Source: an uncultured Neisseria sp. (GTDB taxonomy: Bacteria; Pseudomonadota; Gammaproteobacteria; Burkholderiales; Neisseriaceae). Taken from it: DNA of 64,000 nt. Shown piece after piece: positions 1-64,000 of the stretch. The notes under the pieces were generated by a model. The model did not search any database. It was given only the letters and a program-made list of their open reading frames with translations, and had not been told where the DNA came from. Every line of letters begins with the position of its first letter. Position 1 is the first letter of the stretch. The position numbers and the translations under genes were made by a program. The stretch covers positions 2,562 through 66,561 of the forward strand of contig CAUSKT010000002.1 of NCBI GenBank assembly GCA_963532335.1. Direction: 5' to 3'.

Positions 1-1041
1 ACCGTTTTCCAAGACCAAGTTTTCCGTATCCACGCCCGCGGTAGCCAATTCACGCTTTACGGCTGAAGAGGCTTGCTGCAAGGCGGAGTTGCCGGAATGC
101 TCGCCTCCCAATTTCAGGAATACGGAGCGCGCAATCAGATTATTCGAATATTTGTTCATGTCCGTCAAAATGGCAGACATGGGTTTGGATTGGTGTACCG
201 CTAGTGTTTTGGCATGAGGCGGCACGGATGCGGCCCTGATACCGTCGGTAATTTCTCCGCCTGAGTGACGCCATTGGTTGATAAAGCTTTTTTGTACAAA
301 TTCACGCATGTTCAACATGTTGACGTACATTTCATTGCCCAAACACGATTCCGGAACTTTGCCGGAAACATGCAATACGCCGCCTTTGTAGTTTGCGCGC
401 ATATGGTTTTGTAAGGCTTTGCAGGATGCGTTTGATGGTGTGACGTTGATTTTGTTGTCGATTTTAATATCGGGAAGGGGCGGGTTGGTCACAAGATCCA
501 CTCCGCCCATGTCATTGCGTTCCGGTTTGACCGATACGACTTTGTAAGCCAGCATATGCGGGTCGGGCGGCGTCATAAATAGAGAGCCGACATCGGATTC
601 GAAATCGCTCGGATTTTGAATATCTCCCCATAAATGGCGGTCGAGTACCAAGCCGCCGGTGATTTTGCGTATGCCTTTATCGCGCAATTGCTGCTGCATC
701 CCGATCAAGCCTTCTTGGTCGAAAACAGGGTCTCCGCTGCCGACCCAGTAAATATCGCCTTGCAAGGTATCGCCTTGAATCGTGCCGTCGCTTTTAAATT
801 GGGTCGTCCAGCGGTAATCGCCGCCCAAAGCTTTAAATGCGGCAAACGCTGTAACCAGCTTCATGGTTGATGCGGGGTTGACCGGCACATTCGAACGGTG
901 ATCGACCAAGACGTTTCCGCTGTCCAATTCTTGAACATACACGGAAATTTCGTCTTGAGGGATGCGGCCGAAATCGATGGCAAATGCTGGCAAAGAGAGG
1001 ATGGACAGCCATAAAAGAGCGGCTGTTTGTCTTAACTTCAT
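1..1041 (-). CDS. dacB: D-alanyl-D-alanine carboxypeptidase/endopeptidase, PBP4/DacB family (neisserial PBP3); N-terminal 347 codons, 3' end runs off the window
   Basis: Not in the ORF track because it is open at the window edge. My reverse translation from the ATG at 1041 gives MKLRQTAALLWLSILSLPAFA... (signal peptide), with ASTMK (SxxK) and KYSNN (SxN) motifs and no stop through position 1. Confidence 0.8.
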   Translation of the reverse strand, partial: MKLRQTAALLWLSILSLPAFAIDFGRIPQDEISVYVQELDSGNVLVDHRSNVPVNPASTMKLVTAFAAFKALGGDYRWTTQFKSDGTIQGDTLQGDIYWVGSGDPVFDQEGLIGMQQQLRDKGIRKITGGLVLDRHLWGDIQNPSDFESDVGSLFMTPPDPHMLAYKVVSVKPERNDMGGVDLVTNPPLPDIKIDNKINVTPSNASCKALQNHMRANYKGGVLHVSGKVPESCLGNEMYVNMLNMREFVQKSFINQWRHSGGEITDGIRAASVPPHAKTLAVHQSKPMSAILTDMNKYSNNLIARSVFLKLGGEHSGNSALQQASSAVKRELATAGVDTENLVLENG

Positions 1042-1233
1042 GATAGTTCTGAAAAACACATAAAGCATAATTATAAAGCAAGGTCGTCTGAAAAACGAGG
1101 ATGGCTGCCTGACGGATGAAAAAGTTGTTTCTTATGGATAAAATGTGTCGCTATTTCGTTCCGTGCAGACAATCGGCGCTTAGGGCGAACTATGATAAAA
1201 TCTGTTTTTAAAACAATATAAAAGGAATACATT

Positions 1234-1641
1234 ATGCGACTGCTCCATACGATGTTGCGCGTTGGCAACCTCGAAAAATCTTTGGACTTCTATCAAAATG
1301 TTTTAGGTATGTCTTTACTGCGCCGCCACGATTATCCCGAAGGACGGTTTACTTTGGCGTTTGTCGGTTATGGTAATGAGGCCGAAAATACCGTACTGGA
1401 ATTGACGCACAACTGGGATACGGAAAGCTACGATATCGGCAACGCTTACGGTCATATCGCAGTGGAAGTGGATGATGCGTATGAGGCTTGCGAACGGGTC
1501 AGACAAAAAGGCGGCAAAGTCGTGCGCGAGGCGGGACCGATGATGCACGGTACGACCGTTATTGCTTTTGTGGAAGATCCTGACGGTTATAAAATTGAAT
1601 TTATCCAAAAAAACAGCGGCAATGATTCGGTGAAATACTGA
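1234..1641 (+). CDS. gloA: Lactoylglutathione lyase (glyoxalase I)
   Basis: 135-aa [29 protein letters not shown]...HIAVEVDD...GYKIEFIQ, a typical full-length GloA. Confidence 0.93.
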
Positions 1642-1661
1642 TTTTCCAATCGTCTGATAAA

Positions 1662-1704
1662 AGGTCGTCTGAAAACCCGATTGAAAAGGGTTTTCAGACG
1701 ACCT
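1662..1704. terminator. Inverted DUS pair hairpin between convergent gloA and GST genes
   Basis: AGGTCGTCTGAAAACCC...GGGTTTTCAGACGACCT inverted repeat followed by a T-run. Confidence 0.6.
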
Positions 1705-1725
1705 TTTTGTTTTAATAGCCTTGAT

Positions 1726-2367
1726 TTATTCCGCAGGCGGCATTTGGGCAACGGTTTCCTGCGCCCATGCCATGGTTTCGGCAAAGGCGGGACGGGCGAG
1801 ATGTTTGGCGGCGTAGCGTTGCAATACATCGGTTTCATCGGCAGGCAATACTTTAAAGTTTTGCGTTAAGAGCAGAATCAGCCCGGAATAGTACAGATCC
1901 AGCGCGGTAAAGCTGTTGCCGATAATGTAGTCGCGGTTTTTCAAGTGCTCGCGCAATGTGTTCCATGCGGTATCAAAATCGCCGTAACCGATTTGGCGGC
2001 GGCGCTCGGGCGTATCGACAGGCAGGTTGTGCAGTTTGTTGAAGGCTGCGTATTCGAGGTGCAGCGACAGGCACATCCAGCGGTAGTATTCGCCGCGTTC
2101 CAATGTGTCTGCGGCAGGGATGAGGTGTTTGTCGGGGAACTGTTCCGCCAAAAAGGTAATGATGGCGAGCGATTCAGTCAATACGGTATCGCCGAATTTG
2201 AGCGCGGGAACCCGCCCTTGGGGATTGATGGCGAGATATTCGGCGGACTGAATCTGTGCGCCGAATTGGATGGGGACAACGGTGTATTCCGCACCGCATT
2301 CTTTCAACATCCATACGACGTATGTGCCGCGTGAAAAGGGATGGGTGTAGAGCGTGATGTCTTGCAT
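1726..2367 (-). CDS. Glutathione S-transferase family protein (tandem copy 1)
   Basis: 213-aa ORF MQDITLYTHPFSRGTYVVWMLKECGAEY... with thioredoxin-like N-terminal and helical C-terminal GST architecture. Near-identical paralog lies downstream. Confidence 0.8.
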   Translation of the reverse strand: MQDITLYTHPFSRGTYVVWMLKECGAEYTVVPIQFGAQIQSAEYLAINPQGRVPALKFGDTVLTESLAIITFLAEQFPDKHLIPAADTLERGEYYRWMCLSLHLEYAAFNKLHNLPVDTPERRRQIGYGDFDTAWNTLREHLKNRDYIIGNSFTALDLYYSGLILLLTQNFKVLPADETDVLQRYAAKHLARPAFAETMAWAQETVAQMPPAE

Positions 2368-2451
2368 GTCTTTTCCTTTTGCGTTGTGAATGTTTTTGGC
2401 GAAACCCGCGCAGTAGGTTTCAGACGACCTTTCGGTTCTAATAATCTTGAT

Positions 2452-3093
2452 TTATGCAACAGGCGGCATTTGGGCGGCGGTTTCCAGCATCCATGCTGTG
2501 GTTTCGGCGAAAGCGGGGCGGGCGAGATGTTTGGCGGCGTAGCGTTGCAATACGTCGGTTTCATCGGCGGGCAACACTTTCCAATTTTGCGTTAAGTGCA
2601 GAATCAGCGCGGAGCAGTACAAATCCATCGCGGTAAAGCTGTTGCCGACGATGTAGTCGCGGTTTTTCAAGTGTTCGCGCAATGTGTTCCATGCGGTATC
2701 GAAATCGCCGTAACCGATTTGGCGGCGGCATTCGGGCGTATCGACAGGCAGGTTGTGCAGTTTGTTGAAGGCTGCGTATTCGAGGTGCATCAATATGCAC
2801 ATCCAGCGGTAGTATTCGCCGCGCTCCAACGTACCTGCGGCGGGGATAAGGTGTTTGTCGGGGAATTGTTCTGCCAAAAAGGTAATGATGGCGGTCGATT
2901 CGGTCAGTACGGCATCACCGAATTTCAGTGCGGGGACTTGCCCTTGGGGATTGATGGCGAGATATTCGGCGGATTTCATTTGCGTGCCGAACTGGACCGG
3001 TACGACGGTGTATTCCGCGCCGCATTCTTTGAGCATCCATACGACGTATCTGCCGCGTGAAAAGGGATGGGTATAGAGCGTGATGTTTTGCAT
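2452..3093 (-). CDS. Glutathione S-transferase family protein (tandem copy 2)
   Basis: ORF 2452..3135 trimmed to the internal Met (MQNITLYTHPFSRGRYVVWMLKECGAEY) by alignment to copy 1. Confidence 0.8.
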   Translation of the reverse strand: MQNITLYTHPFSRGRYVVWMLKECGAEYTVVPVQFGTQMKSAEYLAINPQGQVPALKFGDAVLTESTAIITFLAEQFPDKHLIPAAGTLERGEYYRWMCILMHLEYAAFNKLHNLPVDTPECRRQIGYGDFDTAWNTLREHLKNRDYIVGNSFTAMDLYCSALILHLTQNWKVLPADETDVLQRYAAKHLARPAFAETTAWMLETAAQMPPVA

Positions 3094-3159
3094 GTTTCTT
3101 CCTTTTGCACGATCAATGGTTTTGGCAAAACCCACAACATGGGTTTTCAGACGACCTCA

Positions 3160-3678
3160 TCAATAGGCGATGCTTTTTGCCGCTTCGTTCAAACCGTTTT
3201 CCAAAGATTCCAACATGGCGGTATAGCCGTCGCCTTGTTGCGGGGTGGTAACGTCAAACGGTTTGTTGCGTCCGTCCGGCCATAAGGCGTAGCCGCTGAC
3301 GGTAGTTTGCCCCTGATAGCTGCCTTGGAAGGCTTCAACATAGATTTTCAGGGTTTGGCTGCTTTGGCTGCGTGAGGCGGGAACGAAAGTATGGCGCGGG
3401 TTGAGGCGGTTGAGTTTGTTGCTGAGGTTTGCCGCCAACGCGCCGTCGAGCGGTGCCGCCCAAAGGTGGTTCTTCGCCAGATTCACATGATACGCGTCGG
3501 TTTGGTAAACGAGGCCGCCGTTGGCGAGCGGTTCGGCAAGGTTGACTTTGACCGCGATTTCACTGCCTTGCGCCGCCGGCCGGATGTATTGGCTGTCGGG
3601 CAGGACGAAATATTGCGGGCTTTGCGCGGTGCCGCAGGCGGCAAGCGTCAGGGCGGCGGCAATCGGGAAGAGGCGCAT
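3160..3678 (-). CDS. pqiC: Intermembrane transport lipoprotein PqiC (YmbA/DUF330 family)
   Basis: 172 aa with lipobox LTLAAC. Immediately follows pqiB with an overlapping stop/start. Confidence 0.75.
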   Translation of the reverse strand: MRLFPIAAALTLAACGTAQSPQYFVLPDSQYIRPAAQGSEIAVKVNLAEPLANGGLVYQTDAYHVNLAKNHLWAAPLDGALAANLSNKLNRLNPRHTFVPASRSQSSQTLKIYVEAFQGSYQGQTTVSGYALWPDGRNKPFDVTTPQQGDGYTAMLESLENGLNEAAKSIAY

Positions 3679-5339
3679 TATCGGCTTCCTTTCGGGATGG
3701 GGTCTTTGCTGCTGCTGTTGAAAATCAGCGCATTGGGTTTTTCTTTCAAAGTATTAATGACGGGCTGTATGTCTCTGAGGGTTCTATCCAGGCTTTGCAG
3801 GGTATTTTGCACGTCGCCGTAGATGGGCGATTGCGGCGATACGCCTTGCAGGGTCTGGCGCAATTCTTTCAGGGTTTGGTTCAGCTCGTTGGGGATGTTT
3901 TGCGTTTGTGGTTTGCCGACCAGTTTGTCAATGGAGCTTAGGGCGGCATTGGCAGATTTGAGGGTGGATTTGAGTTCGGCAAGCGAGCCGTTCAACCCGG
4001 CAACGGTTTTATCCAACGGCAGATTGTTGAATTTCTCTAACAAATCCGCCACTTTTGCCTGCAAATCATCCAAACCGCCGCCTTGTGTGGCAATGACGGT
4101 ATCGCCTGCGTAAACGGTGTGCGGTCGCAGCTTGGGCGAAGACGAAGGCTGGTCGGTCAATTCGACCATTTTGCTGCCGGTAATCAAATTGTTGCTGGAA
4201 ATGGTGGCGGTCAGACCTTTACCCAAAGCGGCTTGGAATTGTTGTTTCCAATGCTCTTTGCTTTGTTCGTCGGCATTGATTTCCATGCGCGACGGCTCGA
4301 TGCGGATGCGCACGGGAATCCAGCCGTTTTCAAACAGATGCAGGCTGTCGTTACGGTCGAAATAGGGAACGTCGGAAACCACGCCGACATTCAGTCCTTT
4401 ATATTCGACGGGCGAACCGGCGGTCAGACCGCGCACGGACTGTTTGAAAAACGCGGTGTAATACAACGAACGGTCATCGGGCAGGTTTGCCACTTCGCTG
4501 CGGCTGTCGTAAAGCGTAAAACTGTCTTCGCTTTTCACATTTTTGCTGTTTTTGGTTTTCGGCGAATCAAACGAAATCGCGCCGGAAAGCAACGCAGGCA
4601 GGGGAGCGGAATTGAGTTTCACGCCGCTGCCCGTGGTTTCGATATTGATGCCGCTCTCCAGCCAAAAGCGGCTTTCCGAATTAATCAGTTTGTCGTTCGG
4701 GCTTTGGATGAAGATGGTGTAATGCACGGTTTGGTCGGCAGGCTCGAAATGCGCGCTTTCTACCTGTCCGACCATAAAGTTTTCATAAAGCACGGGGCTG
4801 CTGACGTTGAGGATTTTGTCGTTTTGACCGACCAGCTTCAGGCGCAGGCCGCTTTGTCCGATGGCGGCAATCGGCGGGATGTCCTGCACTTCAAATACAT
4901 CCTTCGTTTCATTGCTTTTGCCGGGCGTAAACGCGATATACGAGCCGGACAGGAGCGTGCTCAAACCGGTTACGCCGCTTTGGTCGATGCGTGGTTTCAC
5001 CACCCAAAACTGCGTATCGCTGCGGATGAGGTCTTTCGCATCGGCGTTAAGCTGGGCGGTGACTTCCACGCCTTTTTGGTCGTCGCGCAGCTTGATGCGG
5101 GTAACGTGTCCGACATCGACGTTCAACACTTTAATCACCGTGTTGTTGACTTCAATGCCTTCCGCGCTGTCCATCAAAAGCGTGACGACCGGACCTCGGT
5201 TGCGGATGTCCTTTACCAGCAGCCAGCCGCCCGCAATTAGCGCAATCAGCGGAATCAGCCACACGATAGACGTGAAGACATTGGTTTTTTTGACGCGCGC
5301 GGGTACGCGATGCGTTTGAGAAGAATCGTGTTTTTTCAT
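3678..5339 (-). CDS. pqiB: Paraquat-inducible protein B (multi-MCE-domain intermembrane transport protein)
   Basis: 553 aa with an N-terminal TM helix, repeated MCE-like segments and a C-terminal coiled-coil-like region. Sits between pqiA and pqiC. Confidence 0.85.
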   Translation of the reverse strand: MKKHDSSQTHRVPARVKKTNVFTSIVWLIPLIALIAGGWLLVKDIRNRGPVVTLLMDSAEGIEVNNTVIKVLNVDVGHVTRIKLRDDQKGVEVTAQLNADAKDLIRSDTQFWVVKPRIDQSGVTGLSTLLSGSYIAFTPGKSNETKDVFEVQDIPPIAAIGQSGLRLKLVGQNDKILNVSSPVLYENFMVGQVESAHFEPADQTVHYTIFIQSPNDKLINSESRFWLESGINIETTGSGVKLNSAPLPALLSGAISFDSPKTKNSKNVKSEDSFTLYDSRSEVANLPDDRSLYYTAFFKQSVRGLTAGSPVEYKGLNVGVVSDVPYFDRNDSLHLFENGWIPVRIRIEPSRMEINADEQSKEHWKQQFQAALGKGLTATISSNNLITGSKMVELTDQPSSSPKLRPHTVYAGDTVIATQGGGLDDLQAKVADLLEKFNNLPLDKTVAGLNGSLAELKSTLKSANAALSSIDKLVGKPQTQNIPNELNQTLKELRQTLQGVSPQSPIYGDVQNTLQSLDRTLRDIQPVINTLKEKPNALIFNSSSKDPIPKGSR

Positions 5340-6646
5340 TGTTTCTGGTTATCGTCGGAATCGGGGTCGTCTGAAAGCTGCTGCTGCCTGTCCCAAATCA
5401 GACGGGGGTCGAAATAATAGGCAGACAGCATGGTCAATACCACCACCAGGCAGAAATAAACCGCCGCCCCGCCGGGGACAACGCGCGCCATATTGGTGTG
5501 GAACGAACTCATCAAAATAATAATCACAAAAATATCAATCATCGACCAGCGGCCGATGGATTCGGTAATCCGGTAAAGCACCGACATTTTCGGCGCGCTC
5601 ATCGGCGGTTTGAAATAAGCAGACGCAATCAAAACCGCCATCGCGATAATCTTCAATACCGGCACCAAAATACTCGCGCTGAAAATAATCACTGCAATCA
5701 GCCTGTCGCCGTCGTTCCACATATACACAATGCCGTTGAAAATCGTATTGACTTCCAGCGCGGTAGGGTTCGACGAAATCATAATCGGCAGAATATTCGC
5801 GGGGAAATACAGGATAAACGCCGCAATCAAAAACGCCAGCGAAATGCTCAGGCTTTTTGGGCGGCGGCGGTACAAATCCGCACCGCAAACCTCGCAAGGC
5901 TGCTCGTCTTTATCGCGGAAATACAGGCAGCGGCTGCAACAGGTTTTGTCTTCGGATGCCGTTTGCACCGCGTCCCCGCCCGTCAGCCTGTGAATTTTAT
6001 AATAAACCCAATGCTGCGGAATCGAGACCGAAGTCCGAATCAGCATGACCGACAGCGCAAACATCAAATAAAACGCCGAGCCGAATTCAACCTCCGCCAC
6101 AGACGAGAGCTTGATATACGCCACCAAAGTGGAAATAAAGAACACATCCACCATAATCGCATGACGCAGCCTGACCAAAACCCGCGTCGCAAACCGCAGC
6201 GCAGGATACGCCCGCTCGCGCACCAACGCGGTATAAACGTACAAACAAAGCAGCAAAAACAATACCGGCGCACCGAAAGTGAGGACGAACATCACTTCCG
6301 CCAGAAAACCGTAATCCTGATAAATCAAAAGCCGCATCATTTCAGGCAGCGACAGGACGGATGTTACGCCAAAGAGTTCCACGCGGATATAAACCATGCT
6401 GTACGCAAACGCCATCAAAATCAGCGAAGTCGTCGCGTAAGCCAGCGGCGCAACATAAGGATTGTTTTCCACCTCAACCACTTCATGATTGCACACCGGA
6501 CAATGCGCTTCCTGCCCCTGCCGCAGGCGCGGAATATCCATGCGGTTGCCGCAGTCCGGACAATCCACCGTATGCGCCGGCAGCGATGCGTCGGGCAGGT
6601 AGGATTTATAACGCCACCAGCGCGTATAGCTAGGAATCGGTTTCAT
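5336..6646 (-). CDS. pqiA: Paraquat-inducible protein A (two fused PqiA repeats with CxxC zinc-ribbon motifs)
   Basis: 436 aa containing CPDCGN...CPVCNH and CSRC...CEVCG, each followed by polytopic membrane segments. Overlaps pqiB by 4 nt. Confidence 0.85.
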   Translation of the reverse strand: MKPIPSYTRWWRYKSYLPDASLPAHTVDCPDCGNRMDIPRLRQGQEAHCPVCNHEVVEVENNPYVAPLAYATTSLILMAFAYSMVYIRVELFGVTSVLSLPEMMRLLIYQDYGFLAEVMFVLTFGAPVLFLLLCLYVYTALVRERAYPALRFATRVLVRLRHAIMVDVFFISTLVAYIKLSSVAEVEFGSAFYLMFALSVMLIRTSVSIPQHWVYYKIHRLTGGDAVQTASEDKTCCSRCLYFRDKDEQPCEVCGADLYRRRPKSLSISLAFLIAAFILYFPANILPIMISSNPTALEVNTIFNGIVYMWNDGDRLIAVIIFSASILVPVLKIIAMAVLIASAYFKPPMSAPKMSVLYRITESIGRWSMIDIFVIIILMSSFHTNMARVVPGGAAVYFCLVVVLTMLSAYYFDPRLIWDRQQQLSDDPDSDDNQKQ

Positions 6647-6781
6647 GGAGGAGGGAAGAGGCCAAAGAGGCAGGTATTATAAAGGAAAACATAGGGATAG
6701 CCCAAATTGCTTACATATGGGGGAGACAGTGTCTGGAAAATAAATTATGACTATGTGAATAGTATTGTTTGCAATCAATTC

Positions 6782-6812
6782 GGGGTCGTCTGAAACGCTT
6801 TCAGACGACCCC
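6782..6812. terminator. Perfect inverted DUS pair hairpin
   Basis: GGGGTCGTCTGAAACGCTTTCAGACGACCCC. Confidence 0.5.
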
Positions 6813-6877
6813 TTGCCATATTTGTTGCAAATATGCGAAAACAACAGATTTATGTAAATAATAGCAAGTTAAATTCT

Positions 6878-6907
6878 TGATGATGTAATAGAAATGATAT
6901 ATATTCC
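6878..6907 (+). promoter_or_regulatory. Weak Fur-box-like AT-rich hexamer run upstream of hemO
   Basis: TGATGATGTAATAGAAATGATATATATTCC loosely resembles GATAAT-type Fur hexamers. hemO is Fur-regulated in pathogenic Neisseria. Confidence 0.25.
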
Positions 6908-7127
6908 TAAATTGTTTTGTAATATGACAGATTTCATTTGTTCATTCATAAACGATTCAGTACCTAAATATCTTAAAATCATAAATTTCCATTCTCAAAC
7001 ACAGATTTCCCATCACTTATTTTTTATTGATTCGGGCAGCCTTCATTTGAGGTCGTCTGAAAAACCTGCTGTACAGGTTTCGTCAAAACCGTCAATTAAA
7101 TTTCGTAGATCATCAAAGGATATTCAC

Positions 7128-7751
7128 ATGAGCGAAACACAAGAGCTGACCTTTGCCAAACGGCTGAAAGAGCAAACCGCTACCATTCACGACAGCGTGG
7201 ACAATTTGGTTATGTCTGTCGAGCCGTTTACCAACAAAGAGAACTACATCAAATTCTTGAAACTGCAATCCGTGTTCCACAAAGCGGTCGATCATATCTA
7301 TAAAGACCCCGAGTTGAACAAAGCCATTCCCGAGCTGGAATACATGGCGCGTTACGACGCGGTAACGCAAGACTTGGCGGATTTGGGCGACAAACCCTAC
7401 GAATACGGCAAACCGCTGCCGCATGAAACCGGCAACAAAGCCATCGGCTGGCTGTATTGCGCCGAAGGTTCCAATTTGGGCGCGGCATTTTTGTTTAAAC
7501 ACGCGCAAAAGCTGGATTACAACGGCGAACACGGTGCGCGCCACCTCGCTCCCCATCCGAACGGACGCGGCAAACATTGGCGTGCCTTTGTCGAACATTT
7601 GAATGCTTTGGGCTTAAGCCCCGAAGCCGAAGCCGAGGCGATTCAAGGTGCAAAAGATGCGTTTGCGTTCTACAAAGTCGTTCTGCGCGAAACCTTCGGC
7701 CTGCCTGAAGGCGCGGAAGCACCGGAAGGCTTTGTTCCGCACCGCCACTAA
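7128..7751 (+). CDS. hemO: Heme oxygenase HemO
   Basis: ORF 6894..7751 trimmed to MSETQELTFAKRLKEQTATIHDSVDNLVMS..., which closely resembles meningococcal HemO as I remember it. 207 aa, directly upstream of hmbR as in N. meningitidis. Confidence 0.9.
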   Translation: MSETQELTFAKRLKEQTATIHDSVDNLVMSVEPFTNKENYIKFLKLQSVFHKAVDHIYKDPELNKAIPELEYMARYDAVTQDLADLGDKPYEYGKPLPHETGNKAIGWLYCAEGSNLGAAFLFKHAQKLDYNGEHGARHLAPHPNGRGKHWRAFVEHLNALGLSPEAEAEAIQGAKDAFAFYKVVLRETFGLPEGAEAPEGFVPHRH

Positions 7752-7780
7752 ATGCAGGTTATTGATAGGCCATCGATATG

Positions 7781-7810
7781 TTTTCCGGCGCAATATTTTG
7801 CGCCGGAAAA
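7781..7810 (+). terminator. Stem-loop after hemO
   Basis: TTTTCCGGCGCA-ATATTT-TGCGCCGGAAAA inverted repeat 30 nt after the hemO stop. Confidence 0.55.
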
Positions 7811-7951
7811 CAGTTGAAGTCTGAAATATCAACCCCTTACATATGGTATGGGCAAGGAAGGCCGCTTTTATCCGGTTTCCGTTTCCGTATTTAAAAATTT
7901 ATTGGCCATCCGTTACAGGGATTTATATTCATCATTGCTTTCAATAGAAAT

Positions 7952-7970
7952 ATAAATGATTATCAAAAAT
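7952..7970 (+). promoter_or_regulatory. Fur-box-like site upstream of hmbR
   Basis: ATAAATGATTATCAAAAAT resembles the GATAATGATAATCATTATC consensus, about 60 nt upstream of the hmbR ATG. Confidence 0.5.
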
Positions 7971-8029
7971 TTTCATTGTTGAATTAAGCTGAATATTGGT
8001 CAATTTTATTGTTTCTGAGGTTTTGAACC

Positions 8030-10408
8030 ATGAAATCATCACACATACTCCCTATTGCCGCCCTTGTCGGCAGTATTTTCGGCAATCCCGTGTTTGCGGC
8101 GGATAATGCTGCGCAATCAACGGCTGCCGAGCCCATGCAAGCTGAACTGAAACAGGTAACGGTAAAAGGGCATCGCAACGCGCCCGCCGCCGTGGAACGG
8201 GTCAACCTCGGCCGTATCCAACAGGAAATGATACGCGACAACAAAGACTTGGTGCGCTATTCCACCGATGTCGGTCTGAGCGACAGCGGCCGCCATCAAA
8301 AAGGCTTTGCCATTCGTGGCGTGGAAGGCAACCGTGTCGGCGTCAGTATTGACGGCGTGAGCCTGCCTGATTCGGAAGAAAACTCACTGTATGCCCGTTA
8401 CGGCAATTTCAACAGTTCGCGCTTGTCCATCGACCCTGAACTGGTGCGCAACATCGACATCGTGAAAGGGGCGGACTCTTTCAATACCGGCAGCGGCGCC
8501 TTGGGCGGCGGTGTGAATTACCAAACCCTGCAAGGACGTGATTTGCTGCTGCCGGAGCGGCAGTTCGGCGTGATGATGAAAAACGGTTACAGCAGCCGCA
8601 ACCGCGAATGGACGAACACAGTCGGCTTCGGCATGGATAACGGCAGCGTCGATACAGCCTTGCTGTATTCACAACGGCGCGGCCATGAAACCGAAAGCGC
8701 GGGCAACCGCGGCTATGCGGTGGAAGGCAAGGGCAGCGGCACGAATATCCGCGGTTCGGCACGCGGCATTCCTGATCCGTCCAAACACAAATACCACAGC
8801 TTCTTGGCCAAAATCGGTTATCAGATTAATGAGAACCACCGTATCGGCGCATCGCTCAACGGCCAGCAGGGGCACAATTACACGGTTGAAGAGTCTTATA
8901 ACCTGACCGATTCTTCCTGGCGCGAAGCCGACGATGTAAACAAACGGCGCAATGCCAACCTGTTTTACGAATGGACGCCTGATTCAAATTGGTTGTCGTT
9001 GTTGAAGGCAGACTTCGATTATCAGAAAACCAAAGTGGCGGCGGTTAACAACAAAGGCTCGTTCCCGATGGATTATTCCACCTGGACGCGCAACTACAAT
9101 CAGAAGGATTTGGACGAAATATACAACCGCAGCATGGACACCCGCTTCAAACGCATCACCCTGCGTTTGGACAGCCAGCCGCTACAACTGGGCGGGCAGC
9201 ACCGCCTGTCGTTCAAGGCCTTTGCCAGCCGCCGTGATTTTGAAAATTTAAACCGCGACGATTATTTCTTCAGCGGCCGCATCGTCCGAACCACCAGCAC
9301 CATCCAGCATCCGGTGAAAACCACCAACTACGGTTTCTCGCTGTCCGACCAAATCCAATGGAACAATGTGTTTTCAAGCCGCACGGGCATCCGTTACGAC
9401 CACACCAAAATGACGCCGCAGCAACTGAATGCCGACTGTCATGCCTGCGACAAAACACCGCCCGCACCCAATACTTACAGCGGCTGGAGCGGTTTCGCCG
9501 GTTTGGCGGCGCAACTGAATCAGGCTTGGCGTGTCGGTTACGACATCACTTCCGGCTACCGTGTCCCCAATGCGTCCGAAGTGTATTTCACCTACAACCA
9601 CGGTTCGGGTAATTGGCTGCCCAATCCCAACCTGAAAGCCGAGCGCAGCACCACCCACACCCTCTCCCTGCAAGGACGCGGCGAAAAAGGTACGCTGGAT
9701 GCCAACCTGTATCAAAGCAACTACCGCAATTTCCTGTCTGAAGAGCAGAAACTGACCGCCAGCGGCGAACCCGGCTGCACCCAGATGGATTATTACTACG
9801 GTCTGTGCAGCGCCCCCTACACCGAAAAACTGGATTGGCAGATGCAGAATATCGACAAGGCAAGGGTTCGCGGTCTTGAGCTGACAGGTCGTCTGAATTT
9901 GGACAAAGTAGTCTCTTTTGTCCCTGAAGGCTGGAAGCTGTTTGGTTCCGTGGGTTACGCGAAAAGCAAGCTGTCGGGCGACAACAGCCTGCTGTCCACC
10001 CAGCCGCTGAAAGTGATTGCCGGTATCGACTATGAAAGTCCGAGCGAAAAATGGGGCGTGTTCTCCCGCCTGACCTATTTGGGCGCGAAAAAGGCGAAAG
10101 ATGCGCAATACACCGTTTATGAAAACAACGGCTGGGGTACGCCTTTGCAGAAAAAAGTGCAGGATTACCCGTGGCTGAACAAATCGGCTTATGTGTTCGA
10201 TATGTACGGCTTCTACAAACCGGTGAAAAATCTGACCCTGCGTGCGGGCGTGTACAACCTGTTCAACCGCAAAGACACCACTTGGGATTCCCTGCGCGGT
10301 TTGTACAGTTACAGCACCACCAACGGGGTCGACCGCGACGGCAAAGGCTTGGACCGCTACCGCGCGCCCGGTCGCAACTACGCCGTATCACTGGAATGGA
10401 AGTTCTAA
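8030..10408 (+). CDS. hmbR: TonB-dependent hemoglobin receptor HmbR
   Basis: 792 aa. MKSSHILPIAALVGSIFGNPVFAAD..., a TonB-box region, and the C-terminal ...RNYAVSLEWKF. Closely resembles meningococcal HmbR as I remember it. Confidence 0.9.
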   Translation: MKSSHILPIAALVGSIFGNPVFAADNAAQSTAAEPMQAELKQVTVKGHRNAPAAVERVNLGRIQQEMIRDNKDLVRYSTDVGLSDSGRHQKGFAIRGVEGNRVGVSIDGVSLPDSEENSLYARYGNFNSSRLSIDPELVRNIDIVKGADSFNTGSGALGGGVNYQTLQGRDLLLPERQFGVMMKNGYSSRNREWTNTVGFGMDNGSVDTALLYSQRRGHETESAGNRGYAVEGKGSGTNIRGSARGIPDPSKHKYHSFLAKIGYQINENHRIGASLNGQQGHNYTVEESYNLTDSSWREADDVNKRRNANLFYEWTPDSNWLSLLKADFDYQKTKVAAVNNKGSFPMDYSTWTRNYNQKDLDEIYNRSMDTRFKRITLRLDSQPLQLGGQHRLSFKAFASRRDFENLNRDDYFFSGRIVRTTSTIQHPVKTTNYGFSLSDQIQWNNVFSSRTGIRYDHTKMTPQQLNADCHACDKTPPAPNTYSGWSGFAGLAAQLNQAWRVGYDITSGYRVPNASEVYFTYNHGSGNWLPNPNLKAERSTTHTLSLQGRGEKGTLDANLYQSNYRNFLSEEQKLTASGEPGCTQMDYYYGLCSAPYTEKLDWQMQNIDKARVRGLELTGRLNLDKVVSFVPEGWKLFGSVGYAKSKLSGDNSLLSTQPLKVIAGIDYESPSEKWGVFSRLTYLGAKKAKDAQYTVYENNGWGTPLQKKVQDYPWLNKSAYVFDMYGFYKPVKNLTLRAGVYNLFNRKDTTWDSLRGLYSYSTTNGVDRDGKGLDRYRAPGRNYAVSLEWKF

Positions 10409-10439
10409 GCTAAATTGTGATTGAAGAAACGAAAACAAA

Positions 10440-10483
10440 CCGCCTGAATGTCCTGTTTGTCAGAACATTCGGGCGGTTTTATT
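10440..10483 (+). terminator. Rho-independent terminator of hmbR
   Basis: CCGCCTGAATGT...ACATTCGGGCGG stem followed by TTTTATT. Confidence 0.7.
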
Positions 10484-10520
10484 ATCCGTCTGTTTAAAGT
10501 TTGCCGTCTTGTCCCATTCT

Positions 10521-10677
10521 TATAGTGGATTAACTTTAAGCCAGTACGACGTTGCCTCGCCTTAGCTCAAAGAGAACGATTCTCTAAGGTGCTGAAGCAC
10601 CAAGTGAATCGGTTCCGTACTATCTGTACTGTCTGTGGCTTCGTCGCCTTGTCCTGATTTAAAGTTAATCCACTATA
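10521..10677. mobile_element. Correia repeat-enclosed element, long form (~157 bp)
   Basis: TATAGTGGATTAAC...GTTAATCCACTATA terminal inverted repeats with the characteristic internal sequence. Confidence 0.9.
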
Positions 10678-10768
10678 TTTTCCAACTGTTTAATTGGATT
10701 GGGTTTCGTTGCGGCTAACTGTTTCCTTCATATTAAACGCGCTAACGTAGTTTGAGGGATGTGTTTGA

Positions 10769-11209
10769 TTACAGGGATCTTCGGAAATACCGGCCGATTT
10801 GGTGAGTGCGGCAATTCACGCGCCATTTATCGCTGTTTTGCCAATAATAATCTACGATGATGCCTTGATCGTCAGTGTAGAAAATGCGGTCTTGGTCTTG
10901 TCCGTAGCAGACGTTGCTATAGTAGTTAGTAATGATGGGTCCGTATTGGCTGCTGCCTTCGTATTCACGTCCAGCGTAGGAGTAGTAGGTATAGCGCCAG
11001 AGGTAGGCATAGCGGTCGTTTTCCGATTTGACTCCACCTTCTGTGGGTTTGACGCCATAGGATTTGATAACGGCATCGATAGGTTTGCCGACGAAACGTT
11101 TCATACGTTTGTCCAAGCTGGCACAGCCGACAGTGAGGCAAACGAGACCGGCAAGGAGGGCTGCACGGCCTATGGAGATTTTGGAGGGCATAATGCGTTT
11201 TCCTGTCAT
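10769..11209 (-). CDS. Hypothetical Tyr-rich lipoprotein
   Basis: 146-aa ORF with signal peptide and lipobox LTVGC. No recognised family. An alternative start at 11191 is possible. Confidence 0.55.
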   Translation of the reverse strand: MTGKRIMPSKISIGRAALLAGLVCLTVGCASLDKRMKRFVGKPIDAVIKSYGVKPTEGGVKSENDRYAYLWRYTYYSYAGREYEGSSQYGPIITNYYSNVCYGQDQDRIFYTDDQGIIVDYYWQNSDKWRVNCRTHQIGRYFRRSL

Positions 11210-11542
11210 TAAAATGAAGGGCGGAATAATAAGAAAGGAATAGGCAATTTGGCAAGAGGCTACCCGAAAAACATAAAACGTTTTTCAGGTAACCGCTTGG
11301 TTGATACACACTTTGTCTTCCTTTAATCATGCGGTGGGATTTCAATGAAGGGGTTGTCTGTATTGGGGAAAGGGGATGCAGGATGTTTTCAAAACAGGGG
11401 AGGGGTCGTCTGAAAACTGTTATCCCCATTCTGTTGTAAAAAATTCTTTTTGCATAGTCATTTCATCCCTAATTTGCTTCACTTGTCCGAACTCAATATA
11501 AATTCCGCCCTATATCCGCTATAATCGCAAATCGATTATCCA

Positions 11543-12313
11543 ATGTACAAGACAGGAAAATTCATGTCCCAAAGCCGTTTCAACCAAACCGGCCCCAAAA
11601 TCGGTCTGAGCGTGCGCCTTGCGGAAACGCAGGTGGAAATTGAAGCAGCACAACGCCTGCGTTATCAGGTATTCGCCCAAGAGCTGGGTGCAGAAATCGA
11701 AAGCGACGACGGTCGCGATGTCGATCCTTACGACGAACATTGCCACCACCTTTTGGCTTTTGACGATGCAACCGGAGAAGTCATCGGCTGCTACCGCCTG
11801 ATTACCGAAGAAACCGCCAAAAAAGTCGGCGGCTGGTATAGCGAACACGAATTTGACTTGTCCCCTTTGAAAGACATCTTGCCGCAAACCGTCGAACTCG
11901 GACGCGCCTGCACCCATCCCGACTACCGCAACGGCGGTTTGGTCATGCTTTTGTGGTCGGGTTTGGTCAAATTCATGAAAGACGAAAACCTGCGCTTCAT
12001 GATAGGCTGCGGCAGCATCGATATGCACGACGGCGGCAGCGATGCGGCGGGTCTGTATCATGCCCTGAAATCCAAATACCTCGCGCCTGAAAAATGGTGC
12101 GTCAAGCCGCTCAATCCGCTCAAGTGGGACGAAATTACCCCGTCGGACAAACCTGATGTCCCGCCACTGATTAAAGGCTACCTCAATGCGGGCGCATGGT
12201 TCTGCGGCGAGCCTTGCGTCGATGAAGCGTTCAACTGCGCCGACGTGCTCATCATGATGGACATCACCCGCCTGGCAGACCGTTACCTCCAACGTTTTGC
12301 CCCTAAACCATAA
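11543..12313 (+). CDS. GNAT-superfamily N-acyltransferase, OlsB-like (Acetyltransf_5, 'hemolysin-like')
   Basis: 256 aa. ...RLAETQVEIEAAQRLRYQVFAQELGAEI...DEHCHHLLAFD..TGEVIGCYRL is typical of lyso-ornithine-lipid-synthase-like proteins. Start could be 11564. Confidence 0.7.
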   Translation: MYKTGKFMSQSRFNQTGPKIGLSVRLAETQVEIEAAQRLRYQVFAQELGAEIESDDGRDVDPYDEHCHHLLAFDDATGEVIGCYRLITEETAKKVGGWYSEHEFDLSPLKDILPQTVELGRACTHPDYRNGGLVMLLWSGLVKFMKDENLRFMIGCGSIDMHDGGSDAAGLYHALKSKYLAPEKWCVKPLNPLKWDEITPSDKPDVPPLIKGYLNAGAWFCGEPCVDEAFNCADVLIMMDITRLADRYLQRFAPKP

Positions 12314-12321
12314 AGACCAAA

Positions 12322-12351
12322 AGGTCGTCTGAAAACCTTTTCAGACGACCT
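12322..12351. terminator. Inverted DUS pair hairpin
   Basis: AGGTCGTCTGAAAACCTTTTCAGACGACCT. Confidence 0.55.
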
Positions 12352-12427
12352 CAACTATTGTGAAATCAGCAAATAACCGATTTTTAGCGGTTTCACCCTA
12401 TACCAAGATTGCACACACCACAACCTT

Positions 12428-13177
12428 ATGATTGCCAAACTACGTTTTACCTTCCGCCTGCTCTGCATCGGCATCTGCCTGCTTTACGGTATGGCGGAAA
12501 TGTTCTTCCTGTTTCCCTTTTACAGCAAACGGCGCAAACTGCGTGCCATCCAAATCTGGTCGCTGCGCGTTCTCGCTTCATGCGGCATGAAGCTGGAAAC
12601 CTTCGGCACGCTGCCTCAGGAAGGGCAGGCGCAGTTGTTAATCAGCAACCATATCTCTTGGTTGGACATCATGGCGGTCAACGGCGCATTTCCGGGTCGG
12701 TTTGTGGCGAAAGACGATGTCGCCAAATGGCCGGTAGTCGGCTATCTCGCCACGCAGGCGCAGACCGTTTACGTTTCACGCAATAAAGGCACCAAAGGCA
12801 ATACCGCTAAAATCGCCACCGTAACGGAAGCCCTCAAAAACGGCGATACCGTAACCATTTTCCCGGAAGGGACGAGTACGGAAGGTTATGAAATCCTCCC
12901 GTTCAAGCCCAGCTTTTTCCAAACTGCCTACGATGCAGGCGTTCCCATTATCCCCATGCTCTGCCGCTACCCCAATCCCGACGGCACCAGTCCGAACCTT
13001 CAGGCGGCTTATGTGGGCGATACCAGCCTGTGGCAATCCATCTGCATGATCATCAGCCAACCTTCCAGCAAGGTGGAGCTGCATTTTCTGGAGCCGGTTC
13101 CCGCCAAAGAAGACCGCTACGAAACGGCGCTGGAAATACACGGCATTTTGAGCCGAGAATTAAAAAAATTGGGCTGA
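12428..13177 (+). CDS. PlsC-family lysolipid acyltransferase (OlsA-like)
   Basis: 249 aa with an N-terminal TM helix, an NHISWLD (HX4D) catalytic motif and an FPEGTS motif. Confidence 0.75.
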
Positions 13178-13253
13178 CAGGTCCAAACAAACGAAAAGAA
13201 CTTCAAACCGCCATCCGAACCGTTTCATCAAACCAAACAATAGGAGAAGCCAA

Positions 13254-14060
13254 ATGGAAGAAACATTCGTCCAAACGCTGACCATCGCCGGCTCGGATTC
13301 CGGCGGCGGAGCGGGGATACAGGCGGATTTGAAGACGTTTCAGATGCGCGGCGTGTTCGGCACCAGCGTACTGACCGCCGTGACCGCGCAAAATACGCTC
13401 GGCGTATCGGCGGTGCATCTGGTGCCGACCGACATCATTACCGCGCAAATCGAGGCCGTCCGCGCCGATTTTGAAATCCGCGCCTATAAAATCGGGATGC
13501 TGGGTACGGCTCAAGTGATTGAATGCGTTGCCGAAAATCTGAAAAAATGCCGTTTCGGCAAGCGCGTCCTCGATCCGGTGATGATTGCCAAAGGCGGCGC
13601 GCCGCTGTTGCAGGATTCTGCCGTCGAAGCGATGAAACGTCTGCTGTTGCCCGACACGGACATTCTGACGCCGAACCTGCCTGAAGCGGAAGCCTTGACG
13701 GGCGTTCGCATTGAAAACCGCCAAGATGCGGAACGCGCCGCTAAAATCCTGCAAGATTGCGGCGTGAAAAACGTGGTGATTAAAGGCGGGCATTTGGGCG
13801 ACAGCCGCAGCGAATACTGCACCGACTGGCTGTTTACGCCGGATGACGTGTTTGAATTTGCCGACCGCCGCTTCCCGACGACGCATACGCACGGTACGGG
13901 CTGCACGTTCTCCGCCTGTATCGCCGCCGAGCTGGCAAAAGGTTTCGAGACGCTCGAAGCCGTGCAAACCGCCAAAAAATACATTACCGAGGCGATTCGC
14001 AATCCTTTGAACATCGGCGCGGGACACGGTCCGGTCAATCATTGGGCTTATCGGGATTGA
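13254..14060 (+). CDS. thiD: Hydroxymethylpyrimidine/phosphomethylpyrimidine kinase
   Basis: 268 aa. [22 protein letters not shown]... and GTGCTFSA motifs. Confidence 0.9.
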
Positions 14061-14063
14061 ATA

Positions 14064-14095
14064 AGGTCGTCTGAAACGGAAATTTCAGACGACCT
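14064..14095. terminator. Inverted DUS pair hairpin after thiD
   Basis: AGGTCGTCTGAAACGGAAATTTCAGACGACCT. Confidence 0.55.
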
Positions 14096-14167
14096 CTTGC
14101 TATATTTATCAGTCAAATTTGTTTACAATATTGGGCAAACCAACTTCAACTTCGCGGAAGAGAAATC

Positions 14168-14587
14168 ATGCAAGTTACATCAAAATGGATAGACGGAATG
14201 TGCTTTGTCGGCACGACCGAAAATGGACACAGCGTCGTCATGGAAGGTGCGGCGGCGGAAGGGCAGGCGAAACGCGGTCCCAGCCCGATGGAAATGCTGC
14301 TTTTGGGTGTGGCGGGCTGCTCCAGCATCGATGTCGTGATAATTGCCGAGAAGCAGCGTCAAAAGGTGGTGGACTGCCAGGCGACGGTTACCGCGAAGCG
14401 CGCCGACGATGCCCCGCGCGTGTTTACCGAAATCCACATCCATTTTAAAGTCATCGGACACAACCTGACCGAATCCGCCATCGAGCGCGCCGTGCAGATG
14501 TCTGCCGAAAAATATTGTTCCGCCTCGATTATGCTGGGCAAGGCAGCGAAAATCACCCACAGTTTTGAAACCGTTGAAGCAGAGTAA
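14168..14587 (+). CDS. OsmC family peroxiredoxin-like protein
   Basis: 139 aa. GPSPMEMLLLGVAGCSSIDV and EKYCSAS, the two conserved Cys regions of OsmC/Ohr. Confidence 0.85.
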   Translation: MQVTSKWIDGMCFVGTTENGHSVVMEGAAAEGQAKRGPSPMEMLLLGVAGCSSIDVVIIAEKQRQKVVDCQATVTAKRADDAPRVFTEIHIHFKVIGHNLTESAIERAVQMSAEKYCSASIMLGKAAKITHSFETVEAE

Positions 14588-14684
14588 TTTTTCAGACGAC
14601 CTCCCGTATCTTTCAGAGGTCGTCTGAAAAGCGTTTAGAGGCGGAATATTGTTAAAGCGTGAATAAAGGCCGCCCGACAAAAAA

Positions 14685-14720
14685 GCAGATATATTCACGC
14701 TACACTATGAATATATCTGC
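14685..14720. repeat. Perfect 13-bp inverted repeat (AT-rich hairpin or operator)
   Basis: GCAGATATATTCA-cgctacacta-TGAATATATCTGC in the OsmC-family/GntR-family intergenic region. Confidence 0.8.
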
Positions 14721-14949
14721 TTGCTTATTGTGGATTCTCTCTCTATCAGCCTTCATAACTTGGCCTTGTGAGGATATTGTGCAAGCTTCACTAGAGATTG
14801 TCAACAATTTTTAATTATATCTTAATCAGATTTTGTGCTATATCGAAATGGAATCAAGCAAAAAGCGATAAGGGGCGGGTTGCCGCCGTCGCAAAATTTC
14901 TGTTATTTCAAACGATATGACACGCCAGACTATGAGGAGAGCTTAAATA

Positions 14950-15666
14950 ATGAATACCGATAACGATACCCTCCATGCGCCTACCCCTTCTTCCATGATG
15001 CCGGCAGGCAGGCATGATTCGGAGCTGTTCCGTGTTTACGCCCTGATTTTGGACGGCATTACCGACCATGTTTTGCTGCCCGGCAAAAAACTGACCGAAT
15101 CCGAGCTGTGCCGCCAGATGGTTTGCTCGCGCAATACCGTGCGCGGCGCGCTGTCCCTGTTGGCACACGACAAAATCGTCGATTTGCAGCCCAATCGCGG
15201 CGCGTTCGTCCATGTTCCCGATTTGAAGGAAATGCAGGACGTGTTCAACGCGCGTATCGAAATGGAAAGCATGATTTTGAACCTTCTGTCCGATATGCCC
15301 GATTTGGAAACCCGCCTCCAGCCGCTCTACGCCATGATTGAGCGTGAAGAACAGGCGTCCGACAGCGGCGACCGCGTGGGTTGGAACCGCCTGTCCAACG
15401 CCTTCCACGTCGAACTGGCGCGCCTGATCGACAACAACGTCTTGTTCGACATCATGAACACCCTGTGCGCCCGCTCTTCGCTCATCGTCGCCGTCTTCGA
15501 TGCGCAGCGTCATGAAAAACGCACCATCAACACCCACACCCATTCCGAACACCGCGAAATCCTCGACCTGCTGACCAACGGCAAACGCAACCGCGTCGTC
15601 AAAGTCATGCGCAAACACTTAAGCGCGTGCGTGGAGCGTTTGGAACGCAAATACGAAGCGGAATAA
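14950..15666 (+). CDS. GntR-family (FadR/FCD subfamily) transcriptional regulator
   Basis: 238 aa. Winged HTH LTESELCRQMVCSRNTVRGALSLLAHDKIV plus a helical C-terminal domain. Confidence 0.8.
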   Translation: MNTDNDTLHAPTPSSMMPAGRHDSELFRVYALILDGITDHVLLPGKKLTESELCRQMVCSRNTVRGALSLLAHDKIVDLQPNRGAFVHVPDLKEMQDVFNARIEMESMILNLLSDMPDLETRLQPLYAMIEREEQASDSGDRVGWNRLSNAFHVELARLIDNNVLFDIMNTLCARSSLIVAVFDAQRHEKRTINTHTHSEHREILDLLTNGKRNRVVKVMRKHLSACVERLERKYEAE

Positions 15667-15682
15667 CACGGACACAGCAAAA

Positions 15683-15721
15683 AGGTCGTCTGAAAACCGG
15701 GATTCAGGTTTCAGACGACCT
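15683..15721. terminator. Inverted DUS pair hairpin
   Basis: AGGTCGTCTGAAAACC...GGTTTCAGACGACCT. Confidence 0.55.
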
Positions 15722-15824
15722 TTGGTTTTGGGTAAAGCCGAATCGGCGGCAGCCTTTTCCGATTTTGGGCAAAAGGCGTACAATCCGAATTCAAACGAAC
15801 CGGAACGAATTGAAACGAATCCAG

Positions 15825-16601
15825 ATGAAACCGAAAATACAAAGACACGAACACATCCTCGCCCTGGTGCGCGAGCAGCATTTCATGACGGTCGAGCAGC
15901 TTGCGGAAGCCTTGGACGTGACCCCGCAGACCATACGCCGCGACATACAGGAATTGAGCGAAACGCGGCAGTTGAAGCGTTACCACGGCGGAGCGTCGGT
16001 CGGCGATATTTCCGGCGGCGTGGCGCAAGGCAAGCGAAAACACTGCCAAAATGAAAAAAACGCCATCGCCCGCCTGATTGCTGCCCACATTCCCGACAAT
16101 TCGTCGCTGTTTATCAGTATAGGCACGACGATGGAAGCCGTTGCCGCCGAGTTGGTCAAGCAGCGTAAAAACCTGCGGATTATCACCAACAATATTTACG
16201 TCGCCTCCATCACGTCCGCGCGCACCGACTACACCGTCATCATCACTTCCGGCGTCGTGCGCCCCTTGGACGGCGGGATTACGGGCGTGGCGACGGTCGA
16301 TTTTATCAATCAGTTTAAAGTCGATTATGCTGTAATGAGTACGCACGGCGTGGAAAGCGACGGCTCGCTTTTGGACTACGACTATAAAGAAGTCAGCGTA
16401 ATGCAGGCGATGATGACCAATGCGCGGGTCAGGTATTTGGGCGTGGACCACAGCAAATTCAACAGCAATGCCTTGGTCAGGCTGGGCGACATCGGCTCGT
16501 TTGACAAAGTATTTACCGACCGCGTACCGGAAGCCGCCATGCAGAAGGTTTTGGGTGATGCGGGCGTAGAATGGCTGGTTGCCGAGCCTGTGCCGCTTTG
16601 A
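15825..16601 (+). CDS. DeoR/GlpR-family transcriptional regulator
   Basis: ORF 15627..16601 trimmed to MKPKIQRHEHILALVREQHFMTVEQLAEALDVTPQTIRRDIQELSE. The upstream part of the ORF is DUS-derived. Confidence 0.8.
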   Translation: MKPKIQRHEHILALVREQHFMTVEQLAEALDVTPQTIRRDIQELSETRQLKRYHGGASVGDISGGVAQGKRKHCQNEKNAIARLIAAHIPDNSSLFISIGTTMEAVAAELVKQRKNLRIITNNIYVASITSARTDYTVIITSGVVRPLDGGITGVATVDFINQFKVDYAVMSTHGVESDGSLLDYDYKEVSVMQAMMTNARVRYLGVDHSKFNSNALVRLGDIGSFDKVFTDRVPEAAMQKVLGDAGVEWLVAEPVPL

Positions 16602-16691
16602 TTTCGGGGGTTACAAAAGGTTAATGAAATTCGGGTACAATGGGGAAGCGTTTTCAGAGGGCTGCTATTGAATGGGCAGGTCGTCTGAAAA

Positions 16692-16840
16692 TATAGTGGA
16701 TTAAATTTAAACCAGGACAAGGCGACGAAGCCGCAGACAGTACAGATAGTACGGAACCGATTCACTCAGCACCTTAGAGAATCGTTCTCTTTGAGCTAAG
16801 GCGAGGCAACGCCGTACTGATTTAAAGTTAATCCACTATA
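16692..16840. mobile_element. Correia repeat-enclosed element (~149 bp)
   Basis: TATAGTGGATTAAATTT...AGTTAATCCACTATA. The right-end junction reads CACTATAAT, creating a TATAAT at 16837..16842. Confidence 0.9.
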
Positions 16841-16897
16841 ATCATCCGTATATGAATGTTCTTTGATTCAGAAGAACAGTTTTGAAAAGACATCAAG

Positions 16898-17521
16898 ATG
16901 AATTTCCCCCGTATCAGCGAAAGAACATTTTCCGGCCTTTCATTGGCTGGCACTATCATTATTATCATCACGACTTCGATATGGTTCAGTCAGGCAGACC
17001 CCGAACGCTTCGGGATTACATTGATTGCCGGTATGTTGATGCTTGTCTCGGCGAATCTGGTTTATGTCCTGCTTTCCCATCGTTTGCGACCTGCTACTGT
17101 GGCGGGCAGCGTGTGGATAACAACCATACTTTGGTTGTTGTTTATGATGGCGGTAGACAGTGCTGACAGTCATAATGATCCTTACTCCCCTAATTACGAT
17201 CATCACGGATCAGGTTTTTTGTGGCTAGGGTTGCCTGTATTTTATGTTGGTTCGCTGATTGCCTCCATTATCGCCACCGCAGCCCGCCCCAAGCTGCTCT
17301 CTTTGGAAAAATCCTCGCTGCAAGCATTTTGGGCGTCCATGCGCTGGTCTTTTATCGGCACTACCGGTTTGCTTTGGATTTTTTACCCAATCGCACTTTT
17401 GGTTATTTTGGGTATCGTTCTGTTGATTAACCGGCTGGTCAATTTGATCGATTCATCAACGGCATCAAAACATCCGGAAGACAATGCTTCCGACCATTCC
17501 AATCTTTCATCCGATTCGTAA
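16898..17521 (+). CDS. Hypothetical polytopic membrane protein (tandem paralog 1)
   Basis: 207 aa MNFPRISERTFSGLSLAGTIIIIITTSIWF... with several hydrophobic helices and an acidic Ser-rich tail. No recognised family. Confidence 0.6.
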   Translation: MNFPRISERTFSGLSLAGTIIIIITTSIWFSQADPERFGITLIAGMLMLVSANLVYVLLSHRLRPATVAGSVWITTILWLLFMMAVDSADSHNDPYSPNYDHHGSGFLWLGLPVFYVGSLIASIIATAARPKLLSLEKSSLQAFWASMRWSFIGTTGLLWIFYPIALLVILGIVLLINRLVNLIDSSTASKHPEDNASDHSNLSSDS

Positions 17522-17627
17522 TTGTCTATACAGAGGTCTGCTATTTGACGGATAGGTCGTCTGAAAACCAATCATCCGTATGTGAATGTTCTTTGATTCA
17601 GAAGAACAGTTTTGAAAAGTCGTAAAG

Positions 17628-18227
17628 ATGAATTTCCCCCGTATTAGCGAAAAAAAATTTGCCGGCCTTTCATTGGCAGGCAGTATCATTATTATCATCA
17701 CTACTTCGATATGGTTCTATCAGGTAGGTCCTGAAGATTTTGACAGCACATTGATTGCCGGTATGTTGATGCTTGTCTCGGCGAATCTGGTTTATGCCCT
17801 GTTTTACCGGCGTTTGCGTCCCGCCACGTTGGCGGGCAGCTTGTGGGCGACAGCCATCGTTTGGGTTTGGTATATGATAGAGGTACTCGATGAGCTCGCT
17901 TACATTCGGCACGGTTCAGGTGATTTATGGTTTGTGTTGCCTTTATTCTATGGCATCTCGCTGATTGCTTCCATTATCGCTACCGCAGCCCGCACCAAGC
18001 TGCTCTCTTTGGAAAAATCCTCGCTTCAAGCATTTTGGGCGTCTATGAGCTGGTCTTTTATCGGCAATGCCGGTTTGCTTTGGATTTTTTACCCAATCGC
18101 ACTTTTGATTATTTTGGGTATCGTTCTGTTGATTAACCTGCTGGTCAAGTTGATCGATTCATTAACGGCATCAAAACGTCCGGAAGGCAATACTTCCGAC
18201 CATTCCAATCTTTCATCCGATTCGTAA
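17628..18227 (+). CDS. Hypothetical polytopic membrane protein (tandem paralog 2)
   Basis: 199 aa MNFPRISEKKFAGLSLAGSIIIIITTSIWF.... N- and C-terminal thirds are nearly identical to paralog 1, and the central loop differs. Confidence 0.6.
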   Translation: MNFPRISEKKFAGLSLAGSIIIIITTSIWFYQVGPEDFDSTLIAGMLMLVSANLVYALFYRRLRPATLAGSLWATAIVWVWYMIEVLDELAYIRHGSGDLWFVLPLFYGISLIASIIATAARTKLLSLEKSSLQAFWASMSWSFIGNAGLLWIFYPIALLIILGIVLLINLLVKLIDSLTASKRPEGNTSDHSNLSSDS

Positions 18228-18236
18228 TTGTCCATA

Positions 18237-18272
18237 CAGAGGTCGTCTGAAACGGTTTTCAGACGACCTCTG
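18237..18272. terminator. Inverted DUS pair hairpin
   Basis: CAGAGGTCGTCTGAAACGGTTTTCAGACGACCTCTG. Confidence 0.6.
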
Positions 18273-18350
18273 TACCTTGTATTGACTGTAAAGCCGTCCT
18301 GTTTTCAGGTAAAATCGGCACGACATCATATTTTCAGATAGCTCCCGACC

Positions 18351-20039
<1,689 letters not shown>

Positions 20040-20113
20040 TTGGTAAGAAGGCAGTCAGTATGCACTGGCTGCCTTTATTGTGTTTAAATTTTTGATTTTA
20101 TAATAGGAATTTT

Positions 20114-20869
20114 ATGGAAAACCAAATACCCACTTCACAGGAAGTTCGATATCACGAACCCAAACGCCTTCCTGCTTCTGCAGGCATCAAGTGGATTACC
20201 GACGCTTTCGGTATTTTCAAACTTCATCCGTGGAAATGGATAGGCGTATTATTGGCTTATATGGTCGTAGGCTTTGTGGTTTCTATTATTGACTTACTAG
20301 GAATTAATGCGCTTTCTAGTTTAAAAGGTATTGTATTCAGCTGGGTGGGTTCATGCTTAGTAGGCGGAGCTATGTATGTTGCTAACAATATCAATAATGG
20401 AAAAGCATTTGATGTGAAAGATTTTTTTATTGTTTTTTTAGATAAAAAAATGAGTTTTTTCATTTTATTGTTACTTCAGGTGCTGTTCAGTATAGCTGTT
20501 AGTTTGCTTATCATTCCGCTATATTTTGCAGGTCATTGGGCAATGATGATAGGTGTTGTATTGATTGTTATTGTCCTTTTGTCTATATTTTTATTAACCC
20601 CCGCTTTGATTGTTTTAGATGGTCTGAAGCCATGGGAGGCTATTAAAGCTAATGTTAAAGCGGCTATGTGTAATATTCCTGCAATATTAGTTTATGTTGT
20701 AGGTGTGGCTCTCTATTCTTTTATGTGGGGCGTATTAGGCAGCATGTTAGGCCAGTGGATTATCATGATCATACTTTTACTATTCCTACCTGTCAGCGCA
20801 GTTTTACTGCTGTCCCCTTATATTGCTTACCGCAGTATTTACCCTAATGGTCGTATTGTAAAATCCTAA
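20114..20869 (+). CDS. Hypothetical integral membrane protein (AT-rich gene; paralog at 63768)
   Basis: 251 aa, with N-terminal ...PKRLPASAGIKWITDAFGIFKLHPWKWIG followed by multiple TM helices. Visibly lower GC than its neighbours. Confidence 0.6.
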   Translation: MENQIPTSQEVRYHEPKRLPASAGIKWITDAFGIFKLHPWKWIGVLLAYMVVGFVVSIIDLLGINALSSLKGIVFSWVGSCLVGGAMYVANNINNGKAFDVKDFFIVFLDKKMSFFILLLLQVLFSIAVSLLIIPLYFAGHWAMMIGVVLIVIVLLSIFLLTPALIVLDGLKPWEAIKANVKAAMCNIPAILVYVVGVALYSFMWGVLGSMLGQWIIMIILLLFLPVSAVLLLSPYIAYRSIYPNGRIVKS

Positions 20870-20876
20870 GTGGATA

Positions 20877-20907
20877 AAGGCCGTCTGAAACATTTTCAGA
20901 CGGCCTT
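20877..20907. terminator. Inverted DUS pair hairpin using the canonical GCCGTCTGAA dialect
   Basis: AAGGCCGTCTGAAACATTTTCAGACGGCCTT. Confidence 0.6.
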
Positions 20908-20926
20908 TGTCGATAAAAGGAATGAG

Positions 20927-21829
20927 ATGGAACGTTATTCTGTACATTTGAAACTGCTGGGAATGGCGGTGTTGTGGGGCGCGTCTTGGCCGATGGGGCG
21001 GATGCTGGGGCAGTCGCTGCCGCCGCTGACGGGCGGGGCGGTTCGGTTTGTCTTGGCTTCGGTTTTGTTGTTGGGCTGGTTGTTTGCGCGCAGCAGGTTT
21101 GCAACTTTGGCGGCTTTGTCGGTGCGGCAATGGCTGGGTTTGACGGCGGCGGCTTCTGTCGGCGTGTGCGGCTATGCGGTGTTTTTTATGCTGGGTTTGC
21201 AGACTATGCCGGCAGGTAAGGCGGCGGTGGTCGTGGCGGTGAATCCCGTGCTGACGCTGCTGCTGGCGGCTTGGCTTTTCGGCGAGCGTTTAAATGCGAA
21301 GATTTTGGCGGGTATGCTGCTGGCGGTCGGCGGTGCGATAACGGCGGTAACGCAAGGGCAGCCTTTGAAGGTATTGTCGGGCGGCATCAAGGCGGGGGAG
21401 TGGCTGATTTTCGGCTGCGTGGTCTGCTGGGCGGCTTATACTTTAATCGGACGTGCGGTTTTGCGCGGGATAGACGCGCTGACGGTAACGGCGGCAACGT
21501 CGTTCATCGGCGCGCTGATGTTGTCAGTGGTGGCGTTGTGGACGGACGGATTGCCTTTTGAGGCAATGGCGGCGATGGATGCGCGCGGTTGGACGGCATT
21601 GGCGTGGCTGGTCATCGGCGCGACGGTATTGGCCTACGCGTGGTATTTCGAAGGCGTGAAGACTTTGGGCGCAGGCAGCGCGGCGGCGTATATTACACTC
21701 GTACCGATTTTCGGTATGCTGTCTTCGGCGTGGGTTTTGGGCGAACCGCTGCATATTTCGCTGGTCGCGGGTTGCGCGGCGGCGGTCGGCGGCATGACGC
21801 TGATGCGGTATGGGCAGAAGGTCGTCTGA
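20927..21829 (+). CDS. DMT-superfamily (EamA-like) transporter
   Basis: ORF 20870..21829 trimmed to MERYSVHLKLLGMAVLWGASWPMG.... About 10 TM helices in a two-EamA-repeat pattern. Confidence 0.75.
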   Translation: MERYSVHLKLLGMAVLWGASWPMGRMLGQSLPPLTGGAVRFVLASVLLLGWLFARSRFATLAALSVRQWLGLTAAASVGVCGYAVFFMLGLQTMPAGKAAVVVAVNPVLTLLLAAWLFGERLNAKILAGMLLAVGGAITAVTQGQPLKVLSGGIKAGEWLIFGCVVCWAAYTLIGRAVLRGIDALTVTAATSFIGALMLSVVALWTDGLPFEAMAAMDARGWTALAWLVIGATVLAYAWYFEGVKTLGAGSAAAYITLVPIFGMLSSAWVLGEPLHISLVAGCAAAVGGMTLMRYGQKVV

Positions 21830-21841
21830 AAAAGGTTTTTC

Positions 21842-21998
21842 TATAGTGGATTAACTTTAAATCAGGACAAGGCGACGAAGCCGCAGACAGTACAGATAGT
21901 ACGGAACCGATTCACTTGGTGCTTCAGCACCTTAGAGAATCGTTCTCTTTGAGCTAAGGCGAGGCAACGCCGTACTGGTTTAAAGTTAATTCACTATA
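21842..21998. mobile_element. Correia repeat-enclosed element, long form
   Basis: TATAGTGGATTAACTTTAAATCAGG...AGTTAATTCACTATA. Confidence 0.9.
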
Positions 21999-22144
21999 AC
22001 GATCAGGCTGCGATCGCCATGTCAACTTATTGCGGGACAAGACAAAGGTCATCTGAATCCTTTTTCAAGTATTTTTACTGTATTGAAATTGGGTTTTCAG
22101 ACGACCTTTTATTTATAATAGGTAAACAGAAGTAACGTGGCTTT

Positions 22145-22161
22145 TATAGTGGGTTAAATTT
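22145..22161. repeat. Solo Correia terminal-repeat remnant
   Basis: TATAGTGGGTTAAATTT without a partner end nearby. Confidence 0.5.
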
Positions 22162-22187
22162 CAATATAACGGATAAAGAAAGAAAAA

Positions 22188-23084
22188 ATGCTGCCGGTTT
22201 TTAACTTTATTTGGCTGACGGTGGTCGCCATACTGGGCTTGATGCTTGTCGATATGATGTTGAAGGCTGAAAGACCGTTGTTTAAAGCAATGGCTGTCAG
22301 GTTCAACGTGTTTTTGCTGTGCTGTTTGGGCGTACAGGCGTGGAGCGTGTGGATGGGGCAGCAAAAACCGGAAGGGTATGTGCTTCGGGAAGATACGGTG
22401 GTAGATGGTTTTCCATTGCCCACCGGAACAAAGTTACATTTTCGGTGGAAAAAGGATATTGAATCTTACGAGTATGCAGTCTTCCCCAAGCCCGTCGAAT
22501 GGAAAGGCGTGATGATTAAGGCGGTGGAACGGAAGTTTTATGACCAAAATATGGGCGAAGGCGTCTTTCTGAAGCCGACGGAAGTAGCCGATCGGAAACC
22601 GGTTTGGTCGGAAGGTTGGTTGTGCCGTGTGGACGCTGAAGATTTTGGGTGGAAGTATGTCGGTACGAAGGATAAGCGAACGCCTTCGCCTGACGATTAC
22701 CGGCTGATGGGGTGTAAGCTGGATGAGTCTTTCGCGCTGCCGGTGCCGCAATTGGGCGAAAATGTGAAGCTCGGTTTGCATGAAGTGAGATACATTGAAT
22801 CCGGCAAAGTTTGGCTGGCATGGTTGGCTTCTGAAAATATGCCTTTTACAGGCTTGATCACGCTGGACGGTAAAAAGAATATTGTGGAAATAGAGATTGA
22901 ACCCAAACAAACCAATATTTTGGGTTGCGTATTTGACAATGTTTCCTTGCTGACTTGGAATCGTGACCGACCGGATATCTGGACGGTGTCGGCCCGCCCG
23001 AAAGCGGAAAATGAGTTGGTGGAAGAGCATAATGTGAAACAGCCGGAAACTTGTTGGGGGAGAAAACTTGTCTATCAGTATTAA
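22188..23084 (+). CDS. Hypothetical membrane-anchored protein
   Basis: 298 aa with two N-terminal hydrophobic helices and a roughly 230-aa soluble domain. No family recognised. Confidence 0.5.
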   Translation: MLPVFNFIWLTVVAILGLMLVDMMLKAERPLFKAMAVRFNVFLLCCLGVQAWSVWMGQQKPEGYVLREDTVVDGFPLPTGTKLHFRWKKDIESYEYAVFPKPVEWKGVMIKAVERKFYDQNMGEGVFLKPTEVADRKPVWSEGWLCRVDAEDFGWKYVGTKDKRTPSPDDYRLMGCKLDESFALPVPQLGENVKLGLHEVRYIESGKVWLAWLASENMPFTGLITLDGKKNIVEIEIEPKQTNILGCVFDNVSLLTWNRDRPDIWTVSARPKAENELVEEHNVKQPETCWGRKLVYQY

Positions 23085-23151
23085 TCGGCAGGTCGTCTGA
23101 AAAGGCGGCAACCGGCTGCTTTGTGTTCAATATTTTTTTATCAAGGAAATC

Positions 23152-23760
23152 ATGATGTCCGCTCCGCTTGAAATCGAAACCCATCCTTTCCCCGCCTTGC
23201 TGCCGCCGCAGGCGACGGTGATGATGATGGGGACGTTTCCGCCCAAGGAAGACAAACGCGCGATGCAGTTTCATTATCCGAATTTTCAAAACGATATGTG
23301 GCGCGTCTACGGGCTGGTGTTTTTTAATGATGCGGCGCATTTCCAAAGGTCGTCTGAAAAAGCGTTTGATGCGGAGAAAATCAAGGCGTTTTTGCGCGAA
23401 CGGGGGATTGCTTCCTGTCCAACCGTGTTAAAGGCGGTGCGGGAACACGGCAATGCGTCGGACAAGTTTTTGCAAGTGGTCGAAACTGTCGATTTGGCGG
23501 CGGTGTTGGCGCAGATGCCCGACTGCCGCCATATCTGCACCACCGGCGGTAAGGCGACGGAAATCCTGCTCGATATTCAGGGCGGCGGCATCAAAATGCC
23601 GAAAACGGGCGAAACCGTGCCGTTTCCGTTTGCCGGACGGGATTTGACCCTGACCCGCCTGCCGTCCACTTCGCGCGCCTATCCTTTGAGTTTGGCGAAA
23701 AAGGCGGCGGCGTATCGGGCGTTTTTCGAAATGGCGGGTTTGTGTGAAAAACAGTTATAA
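23152..23760 (+). CDS. Uracil-DNA-glycosylase-superfamily protein (possibly family 6 hypoxanthine/deoxyinosine DNA glycosylase-like)
   Basis: 202 aa. The MMMGTFPPKED and FHYPNFQNDMW segments resemble the GSFPS / HP.N.FW motifs I remember for this family. Not verified. Confidence 0.45.
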   Translation: MMSAPLEIETHPFPALLPPQATVMMMGTFPPKEDKRAMQFHYPNFQNDMWRVYGLVFFNDAAHFQRSSEKAFDAEKIKAFLRERGIASCPTVLKAVREHGNASDKFLQVVETVDLAAVLAQMPDCRHICTTGGKATEILLDIQGGGIKMPKTGETVPFPFAGRDLTLTRLPSTSRAYPLSLAKKAAAYRAFFEMAGLCEKQL

Positions 23761-23778
23761 TTGCCGACAATTTCCCCT

Positions 23779-25039
<1,261 letters not shown>

Positions 25040-25071
25040 GGATGATGTGAAGGTCGTCTGAAAACAAAAAT

Positions 25072-25539
25072 ATGATGATTCTCCCCAATTGTTACAGCTA
25101 TTTCCGTATGGTATCCGACCACAATTGCGCCGATGAATTGACGCAATTGCTCGGTATCCAGCCGTTTTCTGTTACCCGGTGTGGAGAGACGCATTTAGCT
25201 AATGGAATGCTACGCCCACAGCCGGCTGATTGGAGCGCATGGAATGGCTGCCGCCAAGATCAGCCGGTCAATGACGTAGAAGGGCAGTGCCTGCGGATTG
25301 TCCGCCAATTACACGGGAACATTGATGCACTTGCCCGATTCCGTCGGCAATACCAAGCAAAATTTTGGTTGGAAGTTGTCCCTGAATATGTTGTGGATGC
25401 AGAACAAAATCCCTATATAGGATTTAGTCGGGAAATCATAGAATTTTGTTATCTGACGGGTACGGAAATAGACGTCGACGTCTATCATTACTGCAATTTC
25501 TGCGACTCTGATGAAGGATCAAACAGTACGCTGCATTAA
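25072..25539 (+). CDS. Hypothetical protein, DUF4279-like
   Basis: 155 aa. The pattern ...ELTQLLGIQP...G......W... and ...IEFCYLTGTEIDVDVY is reminiscent of DUF4279. Not verified. Confidence 0.4.
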   Translation: MMILPNCYSYFRMVSDHNCADELTQLLGIQPFSVTRCGETHLANGMLRPQPADWSAWNGCRQDQPVNDVEGQCLRIVRQLHGNIDALARFRRQYQAKFWLEVVPEYVVDAEQNPYIGFSREIIEFCYLTGTEIDVDVYHYCNFCDSDEGSNSTLH

Positions 25540-25657
25540 TCTGCCTTCATTGACCTGAATTTGTCTTTTAATGTCTTTGGTTTTGGGATATCGACAGAAT
25601 ATAGGGCGTATTCATGTTCACGCCGTGATTAGCTATCTCACTTGAAATTCTCAAAAC

Positions 25658-25696
25658 AAGCCGTTTGAAAGTCCGCCTTTCAAACGGCTTATTTTT
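25658..25696 (+). terminator. Rho-independent terminator
   Basis: AAGCCGTTTGAAAG-tccgc-CTTTCAAACGGCTT followed by ATTTTT. Confidence 0.65.
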
Positions 25697-25859
25697 AGGT
25701 TGCCTGAAATTTTTCTGCATACTATGCCGGATATGAACCACATCACCGAAAACAGGTTTTCAGACGACCTTTCCCTTATCCGATAGGGACTTTTCAGGTT
25801 TTCATCTAATCAGAGTGGGTTAAAATAGCGGAATTTGATATAAATCCTTCTCAGAAAAT

Positions 25860-27155
25860 ATGTTGCCCGAACACACTTCCTCCCTGCTCGATTTCGACCG
25901 CGCCCATCTGCTCCATCCCTATACGTCCATGACCGACCCGTTGCCTGTTTATCCGGTGCGCCGTGCGGAGGGCGTGCATATTGAATTGGCGGATGGTACG
26001 CGGCTGATTGACGGGATGTCGTCTTGGTGGTGTGCGATACACGGCTACAATCATCCCGTTTTGAATCAGGCGGTTGAGGCGCAGATTAAGCAAATGTCGC
26101 ATGTGATGTTCGGCGGTTTGACGCACGAGCCGGCGGTGGAACTGGGCAAGTTGTTGGTCGGGATTTTGCCGCAGGGGCTGGACCGTATTTTTTATGCGGA
26201 TTCAGGTTCGGTTTCGGTAGAAGTCGCGCTGAAGATGGCGGTGCAATACCAGCAGGCGCGGGGTTTGACCGCGAAGCAGAATATTGCGACGGTGCGGCGC
26301 GGGTATCACGGCGATACTTGGAACGCGATGTCCGTCTGCGATCCGGAAACGGGGATGCACCATATTTTCGGCAGCGCTTTGCCGCAGCGTTATTTTGTCG
26401 ATAATCCGAAAAGCCGTTTCGACGATGAATGGGACGGGGCGGATTTGCAGCCTGTCCGCGCCTTGTTTGAAGCGCATCATGCGGATATTGCCGCCTTTAT
26501 TTTAGAACCGGTCGTGCAGGGCGCGGGCGGCATGTATTTTTATCATCCGCAGTATCTTCGCAGTTTGCGCGATTTGTGCGACGAGTTTGATATCGTTTTG
26601 ATTTTTGATGAAATTGCCACCGGATTCGGGCGCACGGGCAAGATGTTTGCCTGCGAACACGCGGAGGTCGTGCCGGATATTATGTGTATCGGCAAGGGCT
26701 TGAGCGGCGGCTATATGACGCTGGCGGCGGCAATCACTTCGCAAAAAGTCACCGAAACGATTTCGCGCGGCGAAGCGGGCGTGTTTATGCATGGGCCGAC
26801 GTTTATGGCAAACCCGCTGGCGTGTGCCGTTGCCTGCGCTTCGGTCAAACTGCTTTTGTCCCAAGATTGGCAGGCAAATATCCGCCGCATCGAAAGCATC
26901 TTAAAAGGTCGTCTGAAAACTGCATGGGACATTCGCGGCGTGAAAGACGTGCGCGTTTTGGGTGCCATTGGCGTGATTGAGCTGGAAAAAGGCGTGGATA
27001 TGGTGCGTTTTCAAGCGGACTGCGTGGCGCAGGGCATTTGGGTGCGCCCATTCGGCAGGCTGGTGTACCTCATGCCGCCTTACATCATTTCAGACGACCT
27101 CTTGACCGAACTTGCCGACAAAACCATACAAATCTTGAAGGAACACAACAAATGA
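25860..27155 (+). CDS. bioA: Adenosylmethionine-8-amino-7-oxononanoate aminotransferase
   Basis: 431 aa, class III aminotransferase. [13 protein letters not shown] and the PLP Lys in CIGKGLSGG. Confidence 0.92.
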
Positions 27156-27820
27156 AAGGCGTTTACTTCGTCAGCGGCATAGACACGGACATCGGCAAAA
27201 CCGTCGCCACCGGCATGTTGGCAAAACAATTGTTGCAGCAGGGCAAAAGCGTGATCACGCAAAAGCCTGTGCAAACCGGTTGCCAAAACATCGCCGACGA
27301 CATCGCCGTCCACCGCAAAATCATGGGCATACCCATGCAGGAAGCCGACAAACAGCGGCTGACCATGCCCGAAATCTTCAGCTATCCCGCCTCGCCCCAT
27401 CTCGCCGCCCGTCTGGACGGCAGGACTTTGGACTTGGACAAAATCCGCACCGCCACGCAGCAACTGGCGGCACAATACGAAATCGTATTGGTCGAAGGCG
27501 CGGGCGGATTGATGGTTCCGCTGACGGAAAACCTGTTGACCATTGATTATATTCAGCAACAGGATTATCCCGTCATCCTCGTTACCAGCGGGCGGCTCGG
27601 CAGCATCAACCACACCCTGCTCAGCTTCGCCGCGCTCAAACAATACGGCATCAGCTTGCACAGCCTGATTTTCAACCACATCCACGACAGCCGCGACGAA
27701 CACATCGCCCAAGACAGCTTGGCATATCTAAAGGGTCGTCTGAAAACAGATTTTCCCGATGCGGAGTGGATGGAGTTGGATAAGGTGGAGACGGACGAAA
27801 GGTCGTCTGAAAACGATTAA
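27152..27820 (+). CDS. bioD: Dethiobiotin synthase
   Basis: ORF trimmed to [21 protein letters not shown] (P-loop). ATGA overlap with the bioA stop. Confidence 0.9.
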
Positions 27821-28011
27821 AAGTGGCGGAGCATTGCTGCTGAACGAAATTGCGCTGTCGCTGGCGATACTGACGGAACTGGGGTTCAGCTTGTGTTTAC
27901 TGTATGATTCGTCCAAGCAGTATTTCCAAGGGACTGAAGTTTTTTAGGTTTGTTGCTAATGTGCCTAGGGATTAAGGATAAAGGGAGTAACAGTGTCCCT
28001 TGTAGTAAGAA

Positions 28012-28539
28012 ATGGAGGATGAAATGGTAAAAAGAATATTTTTAGTATTTTCTATGGCATTAAGTGGGTTTATCTCTGCCGAAGGGCTGAATGCCATCAA
28101 TGATCCGGTGATGAATCCCTGTATTCAACGTCCTGATTTGGCAGGGTGCGGGGCAAACGGTTCTGTTGCAACACAGAGGGTTTATAAAGTACCGAACCGT
28201 TGGGGAGCTATTTACTACAATCCTGCCAATGATGCGGTGGGATATTCTGAAAACAATACCGAAGGTTATCGTTCCGCCAATAGAGAGGCATTGGCAAACT
28301 GCATTAAAGCAGGAGGCGGTCAAAATCCATTGCATAGAGATGGTAAAGGTTGTCGTAAGATGACGGAAGTTCGTAATTCTTGCAGTGCAATTGCTGTGGG
28401 CAGTAAAAGCACTAGTGCAAAAAGTGATGATTATCTGGAGAAAGCAGAACGGAAAGCTTTTGGCGGATGTAGCCAATATTCCAATGATTGTAAAATCCTT
28501 TACTCTGGCTGCTCTCGTCATTCCGATTACCGTTATTGA
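28012..28539 (+). CDS. Secreted Cys-rich protein, DUF4189-like (paralog 1)
   Basis: 175 aa with a signal peptide. WGAIYYNPANDAVGYSEN...REALANCIKAGGG...GCRKM..RNSCSAIAVG...ERKAFGGC...CKILYSGC. Start may be 28024. Confidence 0.6.
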   Translation: MEDEMVKRIFLVFSMALSGFISAEGLNAINDPVMNPCIQRPDLAGCGANGSVATQRVYKVPNRWGAIYYNPANDAVGYSENNTEGYRSANREALANCIKAGGGQNPLHRDGKGCRKMTEVRNSCSAIAVGSKSTSAKSDDYLEKAERKAFGGCSQYSNDCKILYSGCSRHSDYRY

Positions 28540-28693
28540 TTGATTTGATTTTTCAGACGGTCTTTTTAAGATTTGAGGTCGTCTGAAAAATTTTATGTGG
28601 TAACCAAGCAATATTCCATCACGACTAGGCATTGCTCAGATTACGATCATATGGAGTGGTTTGGATTAATGATGGTCGCGCTAAGGACATGAA

Positions 28694-29209
28694 ATGAAAA
28701 AAATATTTTTAATTATTGCATTGTTTTTATCTAATTCTTTATCTTATGCTAATGAAATGAATAATCCGTGTGTTTATCATCCTGATTTACCAGGGTGTGC
28801 TGGAAATAACCGTGCCATCGGACAAAGCAACCGCGTTATTAATATCCCTAGTCGGTGGGGGGCTATCTACTTTAATGCGGCAAATTGGGCTATCGGATAT
28901 TCTGAGAATAATACTGAAGGTTTTCGTTCTGCTAACAAAGAAGCATTAGCAAGTTGTATTAAGGCTGGGGGAGGTCAAAATCCAATAGCAAAAAATGGGA
29001 AAGGTTGTCATATGGTGACACAGTATCGTAATGGTTGTGGAGCTCTTGCTCTTGGGGGCGTAAAGGGTAGCGGGAATCTTTCGGCACAAGGTGCGCCCAC
29101 ACTAGAAGAAGCCGAAAGAAATGCAATTGCTTTCTGTGAAGAAGGTAAATCGTATAAATGCACTATCCGCTATTCAGGTTGTTCTTTCCATCCTGATTAC
29201 CGCCGTTAA
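28694..29209 (+). CDS. Secreted Cys-rich protein, DUF4189-like (paralog 2)
   Basis: 171 aa with signal peptide MKKIFLIIALFLSNSLSYA and the same Cys framework as paralog 1. Confidence 0.6.
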   Translation: MKKIFLIIALFLSNSLSYANEMNNPCVYHPDLPGCAGNNRAIGQSNRVINIPSRWGAIYFNAANWAIGYSENNTEGFRSANKEALASCIKAGGGQNPIAKNGKGCHMVTQYRNGCGALALGGVKGSGNLSAQGAPTLEEAERNAIAFCEEGKSYKCTIRYSGCSFHPDYRR

Positions 29210-29268
29210 ACGATTTTCAGACGGTCTCCAAGTGATGTGGAGGTCGTCTGAAAGTTATTTATTATGCT

Positions 29269-29811
29269 ATGAAACACATCAATCTAAACCCCATGAATCC
29301 CCCTTTGAATTGGCAAGACAAACTTCCCGACGAGCTGCCGCAAGGCTGGAACGAACGCGCCGCCGCTTTGTGCCAAGTGCAATCGCTGACCGCCGCCTTA
29401 CGCGCCTTGGGCGGCAGCTTTATGGTAAAAGTGCTGTATATGGGCGAACTGGACGGGCTGGGTAATCCGTTTGGCGGAAACTATGCCGAAACCGCCGCCC
29501 CGCAATTCGTCCGCGACGTTTTGCTGCATCTGGACGGCGTGCCCGTCGTACAGGCGCGCAGCGCGTGCAGCCCGCAATCGCAAGCCTGGCGCGGCGTGTT
29601 GGATTGCGGCACGCAGCCTTTGGGCGAGCGGCTGTTTGACGGCACGCTACCCTTGAAGCGTTCGGCGTTCGAGTTTTGTCTGATGGAAAACGCAGGCGGT
29701 CAGGATGATTTCAGACGACCTGTCGCTGCCCGCAGGTCTTATTTCGATTGGGATGGCGAGGTGTTGGAACTGACGGAATATTTTTTGGCGGGGTTGGCGC
29801 AGTTTGTGTAG
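29269..29811 (+). CDS. ubiC: Chorismate pyruvate-lyase
   Basis: 180 aa. Upstream of ubiA, and its size and ...RDVLLHLDGVPVVQARS... segment fit the UbiC family. Confidence 0.65.
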   Translation: MKHINLNPMNPPLNWQDKLPDELPQGWNERAAALCQVQSLTAALRALGGSFMVKVLYMGELDGLGNPFGGNYAETAAPQFVRDVLLHLDGVPVVQARSACSPQSQAWRGVLDCGTQPLGERLFDGTLPLKRSAFEFCLMENAGGQDDFRRPVAARRSYFDWDGEVLELTEYFLAGLAQFV

Positions 29812-29968
29812 GGCGCGGATATGCCGTTTTTGTATCTTTCTGTAAAAGTTGGGGATAAGGGTCTAAATAAAATAGTAAAATCTAAAAATTGATTTATAAT
29901 GAACATAATACGCTAAGCAATAATTACAAATTGATTTATTATACCAATAACATATTTTTCACATTCGC

Positions 29969-30886
29969 ATGAAGATAAGACGTGTTCTCCTACATTTTTT
30001 CCCGCGCTATGCCGTCGGACGGATGGTCATATACGGCAAATTGATGCGCATCGACAAGCCTATCGGCACGTTGCTGCTGCTTTGGCCGACCTATTGGGCG
30101 TTATGGGTCGCTTCGGAAGGCATTCCGGAAGCGGATATTTTTTGGGCGTTTACCGCCGGTACGTTCTTTATGCGCAGCGCAGGCTGCGTGATCAACGACT
30201 TTGCCGACCGCGATTTTGACGGCTCGGTCGAGCGCACGAAAAACCGCCCCTTTGCCCGCGGGTTGGTTTCCAAAACAGAAGCAATTCTGCTGACCGTCAT
30301 CCTCTGCCTGCTTGCCGCCCTCTGCATGACGCCGTTGAACCTGTTGACTTGGGTGATGAGCGTTCCCGCGCTGTTTTTGGCGATGACTTACCCCTTTACC
30401 AAACGGTTTTTCCCGCTGCCGCAGTTTTATTTGGGGCTGGCGTTTTCTTTCGGGATTCCGATGGCGTTTGCCGCCGTCCGCAGCGGCGTGCCTTCTACGG
30501 CGTGGCTGATGTTTACCGCCAATGCTTTGTGGACGCTTGCCTACGACACGATTTATGCGATGTCGGACAAAGAAGACGATTTGAAAATCGGGATTAAAAC
30601 TTCGGCCATCACGTTCGGCGATCACGATATTTCCGCTTCTATGCTCTGCCATTTTTGGTTTACCGCGCTGATGGCGGTGTTGGGCGTGAAAATCGGCGCG
30701 ACATGGCCGTATTGGATCATGCTGCCTGCGGTGGTGTGGCTGCAAATCGGTCAATACCATGCCATCAAAACGCGCGACCGCCAGACTTGTTTTAAAGTGT
30801 TTTTGGATAACAACTATATCGGTCTGCTGTGGTTCTTGGGTTTGGCGGGGCATTATTTGTGGGCTTTGGCTGCCACACGGTTGTAA
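29969..30886 (+). CDS. ubiA: 4-hydroxybenzoate octaprenyltransferase
   Basis: 305-aa [25 protein letters not shown] and NDFADRDFD motifs. The true start may be an internal Met (30023 or later). Confidence 0.9.
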
Positions 30887-31167
30887 GGCAATAAAATGGT
30901 TAACACGTCGTCTGAAAAGGGTTTCAGACGACGTTTTGCTTTTGGGGCAGGGCGGGTTGACGATGGTGGCGGAGTTTTGTCTGGTAGCCAAACCTGCTGT
31001 AAAACACTTGCCGCCGTTTTCAGACGACCTTGTGTATGAGTTAAGAAATATCAAAGAAGCAGCGTTTCTTGTTAGCAATCTGAGTGTAAATTGCGTGTTC
31101 AGGATTGAGGTTTGTACAGACAGTCGGTACAATTCCATTTCATTTTGCCACATCAAAAGAGATTTCT

Positions 31168-31617
31168 ATGAGCCTTATCGGCGAAATTTTGCCTTTGTCC
31201 CATATCGTTTTAGACTTGGAAGTCGGCAGCAAAAAACGCTTGTTTGAAGAAGCGGGACTGCTGCTTGAACATGAAGCAGAATTACCTCACGGCGATGTCT
31301 TCGACTGCCTGTTTGCCCGCGAAAAGCTGGGTTCGACCGGCCTGGGGCAGGGCGTTGCCATCCCGCACGGCCGCCATGCCTGCGTGAAAAAAGCCACCGG
31401 CGCGTTTATCCGCACGAAAGAACCGGTCGCTTTCGATGCGCCCGACGGCAAACCCGTATCCCTGATTTTCACTTTGTTGGTGCCGGAAAATGCGACCGGC
31501 GAGCATTTGGAAGTCTTGTCCAAACTGGCGGGCAGGTTCTCGCAAAAAGCCGTCCGTGAAGCCTTGATGTCCGCGACCTCTGCCGAGGAGGTGCGCAAAC
31601 TTCTGGCAGAAGAGTAA
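31168..31617 (+). CDS. ptsN: PTS IIA-like nitrogen regulatory protein PtsN (EIIA-Ntr)
   Basis: ORF trimmed to MSLIGEILPLSHIVLDLEVGSKKRLFEE..., with the phosphorylatable His in GQGVAIPHGR. Confidence 0.85.
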   Translation: MSLIGEILPLSHIVLDLEVGSKKRLFEEAGLLLEHEAELPHGDVFDCLFAREKLGSTGLGQGVAIPHGRHACVKKATGAFIRTKEPVAFDAPDGKPVSLIFTLLVPENATGEHLEVLSKLAGRFSQKAVREALMSATSAEEVRKLLAEE

Positions 31618-31620
31618 AGA

Positions 31621-32583
31621 ATGCCCAGTATATCCGTCCGCCGCCTGTTTTCCGATAATCAGCACAAGCTCCAACTTGCTTGGGCGGCAGGCAATTCGGG
31701 TGCGGACAACCGCATCGGAGTAGAGGCCGACAAACCCGTTTTGGCGTTGGTCGGCCATTTGAATTTTATCCATCCCAATCAAATCCAAGTCGTCGGTGTT
31801 GCCGAAGCCGAATATCTCAAGCGCCTCGAATCGGGCGAGTTGAATTACGATTTCGGCGAACTCTTCGATATCCCCATGTCGCTGGTCATCGTTGCCAACG
31901 GTCTGGCGGTTTCGCCCAAATTGCGCGACTACTGCCATAAAAACGACATCCCGCTGCTGACCTCCAAGCTCGAAAGCCCGTATTTGATGGACGTGTTGCG
32001 GATTTATCTGCAACGCACGTTGGCGACTTCCATCGTCAAACACGGCGTATTCCTCGATGTATTTGAAGTCGGCGTGTTGATTACCGGTCATTCCGGCTTG
32101 GGTAAAAGCGAGTTGGCGTTGGAATTGATTTCGCGCGGACACAGCCTGATTGCCGATGATGCGGTCGAGCTTTTCCGTACCGGCCCCGAAACGCTCGAAG
32201 GCCGCTGCCCGCCGATGTTGCGTGATTTCCTTGAAGTGCGCGGTTTGGGCATACTCAACATCCGCCACATTTTCGGCGAAACCTCCATCCGTCCGAAAAA
32301 AATCCTCCAATTGATTATCAACCTGGTCGCTGCCGACGACGATTACATGAAGCAGCTCGACCGCTTGAGCATACGCACGGAAACCGAGTCCATCCTCAAC
32401 GTTAACGTCCGTTCCGTCACCCTGCCTGTCGCCGTGGGCCGCAACCTTGCCGTATTGGTTGAAGCGGCAGTGCGCAACTACATCCTCCAGTTGCGCGGCA
32501 AAGACAGTACCAAAGAATTCCTCGAACGCCATCAAACACAACTCAAAGAAAACGAACAAAACCATGAAAATCGTCCTGATTAG
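31621..32583 (+). CDS. hprK: HPr kinase/phosphorylase
   Basis: 320 aa with the Walker A motif [14 protein letters not shown]. Confidence 0.9.
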
Positions 32584-33418
32584 CGGATTGTCCGGCTCGG
32601 GCAAGTCCGTTGCCCTCAAACAGCTTGAAGACCTCGGCTATTTCTGCGTGGACAACCTGCCGCTGGAAATGCTGCCTTCGCTGGTGCTGCACCATATCGA
32701 GCGCGCCGATGAAACCAAACTCAGCGTGAGTGTCGATGTCCGCTCCGGCATCAACATTCAGGAAGCGCAGGAGCAAATCCAATACCTGCGCGATGAAGGC
32801 CATCAGGTCGAAGTATTGTTTGTTGAAGCAGAAGAGAGCGTGCTGGTGCGTCGTTTTTCCGAAACGCGGCGCGGCCATCCGCTGTCTGGACTGAACCTTA
32901 CCCTGCTGGAAAGCCTGCAAAAAGAGCGCGAATGGCTGTTCCCGCTCAAAGACATCGCCTACTGCATCGATACATCCAAAATGAACGCGCAGCAATTGCG
33001 TTACGCCGTTCAACAATGGCTCAACATTGAGCGCAGAGGGCTTTTGGTTATCCTCGAGTCTTTCGGCTTCAAATACGGCGTGCCGAACAACGCAGATTTC
33101 ATGTTCGATATGCGCAGCCTGCCCAATCCCTATTACGATCCCGAGCTGCGCCCTTACACCGGCATGGACGCCCCCATTCAAGCGTATCTCGACCAGCAGC
33201 CCCTGGCGCAGGAAATGGTGGACGATATCGACCACTTTATGAACCACTGGCTCCCGCGCCTGCAAAAAGAAAGCCGCAGCTACGTTACCATCGCCATCGG
33301 CTGTACCGGCGGGCAGCACCGTTCCGTCTATGTCGTCGAAAAACTCGCCCAACGCCTGCAAGGGCATTACGAACTGCTGGTCCGCCACAGACAGGCGCAA
33401 AACCTGTCCGGACGCTGA
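32564..33418 (+). CDS. rapZ: RNase adapter protein RapZ (YhbJ)
   Basis: ORF trimmed to [33 protein letters not shown]. Overlaps the hprK 3' end by 20 nt. Confidence 0.9.
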
Positions 33419-33460
33419 TTCCCTTTTCAGACGACCTTTTCGATATAAAAGGAGAAAACC

Positions 33461-33691
33461 ATGAAACCCATCATCACCCTCGCACTCGCCTGCATACTCG
33501 CCGCCTGCGCCACCGAAGTCCCCGCCTACCGCTGGCACCGCACCGGCGCAAGCGAATCTGACGTTTCCCGCCAAATCAACGTTTGCAAATCACAAGCGCA
33601 ACACGACGCCAAACACGGACGCGAATCCAAATCCCTTGAACAATGTATGGACGAAGCCGGCTACTACCGCTACGAACACGGCAACCTCTAA
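33461..33691 (+). CDS. Small hypothetical lipoprotein
   Basis: 76 aa with lipobox ILAAC. Confidence 0.55.
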   Translation: MKPIITLALACILAACATEVPAYRWHRTGASESDVSRQINVCKSQAQHDAKHGRESKSLEQCMDEAGYYRYEHGNL

Positions 33692-33846
33692 ACCTTGAGC
33701 GCCCCAAACCAAAAGGTCGTCTGAAAAACCGCGAAGGCTTTCAGACGACCTTTGCACAGAAAACGGACAAACCTCAGGTCGTCTGAAAACACCGCCGAAC
33801 CACTTTTCAGACGACCCCACCGCAAATCAGACAGAAAGAACAAAAC

Positions 33847-34788
33847 ATGGCAATCCAATGGTTTCCCGGCCACATGAACAAAGCAAAAAAAGCCATCGCC
33901 GAGCGCGCAAAAAGCGTCGACATGGTGATTGAAATGCTGGACGCACGTATGCCCGCCTCCAGCGAAAACCCCCTGCTTGCCCAGCTTTCCAAAGGCAAAC
34001 CCAAACTCAAAATCCTCAACAAACAAGACCTTGCCGACCCCGAACGCACCAAAATCTGGCTCGAACACTACAACAGCCGCCCCGACACCCGTGCCATCGC
34101 CCTTGATTCCTCCGAAACCGGCGCACACGGCAAAATCACCCAAGCCTGCCGCGCCATGATTCCCCACCGCCAAGGCATAGACAAACCCCTGCGCGTCCTT
34201 ATCTGCGGCATCCCCAACGTTGGCAAGTCCACCCTCATCAACGGCATGATAGGCAAAAAATCCGCCAAAACCGGCAACGAACCCGGCATCACCAAAGCCG
34301 AACAACGCCTCTTTCTTGCCGACGACTTCTGGCTCTACGATACCCCAGGAATGCTGTGGCCGAAAATCATCGTCGAAGAAGGCGGCTACAACCTCGCCGC
34401 CGGCGGCGCAGTCGGACGCAACGCGCTGGACGAAGAAGAAGTCGCCCTTGAGCTTTTAGACTACCTCCGCCGCCACTACCTCCCCATGCTGCAAGAACGC
34501 TACCAAGCCGACAAAGACCCCAGCAGCCACTGGGACGACAACTCATGGCTCGAATGGATAGCCAAAAAACGCGGCGCAGTCCTCAGCGGCGGACGGGTCA
34601 ACTACCAAAAAGCCGCCGAAAACATCCTCACCGACTTCCGCGAAGGCAAAATCGGCAGAATCACCCTCGAAACACCGAATCAATGGGAAACATGGCTCAA
34701 AAAAGCCCGTCAAAAAGAAGCCGAACTCAAAGCCGTGCGCGAAGCCAGAAAGGCAGAACGCAAAGGGCAGAAGCCGGCGGATGAGTAG
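33847..34788 (+). CDS. rbgA: Ribosome biogenesis GTPase A (YlqF/RbgA)
   Basis: 313 aa. MAIQWFPGHMNKAKK and the circularly permuted GTPase motifs NKQD...GIPNVGKST. Confidence 0.9.
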   Translation: MAIQWFPGHMNKAKKAIAERAKSVDMVIEMLDARMPASSENPLLAQLSKGKPKLKILNKQDLADPERTKIWLEHYNSRPDTRAIALDSSETGAHGKITQACRAMIPHRQGIDKPLRVLICGIPNVGKSTLINGMIGKKSAKTGNEPGITKAEQRLFLADDFWLYDTPGMLWPKIIVEEGGYNLAAGGAVGRNALDEEEVALELLDYLRRHYLPMLQERYQADKDPSSHWDDNSWLEWIAKKRGAVLSGGRVNYQKAAENILTDFREGKIGRITLETPNQWETWLKKARQKEAELKAVREARKAERKGQKPADE

Positions 34789-34963
34789 GGCGGTATGGTG
34801 GAATGCCAAAAGAGGTTTCACTATCTTCAAACAGGTCGTCTGAAACCTCAGAATAAATTTTTCAGACGGCCTGCTTGTAAAATTTAAAACCAACATATAA
34901 AAAAGAAAAGAACCCTTATCCAAGGCTGACTGACCAATATTAAAACAATTAAATCTTAACGTT

Positions 34964-35566
34964 ATGACTGAAAAACTCCCTCCCGACGCGCTCATTGAAG
35001 CCGCGCTTTTGACCCAAACCGAACCCCTAAACGAAAAATCCATGCGCGAATTGTGTGTGCCGCCGCTGTCGCAGGACAAATTAATCGACGTGCTGGCGCA
35101 GTTGAAAACGCGTTGGCAGGGCAGGGCGTTGCAACTGGTGCATACGCACGAGGGCTGGCGGTTTCAAATTGCGCAGGCGGCTTTCGAGCGGCTGGGCAGC
35201 CTTCAGGAGCAGCGTGCGCCGCGCTATTCCCGCGCTGTGATGGAAACGCTGGCGATTATTGCCTACCAGCAGCCGGTGACACGCGGTGATATCGAGGGCA
35301 TACGCGGCGTGGCGGTGTCGCAGAACGTGATGCAGACCTTGCAGGACAGGGGTTGGATTGAAGTGATCGGGCATCGTGATTCGGTCGGCCGGCCTGCATT
35401 GTGGGCGACGACGCCGACGTTTTTGAGCGATTTGCGCTTGGACAGTTTGGAAGATTTGCCGCCGCTGACAGAATTAGGCGAATTGGTTTTGCCTGATTTG
35501 ATCGAAACGCCGCCGACAGGCGAAGAAGAGGAGCAGGAAGAAACGCCGGAGCGGCTGATTAATTAA
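34964..35566 (+). CDS. scpB: SMC-Scp complex subunit ScpB
   Basis: 200 aa. PRYSRAVMETLAIIAYQQPVTRGDIEGIRGV...GRPALWATT. Confidence 0.88.
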   Translation: MTEKLPPDALIEAALLTQTEPLNEKSMRELCVPPLSQDKLIDVLAQLKTRWQGRALQLVHTHEGWRFQIAQAAFERLGSLQEQRAPRYSRAVMETLAIIAYQQPVTRGDIEGIRGVAVSQNVMQTLQDRGWIEVIGHRDSVGRPALWATTPTFLSDLRLDSLEDLPPLTELGELVLPDLIETPPTGEEEEQEETPERLIN

Positions 35567-35767
35567 ATCAGGCAGGATTGGCAAAGGTCGTCTGAAAACT
35601 GGAAATAGGTTTTCAGACGACCTTTTTTTAAAAAATAATATCATTGTATTCAGTTTGTTAGATATAAAATAAGGAAAACCTTATTCAAACTATAAAAAAT
35701 CTTAGTTATAATCAGCATATCTAAAGTTAGCCGCCGATGTGCGGTCGATTTACTAAGGAATACTACC

Positions 35768-37429
35768 ATGCTGTTGGCACTTTCCCTGCGCGATTTTGTC
35801 ATTGTTGAAAACCTCAATCTGGATTTCCAAAGCGGTTTTACCGTCTTGACCGGCGAAACGGGCGCGGGTAAATCGATTACGTTGGACGCAATCGGGCTTT
35901 TGTTGGGCGACAAAGCCGATTACAGCCAAGTCCGCAGCGGCGCGAAGGAAGCGCAGTTGTCGGCATTGTTCGACATCAGCCTTTTGCCCGATCTCAAAGC
36001 CCAATTGCAGGAGCAGGGTTTTTTAGACGAAGACGCGGAAGAACTCAGCATCCGCCGCATCATCGACGCCAAAGGGAAAAGCCGCAGCTTTATCAATAAT
36101 CAGGCAGCCACGCTGGCGCAGCTTAAAGCCGTCGGCGGGCAGCTTATCGATATCCACGGGCAAAACGCCCACCATTCCCTCAATCAAGAATCCGCCCAGC
36201 GCGAATTGTTGGACGCATTTGCGGGCAGTAAGGCGCAGGCGGAAACCGTCAGACAGCTTTATCAAAACTGGGTCAATGCGAAAAAAGCCCTCCAAGAGGC
36301 GCAGGAACACGCCGAGACCATCATTATCGAGCGTGAGCGTTTGGAATGGCAGTTCAACGAATTGAACCAGTTGGACGTCAAACAAGGCGAATGGGAAGCC
36401 CTCAGCCAAAGCCACGACAGCCTTGCCCATTCTGCCGAGCTGTTGCAGGCTGCCGAAGAAGTCGGCGACTACATCGATGGCGACAACGGCATCCAACGTC
36501 AAATTTATCAATGCCAAAAGCTGTTGACCAATCTGCAAAACATTGAGCCGCGCTTTGCCGAAAGCCTGAATATGCTGGCGAGCATTGAAGCCGAATTGGG
36601 CGAAATCAGTGCCAATATGCGCGACGTCGCAGGCCGAAGCGACATCGATCCCAATGAATTGGCGGCGCAGGAGCAGCGCATGGGCGAGCTGATGGGGATG
36701 GCGCGGAAATACCGCATCGAGCCTGAAGCCCTGCCGCAAAAGCTGGCTGAAATCGACGAGCGCCTGCAAAGCCTGCAAGCCGCTGCCGATTTGGAAGCGT
36801 TGACGCAAACCGTTGCCCGCAACCTTGCCGAATATCAGGAGGCCGCCCACGTTCTTTCCGCCATGCGCCATCAGGCGGCGGGCAGGTTGGGCGAGGAAAC
36901 GACCGGGCATATGCAGCATCTCGCCATGAAAGGCGCGCGTTTTGACATCGTCCTGCTGCCGTCTTCCCCCACGGCGCACGGTTTGGAGCAGGTGCAGTTT
37001 CAAGTTGCCGCCAACAAAGGCAATCCGTCCCGTCCGCTGAATAAAGTCGCGTCCGGCGGCGAGCTTGCCCGTATCAGCCTTGCCTTGCAGGTGGTCACCA
37101 GCCAATACACGCAAGTCCCCACGCTGATTTTTGACGAAGTCGATACCGGTATCGGCGGCGGCGTGGCAGAAATGGTCGGTAAAGCCCTGCGTGCTTTGGG
37201 TAAAAAACATCAGGTGCTCGCCGTGACCCACCTTCCGCAAGTCGCTTCCTGCGGTGAAAACCATTGGCAGGTGCGCAAACACAGCGAAGGCGAACAAACC
37301 GTCAGCGAAATCAGCGTGTTGGAGCATCAGCAGCGTATCGAAGAAATCGCCCGTATGCTTGGCGGCGAAATCATTACCGACACGACCCGCAGCCATGCGG
37401 CAGAGTTAATCAGCCTTGCCGCCGCTTAA
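35768..37429 (+). CDS. recN: DNA repair protein RecN
   Basis: 553 aa. Walker A VLTGETGAGKSI, a long coiled coil, and the signature SGGELARISLAL. Confidence 0.93.
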   Translation: MLLALSLRDFVIVENLNLDFQSGFTVLTGETGAGKSITLDAIGLLLGDKADYSQVRSGAKEAQLSALFDISLLPDLKAQLQEQGFLDEDAEELSIRRIIDAKGKSRSFINNQAATLAQLKAVGGQLIDIHGQNAHHSLNQESAQRELLDAFAGSKAQAETVRQLYQNWVNAKKALQEAQEHAETIIIERERLEWQFNELNQLDVKQGEWEALSQSHDSLAHSAELLQAAEEVGDYIDGDNGIQRQIYQCQKLLTNLQNIEPRFAESLNMLASIEAELGEISANMRDVAGRSDIDPNELAAQEQRMGELMGMARKYRIEPEALPQKLAEIDERLQSLQAAADLEALTQTVARNLAEYQEAAHVLSAMRHQAAGRLGEETTGHMQHLAMKGARFDIVLLPSSPTAHGLEQVQFQVAANKGNPSRPLNKVASGGELARISLALQVVTSQYTQVPTLIFDEVDTGIGGGVAEMVGKALRALGKKHQVLAVTHLPQVASCGENHWQVRKHSEGEQTVSEISVLEHQQRIEEIARMLGGEIITDTTRSHAAELISLAAA

Positions 37430-37579
37430 ACGCAGAATCGGAGAGGTCGTCTGAAAAGGAAGTTTGTGTAACCATTCACAAACCGCTTTTCAGACGACCT
37501 TTTTGCCAAACCGCCCGCGCCCTTTCAGACGACCTCAATACAAGGTATGATTACGTCGTTCGTTTATAAGGAAATTTCC

Positions 37580-38536
37580 ATGAAAGTCCTGTTTATTGCC
37601 GATCCGATGGCAAGTTTCAAAACCTACAAAGACACTACCTACGCCATGATGCGCGAGATGGCAAAACGCGGCTGGCAGCTTTTCCATACCTTGAGCGGTG
37701 AATTGTCCGTACAGCAAGGATTGGTGACGGCTCAGGCTGCGCCGTTTGAGTTTCTCGGTGCAAAAAGCGACGATGATCATGAATGGTTTAAAGCGGCAGA
37801 CAAAGTTCAGACGATCTTGAAAGACTTCGATGCCGTCATTATGCGCACCGACCCGCCGTTCGATATGCAATACCTCTACGCCACCCAATTCCTGACGCTG
37901 GCGGAACAGCAGGGCGCGAAGGTTTTTAACAGCGGACAGGCGATGCGCGACTTCAATGAAAAACTGGCGATTTTGAATTTCAGCCAGTTCACCGCGCCTA
38001 CGCTGGTTACGACCCGTTCCGCCGATGTCCGCGCATTTTTGAAAGAACACGGCGACATCATCATCAAACCGCTGGACGGCATGGGCGGCATGGGCATTTT
38101 CCGCCTGACCGAAAAAGACCCCAACATCGGCAGCATCCTTGAAACCCTGATGCAGCTTGATTCCCGCACCATCATGGCGCAACGCTACATTCCCGAAATC
38201 GTCCACGGTGACAAACGCATCCTGATTATCGGCGGCGAAGTCGTCCCCTATGCTTTGGCGCGTATTCCGCAAAACGGCGAAACACGCGGCAATCTGGCGG
38301 CAGGCGGGCGCGGCGTGGCGCAGGAATTGAGCGAACGCGACCGAGAAATCGCCGAAACCCTCGCCCCCGAACTCAAACGCCGCGGCATCTTGCTGGCAGG
38401 TTTGGACGTCATCGGCAGCAACCTGACCGAAGTCAACGTTACCAGCCCGACCGGTTTCCAAGAAATCATGAAACAAAAAAACTTCGACGTCGCTGCGATG
38501 TTTGCCGACGCTGTCGAAGCTTGGTCCAAACAATAA
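37580..38536 (+). CDS. gshB: Glutathione synthetase (ATP-grasp)
   Basis: ORF trimmed to MKVLFIADPMASFKTYKDTTYAMMRE.... 318 aa. Confidence 0.9.
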   Translation: MKVLFIADPMASFKTYKDTTYAMMREMAKRGWQLFHTLSGELSVQQGLVTAQAAPFEFLGAKSDDDHEWFKAADKVQTILKDFDAVIMRTDPPFDMQYLYATQFLTLAEQQGAKVFNSGQAMRDFNEKLAILNFSQFTAPTLVTTRSADVRAFLKEHGDIIIKPLDGMGGMGIFRLTEKDPNIGSILETLMQLDSRTIMAQRYIPEIVHGDKRILIIGGEVVPYALARIPQNGETRGNLAAGGRGVAQELSERDREIAETLAPELKRRGILLAGLDVIGSNLTEVNVTSPTGFQEIMKQKNFDVAAMFADAVEAWSKQ

Positions 38537-38570
38537 TCCCGAAAGGTCGTCTGAAACCCGAATCCGTTTT

Positions 38571-38666
38571 AGTAAAACCCGCTTCGCTCGTTTTAGCGAA
38601 ACTCGCTTCGCTCGTTTTAGCGAAACTCGCTTCGCTCGTTTTAGCGAAACTCGCTTCGCTCGTTTT
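38571..38666 (+). repeat. Tandem array of four 24-bp units (AGCGAAACTCGCTTCGCTCGTTTT) nested in an inverted DUS pair
   Basis: Units at 38571-38594 (diverged), 38595-38618, 38619-38642 and 38643-38666 (three identical). Flanked by AGGTCGTCTGAA (38544-38555) and TTCAGACGACC (38665-38675). Confidence 0.95.
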
Positions 38667-38713
38667 CAGACGACCCCTTTTTACAAATATAAATATTGAT
38701 ACAAACATTACTT

Positions 38714-39106
38714 ATGAAACCATCTTCTTACGCTGCCGATAAAAAAGGTAAAAGCGGTATCAAACGCATCATCAACGCATTCGGCTATTCCAAAGACGGG
38801 CTTGCCGCCGCCTACCGCTATGAAAGCGCGTTCCGCCAAGTATTGTGGCTGAACCTGATTTTGATTGTCTTGACCTTTATCCTTAATTTCGACTCCGCGA
38901 CCAAAATGCTGCTGATTATTGCGTCGTTTGTTTCGTTGATCACCGAATTGTTCAACACCGCCGTCGAAGCCGCCGTCGACCACACTTCCACCGAAAAACA
39001 CGAATTGGCAAAACGCGCCAAAGATGCCGGCTCCGCCGCGCAATTGCTCGCTTTGACGATGCTGGGTATCGTGTGGGCGATCGCATTGTGGCGCGGGTAT
39101 GTTTAA
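38714..39106 (+). CDS. dgkA: Diacylglycerol kinase
   Basis: ORF trimmed to MKPSSYAADKKGKSGIKRIINAFGYSKDGLAAAYRYESAFRQ. 130 aa, three TM helices. Confidence 0.85.
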   Translation: MKPSSYAADKKGKSGIKRIINAFGYSKDGLAAAYRYESAFRQVLWLNLILIVLTFILNFDSATKMLLIIASFVSLITELFNTAVEAAVDHTSTEKHELAKRAKDAGSAAQLLALTMLGIVWAIALWRGYV

Positions 39107-39299
39107 ATTTACTTTGAGATGATTTATACTTACTAAGTATTAATTCTCATGAATTAATTTGAATCATTTTGTTTAATCTGAGTCAAAGCATTCAGACGAC
39201 CATTGCATGTAGGATGAGAACAGTATTACCGACATGCAATGTCGCGCGGAAAGCTTTTGCCGCAACAAAACCACCCATTTCATCATAAAGGAGCAATAC

Positions 39300-39779
39300 A
39301 TGAAAAAATTATTGGCAACCCTGATCGCAGCAGGTTTGGTATCCACCGCTTCCGCAGCCGGTGTTCACGTTGAAGACGGTTGGGCGCGTGCCACCGTCGA
39401 AGGTATGAAAATGGGCGGCGCGTTCATGAAGATCCACAACGATGAAGCCAAACAAGACTTCTTGGTCGGCGGCAGCAGCCCGGTAGCCGACCGCGTTGAA
39501 GTGCATACCCATGTCAACGACAACGGCGTGATGCGCATGCGCGAAGTCAAAGGTGGTGTTCCTCTGGCGGCAAAAGGCGTAACCGAGCTGAAACCGGGCA
39601 GCTACCACGTTATGTTCATGGGTCTGAAAAAACCGCTGAAAGAAGGCGAAAAAGTACCGGTTACCCTGAAATTCAAAAATGCCAAACCTCAAACCGTACA
39701 ACTGGAAGTGAAAACCGCGCCGCAATCCGGCATGGATCACGGCCATGGTCATGACCACGGTGGCGCGCATCAACACTAA
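39300..39779 (+). CDS. Periplasmic copper chaperone PCu(A)C (DUF461; AccA-like) with a His/Met-rich tail
   Basis: ORF trimmed to MKKLLATLIAAGLVSTASA.... YHVMFMGLK motif and C-terminal MDHGHGHDHGGAHQH. Confidence 0.8.
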   Translation: MKKLLATLIAAGLVSTASAAGVHVEDGWARATVEGMKMGGAFMKIHNDEAKQDFLVGGSSPVADRVEVHTHVNDNGVMRMREVKGGVPLAAKGVTELKPGSYHVMFMGLKKPLKEGEKVPVTLKFKNAKPQTVQLEVKTAPQSGMDHGHGHDHGGAHQH

Positions 39780-39801
39780 TCGTTCATTGTTTGAACTCAA
39801 A

Positions 39802-39829
39802 AGGTCGTCTGAACATTTTCAGACGACCT
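39802..39829. terminator. Inverted DUS pair hairpin
   Basis: AGGTCGTCTGAACATTTTCAGACGACCT. Confidence 0.55.
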
Positions 39830-39852
39830 TTTTGTTTGGGATCAGTTTCGAG

Positions 39853-39865
39853 TTAATCCACTATA
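39853..39865. repeat. Solo Correia terminal-repeat remnant
   Basis: TTAATCCACTATA with no partner. Confidence 0.4.
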
Positions 39866-39911
39866 TCTGAGTTTACGATAGTCCTGTTTCTTGCCTTCCA
39901 TCAAAATCAAA

Positions 39912-39951
39912 AGGTCGTCTGAAAACTTGCCACGCTCGTTTTCAGACGACC
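39912..39951. terminator. Inverted DUS pair whose loop is a single copy of the 24-bp repeat core
   Basis: AGGTCGTCTGAAAACTTGCCACGCTCGTTTTCAGACGACC. The loop/stem top AAACTTGCCACGCTCGTTTT matches the array-unit consensus. Confidence 0.7.
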
Positions 39952-39971
39952 TTCTTCATCCAAGCCGACGG

Positions 39972-41321
39972 TTAATCAAACAATTCCCGCTGCGCCTGCT
40001 CTTTGGTCACGCGCACGTCGGTTTCGCCGTCGGCAAAAGTGATGTGCAGTTTTTGCCCTTGCTTTAAAACATCAGCGTTACGGATGACTTGTCCGCGTGT
40101 GTTTTTGACGACGGAGAAGCCGCGCTCCAGAATCTGCTGCGGCGATACGGCTTCGAGCAGGGCGGTTTGGGCAGTCAGGCTTTGGCGGCGGTGGGTGAGC
40201 AGTTGGCGGAAAGAGTGCGACAAGGTCGTCTGAAAGCGGTCGATGTCTTGCCGGTAAACGGAAATATCGGGGCGGCAATGTTTCAGGGCTTGGGTTTGGC
40301 GTTCGAAACGGGCGGAGTGGGCGCGGACGTTTTGCATCATCGAGTAGGACAGGGTTTGCGCCAGTTTGTGGATGTAGGTGCGCTGTTCGCCGAGTTTTTG
40401 GCGCGGGTGGCGGATTTGCCGCGCGAGCCAGTCGAGCTTTTGGCTGGCATCGAAATAGCGTTGTTCCAAAACGGTTTTCAGACGACCTTTGGCTTGGGCG
40501 AGGCGGTGCAGCGATTCTTGGCGGTTGGGGCTGACCAGTTCCGCCGCGCCGGTCGGCGTGGGCGCACGCACATCGGCGACGAAATCGGCAAGCGTGAAAT
40601 CGGTTTCGTGTCCTACGCCGCTGACGACCGGAATCGCGCAGGCTTCGATGGCGCGCACGACCATCTCTTCGTTAAACGCCCACAAGTCTTCAATGCTGCC
40701 GCCGCCGCGACAGACAATCAACACATCGCATTCGGCGCGTTGCGATGCGGTTTTAATTGCTTGGGCAATCTGAAACTCGCTGCCCGCGCCCTGAACGGCG
40801 GTCGGATAAACGATGACGGGAATTTCGGGCGCGCGGCGTTTTAAGGTGGTAACGACATCGCGTAAAGCCGCTGCCGCCAGACTGGTTACGATGCCGATAC
40901 ATTGCGGTCGGGCGGGCAAAGGTTTCTTGCGTTCCGCCGCAAACGCGCCTTCCGCCTGCAACTGCGCCTTCAGCCGCTCGTAGGCTTCGTAAAGCTGCCC
41001 CAAGCCTTTGAGCCGCACCTCGTTCACCGTAATCTGAAATTCGCCCCGCGCCTCGTAAATACTGATTTTCCCCGCCACTTCGATATGGTCGCCTTCTTTC
41101 AAAGGTTTCGCCAAACGCGCCGCCGCACCTTTAAACATCGCGCAACGCACCTGCGCACGGCTGTCTTTGAGCGAGAAATAATAATGTCCGCTGGCGGCAC
41201 GGGTCAGGTTGGACACTTCGCCCGCAATCCACAAGCCGGCAAGATGGTCTTCCAGCAAGGCTTTGGCGAGGGCGTTGAGTTCGGATACGGAAATGGAGGA
41301 GGGTGCGAAGAGTTCGGACAT
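39972..41321 (-). CDS. xseA: Exodeoxyribonuclease VII large subunit
   Basis: 449 aa. N-terminal OB-fold MSELFAPSSISVSELNALAKALLE..., full length. Confidence 0.92.
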   Translation of the reverse strand: MSELFAPSSISVSELNALAKALLEDHLAGLWIAGEVSNLTRAASGHYYFSLKDSRAQVRCAMFKGAAARLAKPLKEGDHIEVAGKISIYEARGEFQITVNEVRLKGLGQLYEAYERLKAQLQAEGAFAAERKKPLPARPQCIGIVTSLAAAALRDVVTTLKRRAPEIPVIVYPTAVQGAGSEFQIAQAIKTASQRAECDVLIVCRGGGSIEDLWAFNEEMVVRAIEACAIPVVSGVGHETDFTLADFVADVRAPTPTGAAELVSPNRQESLHRLAQAKGRLKTVLEQRYFDASQKLDWLARQIRHPRQKLGEQRTYIHKLAQTLSYSMMQNVRAHSARFERQTQALKHCRPDISVYRQDIDRFQTTLSHSFRQLLTHRRQSLTAQTALLEAVSPQQILERGFSVVKNTRGQVIRNADVLKQGQKLHITFADGETDVRVTKEQAQRELFD

Positions 41322-41445
41322 CGGGAGAGGGAAGAATAGAGAAAGGTTGGATTATAAGGGGTTTCAGACGAGGTTTGTATGGGAAAGGTCGTCTGAAAAC
41401 CTCAAATCCGAGTTTTCAGACGACCTCTTTTATACGCATTTCAAA

Positions 41446-42450
41446 TTAAGCCAAATTTTCCAGCATCCATTTGACGTAGCGCTCGACACCTGCTTTGACA
41501 TCCAAAAATTCTTCCTTGTATCCGGCTTCGCGCAGTTTGGTAATGTCGGCTTGGGTGAAGCTTTGGTATTTGCCTTTGAGCGCGTCGGGGAAGGGGATGT
41601 AGCGGATAAGTTCTTCTTCTATCAGTTCTTTTAAGCTCAATTCAGGTTTGCCTTCGGCGGCGCGGCAGGCGTTGACGGTGGCGGCGGCGAGTTCGTTGAA
41701 CTGTTGGCTGCGGCCGGTGCCGAGGTTGTAGATGCCGGAGAGATTGGGGTGGTCGAAGAAGTAGAGGTTGACTTTGGCGACGTCTTCGACGCTGACGAAG
41801 TCGCGGGTTTGTTCGCCGTTGCCGTAGCCGTCGTTGGCACCGAACAGGTTGACATAACCGTGTTCGCGGTATTGGTTGAAATGGTGGAAGGCGACGGATG
41901 CCATGCGGCCTTTGTGTTGTTCGTGTTGTCCGTAAACGTTGAAGTAGCGGAAGCCGACGACTTGGGCGGTCAGACCTTCTTTCATGCGGCGGCGCAATAC
42001 TTGGTCAAACAGGAATTTGGAGTAGCCGTACACATTGAGCGGTTTTTCAAGTTCGCGCTCTTCGCGGAAGATTTCGCCTTTGCCGTACACAGCGGCGCTG
42101 GAGGCGTAGAGGAAGGGGATGCGTTCGTCCTGACACCAGTCCAAAAGGTCGAGCGTGTACTGGTAGTTGTTGTCCATCATGTAGAGGCCGTCGTGGTTCA
42201 TGGTGTCGGAACACGCGCCTTGGTGGAAGACGGCTTCGATGTTTTCGTAGGGCAGAAGATGGCCGCACACTTGGCGGATGAATTCGTGTTTGTCGAGGTA
42301 GTGTGCGATTTCGCACTCGGCAAGGTTTTTGAATTTTTCGCCACGGGTCAGGTTGTCAACGGCGACGATGTCGGTAATGCCGCGTTGGTTGAGGGCTTTG
42401 ACGATGTTGCTGCCGATAAAGCCGGCCGCGCCTGTTACGATGATGGTCAT
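41446..42450 (-). CDS. hldD: ADP-L-glycero-D-manno-heptose 6-epimerase
   Basis: 474-aa ORF trimmed to [21 protein letters not shown] (Rossmann GxxGxxG). 334 aa. The upstream extension is Arg/Pro-rich nonsense overlapping hldA. Confidence 0.92.
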
Positions 42451-42477
42451 ATTGGGTTTCCTTTGATTTTTGGTTTT

Positions 42478-42500
42478 GGCGAAACTCGTTGCACTCGTTT
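42478..42500 (+). repeat. Single 24-bp-family unit fused to a reverse DUS
   Basis: GGCGAAACTCGTTGCACTCGTTT-CAGACGACC in the hldD/hldA spacer. Confidence 0.8.
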
Positions 42501-42539
42501 CAGACGACCTTGGAAAGACGGGGTCGTCTGAAAAAGAAA

Positions 42540-43502
42540 TTACTGCTCTTCCAATGCTTTGTTCAACTCTGCAAACGAGCAAACCGCCGTACCGAGTTTG
42601 GCGACGACGACGCCGGCGGCGGTATTGGCGAGGTGCATGGCTTCGGGCATGGTGTAGCCTGCCGCCAGCCCCAAACCCACTCCGGCAATGACGGTGTCGC
42701 CTGCGCCGGATACGTCGTAAACTTCTTGGGCGCGGGTGGGCTGGTAAATGGGTTCGCCTTCGCTGAACAGGGTCATGCCCTCTTCGCTTCGGGTCAGTAA
42801 AACGGCGGTCAGGTCGAGGTGGCGGCGCAGGTTTTGCGCTTTTTCGGTCAGCTCGCTTTCGTTTTTCCAACTGCCGACCACTTCTTTCAATTCGGCGCGG
42901 TTGGGTGTAATCAGCGTGGCGCCGGCGTATTTTTCGTAATCGTCGCCTTTGGGGTCGATTAATACGGTTTTACCTGCGTGTTTTGCCCAATCTATCATAT
43001 CGGAGATGTGCGACAGGCCGCCTTTGCCATAGTCTGAAAAAATGATTGCGTCGTATTCGGGCAATATTTCACGGTATTTCTGCTTGATTTGCTCCAACAC
43101 TTCGCGGTTGGGATGCTCTTCAAAATCAAGGCGGATAAGCTGCTGGTTGCGGGCGACGACACGCAGTTTGACGGTAGTGGCGATTTGTTTGTCGCGCATC
43201 AGATAGGAGGCAACTCCGTCTTGCGCCATCAGCGCATCGAGCGCGTCGGCGGCTTCGTCGTCGCCGGTTACCGACAACAGCCCTGCTTTGCCGCCCAGCG
43301 AAGCGATGTTGCGCGCAACATTCGCTGCACCGCCCGCGCGTTGGTCGATACGTCCGATTTTGGCCACCGGCACGGGCGCTTCGGGCGAAATACGGGACAC
43401 GTCGCCAAACCAATAGCGGTCGAGCATCACATCGCCGACAACAAGGACTTTGGCTTGTGCGAAGCGGGATTTGAGGGTTTCTTGTTGGAACTTGGTGGGC
43501 AT
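42540..43502 (-). CDS. hldA: D-glycero-beta-D-manno-heptose-7-phosphate kinase (RfaE domain I)
   Basis: 320 aa of the PfkB/ribokinase family. [28 protein letters not shown]. Confidence 0.9.
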
Positions 43503-43556
43503 ATTGCCTCCGTTGTGTTTTTTCAGACGGCCTCAACCTGTAAGGTCGTCTGAAAA

Positions 43557-44297
43557 TCAGTTTGCTTCAAGGTTCGCCACGCGGTTCACTTCGCGCAATA
43601 CGGCTACCGGATCGGCAGCTTGGGTAACAGGGCGGCCCATCACCAGATAAGTCGAACCTGCCGCCAATGCTTCGGCGGGCGTCATGATGCGGCGTTGGTC
43701 GTCGTTGTTGCCGGTAACGTCCAAACGGATGCCGGGCGTTACCAAGACAAAATCCTGCCCTAATTCGCGGCGCAGCGGTGAGGCTTCTTGGGCGGAACAG
43801 ACCACGCCGTCCAAGCCCGAACTTTGCGCCAGTTTTGCCAAGCGGATGACTTGTTCTTCAGGGGCGATGTTCAAACCGATTTCCGCCAAATCGCTTTGTT
43901 CCATACTGGTCAACACGGTTACGCCGATTAAGAGCGGCTTCGTGCCGTATCCGGCAACGGCTTCGGCGGCGGCTTCCATCATGCGGCGGCCGCCCGATGC
44001 GTGCATATCGACCATCCACACGCCCATGTCGGCGGCAACTTTGCAGGCTTGCGCGACGGTGTGGGGAATGTCGTGGTATTTCAAATCGAGAAAGAGTTTG
44101 AAACCCTGATGAATCAGGCTTTCCGCCAAACTGCGCCCCGTAGCGGTAAACAGCTCTTTGCCGATTTTGATTTGGCACAAGGTCGGATCAAGGTTGCGGA
44201 CGAATCCGAGCGTGTCTTTTTCGTTGGCAAAATCAAGGGCAACGATGACGGGGGTGCGTTGTTGCGGAGTTTGGAAGTCGGTGATTAAAGGATTCAT
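43557..44297 (-). CDS. pyrF: Orotidine 5'-phosphate decarboxylase
   Basis: ORF trimmed to MNPLITDFQTPQQRTPVIVALDF.... DLKYHDIP motif. 246 aa. Confidence 0.9.
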   Translation of the reverse strand: MNPLITDFQTPQQRTPVIVALDFANEKDTLGFVRNLDPTLCQIKIGKELFTATGRSLAESLIHQGFKLFLDLKYHDIPHTVAQACKVAADMGVWMVDMHASGGRRMMEAAAEAVAGYGTKPLLIGVTVLTSMEQSDLAEIGLNIAPEEQVIRLAKLAQSSGLDGVVCSAQEASPLRRELGQDFVLVTPGIRLDVTGNNDDQRRIMTPAEALAAGSTYLVMGRPVTQAADPVAVLREVNRVANLEAN

Positions 44298-44364
44298 GGT
44301 GTTTTCGTTTTGGGTTTTCAGACGACCTTTATCGTCTTTTTCGCAGTACAACGTAAATTCAAAC

Positions 44365-44394
44365 CGTAGGTCGGGCATTGATGTCCGACCTACG
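44365..44394. repeat. REP-like palindrome
   Basis: CGTAGGTCGGGCAT-TG-ATGTCCGACCTACG, 14-bp arms with one mismatch. Confidence 0.7.
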
Positions 44395-44452
44395 CGGACT
44401 CAAGCCCCCGACAAACTGTTTCGGATAAATTTGAACCGGTACATCAGCCGTC

Positions 44453-44550
44453 ATTTCCGCGCAGGCAGGAATCCATTGATAAAACTCAGTTCATTAGATT
44501 TAAACAGCGATTGCCCAAATTCAGAAATGGATTCCCGCCTGCGCGGGAAT
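44453..44550. repeat. NIME-type unit: degenerate dRS3, a ~58-bp RS segment, then a perfect dRS3 (ATTCCCGCCTGCGCGGGAAT, 44531-44550)
   Basis: ATTCCC-N8-GGGAAT is the neisserial dRS3 signature. The upstream copy ATTTCCGCGCAGGCAGGAAT (44453-44472) is degenerate. Confidence 0.75.
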
Positions 44551-44598
44551 GACGCCGAATGATTATTTTTCGGTTGCAACACGCTGTTTATCAAAAAC

Positions 44599-44638
44599 AG
44601 GTCGTCTGAAAACCTGATTTCCTGTTTTCAGACGACCT
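44599..44638. terminator. Inverted DUS pair hairpin downstream of adk
   Basis: AGGTCGTCTGAAAACC...GTTTTCAGACGACCT. Confidence 0.6.
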
Positions 44639-44645
44639 TTTCGAT

Positions 44646-45308
<663 letters not shown>

Positions 45309-45375
45309 TTAAGTGATATGGATTTGAAACGTAATTCAAATGATTTTACACGGCTTGCGTTTATCGTTCAAAACT

Positions 45376-45894
45376 TCAGACGGCCTGTTCCGCGCCGAAA
45401 TGTTTCCATGCGTCATCGCGCATTTCGGCAAACCATGTGTCTTCGGGAAACCGCTCCAATGCGTCTTTCAAAGTGGAAAGCAGGTTTTGCGATAAAGTCT
45501 TCGCCAAATACTCTTCCTCGTTGGCTTCCGCCGCCTTGTCCGCCTGCTGCGCCAAACCGAGCGCGCGGGTCTGATGCCCGTGTGCCAAGTAGTTGAGCGC
45601 AATTACCTTTTGCGCCCAAAGCTGCGGAATTTCAGGGCTGTCTTGCAGCAATACCGACAAAATCGACACGGCAACTGTCAGCCTGCCCCCGTTCAAACGC
45701 AAATCCAGCGAACGGTTCGGCGGCAGCGCACTGAGCGTTTCTGCCATACGGAACCAAAACTCGCCGCTGGCTTCGTCCGGCGCGGCAGCTTTCAGCATTT
45801 CATAGTTAAACTCTTGATCGTCGTTTTGAACCAGCAGGGCAACATCGGCAAGCAGTTTTTGCTCCTCGCGGCTCAAATGGCGTAAATCGGTCAT
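45376..45894 (-). CDS. Hypothetical cytoplasmic helical protein
   Basis: 172-aa ORF with no signal peptide and no recognised family. Confidence 0.5.
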   Translation of the reverse strand: MTDLRHLSREEQKLLADVALLVQNDDQEFNYEMLKAAAPDEASGEFWFRMAETLSALPPNRSLDLRLNGGRLTVAVSILSVLLQDSPEIPQLWAQKVIALNYLAHGHQTRALGLAQQADKAAEANEEEYLAKTLSQNLLSTLKDALERFPEDTWFAEMRDDAWKHFGAEQAV

Positions 45895-45987
45895 AAAGGG
45901 CTTTCTGTCGGTGTTTGGGTAGAACGGATTATTGGGTTTGGTGTTTACTGAAAAACAGCTTTTTAAGGCTCATCATTTTCAGACGAC

Positions 45988-46653
45988 CTATCTCTCTGCT
46001 CTAGGATGGCGATAAGGCTCGTCCAAATAATAAGGTTTCTTTTTAAATCTTTCCCATCTGACTTTCGGATGGTCTTCTGACGAATCGAACACATTGCCGC
46101 CAGTCGTTCTCTTCCGCTTTCCAGTCAGATAATTGTCGCTGTACTCCTCAATTTCGCCTGAAGCTCTGTTATGTTGGGAATTGGTATGCCCAATCAGAAG
46201 AAAGCGGTCGTTTTGGTAACGGAATAGGTAGTCACTGTGACCCATCCACCAGCTTCCGCAACTGTAAAACCACTGCAAACTCACTTTCAGACGACCTTTA
46301 TCGATGGATACATCAGAAAATGGGTCATCAAGACAGCCATTGTCTTTATCGCTTTCAGGCGGAATTAGCGTTGTGTTTTCGACAGCCGTCTTGTAACCGC
46401 CTGCCTGCTTGAACAATACTTTCAACATCCTCGGATTGGTATCCAATTCAGGTAGTCCCATATCGTCGTTTGGGATGATGTTTGCCTTGTCTTGCTTTTG
46501 CAGCACCAAAACGGCATCGGCTTGATTGTCGCCGTTTAAATCCCCCTTCACGCTTTTGACGATTTTCCAGCCTTTGGGAACGTACGCGGAAAAATCGGCG
46601 GCGTAAACAGGCAGGGCGATGCAGGATAAAAATATCAATATGCTGCGTTTCAT
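45988..46653 (-). CDS. Hypothetical secreted protein with an FG-GAP/VCBS-like DxNxD motif
   Basis: ORF trimmed to MKRSILIFLSCIALPVYA (signal peptide). GDLNGDNQADAVL motif. 221 aa. Confidence 0.55.
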   Translation of the reverse strand: MKRSILIFLSCIALPVYAADFSAYVPKGWKIVKSVKGDLNGDNQADAVLVLQKQDKANIIPNDDMGLPELDTNPRMLKVLFKQAGGYKTAVENTTLIPPESDKDNGCLDDPFSDVSIDKGRLKVSLQWFYSCGSWWMGHSDYLFRYQNDRFLLIGHTNSQHNRASGEIEEYSDNYLTGKRKRTTGGNVFDSSEDHPKVRWERFKKKPYYLDEPYRHPRAER

Positions 46654-46742
46654 AGCAATTCCTGATGATGGCAAATTCAATAGCCCGTAGCGCGGGCTTG
46701 GTTCGCGAAACTTAATGCCGAAACCGACTGATTTCAGATTTT

Positions 46743-46790
46743 GGCGAAACCCGCTTTGTTCGTTTTGGCGAAACCCGCTTCGCTCGTTTT
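46743..46790 (+). repeat. Two 24-bp-family units fused to a reverse DUS
   Basis: GGCGAAACCCGCTTTGTTCGTTTT GGCGAAACCCGCTTCGCTCGTTTT-CAGACGGCC. The kdsB stop codon lies in the DUS. Confidence 0.9.
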
Positions 46791-47551
46791 CAGACGGCCT
46801 CAAAGACGGCGCGAACCCTGTCCAAATCTTCTTGCGTATCCACGCCGGCGGCAGGGGCTTCTTTGGCGGTTTCGACGGCAATCGGGTAGCCGTGCCACAG
46901 GACGCGCAGTTGCTCCAGCGATTCGATGGTTTCCAGCGGCGAGACGCTCATTTCGGCGTAGCGTTGCAGGAAACCGGCGCGGTAGGCGTAGATGCCGATA
47001 TGGCGCAGGACGGCGGTTTCGGCGGGCAATTCGCGTTTTTCGGCACGCATGGTATCGCGCGGATAGGGAATCGGGGCGCGGCTGAAGTAGATGGCGTTGC
47101 GGTTTTTGTCGAGGACGACTTTGACGACGTTGGGATTCATAAATTCGTCGAAATCGTGCAATTCGTGCGCTGCGGTCGCCATTTGTACGTTGTTTTCCAC
47201 CAAGACTTCGGCGGTGCGGTCGATGAGTTCAGGGGCAATCAGCGGCTCGTCGCCCTGTACGTTGACGACCACCAGATGTTGCGGCAGCTTCAGCGCGGCG
47301 GCGGCTTCGGCAAGGCGCGTCGTGCCGCTTTCGTGCCGGTTTGAAGTCATGACGACTTCGACACCGTGCGCCTGACAGGCCGTCTGAATATCGGGATGGT
47401 CGGTGGCAACGACAACGCGCGCGGCTTTGCTTTTTGCCGCCTGTTCGGCAACGCGCACGACCATCGGTTTGCCGTGGATGTCCGCCAAGGCTTTTCCGGG
47501 CAGGCGCGATGAATCCAGCCGCGCCGGAATCAATACGACGAATTCGGTCAT
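46790..47551 (-). CDS. kdsB: 3-deoxy-manno-octulosonate cytidylyltransferase
   Basis: 253 aa. [27 protein letters not shown]. Confidence 0.93.
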
Positions 47552-47730
47552 GCTTTGAGTTCCTCTTCGCTCAACGCTCGCGCTTCGTTTTCCAGCATAT
47601 AGGGAATGCCGTCTTTAATCGGATAAGCCAGCTTCGCCTGACGGCTCCACAATTCCTGTTTGTCCTGATGATATTCCAGCCTGCCTTTGGTAACGGGGCA
47701 GACAAGGATGTCTAAGAATTTTTTTTCCAT
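47548..47730 (-). CDS. Trm112-family protein (YcaR/UPF0434)
   Basis: 60 aa. [15 protein letters not shown]...[12 protein letters not shown]. Overlaps the kdsB start by 4 nt. Confidence 0.85.
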
Positions 47731-47788
47731 GGGTTTCTTTCGTTTGATAAATTGGAGGTCGTCTGAAATATTTTCAGACGACTATAAT

Positions 47789-48370
47789 TTATTTCTTATG
47801 CTTTTTCCCAATCTGTTTGGCTTGTTTACAGCTTGTATCAGGGTTTTTGCCGCCGCACATGATACCTTGTATCTCTTTCGCAAATTCAGGCATATGACGC
47901 TGTGCAGTTTTTTCTGTTAATGCAAATCCAAACGTCGATATTTCACTCATCGCTTGATTGAGCATAAGAGGCGTCTTGGCAACAACAGCCTGCCCGACAG
48001 GCGAACTATAAAAGGCAATCATGCTGTCAACTTCTTCTTGCGTGTATGTCGATTTGGCATGCTTTAATAAAGTATTGCGGACAGTTTGTTTCACTTCAGG
48101 CGTTATCAAATCTCTCAAAACATTTTCGCGATAACGGTCAATAGCTTTTGCTATTTGCTCTTTTTTCGCTTCCGGTACTTTGGCAAGGGCTTTATCTGCA
48201 TACGGTTTAAATCCAACATTGAAACCATCAATCATATTTTTTTCCATATCCCGGTCAAAATTCTGCGTATCCAACCAACGCTCCAGCGACGCATCGCTGG
48301 GTGTGGCGGCAAATGCGTTGGCACACAATGCCAGCGCGGCGAAGGGCAATAACAAGGTTTTCAGTTTCAT
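47789..48370 (-). CDS. Periplasmic DUF2059-domain protein (paralog 1)
   Basis: ORF trimmed to MKLKTLLLPFAALALCANAFA. YTQEEVDSMIAFYSSPVGQAVVAK motif. Confidence 0.7.
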   Translation of the reverse strand: MKLKTLLLPFAALALCANAFAATPSDASLERWLDTQNFDRDMEKNMIDGFNVGFKPYADKALAKVPEAKKEQIAKAIDRYRENVLRDLITPEVKQTVRNTLLKHAKSTYTQEEVDSMIAFYSSPVGQAVVAKTPLMLNQAMSEISTFGFALTEKTAQRHMPEFAKEIQGIMCGGKNPDTSCKQAKQIGKKHKK

Positions 48371-48390
48371 CTTTTTCTCCTGTTTAAGGT

Positions 48391-48927
48391 TTAGGGGGTA
48401 CATTCTTCAGGCAAGATTTTTTTAATTTCGTTTTCAAATTCAATTAGGTAGTGTTCGCTAATTGTTTCTATTTCTTTCATATCCGCTTCGCTTGCCCCTA
48501 TATTGGCGAGTTTTTTTATGAATGCCGAATTTTTCTCCACGATAGATTGTCCTACGGGAGTCTCGTAAAACGCAATCATGGCATCAATCTCTTGTTGAGT
48601 GAACTCGTCCTTGGCAACTTTTTTTATTTCTTTCATTAATTTGTTTCTAAGTTGCGGTGTGAAATAAGCTTTAAACACTTTGTTCATATAACGGTCTGAC
48701 GCGGCTTGTAATTGCGGCTGCAGTTCCGGTGGATATGAGGAGATGATCGGTTGCATGAGCTGTCGGTTTTGTGCTTCCGCCATGTTGGTCAAATTTTTGA
48801 GAAAGTCGCGTTCGATATGCTGGACTTCCATCCATCTATTTAAAGACTTATCGCTTGGGGGCGCGGCTGTTGCGGCGGAACAGGCGGCAATGGCAACGAA
48901 AGTGAGCAGCAGTTTTTTCAGGTTCAT
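48391..48927 (-). CDS. Periplasmic DUF2059-domain protein (paralog 2)
   Basis: 178 aa with a signal peptide. FTQQEIDAMIAFYETPVGQSIVEK motif. Confidence 0.7.
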   Translation of the reverse strand: MNLKKLLLTFVAIAACSAATAAPPSDKSLNRWMEVQHIERDFLKNLTNMAEAQNRQLMQPIISSYPPELQPQLQAASDRYMNKVFKAYFTPQLRNKLMKEIKKVAKDEFTQQEIDAMIAFYETPVGQSIVEKNSAFIKKLANIGASEADMKEIETISEHYLIEFENEIKKILPEECTP

Positions 48928-48975
48928 AAATTTCCTTATTATTCAAGACAAACAGCAACAAAGATTCAATTGATT

Positions 48976-50001
48976 TCAGACGACCTGTCGGGAATCTTTC
49001 AGCCGTTCCAACACAAACGCCGCCAAATCAGGTTCGATTATCGCACAAACAGGCAACACCCATACATGATTCAGATTGAGGTCGTCTGAAAACTTGACCG
49101 CATCTTTCTCCGTAATAATGACCGCGTCCGCATTGGGCAAATCTGCCGCTGCGATGTCGGCATGGTCGGGCAGCGCGACGGTTTGGTTCAAGGTGATGCC
49201 TATGTTCCGCAACGAATCGAAAAAACGCTCCGGCTTGGCGATACCCGCCACGGCGGCGACGGTTTGGTTTTTCAGACGACCTGTATCCAGTATTTCAGAC
49301 GGCTGGTTCAAACGGTAAATCCGTCCCGTTTCGATACGGCTGTGAAACATGTTTTCAGACGGGACAAACGAACCATCCGCCTTGCCGCCGCTGACGACGA
49401 CCGCGTCCACCGAATCCAGACGCGACAAAGGTTCGCGCAAACTGCCGTTGGGCAGCAAATCCAAATCCGTCCGCCCCGTATCCGCCGCCGGAAACACCGC
49501 TATTTCCACATCCCGCCGCAAGGCGTAATGTTGCAAACCGTCGTCCGCCACAATCAGCCCGATGTCGGGATGCGCCGCCAGCAACGCCCTGCCTGCCTCC
49601 GCACGGCTGCTGCCCACCGCCGTTGGCGCGCCGGTTTTGCGGAACAGCAGCAAAGGCTCGTCGCCCGCATCTTCCGCACGGCTAGCGGCATTCAATACAT
49701 GAACCGCCTTGCTCTTGCGCCCGTAGCCCCGGCTGATGATGCCGACCTTGATGCCTTTTTCCTGCAAACCCGACACCAGCGCGGCGACAATCGGCGTTTT
49801 CCCCGTCCCGCCCGCGTGGATATTGCCGACCACGACCACAGGCACGGGCAGCTTTTCGCTTTTCAGACGACCTGAAACGAAATCATCGCGCCGTTTCGCC
49901 GCAAGTTTGGCAAATAGTTTGGATAAGGGTTTGAGCAGGAAAGATAAAAACGGATTGGGGCGTTGCCAATGACGTTCGATGATTTGATGGAGTTTGGGCA
50001 T
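48976..50001 (-). CDS. lpxK: Tetraacyldisaccharide 4'-kinase
   Basis: 341 aa. P-loop [14 protein letters not shown]. Confidence 0.92.
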
Positions 50002-50058
50002 TCAGACGACCTTGTAGCTGCGTTTCTTTGTAGTACACCATTTTAGCGGATAAGGCGT

Positions 50059-51066
50059 TCAGGCTAGGGTTTCAATGCGGTTGTCGGGCATGACCAGCCA
50101 GACTTTTGCCTGTTTGGCGCGGGCGGCGGTACGGATGGCGGATTCGTCCATGATGGAGAATGCGGTGGAGAAGGCATCGGCAACGGCGGCGGTCGGCGCC
50201 ATGACGCTGACGCTGCGGTAGCGCGGGGTGGCAGTGCCGGTGCGCGGGTCGAAGAGGTGGGTGAACTTGCCGGCTTCGTCCATCACGGTACCGTAGCCGC
50301 CTGAGGTGGCGAAGGCTTGGTTTTGCATGGGGATGGTCAGGAGGGTGGCTTCTTCATTTTGGGGATTGCGGATGCCGACGTTCCATGTGCGTTGGTTGTC
50401 GGTGTCGAAGCCGCGGATTTCGCCCATATCGACGAGGGCTTGGCGGATGCCGTGTTGTTGCAGCAGGGCGGTGACTTTGTCGGTGATGTAGCCTTGGGCG
50501 ATGCCGTTAAGGGATAAGCCCATGCCTTTTTGTTCGAAGAGGATGGCTTTTTGGTCGAAGACGACGTGTTTGAAGCCGACGAGTTTGAGGGTGCGCCGGA
50601 TGTCCGGTTCGGACGGCGGGGTTTCGGCACGCGGGTTGCGGCGGAAATGGTCTGCGTAGAGATTCCACAACACTTGGACAGTGGGGTCGAACGCGCCGTC
50701 TGTCAGGGCGTGGATGTCGCGGCAGATGCTCAACAGGGCGAGGAAATCGGGCGGCGGGTTGTTCAGACGACCTTCTTTGTTCAGTCGGTTGATCAGGCTG
50801 TCTTCGCGGTAGAGGCTGAAGATTTTTTCGAGGCGGGCGACTTCTGCGAGGACTTTGTTGACGAGGATTTCGGCTTCTTTGCGGTCAACGCCGAAGAGAC
50901 GGAGTTCGGCGCCGGAACCCAGCGCGATGCCTTTCCAAATGACGGGCTCGCCGATAGTTGGTAACGGGGCAGGGCGGTTGCGGTTCAGGAGGAAGGGCGC
51001 GGCCGCTCCGGCGGCAGTCAGGGCGGCGATGGCAAAAAAACGGCGGCGGGTGAGCGGGGTGTTCAT
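50059..51066 (-). CDS. apbE: FAD:protein FMN transferase (ApbE)
   Basis: 335 aa with a Tat-type signal TRRRFFAIAALTAAGA. ApbE-family core. Confidence 0.88.
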   Translation of the reverse strand: MNTPLTRRRFFAIAALTAAGAAAPFLLNRNRPAPLPTIGEPVIWKGIALGSGAELRLFGVDRKEAEILVNKVLAEVARLEKIFSLYREDSLINRLNKEGRLNNPPPDFLALLSICRDIHALTDGAFDPTVQVLWNLYADHFRRNPRAETPPSEPDIRRTLKLVGFKHVVFDQKAILFEQKGMGLSLNGIAQGYITDKVTALLQQHGIRQALVDMGEIRGFDTDNQRTWNVGIRNPQNEEATLLTIPMQNQAFATSGGYGTVMDEAGKFTHLFDPRTGTATPRYRSVSVMAPTAAVADAFSTAFSIMDESAIRTAARAKQAKVWLVMPDNRIETLA

Positions 51067-51311
51067 GGGTTGGGATGGGTCGTCTGAAAAAGGGGCGGAT
51101 TGTTGGAAGACTGGGAAAACCGGTTTATCTGGGCTTGCGTTTGAAGACGATGGGAAGGCTTTTTAGGAGCGCCGTCATTTCCGCATAGGATTTTTGTGGT
51201 TACGGAAAGGGCGGCGGGCGACGGCTGAGGCTTGATTTGCGCTGCGGCAGAACTTGTTTTCCCGCCATTAAGCCTGCCTTCACGCTTTGGCACCAAGCAT
51301 CAACCGCCCTA

Positions 51312-52388
51312 TCAGTCGCCCATTGCCGCCAGAAGCTCTGCCTGATGCTCGGCAATCAGGGCGTTGGTGATTTCTTCCAAGTCGCCGTCCATGACAAAAT
51401 CCAGTTTGTGCAGGGTGAGGTTGATGCGGTGGTCGGTCACGCGGCCTTGCGGGTAGTTGTAGGTGCGGATGCGCTCGCTGCGGTCGCCGCTGCCGATGAG
51501 GGATTTGCGTTCGGCGGCTTCTTTGGCTTGGGCTTCGCGTTTTTGCGCGTCGTTCAGGCGGGCGGCGAGGACTTTCATCGCCTGCGCCTTGTTGGCGTGT
51601 TGGCTGCGGCCGTCTTGGCATTCGACCACCATGCCGGTGGGCAGGTGGGTGATGCGGACGGCGGAGTCGGTTTTGTTGATGTGCTGACCACCCGCGCCGG
51701 ATGCGCGGAAGGTGTCGATGCGCAGGTCGGCGGGGTTCAACTCGATGTCTTCGAGTTCATCCGCTTCGGGCATGACGGCGACGGTGCAGGCGGAAGTATG
51801 GATACGGCCTTGGCTTTCGGTGGCAGGGACGCGCTGTACGCGGTGGCCGCCCGATTCGAATTTCAGACGACTGTACGCGCCCAAACCGACAATGCGGGCG
51901 ATGACTTCCTTATAACCGCCCAGTTCGCTTTCATTGGCGGAAACGATTTCGACCTGCCAGCGGTTGCGCTCAGCGTAGCGGCTGTACATGCGCAGCAAAT
52001 CGCCTGCAAACAGCGCGGCTTCGTCGCCGCCCGTTCCGGCGCGCACTTCGATGAAGATGTTTTTGTCGTCGTCGGCATCTTTGGGCAGCAGCAGTTTTTG
52101 CAGTTCAGTATCGAGCGTGTCGATTTTGACTTTCGCCGCTTCGATTTCTTCGGCGGCAAAGTCTTTCATTTCGGGGTCGGACAGCATTTCTTCGGCATCC
52201 GCCAAGTCGCTTTGCGCCAGCTGATAGTTTTGGAACACTTCGACCACGGGCGTCAATTCGGCGTGTTCGCGCGTGAGCTTGCGGTAGTTGTCCATGTCGG
52301 ACGTGGCTTCGGGCTGTCCGAGGAGGTGGGTGACTTCTTCCAAACGGTCGGATAGTTGTTGTAATTTTTCGATGATGCTGGGTTTCAT
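51312..52388 (-). CDS. prfA: Peptide chain release factor 1
   Basis: 358 aa with the PATE and GGQ ([10 protein letters not shown]) motifs. Confidence 0.95.
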
Positions 52389-52404
52389 GTAAGTCTTTCT
52401 TTGA

Positions 52405-52432
52405 AGGTCGTCTGAAAGGTTTTCAGACGACC
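52405..52432. terminator. Inverted DUS pair hairpin only 17 nt upstream of the prfA start codon
   Basis: AGGTCGTCTGAAAGGTTTTCAGACGACC between the lipoprotein gene stop (52482) and the prfA ATG (52388). Confidence 0.5.
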
Positions 52433-52481
52433 CGTTACGGATTGGCGCGGATGATAACCGATTACTTTTCCGTATTGCAGA

Positions 52482-53144
52482 TCAGTGCAGTTTGCGGGTG
52501 GTGATTTCTGCCGCTTTTTCCTTTAATACGGGGATGTAGCTGCTGTTGCGGTACATCACGACGCTTTCCTTCGGCGATGCCGCGCTGACGGCGGCCAAAA
52601 TCAGCGTGTCGCCCTGTTTGTAGAAGGCGATGTTGGATTTGTGTTGCGCGAACCAGTTTTCCTGATGCTCGAAATCTGTGCCTTGCGGGGCAAGGGCTTC
52701 GAATTCTTCCCGACTCAGGCGCGGGTAGGGCGGATAGAGCGCGTCAAATTCCTTTTTCACTTGGTGGAACATTTTTTTAGACGGTATCAGCATGATGTTT
52801 TGCAACGTGTCGTGCGTATCATCGAATTGGAAAACAATAATCGAACCGTCTGCATCGGGCATTGAGTAGGCATTGTTCATCGGAACGGACGTGCCGTTGC
52901 TGTAGCCTATGGTACTGGAAGCCGCCTTAGCAAGTTGAGGATGCTTTTTCAGCGCGTCGGCCACTGTGGCTTTGCCCATGGTCAGGCCGTAGGGCGACGG
53001 ATTGTCGGGATGAACGGCTTGTTTCGCCTGTGCGTCGGCGGCGGCTTTGATGGCGACACTGTTGTCGGTGCGGGTGGTTTCGTTGACTTCGAAAGAACAG
53101 GCTGCCAGTATGACACAGGCTATCAGAGAATATAGGCATTTCAT
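52482..53144 (-). CDS. Hypothetical lipoprotein
   Basis: 220 aa with lipobox ILAAC. No recognised family. Confidence 0.6.
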
Positions 53145-53287
53145 AGCATTTCCTTATCGTGGCCGTGCTGTTGCTTTTCGGTGGCGGACAGCATTTCTTT
53201 AGCACCCGCGGGATGTCCGAGGAGGGAGGTGACTTCTTCCAGTCGGTCGCTGAGTTGTTGTAGTTTTTCTAAGATAGACGGCTTCAT
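53141..53287 (-). pseudogene. Decayed duplicate of the prfA 5' end (48-codon ORF, ATGA-coupled to the lipoprotein gene)
   Basis: My translation is [26 protein letters not shown]...EMLS..., versus prf[27 protein letters not shown]...EEMLSD. 53212-53287 aligns to 52313-52388 and 53183-53204 to 52174-52196, with an internal deletion. Confidence 0.8.
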
Positions 53288-53343
53288 AATTCTTCCATAA
53301 CAAATGCCGCCGGGAGTCGTCCGCGACGGCGCGAGGAGGCGAT

Positions 53344-53371
53344 ATTATAATGGGTTTGGTTGGAAATTCAA
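53344..53371 (-). promoter_or_regulatory. Candidate sigma70 promoter (TTGAAT-N16-TATAAT on the minus strand) upstream of the prfA remnant
   Basis: Read on the minus strand, -35 is at 53371-53366 and -10 at 53349-53344, about 57 nt upstream of the remnant ATG. A GGAAGA Shine-Dalgarno precedes that ATG. Confidence 0.4.
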
Positions 53372-53476
53372 AAGGATATGGCGGAGTTTCCGATGGGCTG
53401 CGGCGATGTCGGTTTGCTTTGCGGCATCGGTTTGAAGTTCATCCCTTCGTTTGAACATTTTGCCATACATAACAAA

Positions 53477-53515
53477 AGGTCGTCTGAAAACCAAAATCCG
53501 GTTTTCAGACGACCT
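53477..53515. terminator. Inverted DUS pair hairpin downstream of the Nramp-like gene
   Basis: AGGTCGTCTGAAAACC...GGTTTTCAGACGACCT. Confidence 0.6.
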
Positions 53516-53530
53516 TTGTTTTGATTGGGC

Positions 53531-54799
53531 TTACTTAGGTGCAGCCAAGATACCTGTCAGGTTCAGCAGGAACAAAACCGTAAATCCGGTCAGGTAAATC
53601 AAGCCGAGGATGGCGAGGAGGTCCATACCTGCCGTCAGTTTGTGGCGTTTGTCGCCTTTGACGAGGCGGTAGTTCAGCCAAGCGAACACGGGGGCAGAAA
53701 CGAAGGCGGTAATCATGGCGAATTTGAGCAGCTCCGCCATCGCGCTGTTGAACCAGAAAATCACTGCCAAGCCCGTACCTGCGACCCAAACGTTCCAGGC
53801 GAACAGTTCGATGTTGCCCGTTTTGTCTTTGCCGCGCAGCAGGCGCACCGGCTCGGCAATCGCACGCGCGTAGCCGTCCACTACGGTAATCGTCGTGCCG
53901 TACATACAGGCGAAGGCAATGAATGCGACCATCGGACGCGACCAGTCGCCGATGGTGACGGCGTACATATTAATCAGTTGACCGACGTATTTGCCGCCCG
54001 CCATTTGCACTGCCTCCCCGTTGCCGTATTGGACATACGCGCCCAAGGCGAGGAAGACGACTGCCAACACTGCGCTGGTGATGTAGCCGACGTTGAAGTC
54101 GAAAATACCGTCGCGGTAGCTGGAAGGATTGATGCGTTGTTTTTCCGTTACCCACAAAGAGTTGATAGCCGAAATTTCAATCGGCGCAGGCATCCAGCCC
54201 ATCAGCGCGATGAGGAAGCCCAAGCCTGCCAGTGTCCATGGGGTAGGCTCGATAAAGTCGGGTTTCATCTGCATGCCGCGCGACATGGCGATGGCGGCGG
54301 CGGCGACTGTGGCGATTGTCAGGCTGACGATGATGATTTTGGAAACGTTGTCCAAGGCTTTGTAGCGTCCGCTTGCCAAGATAATCAGGCAGGAAGCCAT
54401 AATCAGCGCGGAGATTGCGCCGACATTCAGTGTCAGCGAAGGAATCGCCATTTTGACGATGGCGGCGGTCACGATGGCGACCGCACCCGCGTTAATCGTT
54501 GCTGAGATAACGCACAAAATCAGGAATACCCACAAATAAACGCGGCTTTTCTCCGCATAGCCTTCAATCAGGCTTTTGCCCGTATCCAGCGTGTAATGCG
54601 CGCTGAAACGGAAAAACGGATATTTGAAGAGGTTGGTCAAAATGATAATCAACGCAAGCTGCCAGCCGTAAAGCGCACCCGCCTGCGTCGAGGCAATCAG
54701 GTGCGAACCGCCGACCGCCGCCGAAGCCATCATGATTCCGGGCCCCAGCGCATTGATTTTGCTTTTCCAAGTCGAAGCGTGTGTATGTTGTTCAGACAT
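53531..54799 (-). CDS. Nramp-superfamily transporter with a non-canonical binding site
   Basis: 422 aa. LGPGIMMASAAVGGSHLIASTQAG aligns to the MntH TM1 region (LGPG...DPGN), and MGWMPAPIE aligns to the TM6 MPH region. Confidence 0.75.
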   Translation of the reverse strand: MSEQHTHASTWKSKINALGPGIMMASAAVGGSHLIASTQAGALYGWQLALIIILTNLFKYPFFRFSAHYTLDTGKSLIEGYAEKSRVYLWVFLILCVISATINAGAVAIVTAAIVKMAIPSLTLNVGAISALIMASCLIILASGRYKALDNVSKIIIVSLTIATVAAAAIAMSRGMQMKPDFIEPTPWTLAGLGFLIALMGWMPAPIEISAINSLWVTEKQRINPSSYRDGIFDFNVGYITSAVLAVVFLALGAYVQYGNGEAVQMAGGKYVGQLINMYAVTIGDWSRPMVAFIAFACMYGTTITVVDGYARAIAEPVRLLRGKDKTGNIELFAWNVWVAGTGLAVIFWFNSAMAELLKFAMITAFVSAPVFAWLNYRLVKGDKRHKLTAGMDLLAILGLIYLTGFTVLFLLNLTGILAAPK

Positions 54800-55133
54800 C
54801 TATTCTCTCCGTCTTTTTCAGACGACCTTCACAAAAAAAGGCATATTTTAACGTAAATCAAAATCCTGAATGGTGAATATTGGAAAACATTATGCTGAAT
54901 TTTGGATAAAAAATACTAATCAAATAAAAAAATAGGATATTCAGGAAATTTTATGCCTAAAAACCTTTTTCAGACGACCTTGTATCGCTTTTTATTCCTG
55001 TTTTTCCGTGTTAAACGGGAGGTGTTGGAAAATGGGCGGGAGCCGACGAAAAGCGCGACCATAGCGGTTTTGTTAGGGTTTCACTATAATATTCAACCTG
55101 TTCTACGCTAGGGTGGGCAGGCGGTTCGGTCTA

Positions 55134-55240
55134 TATAGTGGATTAAATTTAAATCAGGACAAGGCGACGAAGCCGCAGACAGTACAGATAGTACGGCAAG
55201 GCGAGGCAACGCCGTACTGGTTTAAAGTTAATCCACTATA
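55134..55240. mobile_element. Correia repeat-enclosed element, short form (~107 bp)
   Basis: TATAGTGGATTAAATTTAAATCAGG...AGTTAATCCACTATA, lacking the ~50-bp internal segment. Confidence 0.9.
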
Positions 55241-55333
55241 TTGTGTAAAAAATGGAAGCAAGGCTGCGTTTAGGCTGATTCAACGTTTCATCCAAACCGG
55301 ATTGGCTGAGGGTCGAACGCTATGCCATCCTGA

Positions 55334-55690
<357 letters not shown>

Positions 55691-55784
55691 TCTTATCGTT
55701 GCCGCGATTGGCTGATACAAATAAGGTCGTCTGAAATCCTGCATTGTCGGGTTTCAGACGACCTTGTTTTCGTTTCTATCGGGT

Positions 55785-56435
55785 TCAGATTTTGGTGAAG
55801 ATGACTTCGTTTTCAAAACGCGATTTGGGCAGCGCGGCGTTGAAATCGTCTGCGGCACGGTAGCCGAAGGAGACGACGGCGACGGCTTTGTAGCCTTTTT
55901 CCGTCAAACCGAATTCCTCATTCAAAACCTGCAAATCGACGCCTTCCATCGGCACGGCGTCAATGCCTGCTGCGGCAGCGGCGAGCAGGGTGAAGCCCAT
56001 GTTGAGATAGACTTGTTTGGCAAGCCATTGCTCTTCATCTTGGAATTGGTTGCGGTGGATGCCCAAGAACAGGCGGCGGGTGGAATCGCCTGCCTGCTTG
56101 GCTTCTTCCGTGGCGAAACGTCCGTCTTTGTCCTCTTGCGCCAATACGGCGGCGACATAATCATTGTCGGCGCAAACGCGGGCGGCGAAAACGACGACAT
56201 GGGACGCATGAGTGATTTTCGGGGTGTTGTAAGGGAGTTTTTCGGTGGATTTGGCAATGCGCGCTTTGCCTGCTTCGTCATCGGCGATGATGAAGTGCCA
56301 CGGCTGCATATTGACGCTGGAGGGGCTGTTACGCAGGGCAGCTTCGATATGGGCGAAGTCTTCGGCAGCGATTTTTTTGGACGGGTCGAAAGACTTGGTG
56401 CTGTATCGTTGGCGGACGATTTCTGTGATGTTCAT
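55785..56435 (-). CDS. Oxygen-insensitive NAD(P)H nitroreductase (NfsB/NfnB-like)
   Basis: ORF trimmed to MNITEIVRQRYSTKSFDPSKKI...SVNMQPWHFII. 216 aa. Confidence 0.85.
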   Translation of the reverse strand: MNITEIVRQRYSTKSFDPSKKIAAEDFAHIEAALRNSPSSVNMQPWHFIIADDEAGKARIAKSTEKLPYNTPKITHASHVVVFAARVCADNDYVAAVLAQEDKDGRFATEEAKQAGDSTRRLFLGIHRNQFQDEEQWLAKQVYLNMGFTLLAAAAAGIDAVPMEGVDLQVLNEEFGLTEKGYKAVAVVSFGYRAADDFNAALPKSRFENEVIFTKI

Positions 56436-56617
56436 GAGGTGTTTCCTGTTTTTAGGATGGAAACGGGGATTATAGAGGGGTCGTCTGAAAGGGGCAATGT
56501 AGGAAATTGGTGGGGATTTCGGTATAAGGTCGGTAAAACGCAAACGCTGGCGTATGAAAAAGGTCGTCTGAAACGGAATGTTCCGTTTCAGACGACCTTT
56601 GCCCTTTGCAGGCAGAT

Positions 56618-57406
56618 TTAAGTTTCTGCGGGCGGAAGGGGTGGGTGTTCGTCGGTTTCGTCCGATTTGGGTTTGATAAAGCGGCTGCACCAGATACCTG
56701 CTTCGTAAAGCAAGATAAGCGGGACGGCAAGCAGGGTTTGGGAAATCACGTCCGGCGGGGTAATGATGGCGGCAACGACGAATGCGCCGACAATGACGTA
56801 GGGTCGTGCGTTTTTGAGTTGTTCGGTGGTCACAACGCCGATTTTGGCGAGCAGGACGACGACAACGGGGACTTCGAAAGTCGTGCCGAATGCGACGAAC
56901 ATGCCCAAAATAAAAGACAAGTATTTGTCGATGTCGGTCGCCATGTTGACGCCGACGGGGGTAATGCCCGCGAGGAATTTAAAGATAACGGGGAAAACGA
57001 GATAATAGGCAAACGCCATGCCGACAAAAAACAGGCTGACGCTGGAGAGGACGAGCGGGGTGATCAGTCGTTTTTCGTTTTGGTAGAGGGCGGGCGCGAC
57101 GAATGCCCAGATTTGGTAGAGCGTGTGCGGTAGGGAAACGAGGAATGCCGCCATCAGCGTTACTTTCACCGGCACGAAAAACGGCGCGATGACGTCGGTG
57201 GCAATCATGCTGGTGTCTTTGGGCAAGTTCGCCATCAGGGGGTCGGCAACGAAGGTATAAAGCTGCTGGGCAAACGGCATCATGCTGAAAAAGCAGACGA
57301 CAATGCCGATGACGATCCACATCAGGCGGCGGCGCAGCTCGATAAGGTGTTCGATAAGAGGTTGGACGGGTTGTTCGTTTTGAGGTTCGGACACCGGTTT
57401 ACTCAC
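56618..57406 (-). CDS. tatC: Twin-arginine translocase subunit TatC
   Basis: 262 aa. HLIELRRRL motif and six TM helices. Confidence 0.93.
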   Translation of the reverse strand: MSKPVSEPQNEQPVQPLIEHLIELRRRLMWIVIGIVVCFFSMMPFAQQLYTFVADPLMANLPKDTSMIATDVIAPFFVPVKVTLMAAFLVSLPHTLYQIWAFVAPALYQNEKRLITPLVLSSVSLFFVGMAFAYYLVFPVIFKFLAGITPVGVNMATDIDKYLSFILGMFVAFGTTFEVPVVVVLLAKIGVVTTEQLKNARPYVIVGAFVVAAIITPPDVISQTLLAVPLILLYEAGIWCSRFIKPKSDETDEHPPLPPAET

Positions 57407-58077
57407 TTTTTACGGACGCGAAGTTTGGGTTTGGCATGAAATTTCGGGCGCAGGTCACGCTTGCGGTTCATCGCTTGTTTTTTGAGGGAAGTGATATGTA
57501 GCACGGGCGCGTCTGAGGAAGTGTCGATATAGCTGACTTCCACGGCATTGGACACCGGGGCGGCGCTGCCGGTCAGGTATTCGCGCCATGCGCGGTCTTG
57601 TTCGGATTCCGCGGGCGTGTCGGTTTCGACGGCATCCGTCGTAGTGTCTGCTTGCGCCATAGCGTTTTCAGACGACGTGGAAACGGACAGGTCGTCTGAA
57701 ACTTCCGTGCTTAACGAAGGAAGCGGGTTACCGTGTTCATCCAAACCGAAATCGGCAGGCGTGCGTTGCGCCGGCAGGCGTTCCCAAGGTTTGAGTCCAT
57801 CGGAAATGTCGCGCAGGTTGTCCTGCATATCCGTACCGACTTCCTTGATGCTGTCGCGCACTTGTGCGGCGGCGGCTTCAAATTCCTGTTTGGCTTTGCG
57901 CAGCTCTTCCAATTCGACTTGGGTGTTGAATTCCTGCTTGACGCTGCTGACGAGGCGTTGCAGCTTGCCGATGAGCCGTCCGGCAGTACGGGCGGCTTCG
58001 GGCAGACGCTCGGGACCAAGTACAATCAGGGCGACGATGCCGACTAACAGCAGCTCGCCCAAACCGAAATCAAACAT
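57403..58077 (-). CDS. tatB: Twin-arginine translocase subunit TatB (long acidic C-terminal extension)
   Basis: 224 aa. MFDFGLGELLLVGIVALIVLGPERLP. Confidence 0.88.
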   Translation of the reverse strand: MFDFGLGELLLVGIVALIVLGPERLPEAARTAGRLIGKLQRLVSSVKQEFNTQVELEELRKAKQEFEAAAAQVRDSIKEVGTDMQDNLRDISDGLKPWERLPAQRTPADFGLDEHGNPLPSLSTEVSDDLSVSTSSENAMAQADTTTDAVETDTPAESEQDRAWREYLTGSAAPVSNAVEVSYIDTSSDAPVLHITSLKKQAMNRKRDLRPKFHAKPKLRVRKK

Positions 58078-58080
58078 AGA

Positions 58081-58269
58081 TTATGCTTTGTCTTCGTCTT
58101 TTTTGTGTTCGATGACTTCGTCTTTTTTACCGTCGGTACCTTCGTTCAGACCTTGTTTGAAGTCATGCACGGCACCGCCGAGGTCTTTGCCGACGTTACG
58201 CAGTTTTTTGGTGCCGAAAACCAAAACGACGATGATTAATACGATAATCCAGTGCCACAGAGAGAACAT
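58081..58269 (-). CDS. tatA: Twin-arginine translocase subunit TatA
   Basis: 62 aa. [27 protein letters not shown]. Confidence 0.9.
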
Positions 58270-58314
58270 AGTAAATCCTTGATATAGTTGAGAATGGATA
58301 TTTGAAATGTTGGT

Positions 58315-58638
58315 TTACGCAGGCGTACCCATGATGTGGATATGCAGGTGGAACACTTCCTGCCCGCCGCCTTTGCCTGTATTGATCAGGGTTTTGAAGC
58401 CGTCGGTCAAACCTGCCGCTTTGGCGATTTGAGGGACTTTCAACATCATTTTGCCCAAGAGGGTTTGATGTTCGGGCGCGGCGTGTGCCAGCGAGTCGAA
58501 ATGGACTTTCGGAATCAGCAGCAGATGAACCGGTGCGGCGGGGCGGATGTCTTTGAAGCACAACATCTCGTCGTCTTCGTAAACGGTTTGCGCCGGAATG
58601 TCTTTGGCGGCGATTTTACAGAAAATACAGTTGTCCAT
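58315..58638 (-). CDS. HIT-family (HinT-like) nucleotide hydrolase
   Basis: 107 aa. CIFCKI... and the histidine triad HLHIHIMG. Confidence 0.9.
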   Translation of the reverse strand: MDNCIFCKIAAKDIPAQTVYEDDEMLCFKDIRPAAPVHLLLIPKVHFDSLAHAAPEHQTLLGKMMLKVPQIAKAAGLTDGFKTLINTGKGGGQEVFHLHIHIMGTPA

Positions 58639-58658
58639 AATGGCTCCGAGGTCGTCTG

Positions 58659-58706
58659 AAAACGAGCGCAGCGAGTTTCGCTAAAACGTGTGCAGCGCGT
58701 TTCGTC
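58659..58706 (-). repeat. Two 24-bp-family units (complement orientation) following a forward DUS
   Basis: AGGTCGTCTGAA(58649-58660) overlapping AAAACGAGCGCAGCGAGTTTCGCT AAAACGTGTGCAGCGCGTTTCGTC, then the degenerate AAACAGACGGC. Confidence 0.9.
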
Positions 58707-58751
58707 AAACAGACGGCAGAAAAACGAATAAGGTCGGATTGTAATATAAAT

Positions 58752-59075
58752 TCAAGACTCTTTGCGAGAGGCTTTTTCCGCCAAGCCTGATAAACCTTGA
58801 CGGCGCGCAAGCTCGTTGACGACATCTTCGGCGCGCAAACCATGGTGCGCCAAGAGAACCATAGTGTGAAACCATAAGTCGGCCACTTCGTAAACGAGGT
58901 GTTCGCCGCCGCCGTCTTTCGACGCCATCAGGACTTCGCCCGCTTCTTCGATAACTTTTTTGAGGATTTTGTCTTCACCTTTGTGCAGAAGCTGGGCAAC
59001 GTAGGAAGCTTCGGAATCGCCGCCTTTGCGGGAGTCGATGGTGTTTTGGATTTGGGTGAGGATGGTGTCGGACAT
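58752..59075 (-). CDS. hisE: Phosphoribosyl-ATP pyrophosphatase
   Basis: ORF trimmed to [47 protein letters not shown]. 107 aa. Confidence 0.9.
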
Positions 59076-59185
59076 GGGATTTTCGGCTTTGCTTTGAAGG
59101 ATAAGGATTATTCGGATAAGGCATCGGTTTGCTTGGCTTCGCGTAACGCTGTTTCTGACAACAGACAATCATCCGCCCGATTTTT

Positions 59186-59233
59186 AGCGAAACTCGCTGC
59201 GCTCGTTTTGGCGAAACTTGCTGCGCTCATTTT
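59186..59233 (+). repeat. Two 24-bp-family units fused to a reverse DUS
   Basis: AGCGAAACTCGCTGCGCTCGTTTT GGCGAAACTTGCTGCGCTCATTTT-CAGACGACC. Confidence 0.9.
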
Positions 59234-59243
59234 CAGACGACCT

Positions 59244-59651
59244 CTAAGGATGCGTATGCCCATAAATGGCTTTTTCGTCTTTCAACACGGCATCAACCGT
59301 CTGCCATGCGCCGTCTTTCCAAACTTTGTAGAAACAGCTTTCGCGTCCCGTATGGCAGGCGATGCCGCCGTTTTGGTCTATCAACATTACGATGGCGTCG
59401 CCGTCGCAGTCGAGGCGTAATTCGTACACCTTTTGCGTGTGTCCCGATTCTTCGCCCTTCATCCATTGCTTTTGGCGCGAACGGCTGTAATAGTGGGCGA
59501 AACCGGTTTCTACGGTTTTTTGCAGCGCCTCGGCATTCATCCATGCGACCATCAATACGCGGCAGGTCTGCCGGTCTTGGGCAATGGCGCAGACCAAGCC
59601 TTTCTCATCGAATTTGACGGCTTCAAGCAGGCTGTTATCCATATTCGGCAT
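59244..59651 (-). CDS. hisI: Phosphoribosyl-AMP cyclohydrolase
   Basis: 135 aa. ...GLVCAIAQD...VLMVAWMN...[18 protein letters not shown]. Start may be 59642. Confidence 0.9.
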
Positions 59652-59664
59652 CCTTATTTATTTT

Positions 59665-59736
59665 GACGAAACTCGTTACACTCGTTTTGGCGAAACTTGC
59701 TGCACTCGTTTTGGCGAAACTTGCTGCGCTCGTTTT
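59665..59736 (+). repeat. Three 24-bp-family units fused to a reverse DUS
   Basis: GACGAAACTCGTTACACTCGTTTT GGCGAAACTTGCTGCACTCGTTTT GGCGAAACTTGCTGCGCTCGTTTT-CAGACGACC. Confidence 0.92.
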
Positions 59737-59765
59737 CAGACGACCTTGAGTCAATCAAGTTCAAC

Positions 59766-60533
59766 TCACAGCCGCACTTCGATTCCGGCTTCGTGCATGG
59801 CGAGCTTTGCATCGCGGATACTGACTTCGCCGAAGTGGAAAATACTGGCGGCAAGCACGGCATCTGCTTTGCCTTCTTTGATGCCGTCAATCAGATGCTG
59901 AACATTGCCGACGCCTCCTGAGGCGATGACGGGAATGTCGACTGCTTCGCTGACAGCGCGGGTCAGCGGCAGGTTGAAGCCTTGTTTCGTGCCGTCCCTG
60001 TCCATACTGGTAAGCAGGATTTCGCCTGCGCCGCGCAGCTGCATTTCAACCGCCCATTCGACTGCGTCCAAGCCCGTCGGGGTGCGCCCGCCGTGGGTAA
60101 AAATTTCCCAGCGGGTGTTTTCGGGGTTGACGGCTTTGGCATCGACGGCGACGACGATGGCTTGCGAGCCAAAAAATCCGGCGGCTTCGTTGACTAAATC
60201 GGGGTTGGTGACGGCGGCGGTGTTGATGCTGGCTTTGTCCGCACCGGCATTGAGCAGGCGGCGGATGTCGGCTACGGTGCGTACACCGCCGCCGACGGTC
60301 AGCGGAATGAAAACCTGTGAGGCAACGTCTTCGATGACGTGCAAAATGGTGTCGCGGTTGTCGGAGGAGGCGGTGATGTCGAGGAAGGTCAGTTCGTCCG
60401 CACCTTCGTCGTTGTAGCGTTTGGCGACATCGACGGGATTGCCCGCATCGCGCAGGCCGAGGAAGTTCACACCTTTGACGACGCGGCCGTCTTTGACGTC
60501 TAGACAGGGGATGATGCGTTTTGCCAGTGCCAT
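59766..60533 (-). CDS. hisF: Imidazole glycerol phosphate synthase cyclase subunit
   Basis: 255 aa. [24 protein letters not shown]. Confidence 0.95.
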
Positions 60534-60571
60534 TTTGAATGCCTTTCCAAATCTAGGAATGAGGTCGTCTG

Positions 60572-60595
60572 AAAGTGGGCGCAGCGGGTTTCGCT
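60572..60595 (-). repeat. Single 24-bp-family unit (complement orientation) following a forward DUS
   Basis: AGGTCGTCTGAA(60562-60573) overlapping AAAGTGGGCGCAGCGGGTTTCGCT. Confidence 0.75.
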
Positions 60596-60677
60596 AAAAA
60601 CCATACAACGGATTCCACCCAAACGGACAATCCGTTTCAGACGACCTTTCAAATCATTGATACCGGCAAGGCAGGTG

Positions 60678-60995
60678 TTACGCCAGCCAGTTGTGCACCC
60701 ATTTGGGCAGGTGTTGGAGCAGTTGGAAATAGCCGACGCCCGCAATGGCGGCAAATACGCAGGAAGTCATAAAGTTACCGCTGAAGCGTCCGACGATATA
60801 AAACACTGCGCTGGCAAATGCCCACAATGCGCCGTTAAACACCATCCAATAGGTGTCGATCATCGGCATATCGAACGCGGAAAGCTGACGGACGAGAATG
60901 GCGATGATGGTAAATCCCAAACCTTCGCTGACGGCGCGCACGTTGCGGCCGGACGACCAGATAATCCAAAAGCCCAAAATAAATGCTTCAAACAT
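60678..60995 (-). CDS. Small hypothetical membrane protein embedded between hisA and hisF
   Basis: 105 aa with three or four hydrophobic helices. No family recognised. Confidence 0.55.
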   Translation of the reverse strand: MFEAFILGFWIIWSSGRNVRAVSEGLGFTIIAILVRQLSAFDMPMIDTYWMVFNGALWAFASAVFYIVGRFSGNFMTSCVFAAIAGVGYFQLLQHLPKWVHNWLA

Positions 60996-61272
60996 GAAAT
61001 ACCCCTTGAAAAGTAAATAAAACTAGTGAGTGTGGGATGGTGAGTCCCAAACAATATTCGGCGGTCAGCCGCCTTTTATTGTGAAGAAAAATGGACGAAC
61101 CCGTCTTTTGTCCTGCCTGTGAAGACAGGACAACAATGAAAGCAAACAGGTTCAACCGAGTATTGTGTATCTTCGCCCCGCTATATTGTTTGAAAACAGC
61201 GGGACAAGTGAGTAAGAAAACGTTTGGTCATTTCAGACGACCTGGATGGTTGTTTTTAAATAAGGTCGTCTG

Positions 61273-61369
61273 AAAACGAGCGTAGCGAGTTTCGCTAAAA
61301 CGAACGCAGTGAGTTTCGCTAATAATGAGTGCAACGAATTTCGCCAAAACGAGTGTGGCGGGTTCCGCC
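61273..61369 (-). repeat. Four 24/25-bp-family units (complement orientation) following a forward DUS
   Basis: AGGTCGTCTGAA(61263-61274) overlapping AAAACGAGCGTAGCGAGTTTCGCT AAAACGAACGCAGTGAGTTTCGCT AATAATGAGTGCAACGAATTTCGCC AAAACGAGTGTGGCGGGTTCCGCC. Ends 8 nt before the hisA stop. Confidence 0.9.
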
Positions 61370-61377
61370 AATACAAA

Positions 61378-62115
61378 TTATGCCAGCGAATCCGCCAACT
61401 GCTGCGCTTGGGCAAAATCAATACTACCCTCGTAAATCGCACGACCGGTAATCGCACCCGCCACGCCGTGTTTCTCAACGGCACACAAAGCGCGGATGTC
61501 GTCCAAATTGGTCAACCCGCCCGATGCGATAACCGGAATGGCGACGGCTTGCGCCAATTTGACGGTTGCGTCGATGTTCACGCCGCTCATCATACCGTCG
61601 CGGCCGATGTCGGTGTAAATAATGCTGTTGACGCCGTCGTCTTCAAAACGTTTCGCCAAATCAATCACATGATGCTCGGTTACGGTCGCCCAGCCGTCTA
61701 TCGCCACCATACCGTCTTTGGCATCCAACCCGACGATAATCTGCCCGGGAAACGTTTTGCACGCTTCGCGCACGAAGTCGGGATTTTTTACCGCCGCCGT
61801 ACCGATAATGACGTCGTTCAATCCCAAATCCAAATATTTTTCAATGGTTTCCAAGTCGCGTATCCCGCCGCCTAGCTGTACGGGAATGTTTTTGGCAACG
61901 GCAGCGAGGATGTCCTTGATGGCGGGAAAATTTTGCGGAACGCCGGCAAATGCACCGTTTAAGTCCACCAAATGCAAACGGCGCGCGCCTTGTTTGAACC
62001 AATGCAGCGCAGTTTCGGCGGGCGAATCGGAAAACACCGTCGCCTGCTCCATCAAACCTTGTTTCAGGCGCACGCAGCGGCCTTCTTTTAAATCGATTGC
62101 GGGAATCAGCAGCAT
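61378..62115 (-). CDS. hisA: 1-(5-phosphoribosyl)-5-[(5-phosphoribosylamino)methylideneamino]imidazole-4-carboxamide isomerase
   Basis: 245 aa. [20 protein letters not shown]. Confidence 0.95.
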
Positions 62116-62312
62116 GGGGGTCCTATCCTTATGCGGAGTGTATTTTACACAAATTATCGAGTTTTAGCATATTTAAATGAAAAAACGTCATTGATAACAC
62201 TAAAACGGGGCTATTTTGTGTGTATTTTGCATGTTTCAGACGACCTCTTCCGAGCGAAATTCAGAAGGTGAAAAGGGCGGGATGCTATTTCGTCTGTTTC
62301 AGCCCTTCATTT

Positions 62313-62672
62313 TTATTGCCTGAAATTGCTTGCCAACAGCCATTCTTGAGCCTTAGTGGCGTCGTCAAAATATTTCGGATGTTGGTTGGTCAACAGGCTG
62401 GAGAGGCGGGCGCCGAGTTTGATCCAAATGTCGTCTGTAATGACGGCGACGCGGCCGAAGTCGTTTTCATGTTGATTGAGGAATTTGATTTGCTCCATCG
62501 CCATATCGATTGTGAAATCTTTCAGCATGGACAAATCCAAAAGGATGTCGGGCAAGTGGATTTTTTGTTTGCTTTCCAATAAGGCAGCTTCAAGCTGGCG
62601 GAAATCGTCCAGTGTAAATTCGTTGTACAGCGCCACATTCAAACCGTAAGACTGCTCGCGGATGGAAATCAT
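62313..62672 (-). CDS. STAS/SpoIIAA-like (DUF3478-like) protein
   Basis: 119 aa. The pattern ...FGRVAVITDDIWIKLGARL...KYFDDATKAQEWL is typical of this small family. Not verified. Confidence 0.5.
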   Translation of the reverse strand: MISIREQSYGLNVALYNEFTLDDFRQLEAALLESKQKIHLPDILLDLSMLKDFTIDMAMEQIKFLNQHENDFGRVAVITDDIWIKLGARLSSLLTNQHPKYFDDATKAQEWLLASNFRQ

Positions 62673-62714
62673 CGTACTCTCCTTTTTATATGATGTTAAT
62701 GATGAGGTTGATGG

Positions 62715-63611
62715 TCAGCTTGTTTTGGTAAGCCACTTTTTAATCGAAACCGGCCGGATGCTGCTTAATATGCCGCTTGTGACAATAATAATCATACCAA
62801 AGGTTTCCTGCCAAGTGACGGTATCGCCCAAAAATATCATGCCCGATAGGGCGGAAAAGACGACGGTCAGATAAGAAAGAGAGGCGACGGTGAATTTGTT
62901 GCCGACTTTATAGGCGCGGGTCATGGAAAGTTGGGCAAGCATGGCGGCAAGTCCGATGCAGAAAAGATAGGGCAGGGCGGATAGGGAAATGCTGTGCCAA
63001 CCGGTCAAAGTTGCCCAAACCGATGCCATGATGACGCCGGTTATCGAAAAATAAAACACTACCCGCCAACCCGGCTCGCCGAGCAATGATAGTTCGCGCA
63101 CCTGCAAATACGCCCAACCTGACATGGCTCCGCCCGCCAAGCCTGCCAATGCGGCGATTTCCTGTCCGCCTTTGAACGAAGGGTTCAGCAGCAGGACGAC
63201 ACCGAAAAAGCCAAATAACAAAACTGCCTGCGTATAAAACGCGATCCGCTCTTTCAGGATAAAAAATGAAAATACCGCCAGAAAAATCGAAGAGGTGTAG
63301 CTTAAGGTTACCCCCGTTGCCAGCGGCAGGTGCATGACGGCATAAAACAGGCAAAACATGGCGGCTGTGCCGACAACGCTGCGGTTGAGGTGGGTTTTCC
63401 AATGCGGCGTAGCAAAGGTGTCGCCGCGTGCTTTTGCCATTATGCCTAATACGACGGCAGCAAAACTCATGCGCCAAAATACCAGTTCGCCACTGTTGAA
63501 ACCGAATTTTGCCGCCGCGGCTTTGATACACACGTTCATGACAGTAAAGCCGAGTGCGGCAATAATCATCCATGCAGAACCGAGAGGGTCTTTGGGTATG
63601 GGTGTAGTCAT
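62715..63611 (-). CDS. DMT-superfamily (EamA-like) transporter
   Basis: 298 aa, about 10 TM helices, two EamA-like halves. Confidence 0.75.
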   Translation of the reverse strand: MTTPIPKDPLGSAWMIIAALGFTVMNVCIKAAAAKFGFNSGELVFWRMSFAAVVLGIMAKARGDTFATPHWKTHLNRSVVGTAAMFCLFYAVMHLPLATGVTLSYTSSIFLAVFSFFILKERIAFYTQAVLLFGFFGVVLLLNPSFKGGQEIAALAGLAGGAMSGWAYLQVRELSLLGEPGWRVVFYFSITGVIMASVWATLTGWHSISLSALPYLFCIGLAAMLAQLSMTRAYKVGNKFTVASLSYLTVVFSALSGMIFLGDTVTWQETFGMIIIVTSGILSSIRPVSIKKWLTKTS

Positions 63612-63767
63612 TTATCAAACTTCCAAAGAAGAAAGAGGTGTGTGGTTATAAATGGGGTCGTCTGAAAAGATTTCAGACGACCTATTGTCAAAAAGGCTCA
63701 ATAAATAAACCTATGTTTTATGATATAATGATAATTTTTCTCATTCATAAACTTGGAAATTATTTTT

Positions 63768-64000
63768 ATGGAAACTTCGCAACCTACGCAACATATTGCT
63801 GTACCTAATAGCCCCGTTAATCAACCCAAACGTTTGCGTGCAAGTGAAGGGGTAAATTGGTTTGCCGAATCATGGCGTATTTTTAATAAATACAAATTAA
63901 AATGGATAGGGGCAATGGTTTTGTTCTTCCTTATCCCGATTGCTTTGGGTTTGTTGTCCAGCTATGCAGCAGAAGGCAGCCAGCCTATGACCTTCAATCA
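63768..64000 (+). CDS. Hypothetical integral membrane protein, 5' part (paralog of 20114..20869); runs off the window
   Basis: My translation is METSQPTQHIAVPNSPVNQPKRLRASEGVNWFAESWRIFNKYKLKWIGAMVLFF..., sharing the PKRL.AS.G..W....IF...KWIG motif with the 20114 gene. Confidence 0.6.
   Translation, partial: METSQPTQHIAVPNSPVNQPKRLRASEGVNWFAESWRIFNKYKLKWIGAMVLFFLIPIALGLLSSYAAEGSQPMTFN

Follow-up and report, generated by a model that had tools for sequence, protein, structure and literature searches.

The spacer between gshB and dgkA in this uncultured Neisseria sp. carries a short tandem array between two copies of the DNA uptake sequence (DUS) in inverted orientation. The left arm of the pair, after gshB, is a forward DUS of the AG-mucDUS dialect (AGGTCGTCTGAA, positions 38544 to 38555, plus strand). 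The right arm is a reverse-complement DUS (TTCAGACGACC, 38665 to 38675, minus strand), which abuts the last repeat unit and is followed by a terminator-like CCTTTTT. Between these flanks, which are as the first-pass annotation had given them, we found the four head-to-tail 24-bp units that it had described at 38571 to 38666. The first is diverged (AGTAAAACCCGCTTCGCTCGTTTT, 38571 to 38594, plus strand) and is orthologous and stable across strains; the other three, which lie toward the right-hand DUS, are identical (AGCGAAACTCGCTTCGCTCGTTTT, 38595 to 38666, plus strand) and make up the copy-number-variable part of the array. A further 24-bp segment in array register (TCGTCTGAAACCCGAATCCGTTTT, 38547 to 38570, plus strand) overlaps the left DUS; it represents the loop of the original hairpin, and every strain has it in conserved form. 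Tandem Repeats Finder reported the array with a period of 24, 4.2 copies, 96% matches and a score of 183.

The repeat recurs elsewhere in the window, by which we mean the whole 64,000-nucleotide stretch of DNA that was analyzed. A search with the noncoding 24-bp consensus, RGCGAAACTCGCTKCGCTCGTTTT, allowing up to three mismatches, gave 14 matches in the window versus 0.00 expected from 100 shuffles. A looser search combined with a position-weight-matrix scan, in which real units scored 28 to 39 and shuffled sequence no higher than 10.3, recovered 19 full units at eight loci and one partial unit at a ninth. Eight loci beyond the gshB-dgkA array had been proposed, and full units were indeed present at seven of these; the remaining one, at 39912 to 39951, has a partial unit only (score, 15.6). 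There were no units in the first 38 kb of the window, and the family is therefore clustered and not evenly dispersed.

At 39912 to 39951 (plus strand), an inverted DUS pair has as its loop a 5′-truncated unit (..GAAAACTTGCCACGCTCGTTTT/CAGACGACC, with the slash marking the junction), joined to the left DUS at a GAAA microhomology. A single unit at 42478 to 42501 (GGCGAAACTCGTTGCACTCGTTTC, plus strand) abuts a reverse-complement DUS upstream of the start of an epimerase gene, and orthologous empty sites exist for this locus (TTTTGATTTTT/CAGACGGCC). Two units at 46743 to 46790 (plus strand) abut the reverse-complement DUS CAGACGGCC, and the stop codon of the minus-strand gene kdsB falls inside that DUS. 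Directly 5′ of a HIT-family gene, two minus-strand units (58659 to 58706) abut a DUS at 58649 to 58660. Among the his genes, two units between hisI and hisE (59186 to 59233, plus strand) and three between hisF and hisI (59665 to 59736, plus strand) each abut a reverse-complement DUS, a single unit 5′ of hisF (60572 to 60595, minus strand) lies within an inverted DUS pair (60564 and 60636), and four units after hisA (61273 to 61369, minus strand, with a 1-nt indel at 61321) abut a DUS at 61265. The distal unit of this last array (GGCGGAACCCGCC..) is stable across strains. Relative to transcription, then, a single operon contains units of either orientation.

Every array end in the window reads ...CGTTTT/CAGACGRCC, or with its variants ...TTT(T)/CAGACG(A/G)CC, the right-hand part being the reverse complement of the DUS; the invariant orientation relative to the DUS noted earlier is correct. 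In about 0.9 Mb of retrieved loci we counted 222 arrays. Across about 190 arrays from Neisseriaceae the junction base was constant in several DUS dialects (muc, AG, eik, sim/king [L072] and, in one case, AT [L101]). The junction was CAGACGACC in 125 of the 222 arrays, CAGACGGCC in 21, CAGGTAGCC in 16 and offset by one base in 9; the remaining junctions had a mutated DUS, a register displaced by 30-bp units or, once, another repeat. Within the window, 65 of 107 DUS are preceded by at least four T's; the total of DUS matches is 113. DUS make up 44 of the 106 intergenic TTTTC sites in the window, yet a DUS adjoins every one of the nine loci, the partial unit as well as the eight arrays. An empty site would read ..TTTT/CAGACGACCT or TTTTCAGACGACC. 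In N. meningitidis, the orthologous hisF-hisI spacer is 30 bp long and has a lone DUS, with no unit, at the very place where a DUS and three units stand in the window; a search of 12.7 kb of his-region sequence from N. meningitidis (two loci) and N. gonorrhoeae found no unit. Enclosure by an inverted DUS pair, as at 38544 to 38675, is not general: 39 of the 158 arrays with a clean junction, about a quarter, are so enclosed, and 96 have a single DUS.

At least 95 of the 198 arrays among the genome-scan matches listed mapped to orthologues of the region at 38.6 to 61.4 kb of the window. Other clusters held four or five arrays per 8 kb; copies per genome and the degree of clustering are estimates, since they are drawn from the genome-scan matches listed. 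The window between 39 and 64 kb contains housekeeping genes and no mobile-element gene, and we found no RAYT/Y1 transposase gene there or in clusters L119, L064, L054 and L013. A responsible gene inside the cluster was rejected; the other clusters, with sialic-acid and polysaccharide genes, photolyase, ABC transporter and RNase H, are unrelated in gene content. An effect of a replication origin or terminus was likewise rejected, there being no GC-skew switch in the window.

The VNTR-like behavior suggested from unit-to-unit variation was borne out when orthologous loci were compared among strains. The gshB-dgkA spacer holds two, three, four, five or six units, depending on the strain. Unit numbers at seven orthologous loci were 2 to 6, 0 to 1, 2 to 4, 1 to 2, 1 to 3, 1 and 2 to 4; among these, the locus at 58659 has two to four units elsewhere, that at 59186 one to two or more, and that at 61273 two to four, and the locus at 60572 was the sole invariant one, with one unit in all strains seen. 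Length differences between strains were exact multiples of 24 bp. Beside the gshB-dgkA array, a Correia-like insertion (TATAGTGGATTAA...) was present in L001, L003 and L005.

The arrays are polar. Mean mismatches to the consensus rose from 1.27 in the unit next to the DUS to 2.88 in the second and 4.30 in the third, and the distal unit was the more diverged in 81 arrays versus 5 with the opposite arrangement (p = 8e-15). Across strains, the distal unit was conserved and the proximal units were variable. These alignments place the turnover of units at the DUS-proximal end and mark the distal unit as old, diverged and stable. Stalling at a hairpin formed by the inverted DUS pair was rejected as the cause of this polarity, since most arrays have a single DUS. 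A multisubstitution variant (..CGATTCTCTCG) is common to the loci at 58.7 and 59.2 kb, including within one MAG; judged from the alignments, complex variants are thus common to neighboring, nonorthologous arrays. G-type and T-type units also showed regional structure. One array (L004) contains a run of identical variant units, with four copies of ..CTTCGTTCG, and partial units fused to the upstream DUS at GAAA form distal junctions of a microhomology type.

The 24-mer is also found in Gallionellaceae, Nitrosomonas, Rhodocyclales and Burkholderiales. Comparison with empty-site homologues revealed that exactly one unit (24 bp) had been inserted at naive sites in these other Betaproteobacteria. 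An IS3-family transposase gene reads GCGTTG-T-CCCAGC when empty and GCGTTG-T-[24]-CCCAGC when filled, and aroA reads AATTTT/CCGG when empty and AATTTT[24]CCGG when filled; among mostly empty homologues, the filled form of aroA turns up again in divergent backgrounds. Given such exact 24-base insertions in betaproteobacterial genes, the sequence behaves as a very small propagating element and not as an ordinary local repeat. The 3′ flank started with C at 10 of 13 independent non-Neisseriaceae sites and with CAG(A) in Neisseriaceae, including in the non-DUS contexts CAGAGTGCG and CAGAAAACG. Flanking microhomology amounted to 1 nt at the IS3 site, and none was visible at L149, L145/L148, L049 or L109. 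The consensus was nearly identical in distant orders, which also have in common a G/T dimorphism at unit position 14; because the collection scans demanded a near-consensus unit, this cross-taxon conservation is partly built in.

Units also lie in frame inside real genes, including in Eikenella. The hosts were aroA, polA, the IS3 transposase gene and genes for a GT52 glycosyltransferase, a photolyase, DprA (in its linker) and a DnaJ-domain protein. A protein census with tandem peptides gave only 16 matches at E ≤ 10, as single units score too low. GGCG-type units are free of stop codons in all six frames and AGCG-type units give TAG in two; we rejected six-frame openness as a designed property, 16% of shuffled 24-mers being stop free as well. 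A phage or plasmid origin found no support, with no match to the unit in IMG/VR and none to a three-unit BLAST query in PLSDB, a result to which low-complexity filtering could contribute. The plasmid IS3 homologues were empty sites.

We then considered whether the unit has a structure or is part of a known RNA. The small AGCGA-AAC-TCGCT hairpin pointed out earlier has the complementarity claimed for it, but the covariation between its arms (positions 1 to 5 with 9 to 13) was no higher than in shuffles, and we rejected it. Nested covariation was found instead at positions 8-20, 11-17 and 12-16, which hints at a selected single-strand hairpin, unlike what a purely neutral history would predict. 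The region from 38544 to 38680 has an inverted DUS stem followed by a T-run, and the arrays had been suggested to tune termination. In equilibrium folding, however, the predicted stem kept a probability of 0.97 with anywhere from zero to nine units, and tuning of this terminator by copy number was rejected as far as equilibrium pairing goes. An Rfam search of the window from 36 to 64 kb (E ≤ 1) returned only a chance-level mir-208 match (E = 0.72), so that no known RNA family was recognized. The presence of both orientations, together with the in-frame units in open reading frames, argues against a strand-specific RNA function.

Comparison of unit features upheld the view that the repeat is not Correia, dRS3/NIME or a CRISPR array. 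Because the units follow one another at a period of 24 bp, their own length, no CRISPR-type spacers separate them. Correia and the other neisserial repeats (REP2 to REP5, ATR) resemble it in genus and intergenic location, but Correia elements (CREE/NEMIS, for which SRE is a synonym and not a separate candidate family) are MITEs of 104 to 157 bp with 26-bp terminal inverted repeats and a TA duplication, whereas the unit, 24 bp long and repeated head to tail, has no terminal inverted repeats. The 20-bp dRS3 palindrome, ATTCCC-N8-GGGAAT, occurs in inverted pairs with an associated RAYT, and dRS3/NIME (CGTC-1; ATTCCCGCGCAGGCGGGAATC) is the Neisseria REPIN seed, with a Group 2 RAYT; RGCGAAACTCGCTKCGCTCGTTTT does not contain this motif. 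REP4 (Parkhill 2000), with a 26-bp consensus (AAGACCGTCGGGCATCTGCAGCCGTC), is unrelated to the unit. REP2 measures 120 to 150 bp, REP3 60 bp and the N. meningitidis repeat REP5 20 bp. None of the named neisserial repeats that were checked matched, REP5 being set beside the unit by length; as indirect evidence on REP5, the his region of N. meningitidis held no unit. An exact-sequence search of 8 million papers gave no match to the unit, and published folP-region work on commensal DUS does not mention the repeat. With REP5 compared in this way, the family is apparently an uncatalogued interspersed minisatellite.

Among its closest relatives in organization are the MIRU (mycobacterial interspersed repetitive units) and similar VNTR families. 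Like them, it is one unit family found at many mostly intergenic loci, often between operon genes (nine loci here, and 222 arrays over ~0.9 Mb), arranged head to tail and polymorphic in copy number among strains, here at six orthologous loci. It differs in having a 24-bp unit, compared with 46 to 101 bp in MIRU, in its single-base coupling to the DUS and strong polarity, in an orientation to flanking genes that is not fixed and in its single exact insertions in other orders. REP/BIME and REPIN-RAYT sequences are likewise short (20 to 40 bp), intergenic and noncoding, spread within genomes, can cluster and may be recognized as single-strand hairpins. The 24-bp unit has no GTAG/CGTC tag and no strong palindrome, however; the tag was absent from the column composition of 155 distinct units, although rare Eikenella variants begin with GTAG. 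Its arrays are head to tail, in contrast to the inverted pairs of REPINs, and have no RAYT nearby. Rickettsia palindromic elements (RPE) share the tolerated in-frame insertion into real protein-coding genes, but they are palindromic single copies of 100 to 150 bp, whereas the present unit is 8 codons long, tandem and, in Neisseriaceae, accompanied by a DUS. The gshB-dgkA array resembles inverted-DUS-pair terminators in occupying the loop of the pair (38544 to 38675) with a T-run after it; in general, though, most arrays have a single DUS, and the repeat comes on top of the DUS, belonging neither to its definition nor to that of the terminator.

Taken together, we put at about even the chance that the family is a selfish or neutral DNA-level element, seeded by whole-unit copying from existing arrays and turned over at the DUS-proximal end. 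That the arrays are selfish or neutral is the most likely view of them, and we infer the copying mechanism, DUS-anchored copy-choice or gene conversion, from sequence comparison. An existing array would serve as the template for new units, by template switching or short-patch ectopic gene conversion. A strand that is being synthesized or is invading, and that ends in an extended DUS (GGTCGTCTGAAAA, 13 to 16 nt, identical at about one site per 600 bp in the window), would pair with an array-bearing DUS, copy one or more units and come back by way of the microhomology, AAAA/TTTT (or GAAA), at the end of every unit. Such copying and return would place units between the T-run and the DUS, overwrite DUS-proximal units most often and favor nearby donors. 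Local slippage would then expand and contract the arrays. Outside Neisseriaceae, where T-run microhomology alone would be available, the element would be held at one to few copies, and part of its travel may be within an IS3-family element. As side effects, operon spacers would lengthen, terminator loops would grow and proteins would acquire 8-residue insertions. Neutral slippage leaves the shared consensus and the position-14 dimorphism unexplained, and these would need horizontal carriage or constraint.

A second explanation, which we take seriously while thinking it unlikely, is that the 24-mer is a tiny nonautonomous mobile element for which a dedicated enzyme acts in trans. The candidates are an HUH/Y1 (RAYT- or IS200/IS605-like) single-strand nuclease-ligase cutting after TTTT by a small hairpin and a templated, telomerase-like reverse transcriptase; either would add complete units on the 3′ side of a T-run, ahead of C(A). 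As the unit itself ends in TTTT, it would recreate its own target and so give rise to head-to-tail arrays. Such an enzyme would account for insertions of exactly one unit in constant phase even with 0 to 1 nt of microhomology, for the 3′ C at 10 of 13 outside sites and CAG(A) in Neisseriaceae, non-DUS contexts included, for the single consensus across distant orders and for the filled aroA allele in divergent backgrounds among mostly empty homologues, and the nested 8-20, 11-17 and 12-16 covariation is compatible with a recognized single-strand hairpin. Complete same-phase insertions with scant microhomology fit better with discrete 24-nt insertion by an enzyme than with template switching. 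On the other hand, no transposase, RAYT or reverse transcriptase gene lies near any cluster examined, known HUH substrates are far larger than a 24-nt unit with a 2- to 3-bp stem, and the consensus has no GTAG or CGTC tag. The occurrence of both orientations in one codirectional operon means that there is no replication-strand bias of the IS200/IS605 type. Polarity would not follow from self-targeting at any TTTT alone, and partial units at GAAA microhomology exist.

It is rather improbable, in our estimation, that the 24-mer is the smallest known actively mobilized "nano-element", to which a trans activity adds whole units directionally at ...TTTT/CA. That activity might be an HUH-type single-strand nuclease-ligase or a telomerase-like, template-carrying polymerase with a TTTT realignment register, and in Neisseriaceae unit addition might be coupled to the processing of DUS-containing single-stranded DNA in transformation. 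If so, uptake-sequence biology would directly generate heritable repeat arrays and 8-residue protein insertions.

We are equally doubtful that the DUS-proximal unit is a selected cis-element working with the DUS, the distal units being decaying duplicates. It might enhance uptake or transformation (a transformation-driven role), bind a conserved protein or modulate the DUS-hairpin terminator. The single-base junction and fixed DUS orientation across dialects and genera would suit such a role, as would the superior conservation of the proximal unit, the near-identity of the unit in Neisseria and Eikenella despite diverged intergenic DNA and the covariation suggestive of structure. Against it, only about 9 of the 65 T4-preceded DUS in the window carry units, and N. 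meningitidis and N. gonorrhoeae, which are fully transformable, do without units in the orthologous his region. Units moreover occur in both transcription orientations and inside open reading frames, vary freely in copy number and are inserted in taxa without DUS, and the predicted terminator stem does not respond to unit number. Very improbable, finally, are ordinary local VNTRs, each born independently in place when strand slippage duplicates a DUS-hairpin loop, the loci passing no units to one another: the run of identical variant units in L004, the exact 24-bp length steps and the likeness of the unit to the inner hairpin of a DUS pair (GAAAC...GTTTT) would be expected, but independent origin cannot give one 24-mer at dozens of loci, in at least four DUS dialects and in other orders, and it is already contradicted, as far as sequence comparison goes, by these cross-order units, by complete foreign units at naive sites in the empty-site comparisons and by the complex variant common to different loci.

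Whichever process is at work, commensal Neisseriaceae (the N. mucosa/sicca/subflava groups and Eikenella) gain an apparently uncatalogued repeat family, and the means by which a 24-bp sequence spreads and moves between lineages can now be tested. The association ties the DUS to a specific local process and offers a handle on the DUS as an anchor for recombination or template switching. Inside enzymes, units of 8 codons are tolerated. The arrays are ready VNTR markers for typing oral Neisseria strains. The hisA-hisF-hisI junctions measure 12 to 30 bp in N. meningitidis, and in the window compact operon junctions become spacers of about 100 to 380 bp. Arrays also explain annotation artifacts: HisF calls with extended N termini, for example, and small open reading frames that run across the repeats.

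Four 24-bp units lie head to tail at 38571-38666, the first diverged (AGTAAAACCCGCTTCGCTCGTTTT) and the other three identical (AGCGAAACTCGCTTCGCTCGTTTT). They sit between a forward DUS at 38544 (AGGTCGTCTGAA) and a reverse-complement DUS (rcDUS) at 38665 (TTCAGACGACC), in agreement with the first-pass annotation, which had described three identical units and one diverged unit inside an inverted DUS pair. Tandem Repeats Finder gave this array a period of 24, 4.2 copies, and 96% matches, and found further period-24 arrays in the window at 46739, 58659, 59182, 59661, and 61273. The unit consensus matched the window 14 times at ≤3 mismatches (0.00 expected), and a looser search with a position-weight-matrix scan identified 19 full units at eight loci, real units scoring 28 to 39 and shuffled sequence never more than 10.3. 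Eight loci besides the four-unit array had been proposed; seven of these contain full units, and the eighth, at 39912-39951, holds only a partial unit inside the loop of a DUS pair. Neither the consensus nor the matrix scan found any unit within 1-38 kb of the window.

The window has a very high density of DUS ten-mers (102 GTCGTCTGAA and 11 GCCGTCTGAA; 113 in positions 1-64000, about 1 per 570 bp). In terms of the dialects of Frye 2013, we take this to be the dialect of the N. mucosa/sicca group. Contigs from N. sicca, N. mucosa, and other Neisseria sp., at 95-99% identity, agree with that placement. At least four T residues directly precede 65 of the 107 rcDUS cores (CAGACGRCC) scored in the window, which makes GGTCGTCTGAAAA the effective DUS here. 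A T run alone is insufficient to explain the coupling of units to DUS, since 44 of 106 intergenic TTTTC sites in the window are DUS sites, yet a DUS adjoins 9 of 9 unit loci (the eight arrays and the partial unit). All arrays in the window end on their 3' side in ...CGTTT(T) followed directly by CAGACG(A/G)CC, as expected from the fixed orientation to the DUS noted earlier.

The element is a minisatellite of 24-bp units, dispersed among loci and fixed to the DUS with single-base precision. With one genome scanned per species, at least 118 stretches matched, and the matches listed belonged to N. sicca, N. mucosa, N. oralis, N. perflava, N. subflava, N. flavescens, many unnamed Neisseria, Eikenella longinqua, E. 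glucosivorans, and Alysiella crassa. Two further matched records, bearing the names N. meningitidis and N. lactamica, are contigs 94-98% identical to the window and are probably mislabelled. In N. meningitidis and N. gonorrhoeae, no unit was found within 12.7 kb around hisF; their 30-bp hisF-hisI spacer carries a lone DUS at the exact site of the DUS and three units in the window. Across 222 arrays, the last TTTT was followed by CAGACGACC in 125, CAGACGGCC in 21, and CAGGTAGCC, of the Eikenella dialect, in 16; the junction was shifted by one base in 9. Alysiella arrays have the same junction with Alysiella's own DUS dialect. Exceptions involved a mutated DUS, a register shift due to a variant unit of 30 bp, an AT-DUS (L101, Neisseria sp. 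CCUG12390), or one other repeat, which begins CAGAGTGCGCAGCC. Only about one-quarter of arrays sit inside an inverted DUS pair; a single DUS accompanies 96 of 158. Some Neisseria arrays (L032, three sites in L054, two in L122) adjoin another conserved repeat, starting CAGAGTGCGCAGCCTCYTG.CGGGA.G.CC, instead of a DUS. At Eikenella loci L015, L062, L064, L098, and L119 and in L101, the 30-bp unit, AGCTTCGCAGAAACTCGCTGCGCTCGTTTT, alternates with units of 24 bp; rare variants open with GTAG and have a CTAC to match.

The unit sequence had no match in the searched literature, and an Rfam search returned no family. Correia elements (SRE is a synonym), dRS3/NIME (REPIN), and CRISPR arrays, all set aside in the first-pass annotation, were compared and none fits, and REP4 was likewise ruled out. 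Among neisserial repeats the comparison covered Correia, dRS3/NIME, and REP4, with REP5 (20 bp, N. meningitidis) outside it. In behavior, MIRU-kind interspersed minisatellites come closest, and the family resembles RPE in being tolerated inside open reading frames (ORFs). We found no report of DUS coupling, polarity, or exact insertions across orders for any compared family.

Unit number varies between strains at orthologous loci, which upholds the earlier description as VNTR-like. Contigs with identical DgkA protein have 2, 3, 4, and 6 units in gshB-dgkA spacers of 129, 153, 177, and 225 bp, respectively, and some 2-unit alleles hold a Correia-like insertion as well. Across strains and metagenome-assembled genomes (MAGs), there are 2-6 units at the 38.6k locus, 0-1 at 42.5k (empty allele, TTTTGATTTTT joined directly to CAGACGGCC), 2-4 at 58.7k, 1-2 or more at 59.2k, 1-3 at 59.7k, 1 at 60.6k, and 2-4 at 61.3k. 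Arrays turn over at the DUS-proximal end: at each orthologous locus the distal (5') unit is conserved and recognizably orthologous, and the DUS-proximal units vary in number and sequence. Mismatches to the consensus grow away from the DUS (1.27, 2.88, and 4.30 at positions 1, 2, and 3), and the more diverged end was the distal unit in 81 arrays and the opposite unit in 5 (Wilcoxon p = 8e-15). Ascertainment is not the source of this polarity, since the collection scans needed one near-consensus unit per array, at no set position. Beyond Neisseriaceae, arrays in Nitrosomonas (L124) and in metagenome contigs L145 and L147 have the same polarity.

Units are also copied between loci. The multi-substitution variant ..CGATTCTCTCG is common to the 58.7k and 59.2k loci, even inside one MAG, and the his region is populated by G-type units (GCTGCGCTCG), the 38.6k and 46.7k loci by T-type units (GCTTCGCTCG). 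Among the matches listed, an estimated half of the arrays (95 of 198) map to orthologues of window 38.6-61.4 kb, and clusters in other genomes hold an estimated 4-5 arrays in 8 kb, which points to a family of low copy number that clusters by region.

Genes at 39-64 kb are all housekeeping and nearly all on the minus strand: xseA, epimerase, PfkB kinase, pyrF, adk, kdsB, two DUF2059 proteins, lpxK, apbE, prfA, Nramp-like protein, nitroreductase, tatC, tatB, HIT-family protein, hisE, hisI, hisF, a 105-amino-acid (aa) ORF, hisA, SpoIIAA-like protein, and EamA transporter. The 105-aa ORF (60678-60995, minus strand), which matches no Pfam family, separates hisA from hisF here and in Neisseria sp. 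83E34 (L132, 5619-5936), and is absent in N. meningitidis and N. gonorrhoeae, where the hisA-hisF gap is 12 bp. Gene callers read through stop-free arrays (window 60534-60600; proteins P0003-P0005; L008, 2777-2995; L010, 2832-3029), giving N-terminally extended HisF (279-287 aa versus 255) and small ORFs spanning the gshB-dgkA array. GGCG-type units have no stop codon in six frames, but as 16% of shuffled 24-mers match this, it is not a significant property.

Whole units have been inserted de novo at naive sites. In Eikenella, DUS and units lie in frame (…LPE-NERSEFRQ…) in a GT52 glycosyltransferase, a Branch-domain enzyme, DNA photolyase, a DnaJ-domain protein, and the DprA linker, and a Neisseria-type C-N hydrolase-like protein bears SETRYARFGETRCARF. 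Outside Neisseriaceae, the 24-mer occurs in Gallionella and Sideroxydans MAGs, Nitrosomonas sp. Nm34, a Rhodocyclales MAG, Tepidimonas, Aquabacterium, and high-GC Burkholderiales-like contigs, with lone matches of uncertain meaning in Anaerolineales, Verrucomicrobiales, and a Christensenella-labelled MAG; about 1 chance match to the search pattern was estimated in 596 Gb. A metagenome scan with the DUS junction excluded returned only 16 stretches in 241 million records, so the unit is rare outside this family. In these non-Neisseriaceae taxa the unit sits in frame within genes: a surface loop of aroA (GNF[GETRCARF]PVK), polA at its second codon (M[KTSEASFA]KTLLLVDGSS), one signal peptide, two further N termini, and an IS3-family transposase between GNCW and DNAP. 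Plasmid-borne transposase homologues are empty (GCGTTG-T-CCCARC), and filled copies read GCGTTG-T-GGCGAAACTCGCTGCGCTCATTT-T-CCCAGC, an insertion of exactly 24 bp with 1-nt ambiguity. Gallionellaceae aroA homologues are mostly empty (..GNF followed by PVK..); in DNA, one empty allele joins AATTTT to CCGG, and four filled alleles read AATTTT[24 bp]CCGG. The backgrounds of filled aroA alleles are only 75-90% identical to one another. The empty-site homologues prove insertion at both sites. IS3 copies hold 1, 2, about 2.5, or 5 units, which makes the transposable element a plausible horizontal carrier.

In one metagenome (GC 0.67-0.70), arrays at L145 460-580 and L148 2126-2173 share a 5' flank, differ in the 3' flank, and lie in IS3-transposase-like sequence, which suggests array-array recombination or diverged copies of one IS. 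In several Gallionellaceae, aroA also carries an in-frame insertion of 24 bp that is unrelated to the unit, …GAGGCCCTTCGACAAAGCTCAGGA… (peptide xLRQSSGQ; L154, 516-540), about 50 bp upstream of the unit's site (proteins P0147, P0154, P0157, P0159, P0188, P0198, and P0233). It resembles what we take to be a widespread proteobacterial "FDKLRANG"-type REP motif and suggests that 8-codon mini-insertions are more general in Gallionellaceae.

We infer that the family spreads by copy-choice or short-patch ectopic conversion. The homology anchor would be the extended DUS (13-16 nt), identical copies of which occur at about 1 site per 600 bp, and the AAAA/TTTT run closing every unit would provide the return microhomology. 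Such a process would account for the junction, fixed orientation, independence of DUS dialect, polarity, regional subfamilies, clustering, partial units joined to the upstream DUS at GAAA, and amplification only where DUS exists. It covers poorly the same-phase insertions with almost no microhomology, the consensus and G/T dimorphism common to several orders, and covariation within the unit, and enzyme-mediated insertion, HUH-like or templated, therefore stays the main rival. The covariation involves nested pairs 8-20, 11-17, and 12-16, for which 38 double-change cells were counted where shuffles gave 10.3 ± 2.6 (0 of 500 reached 38; Fisher p = 7e-9, 7e-8, and 2e-3), a structure defined post hoc from the data tested, in units related by descent, and one we treat as a lead rather than a finding. 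Double transitions at these pairs look compensatory (C-G to T-A and G-C to A-T, e.g., 38602-38614), and T12 is nearly always paired with A16. Selected hairpin, quasi-palindrome correction, or subfamily spread could be the cause.

A selected function tied to the DUS ranks third. The AGCGA-AAC-TCGCT hairpin proposed in the first-pass annotation was not supported (covariation of 0.230 versus 0.223 shuffled, a level reached by 116 of 500 shuffles). When the gshB-dgkA spacer was folded with 0-9 units, the DUS stem probability stayed at 0.97, and such equilibrium thermodynamics lends no support to the suggested tuning of a terminator by copy number. Within the his operon, arrays at 58.66k, 60.57k, and 61.27k are on the minus strand and those at 59.19k and 59.67k on the plus strand; orientation is thus set by the adjacent DUS and not by transcription direction, which speaks against an RNA function tied to one strand. 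Purely local VNTR formation is contradicted by copying between loci and by de novo whole-unit insertion at naive sites.

A Correia-like element (TATAGTGGATTAA…) lies at a TA just past the rcDUS of the gshB-dgkA array in L001, L003, and L005 (~2790-2950; orthologous to window ~38682). Downstream of this array, synteny varies, with mnmA and an AMP-binding gene in some strains and xseA in others. The 9-mer CAGACAGTA, which matches the core of the Correia-like insertions, is doubled at window 16734, 21884, and 55176, and the window therefore probably carries Correia elements as well.
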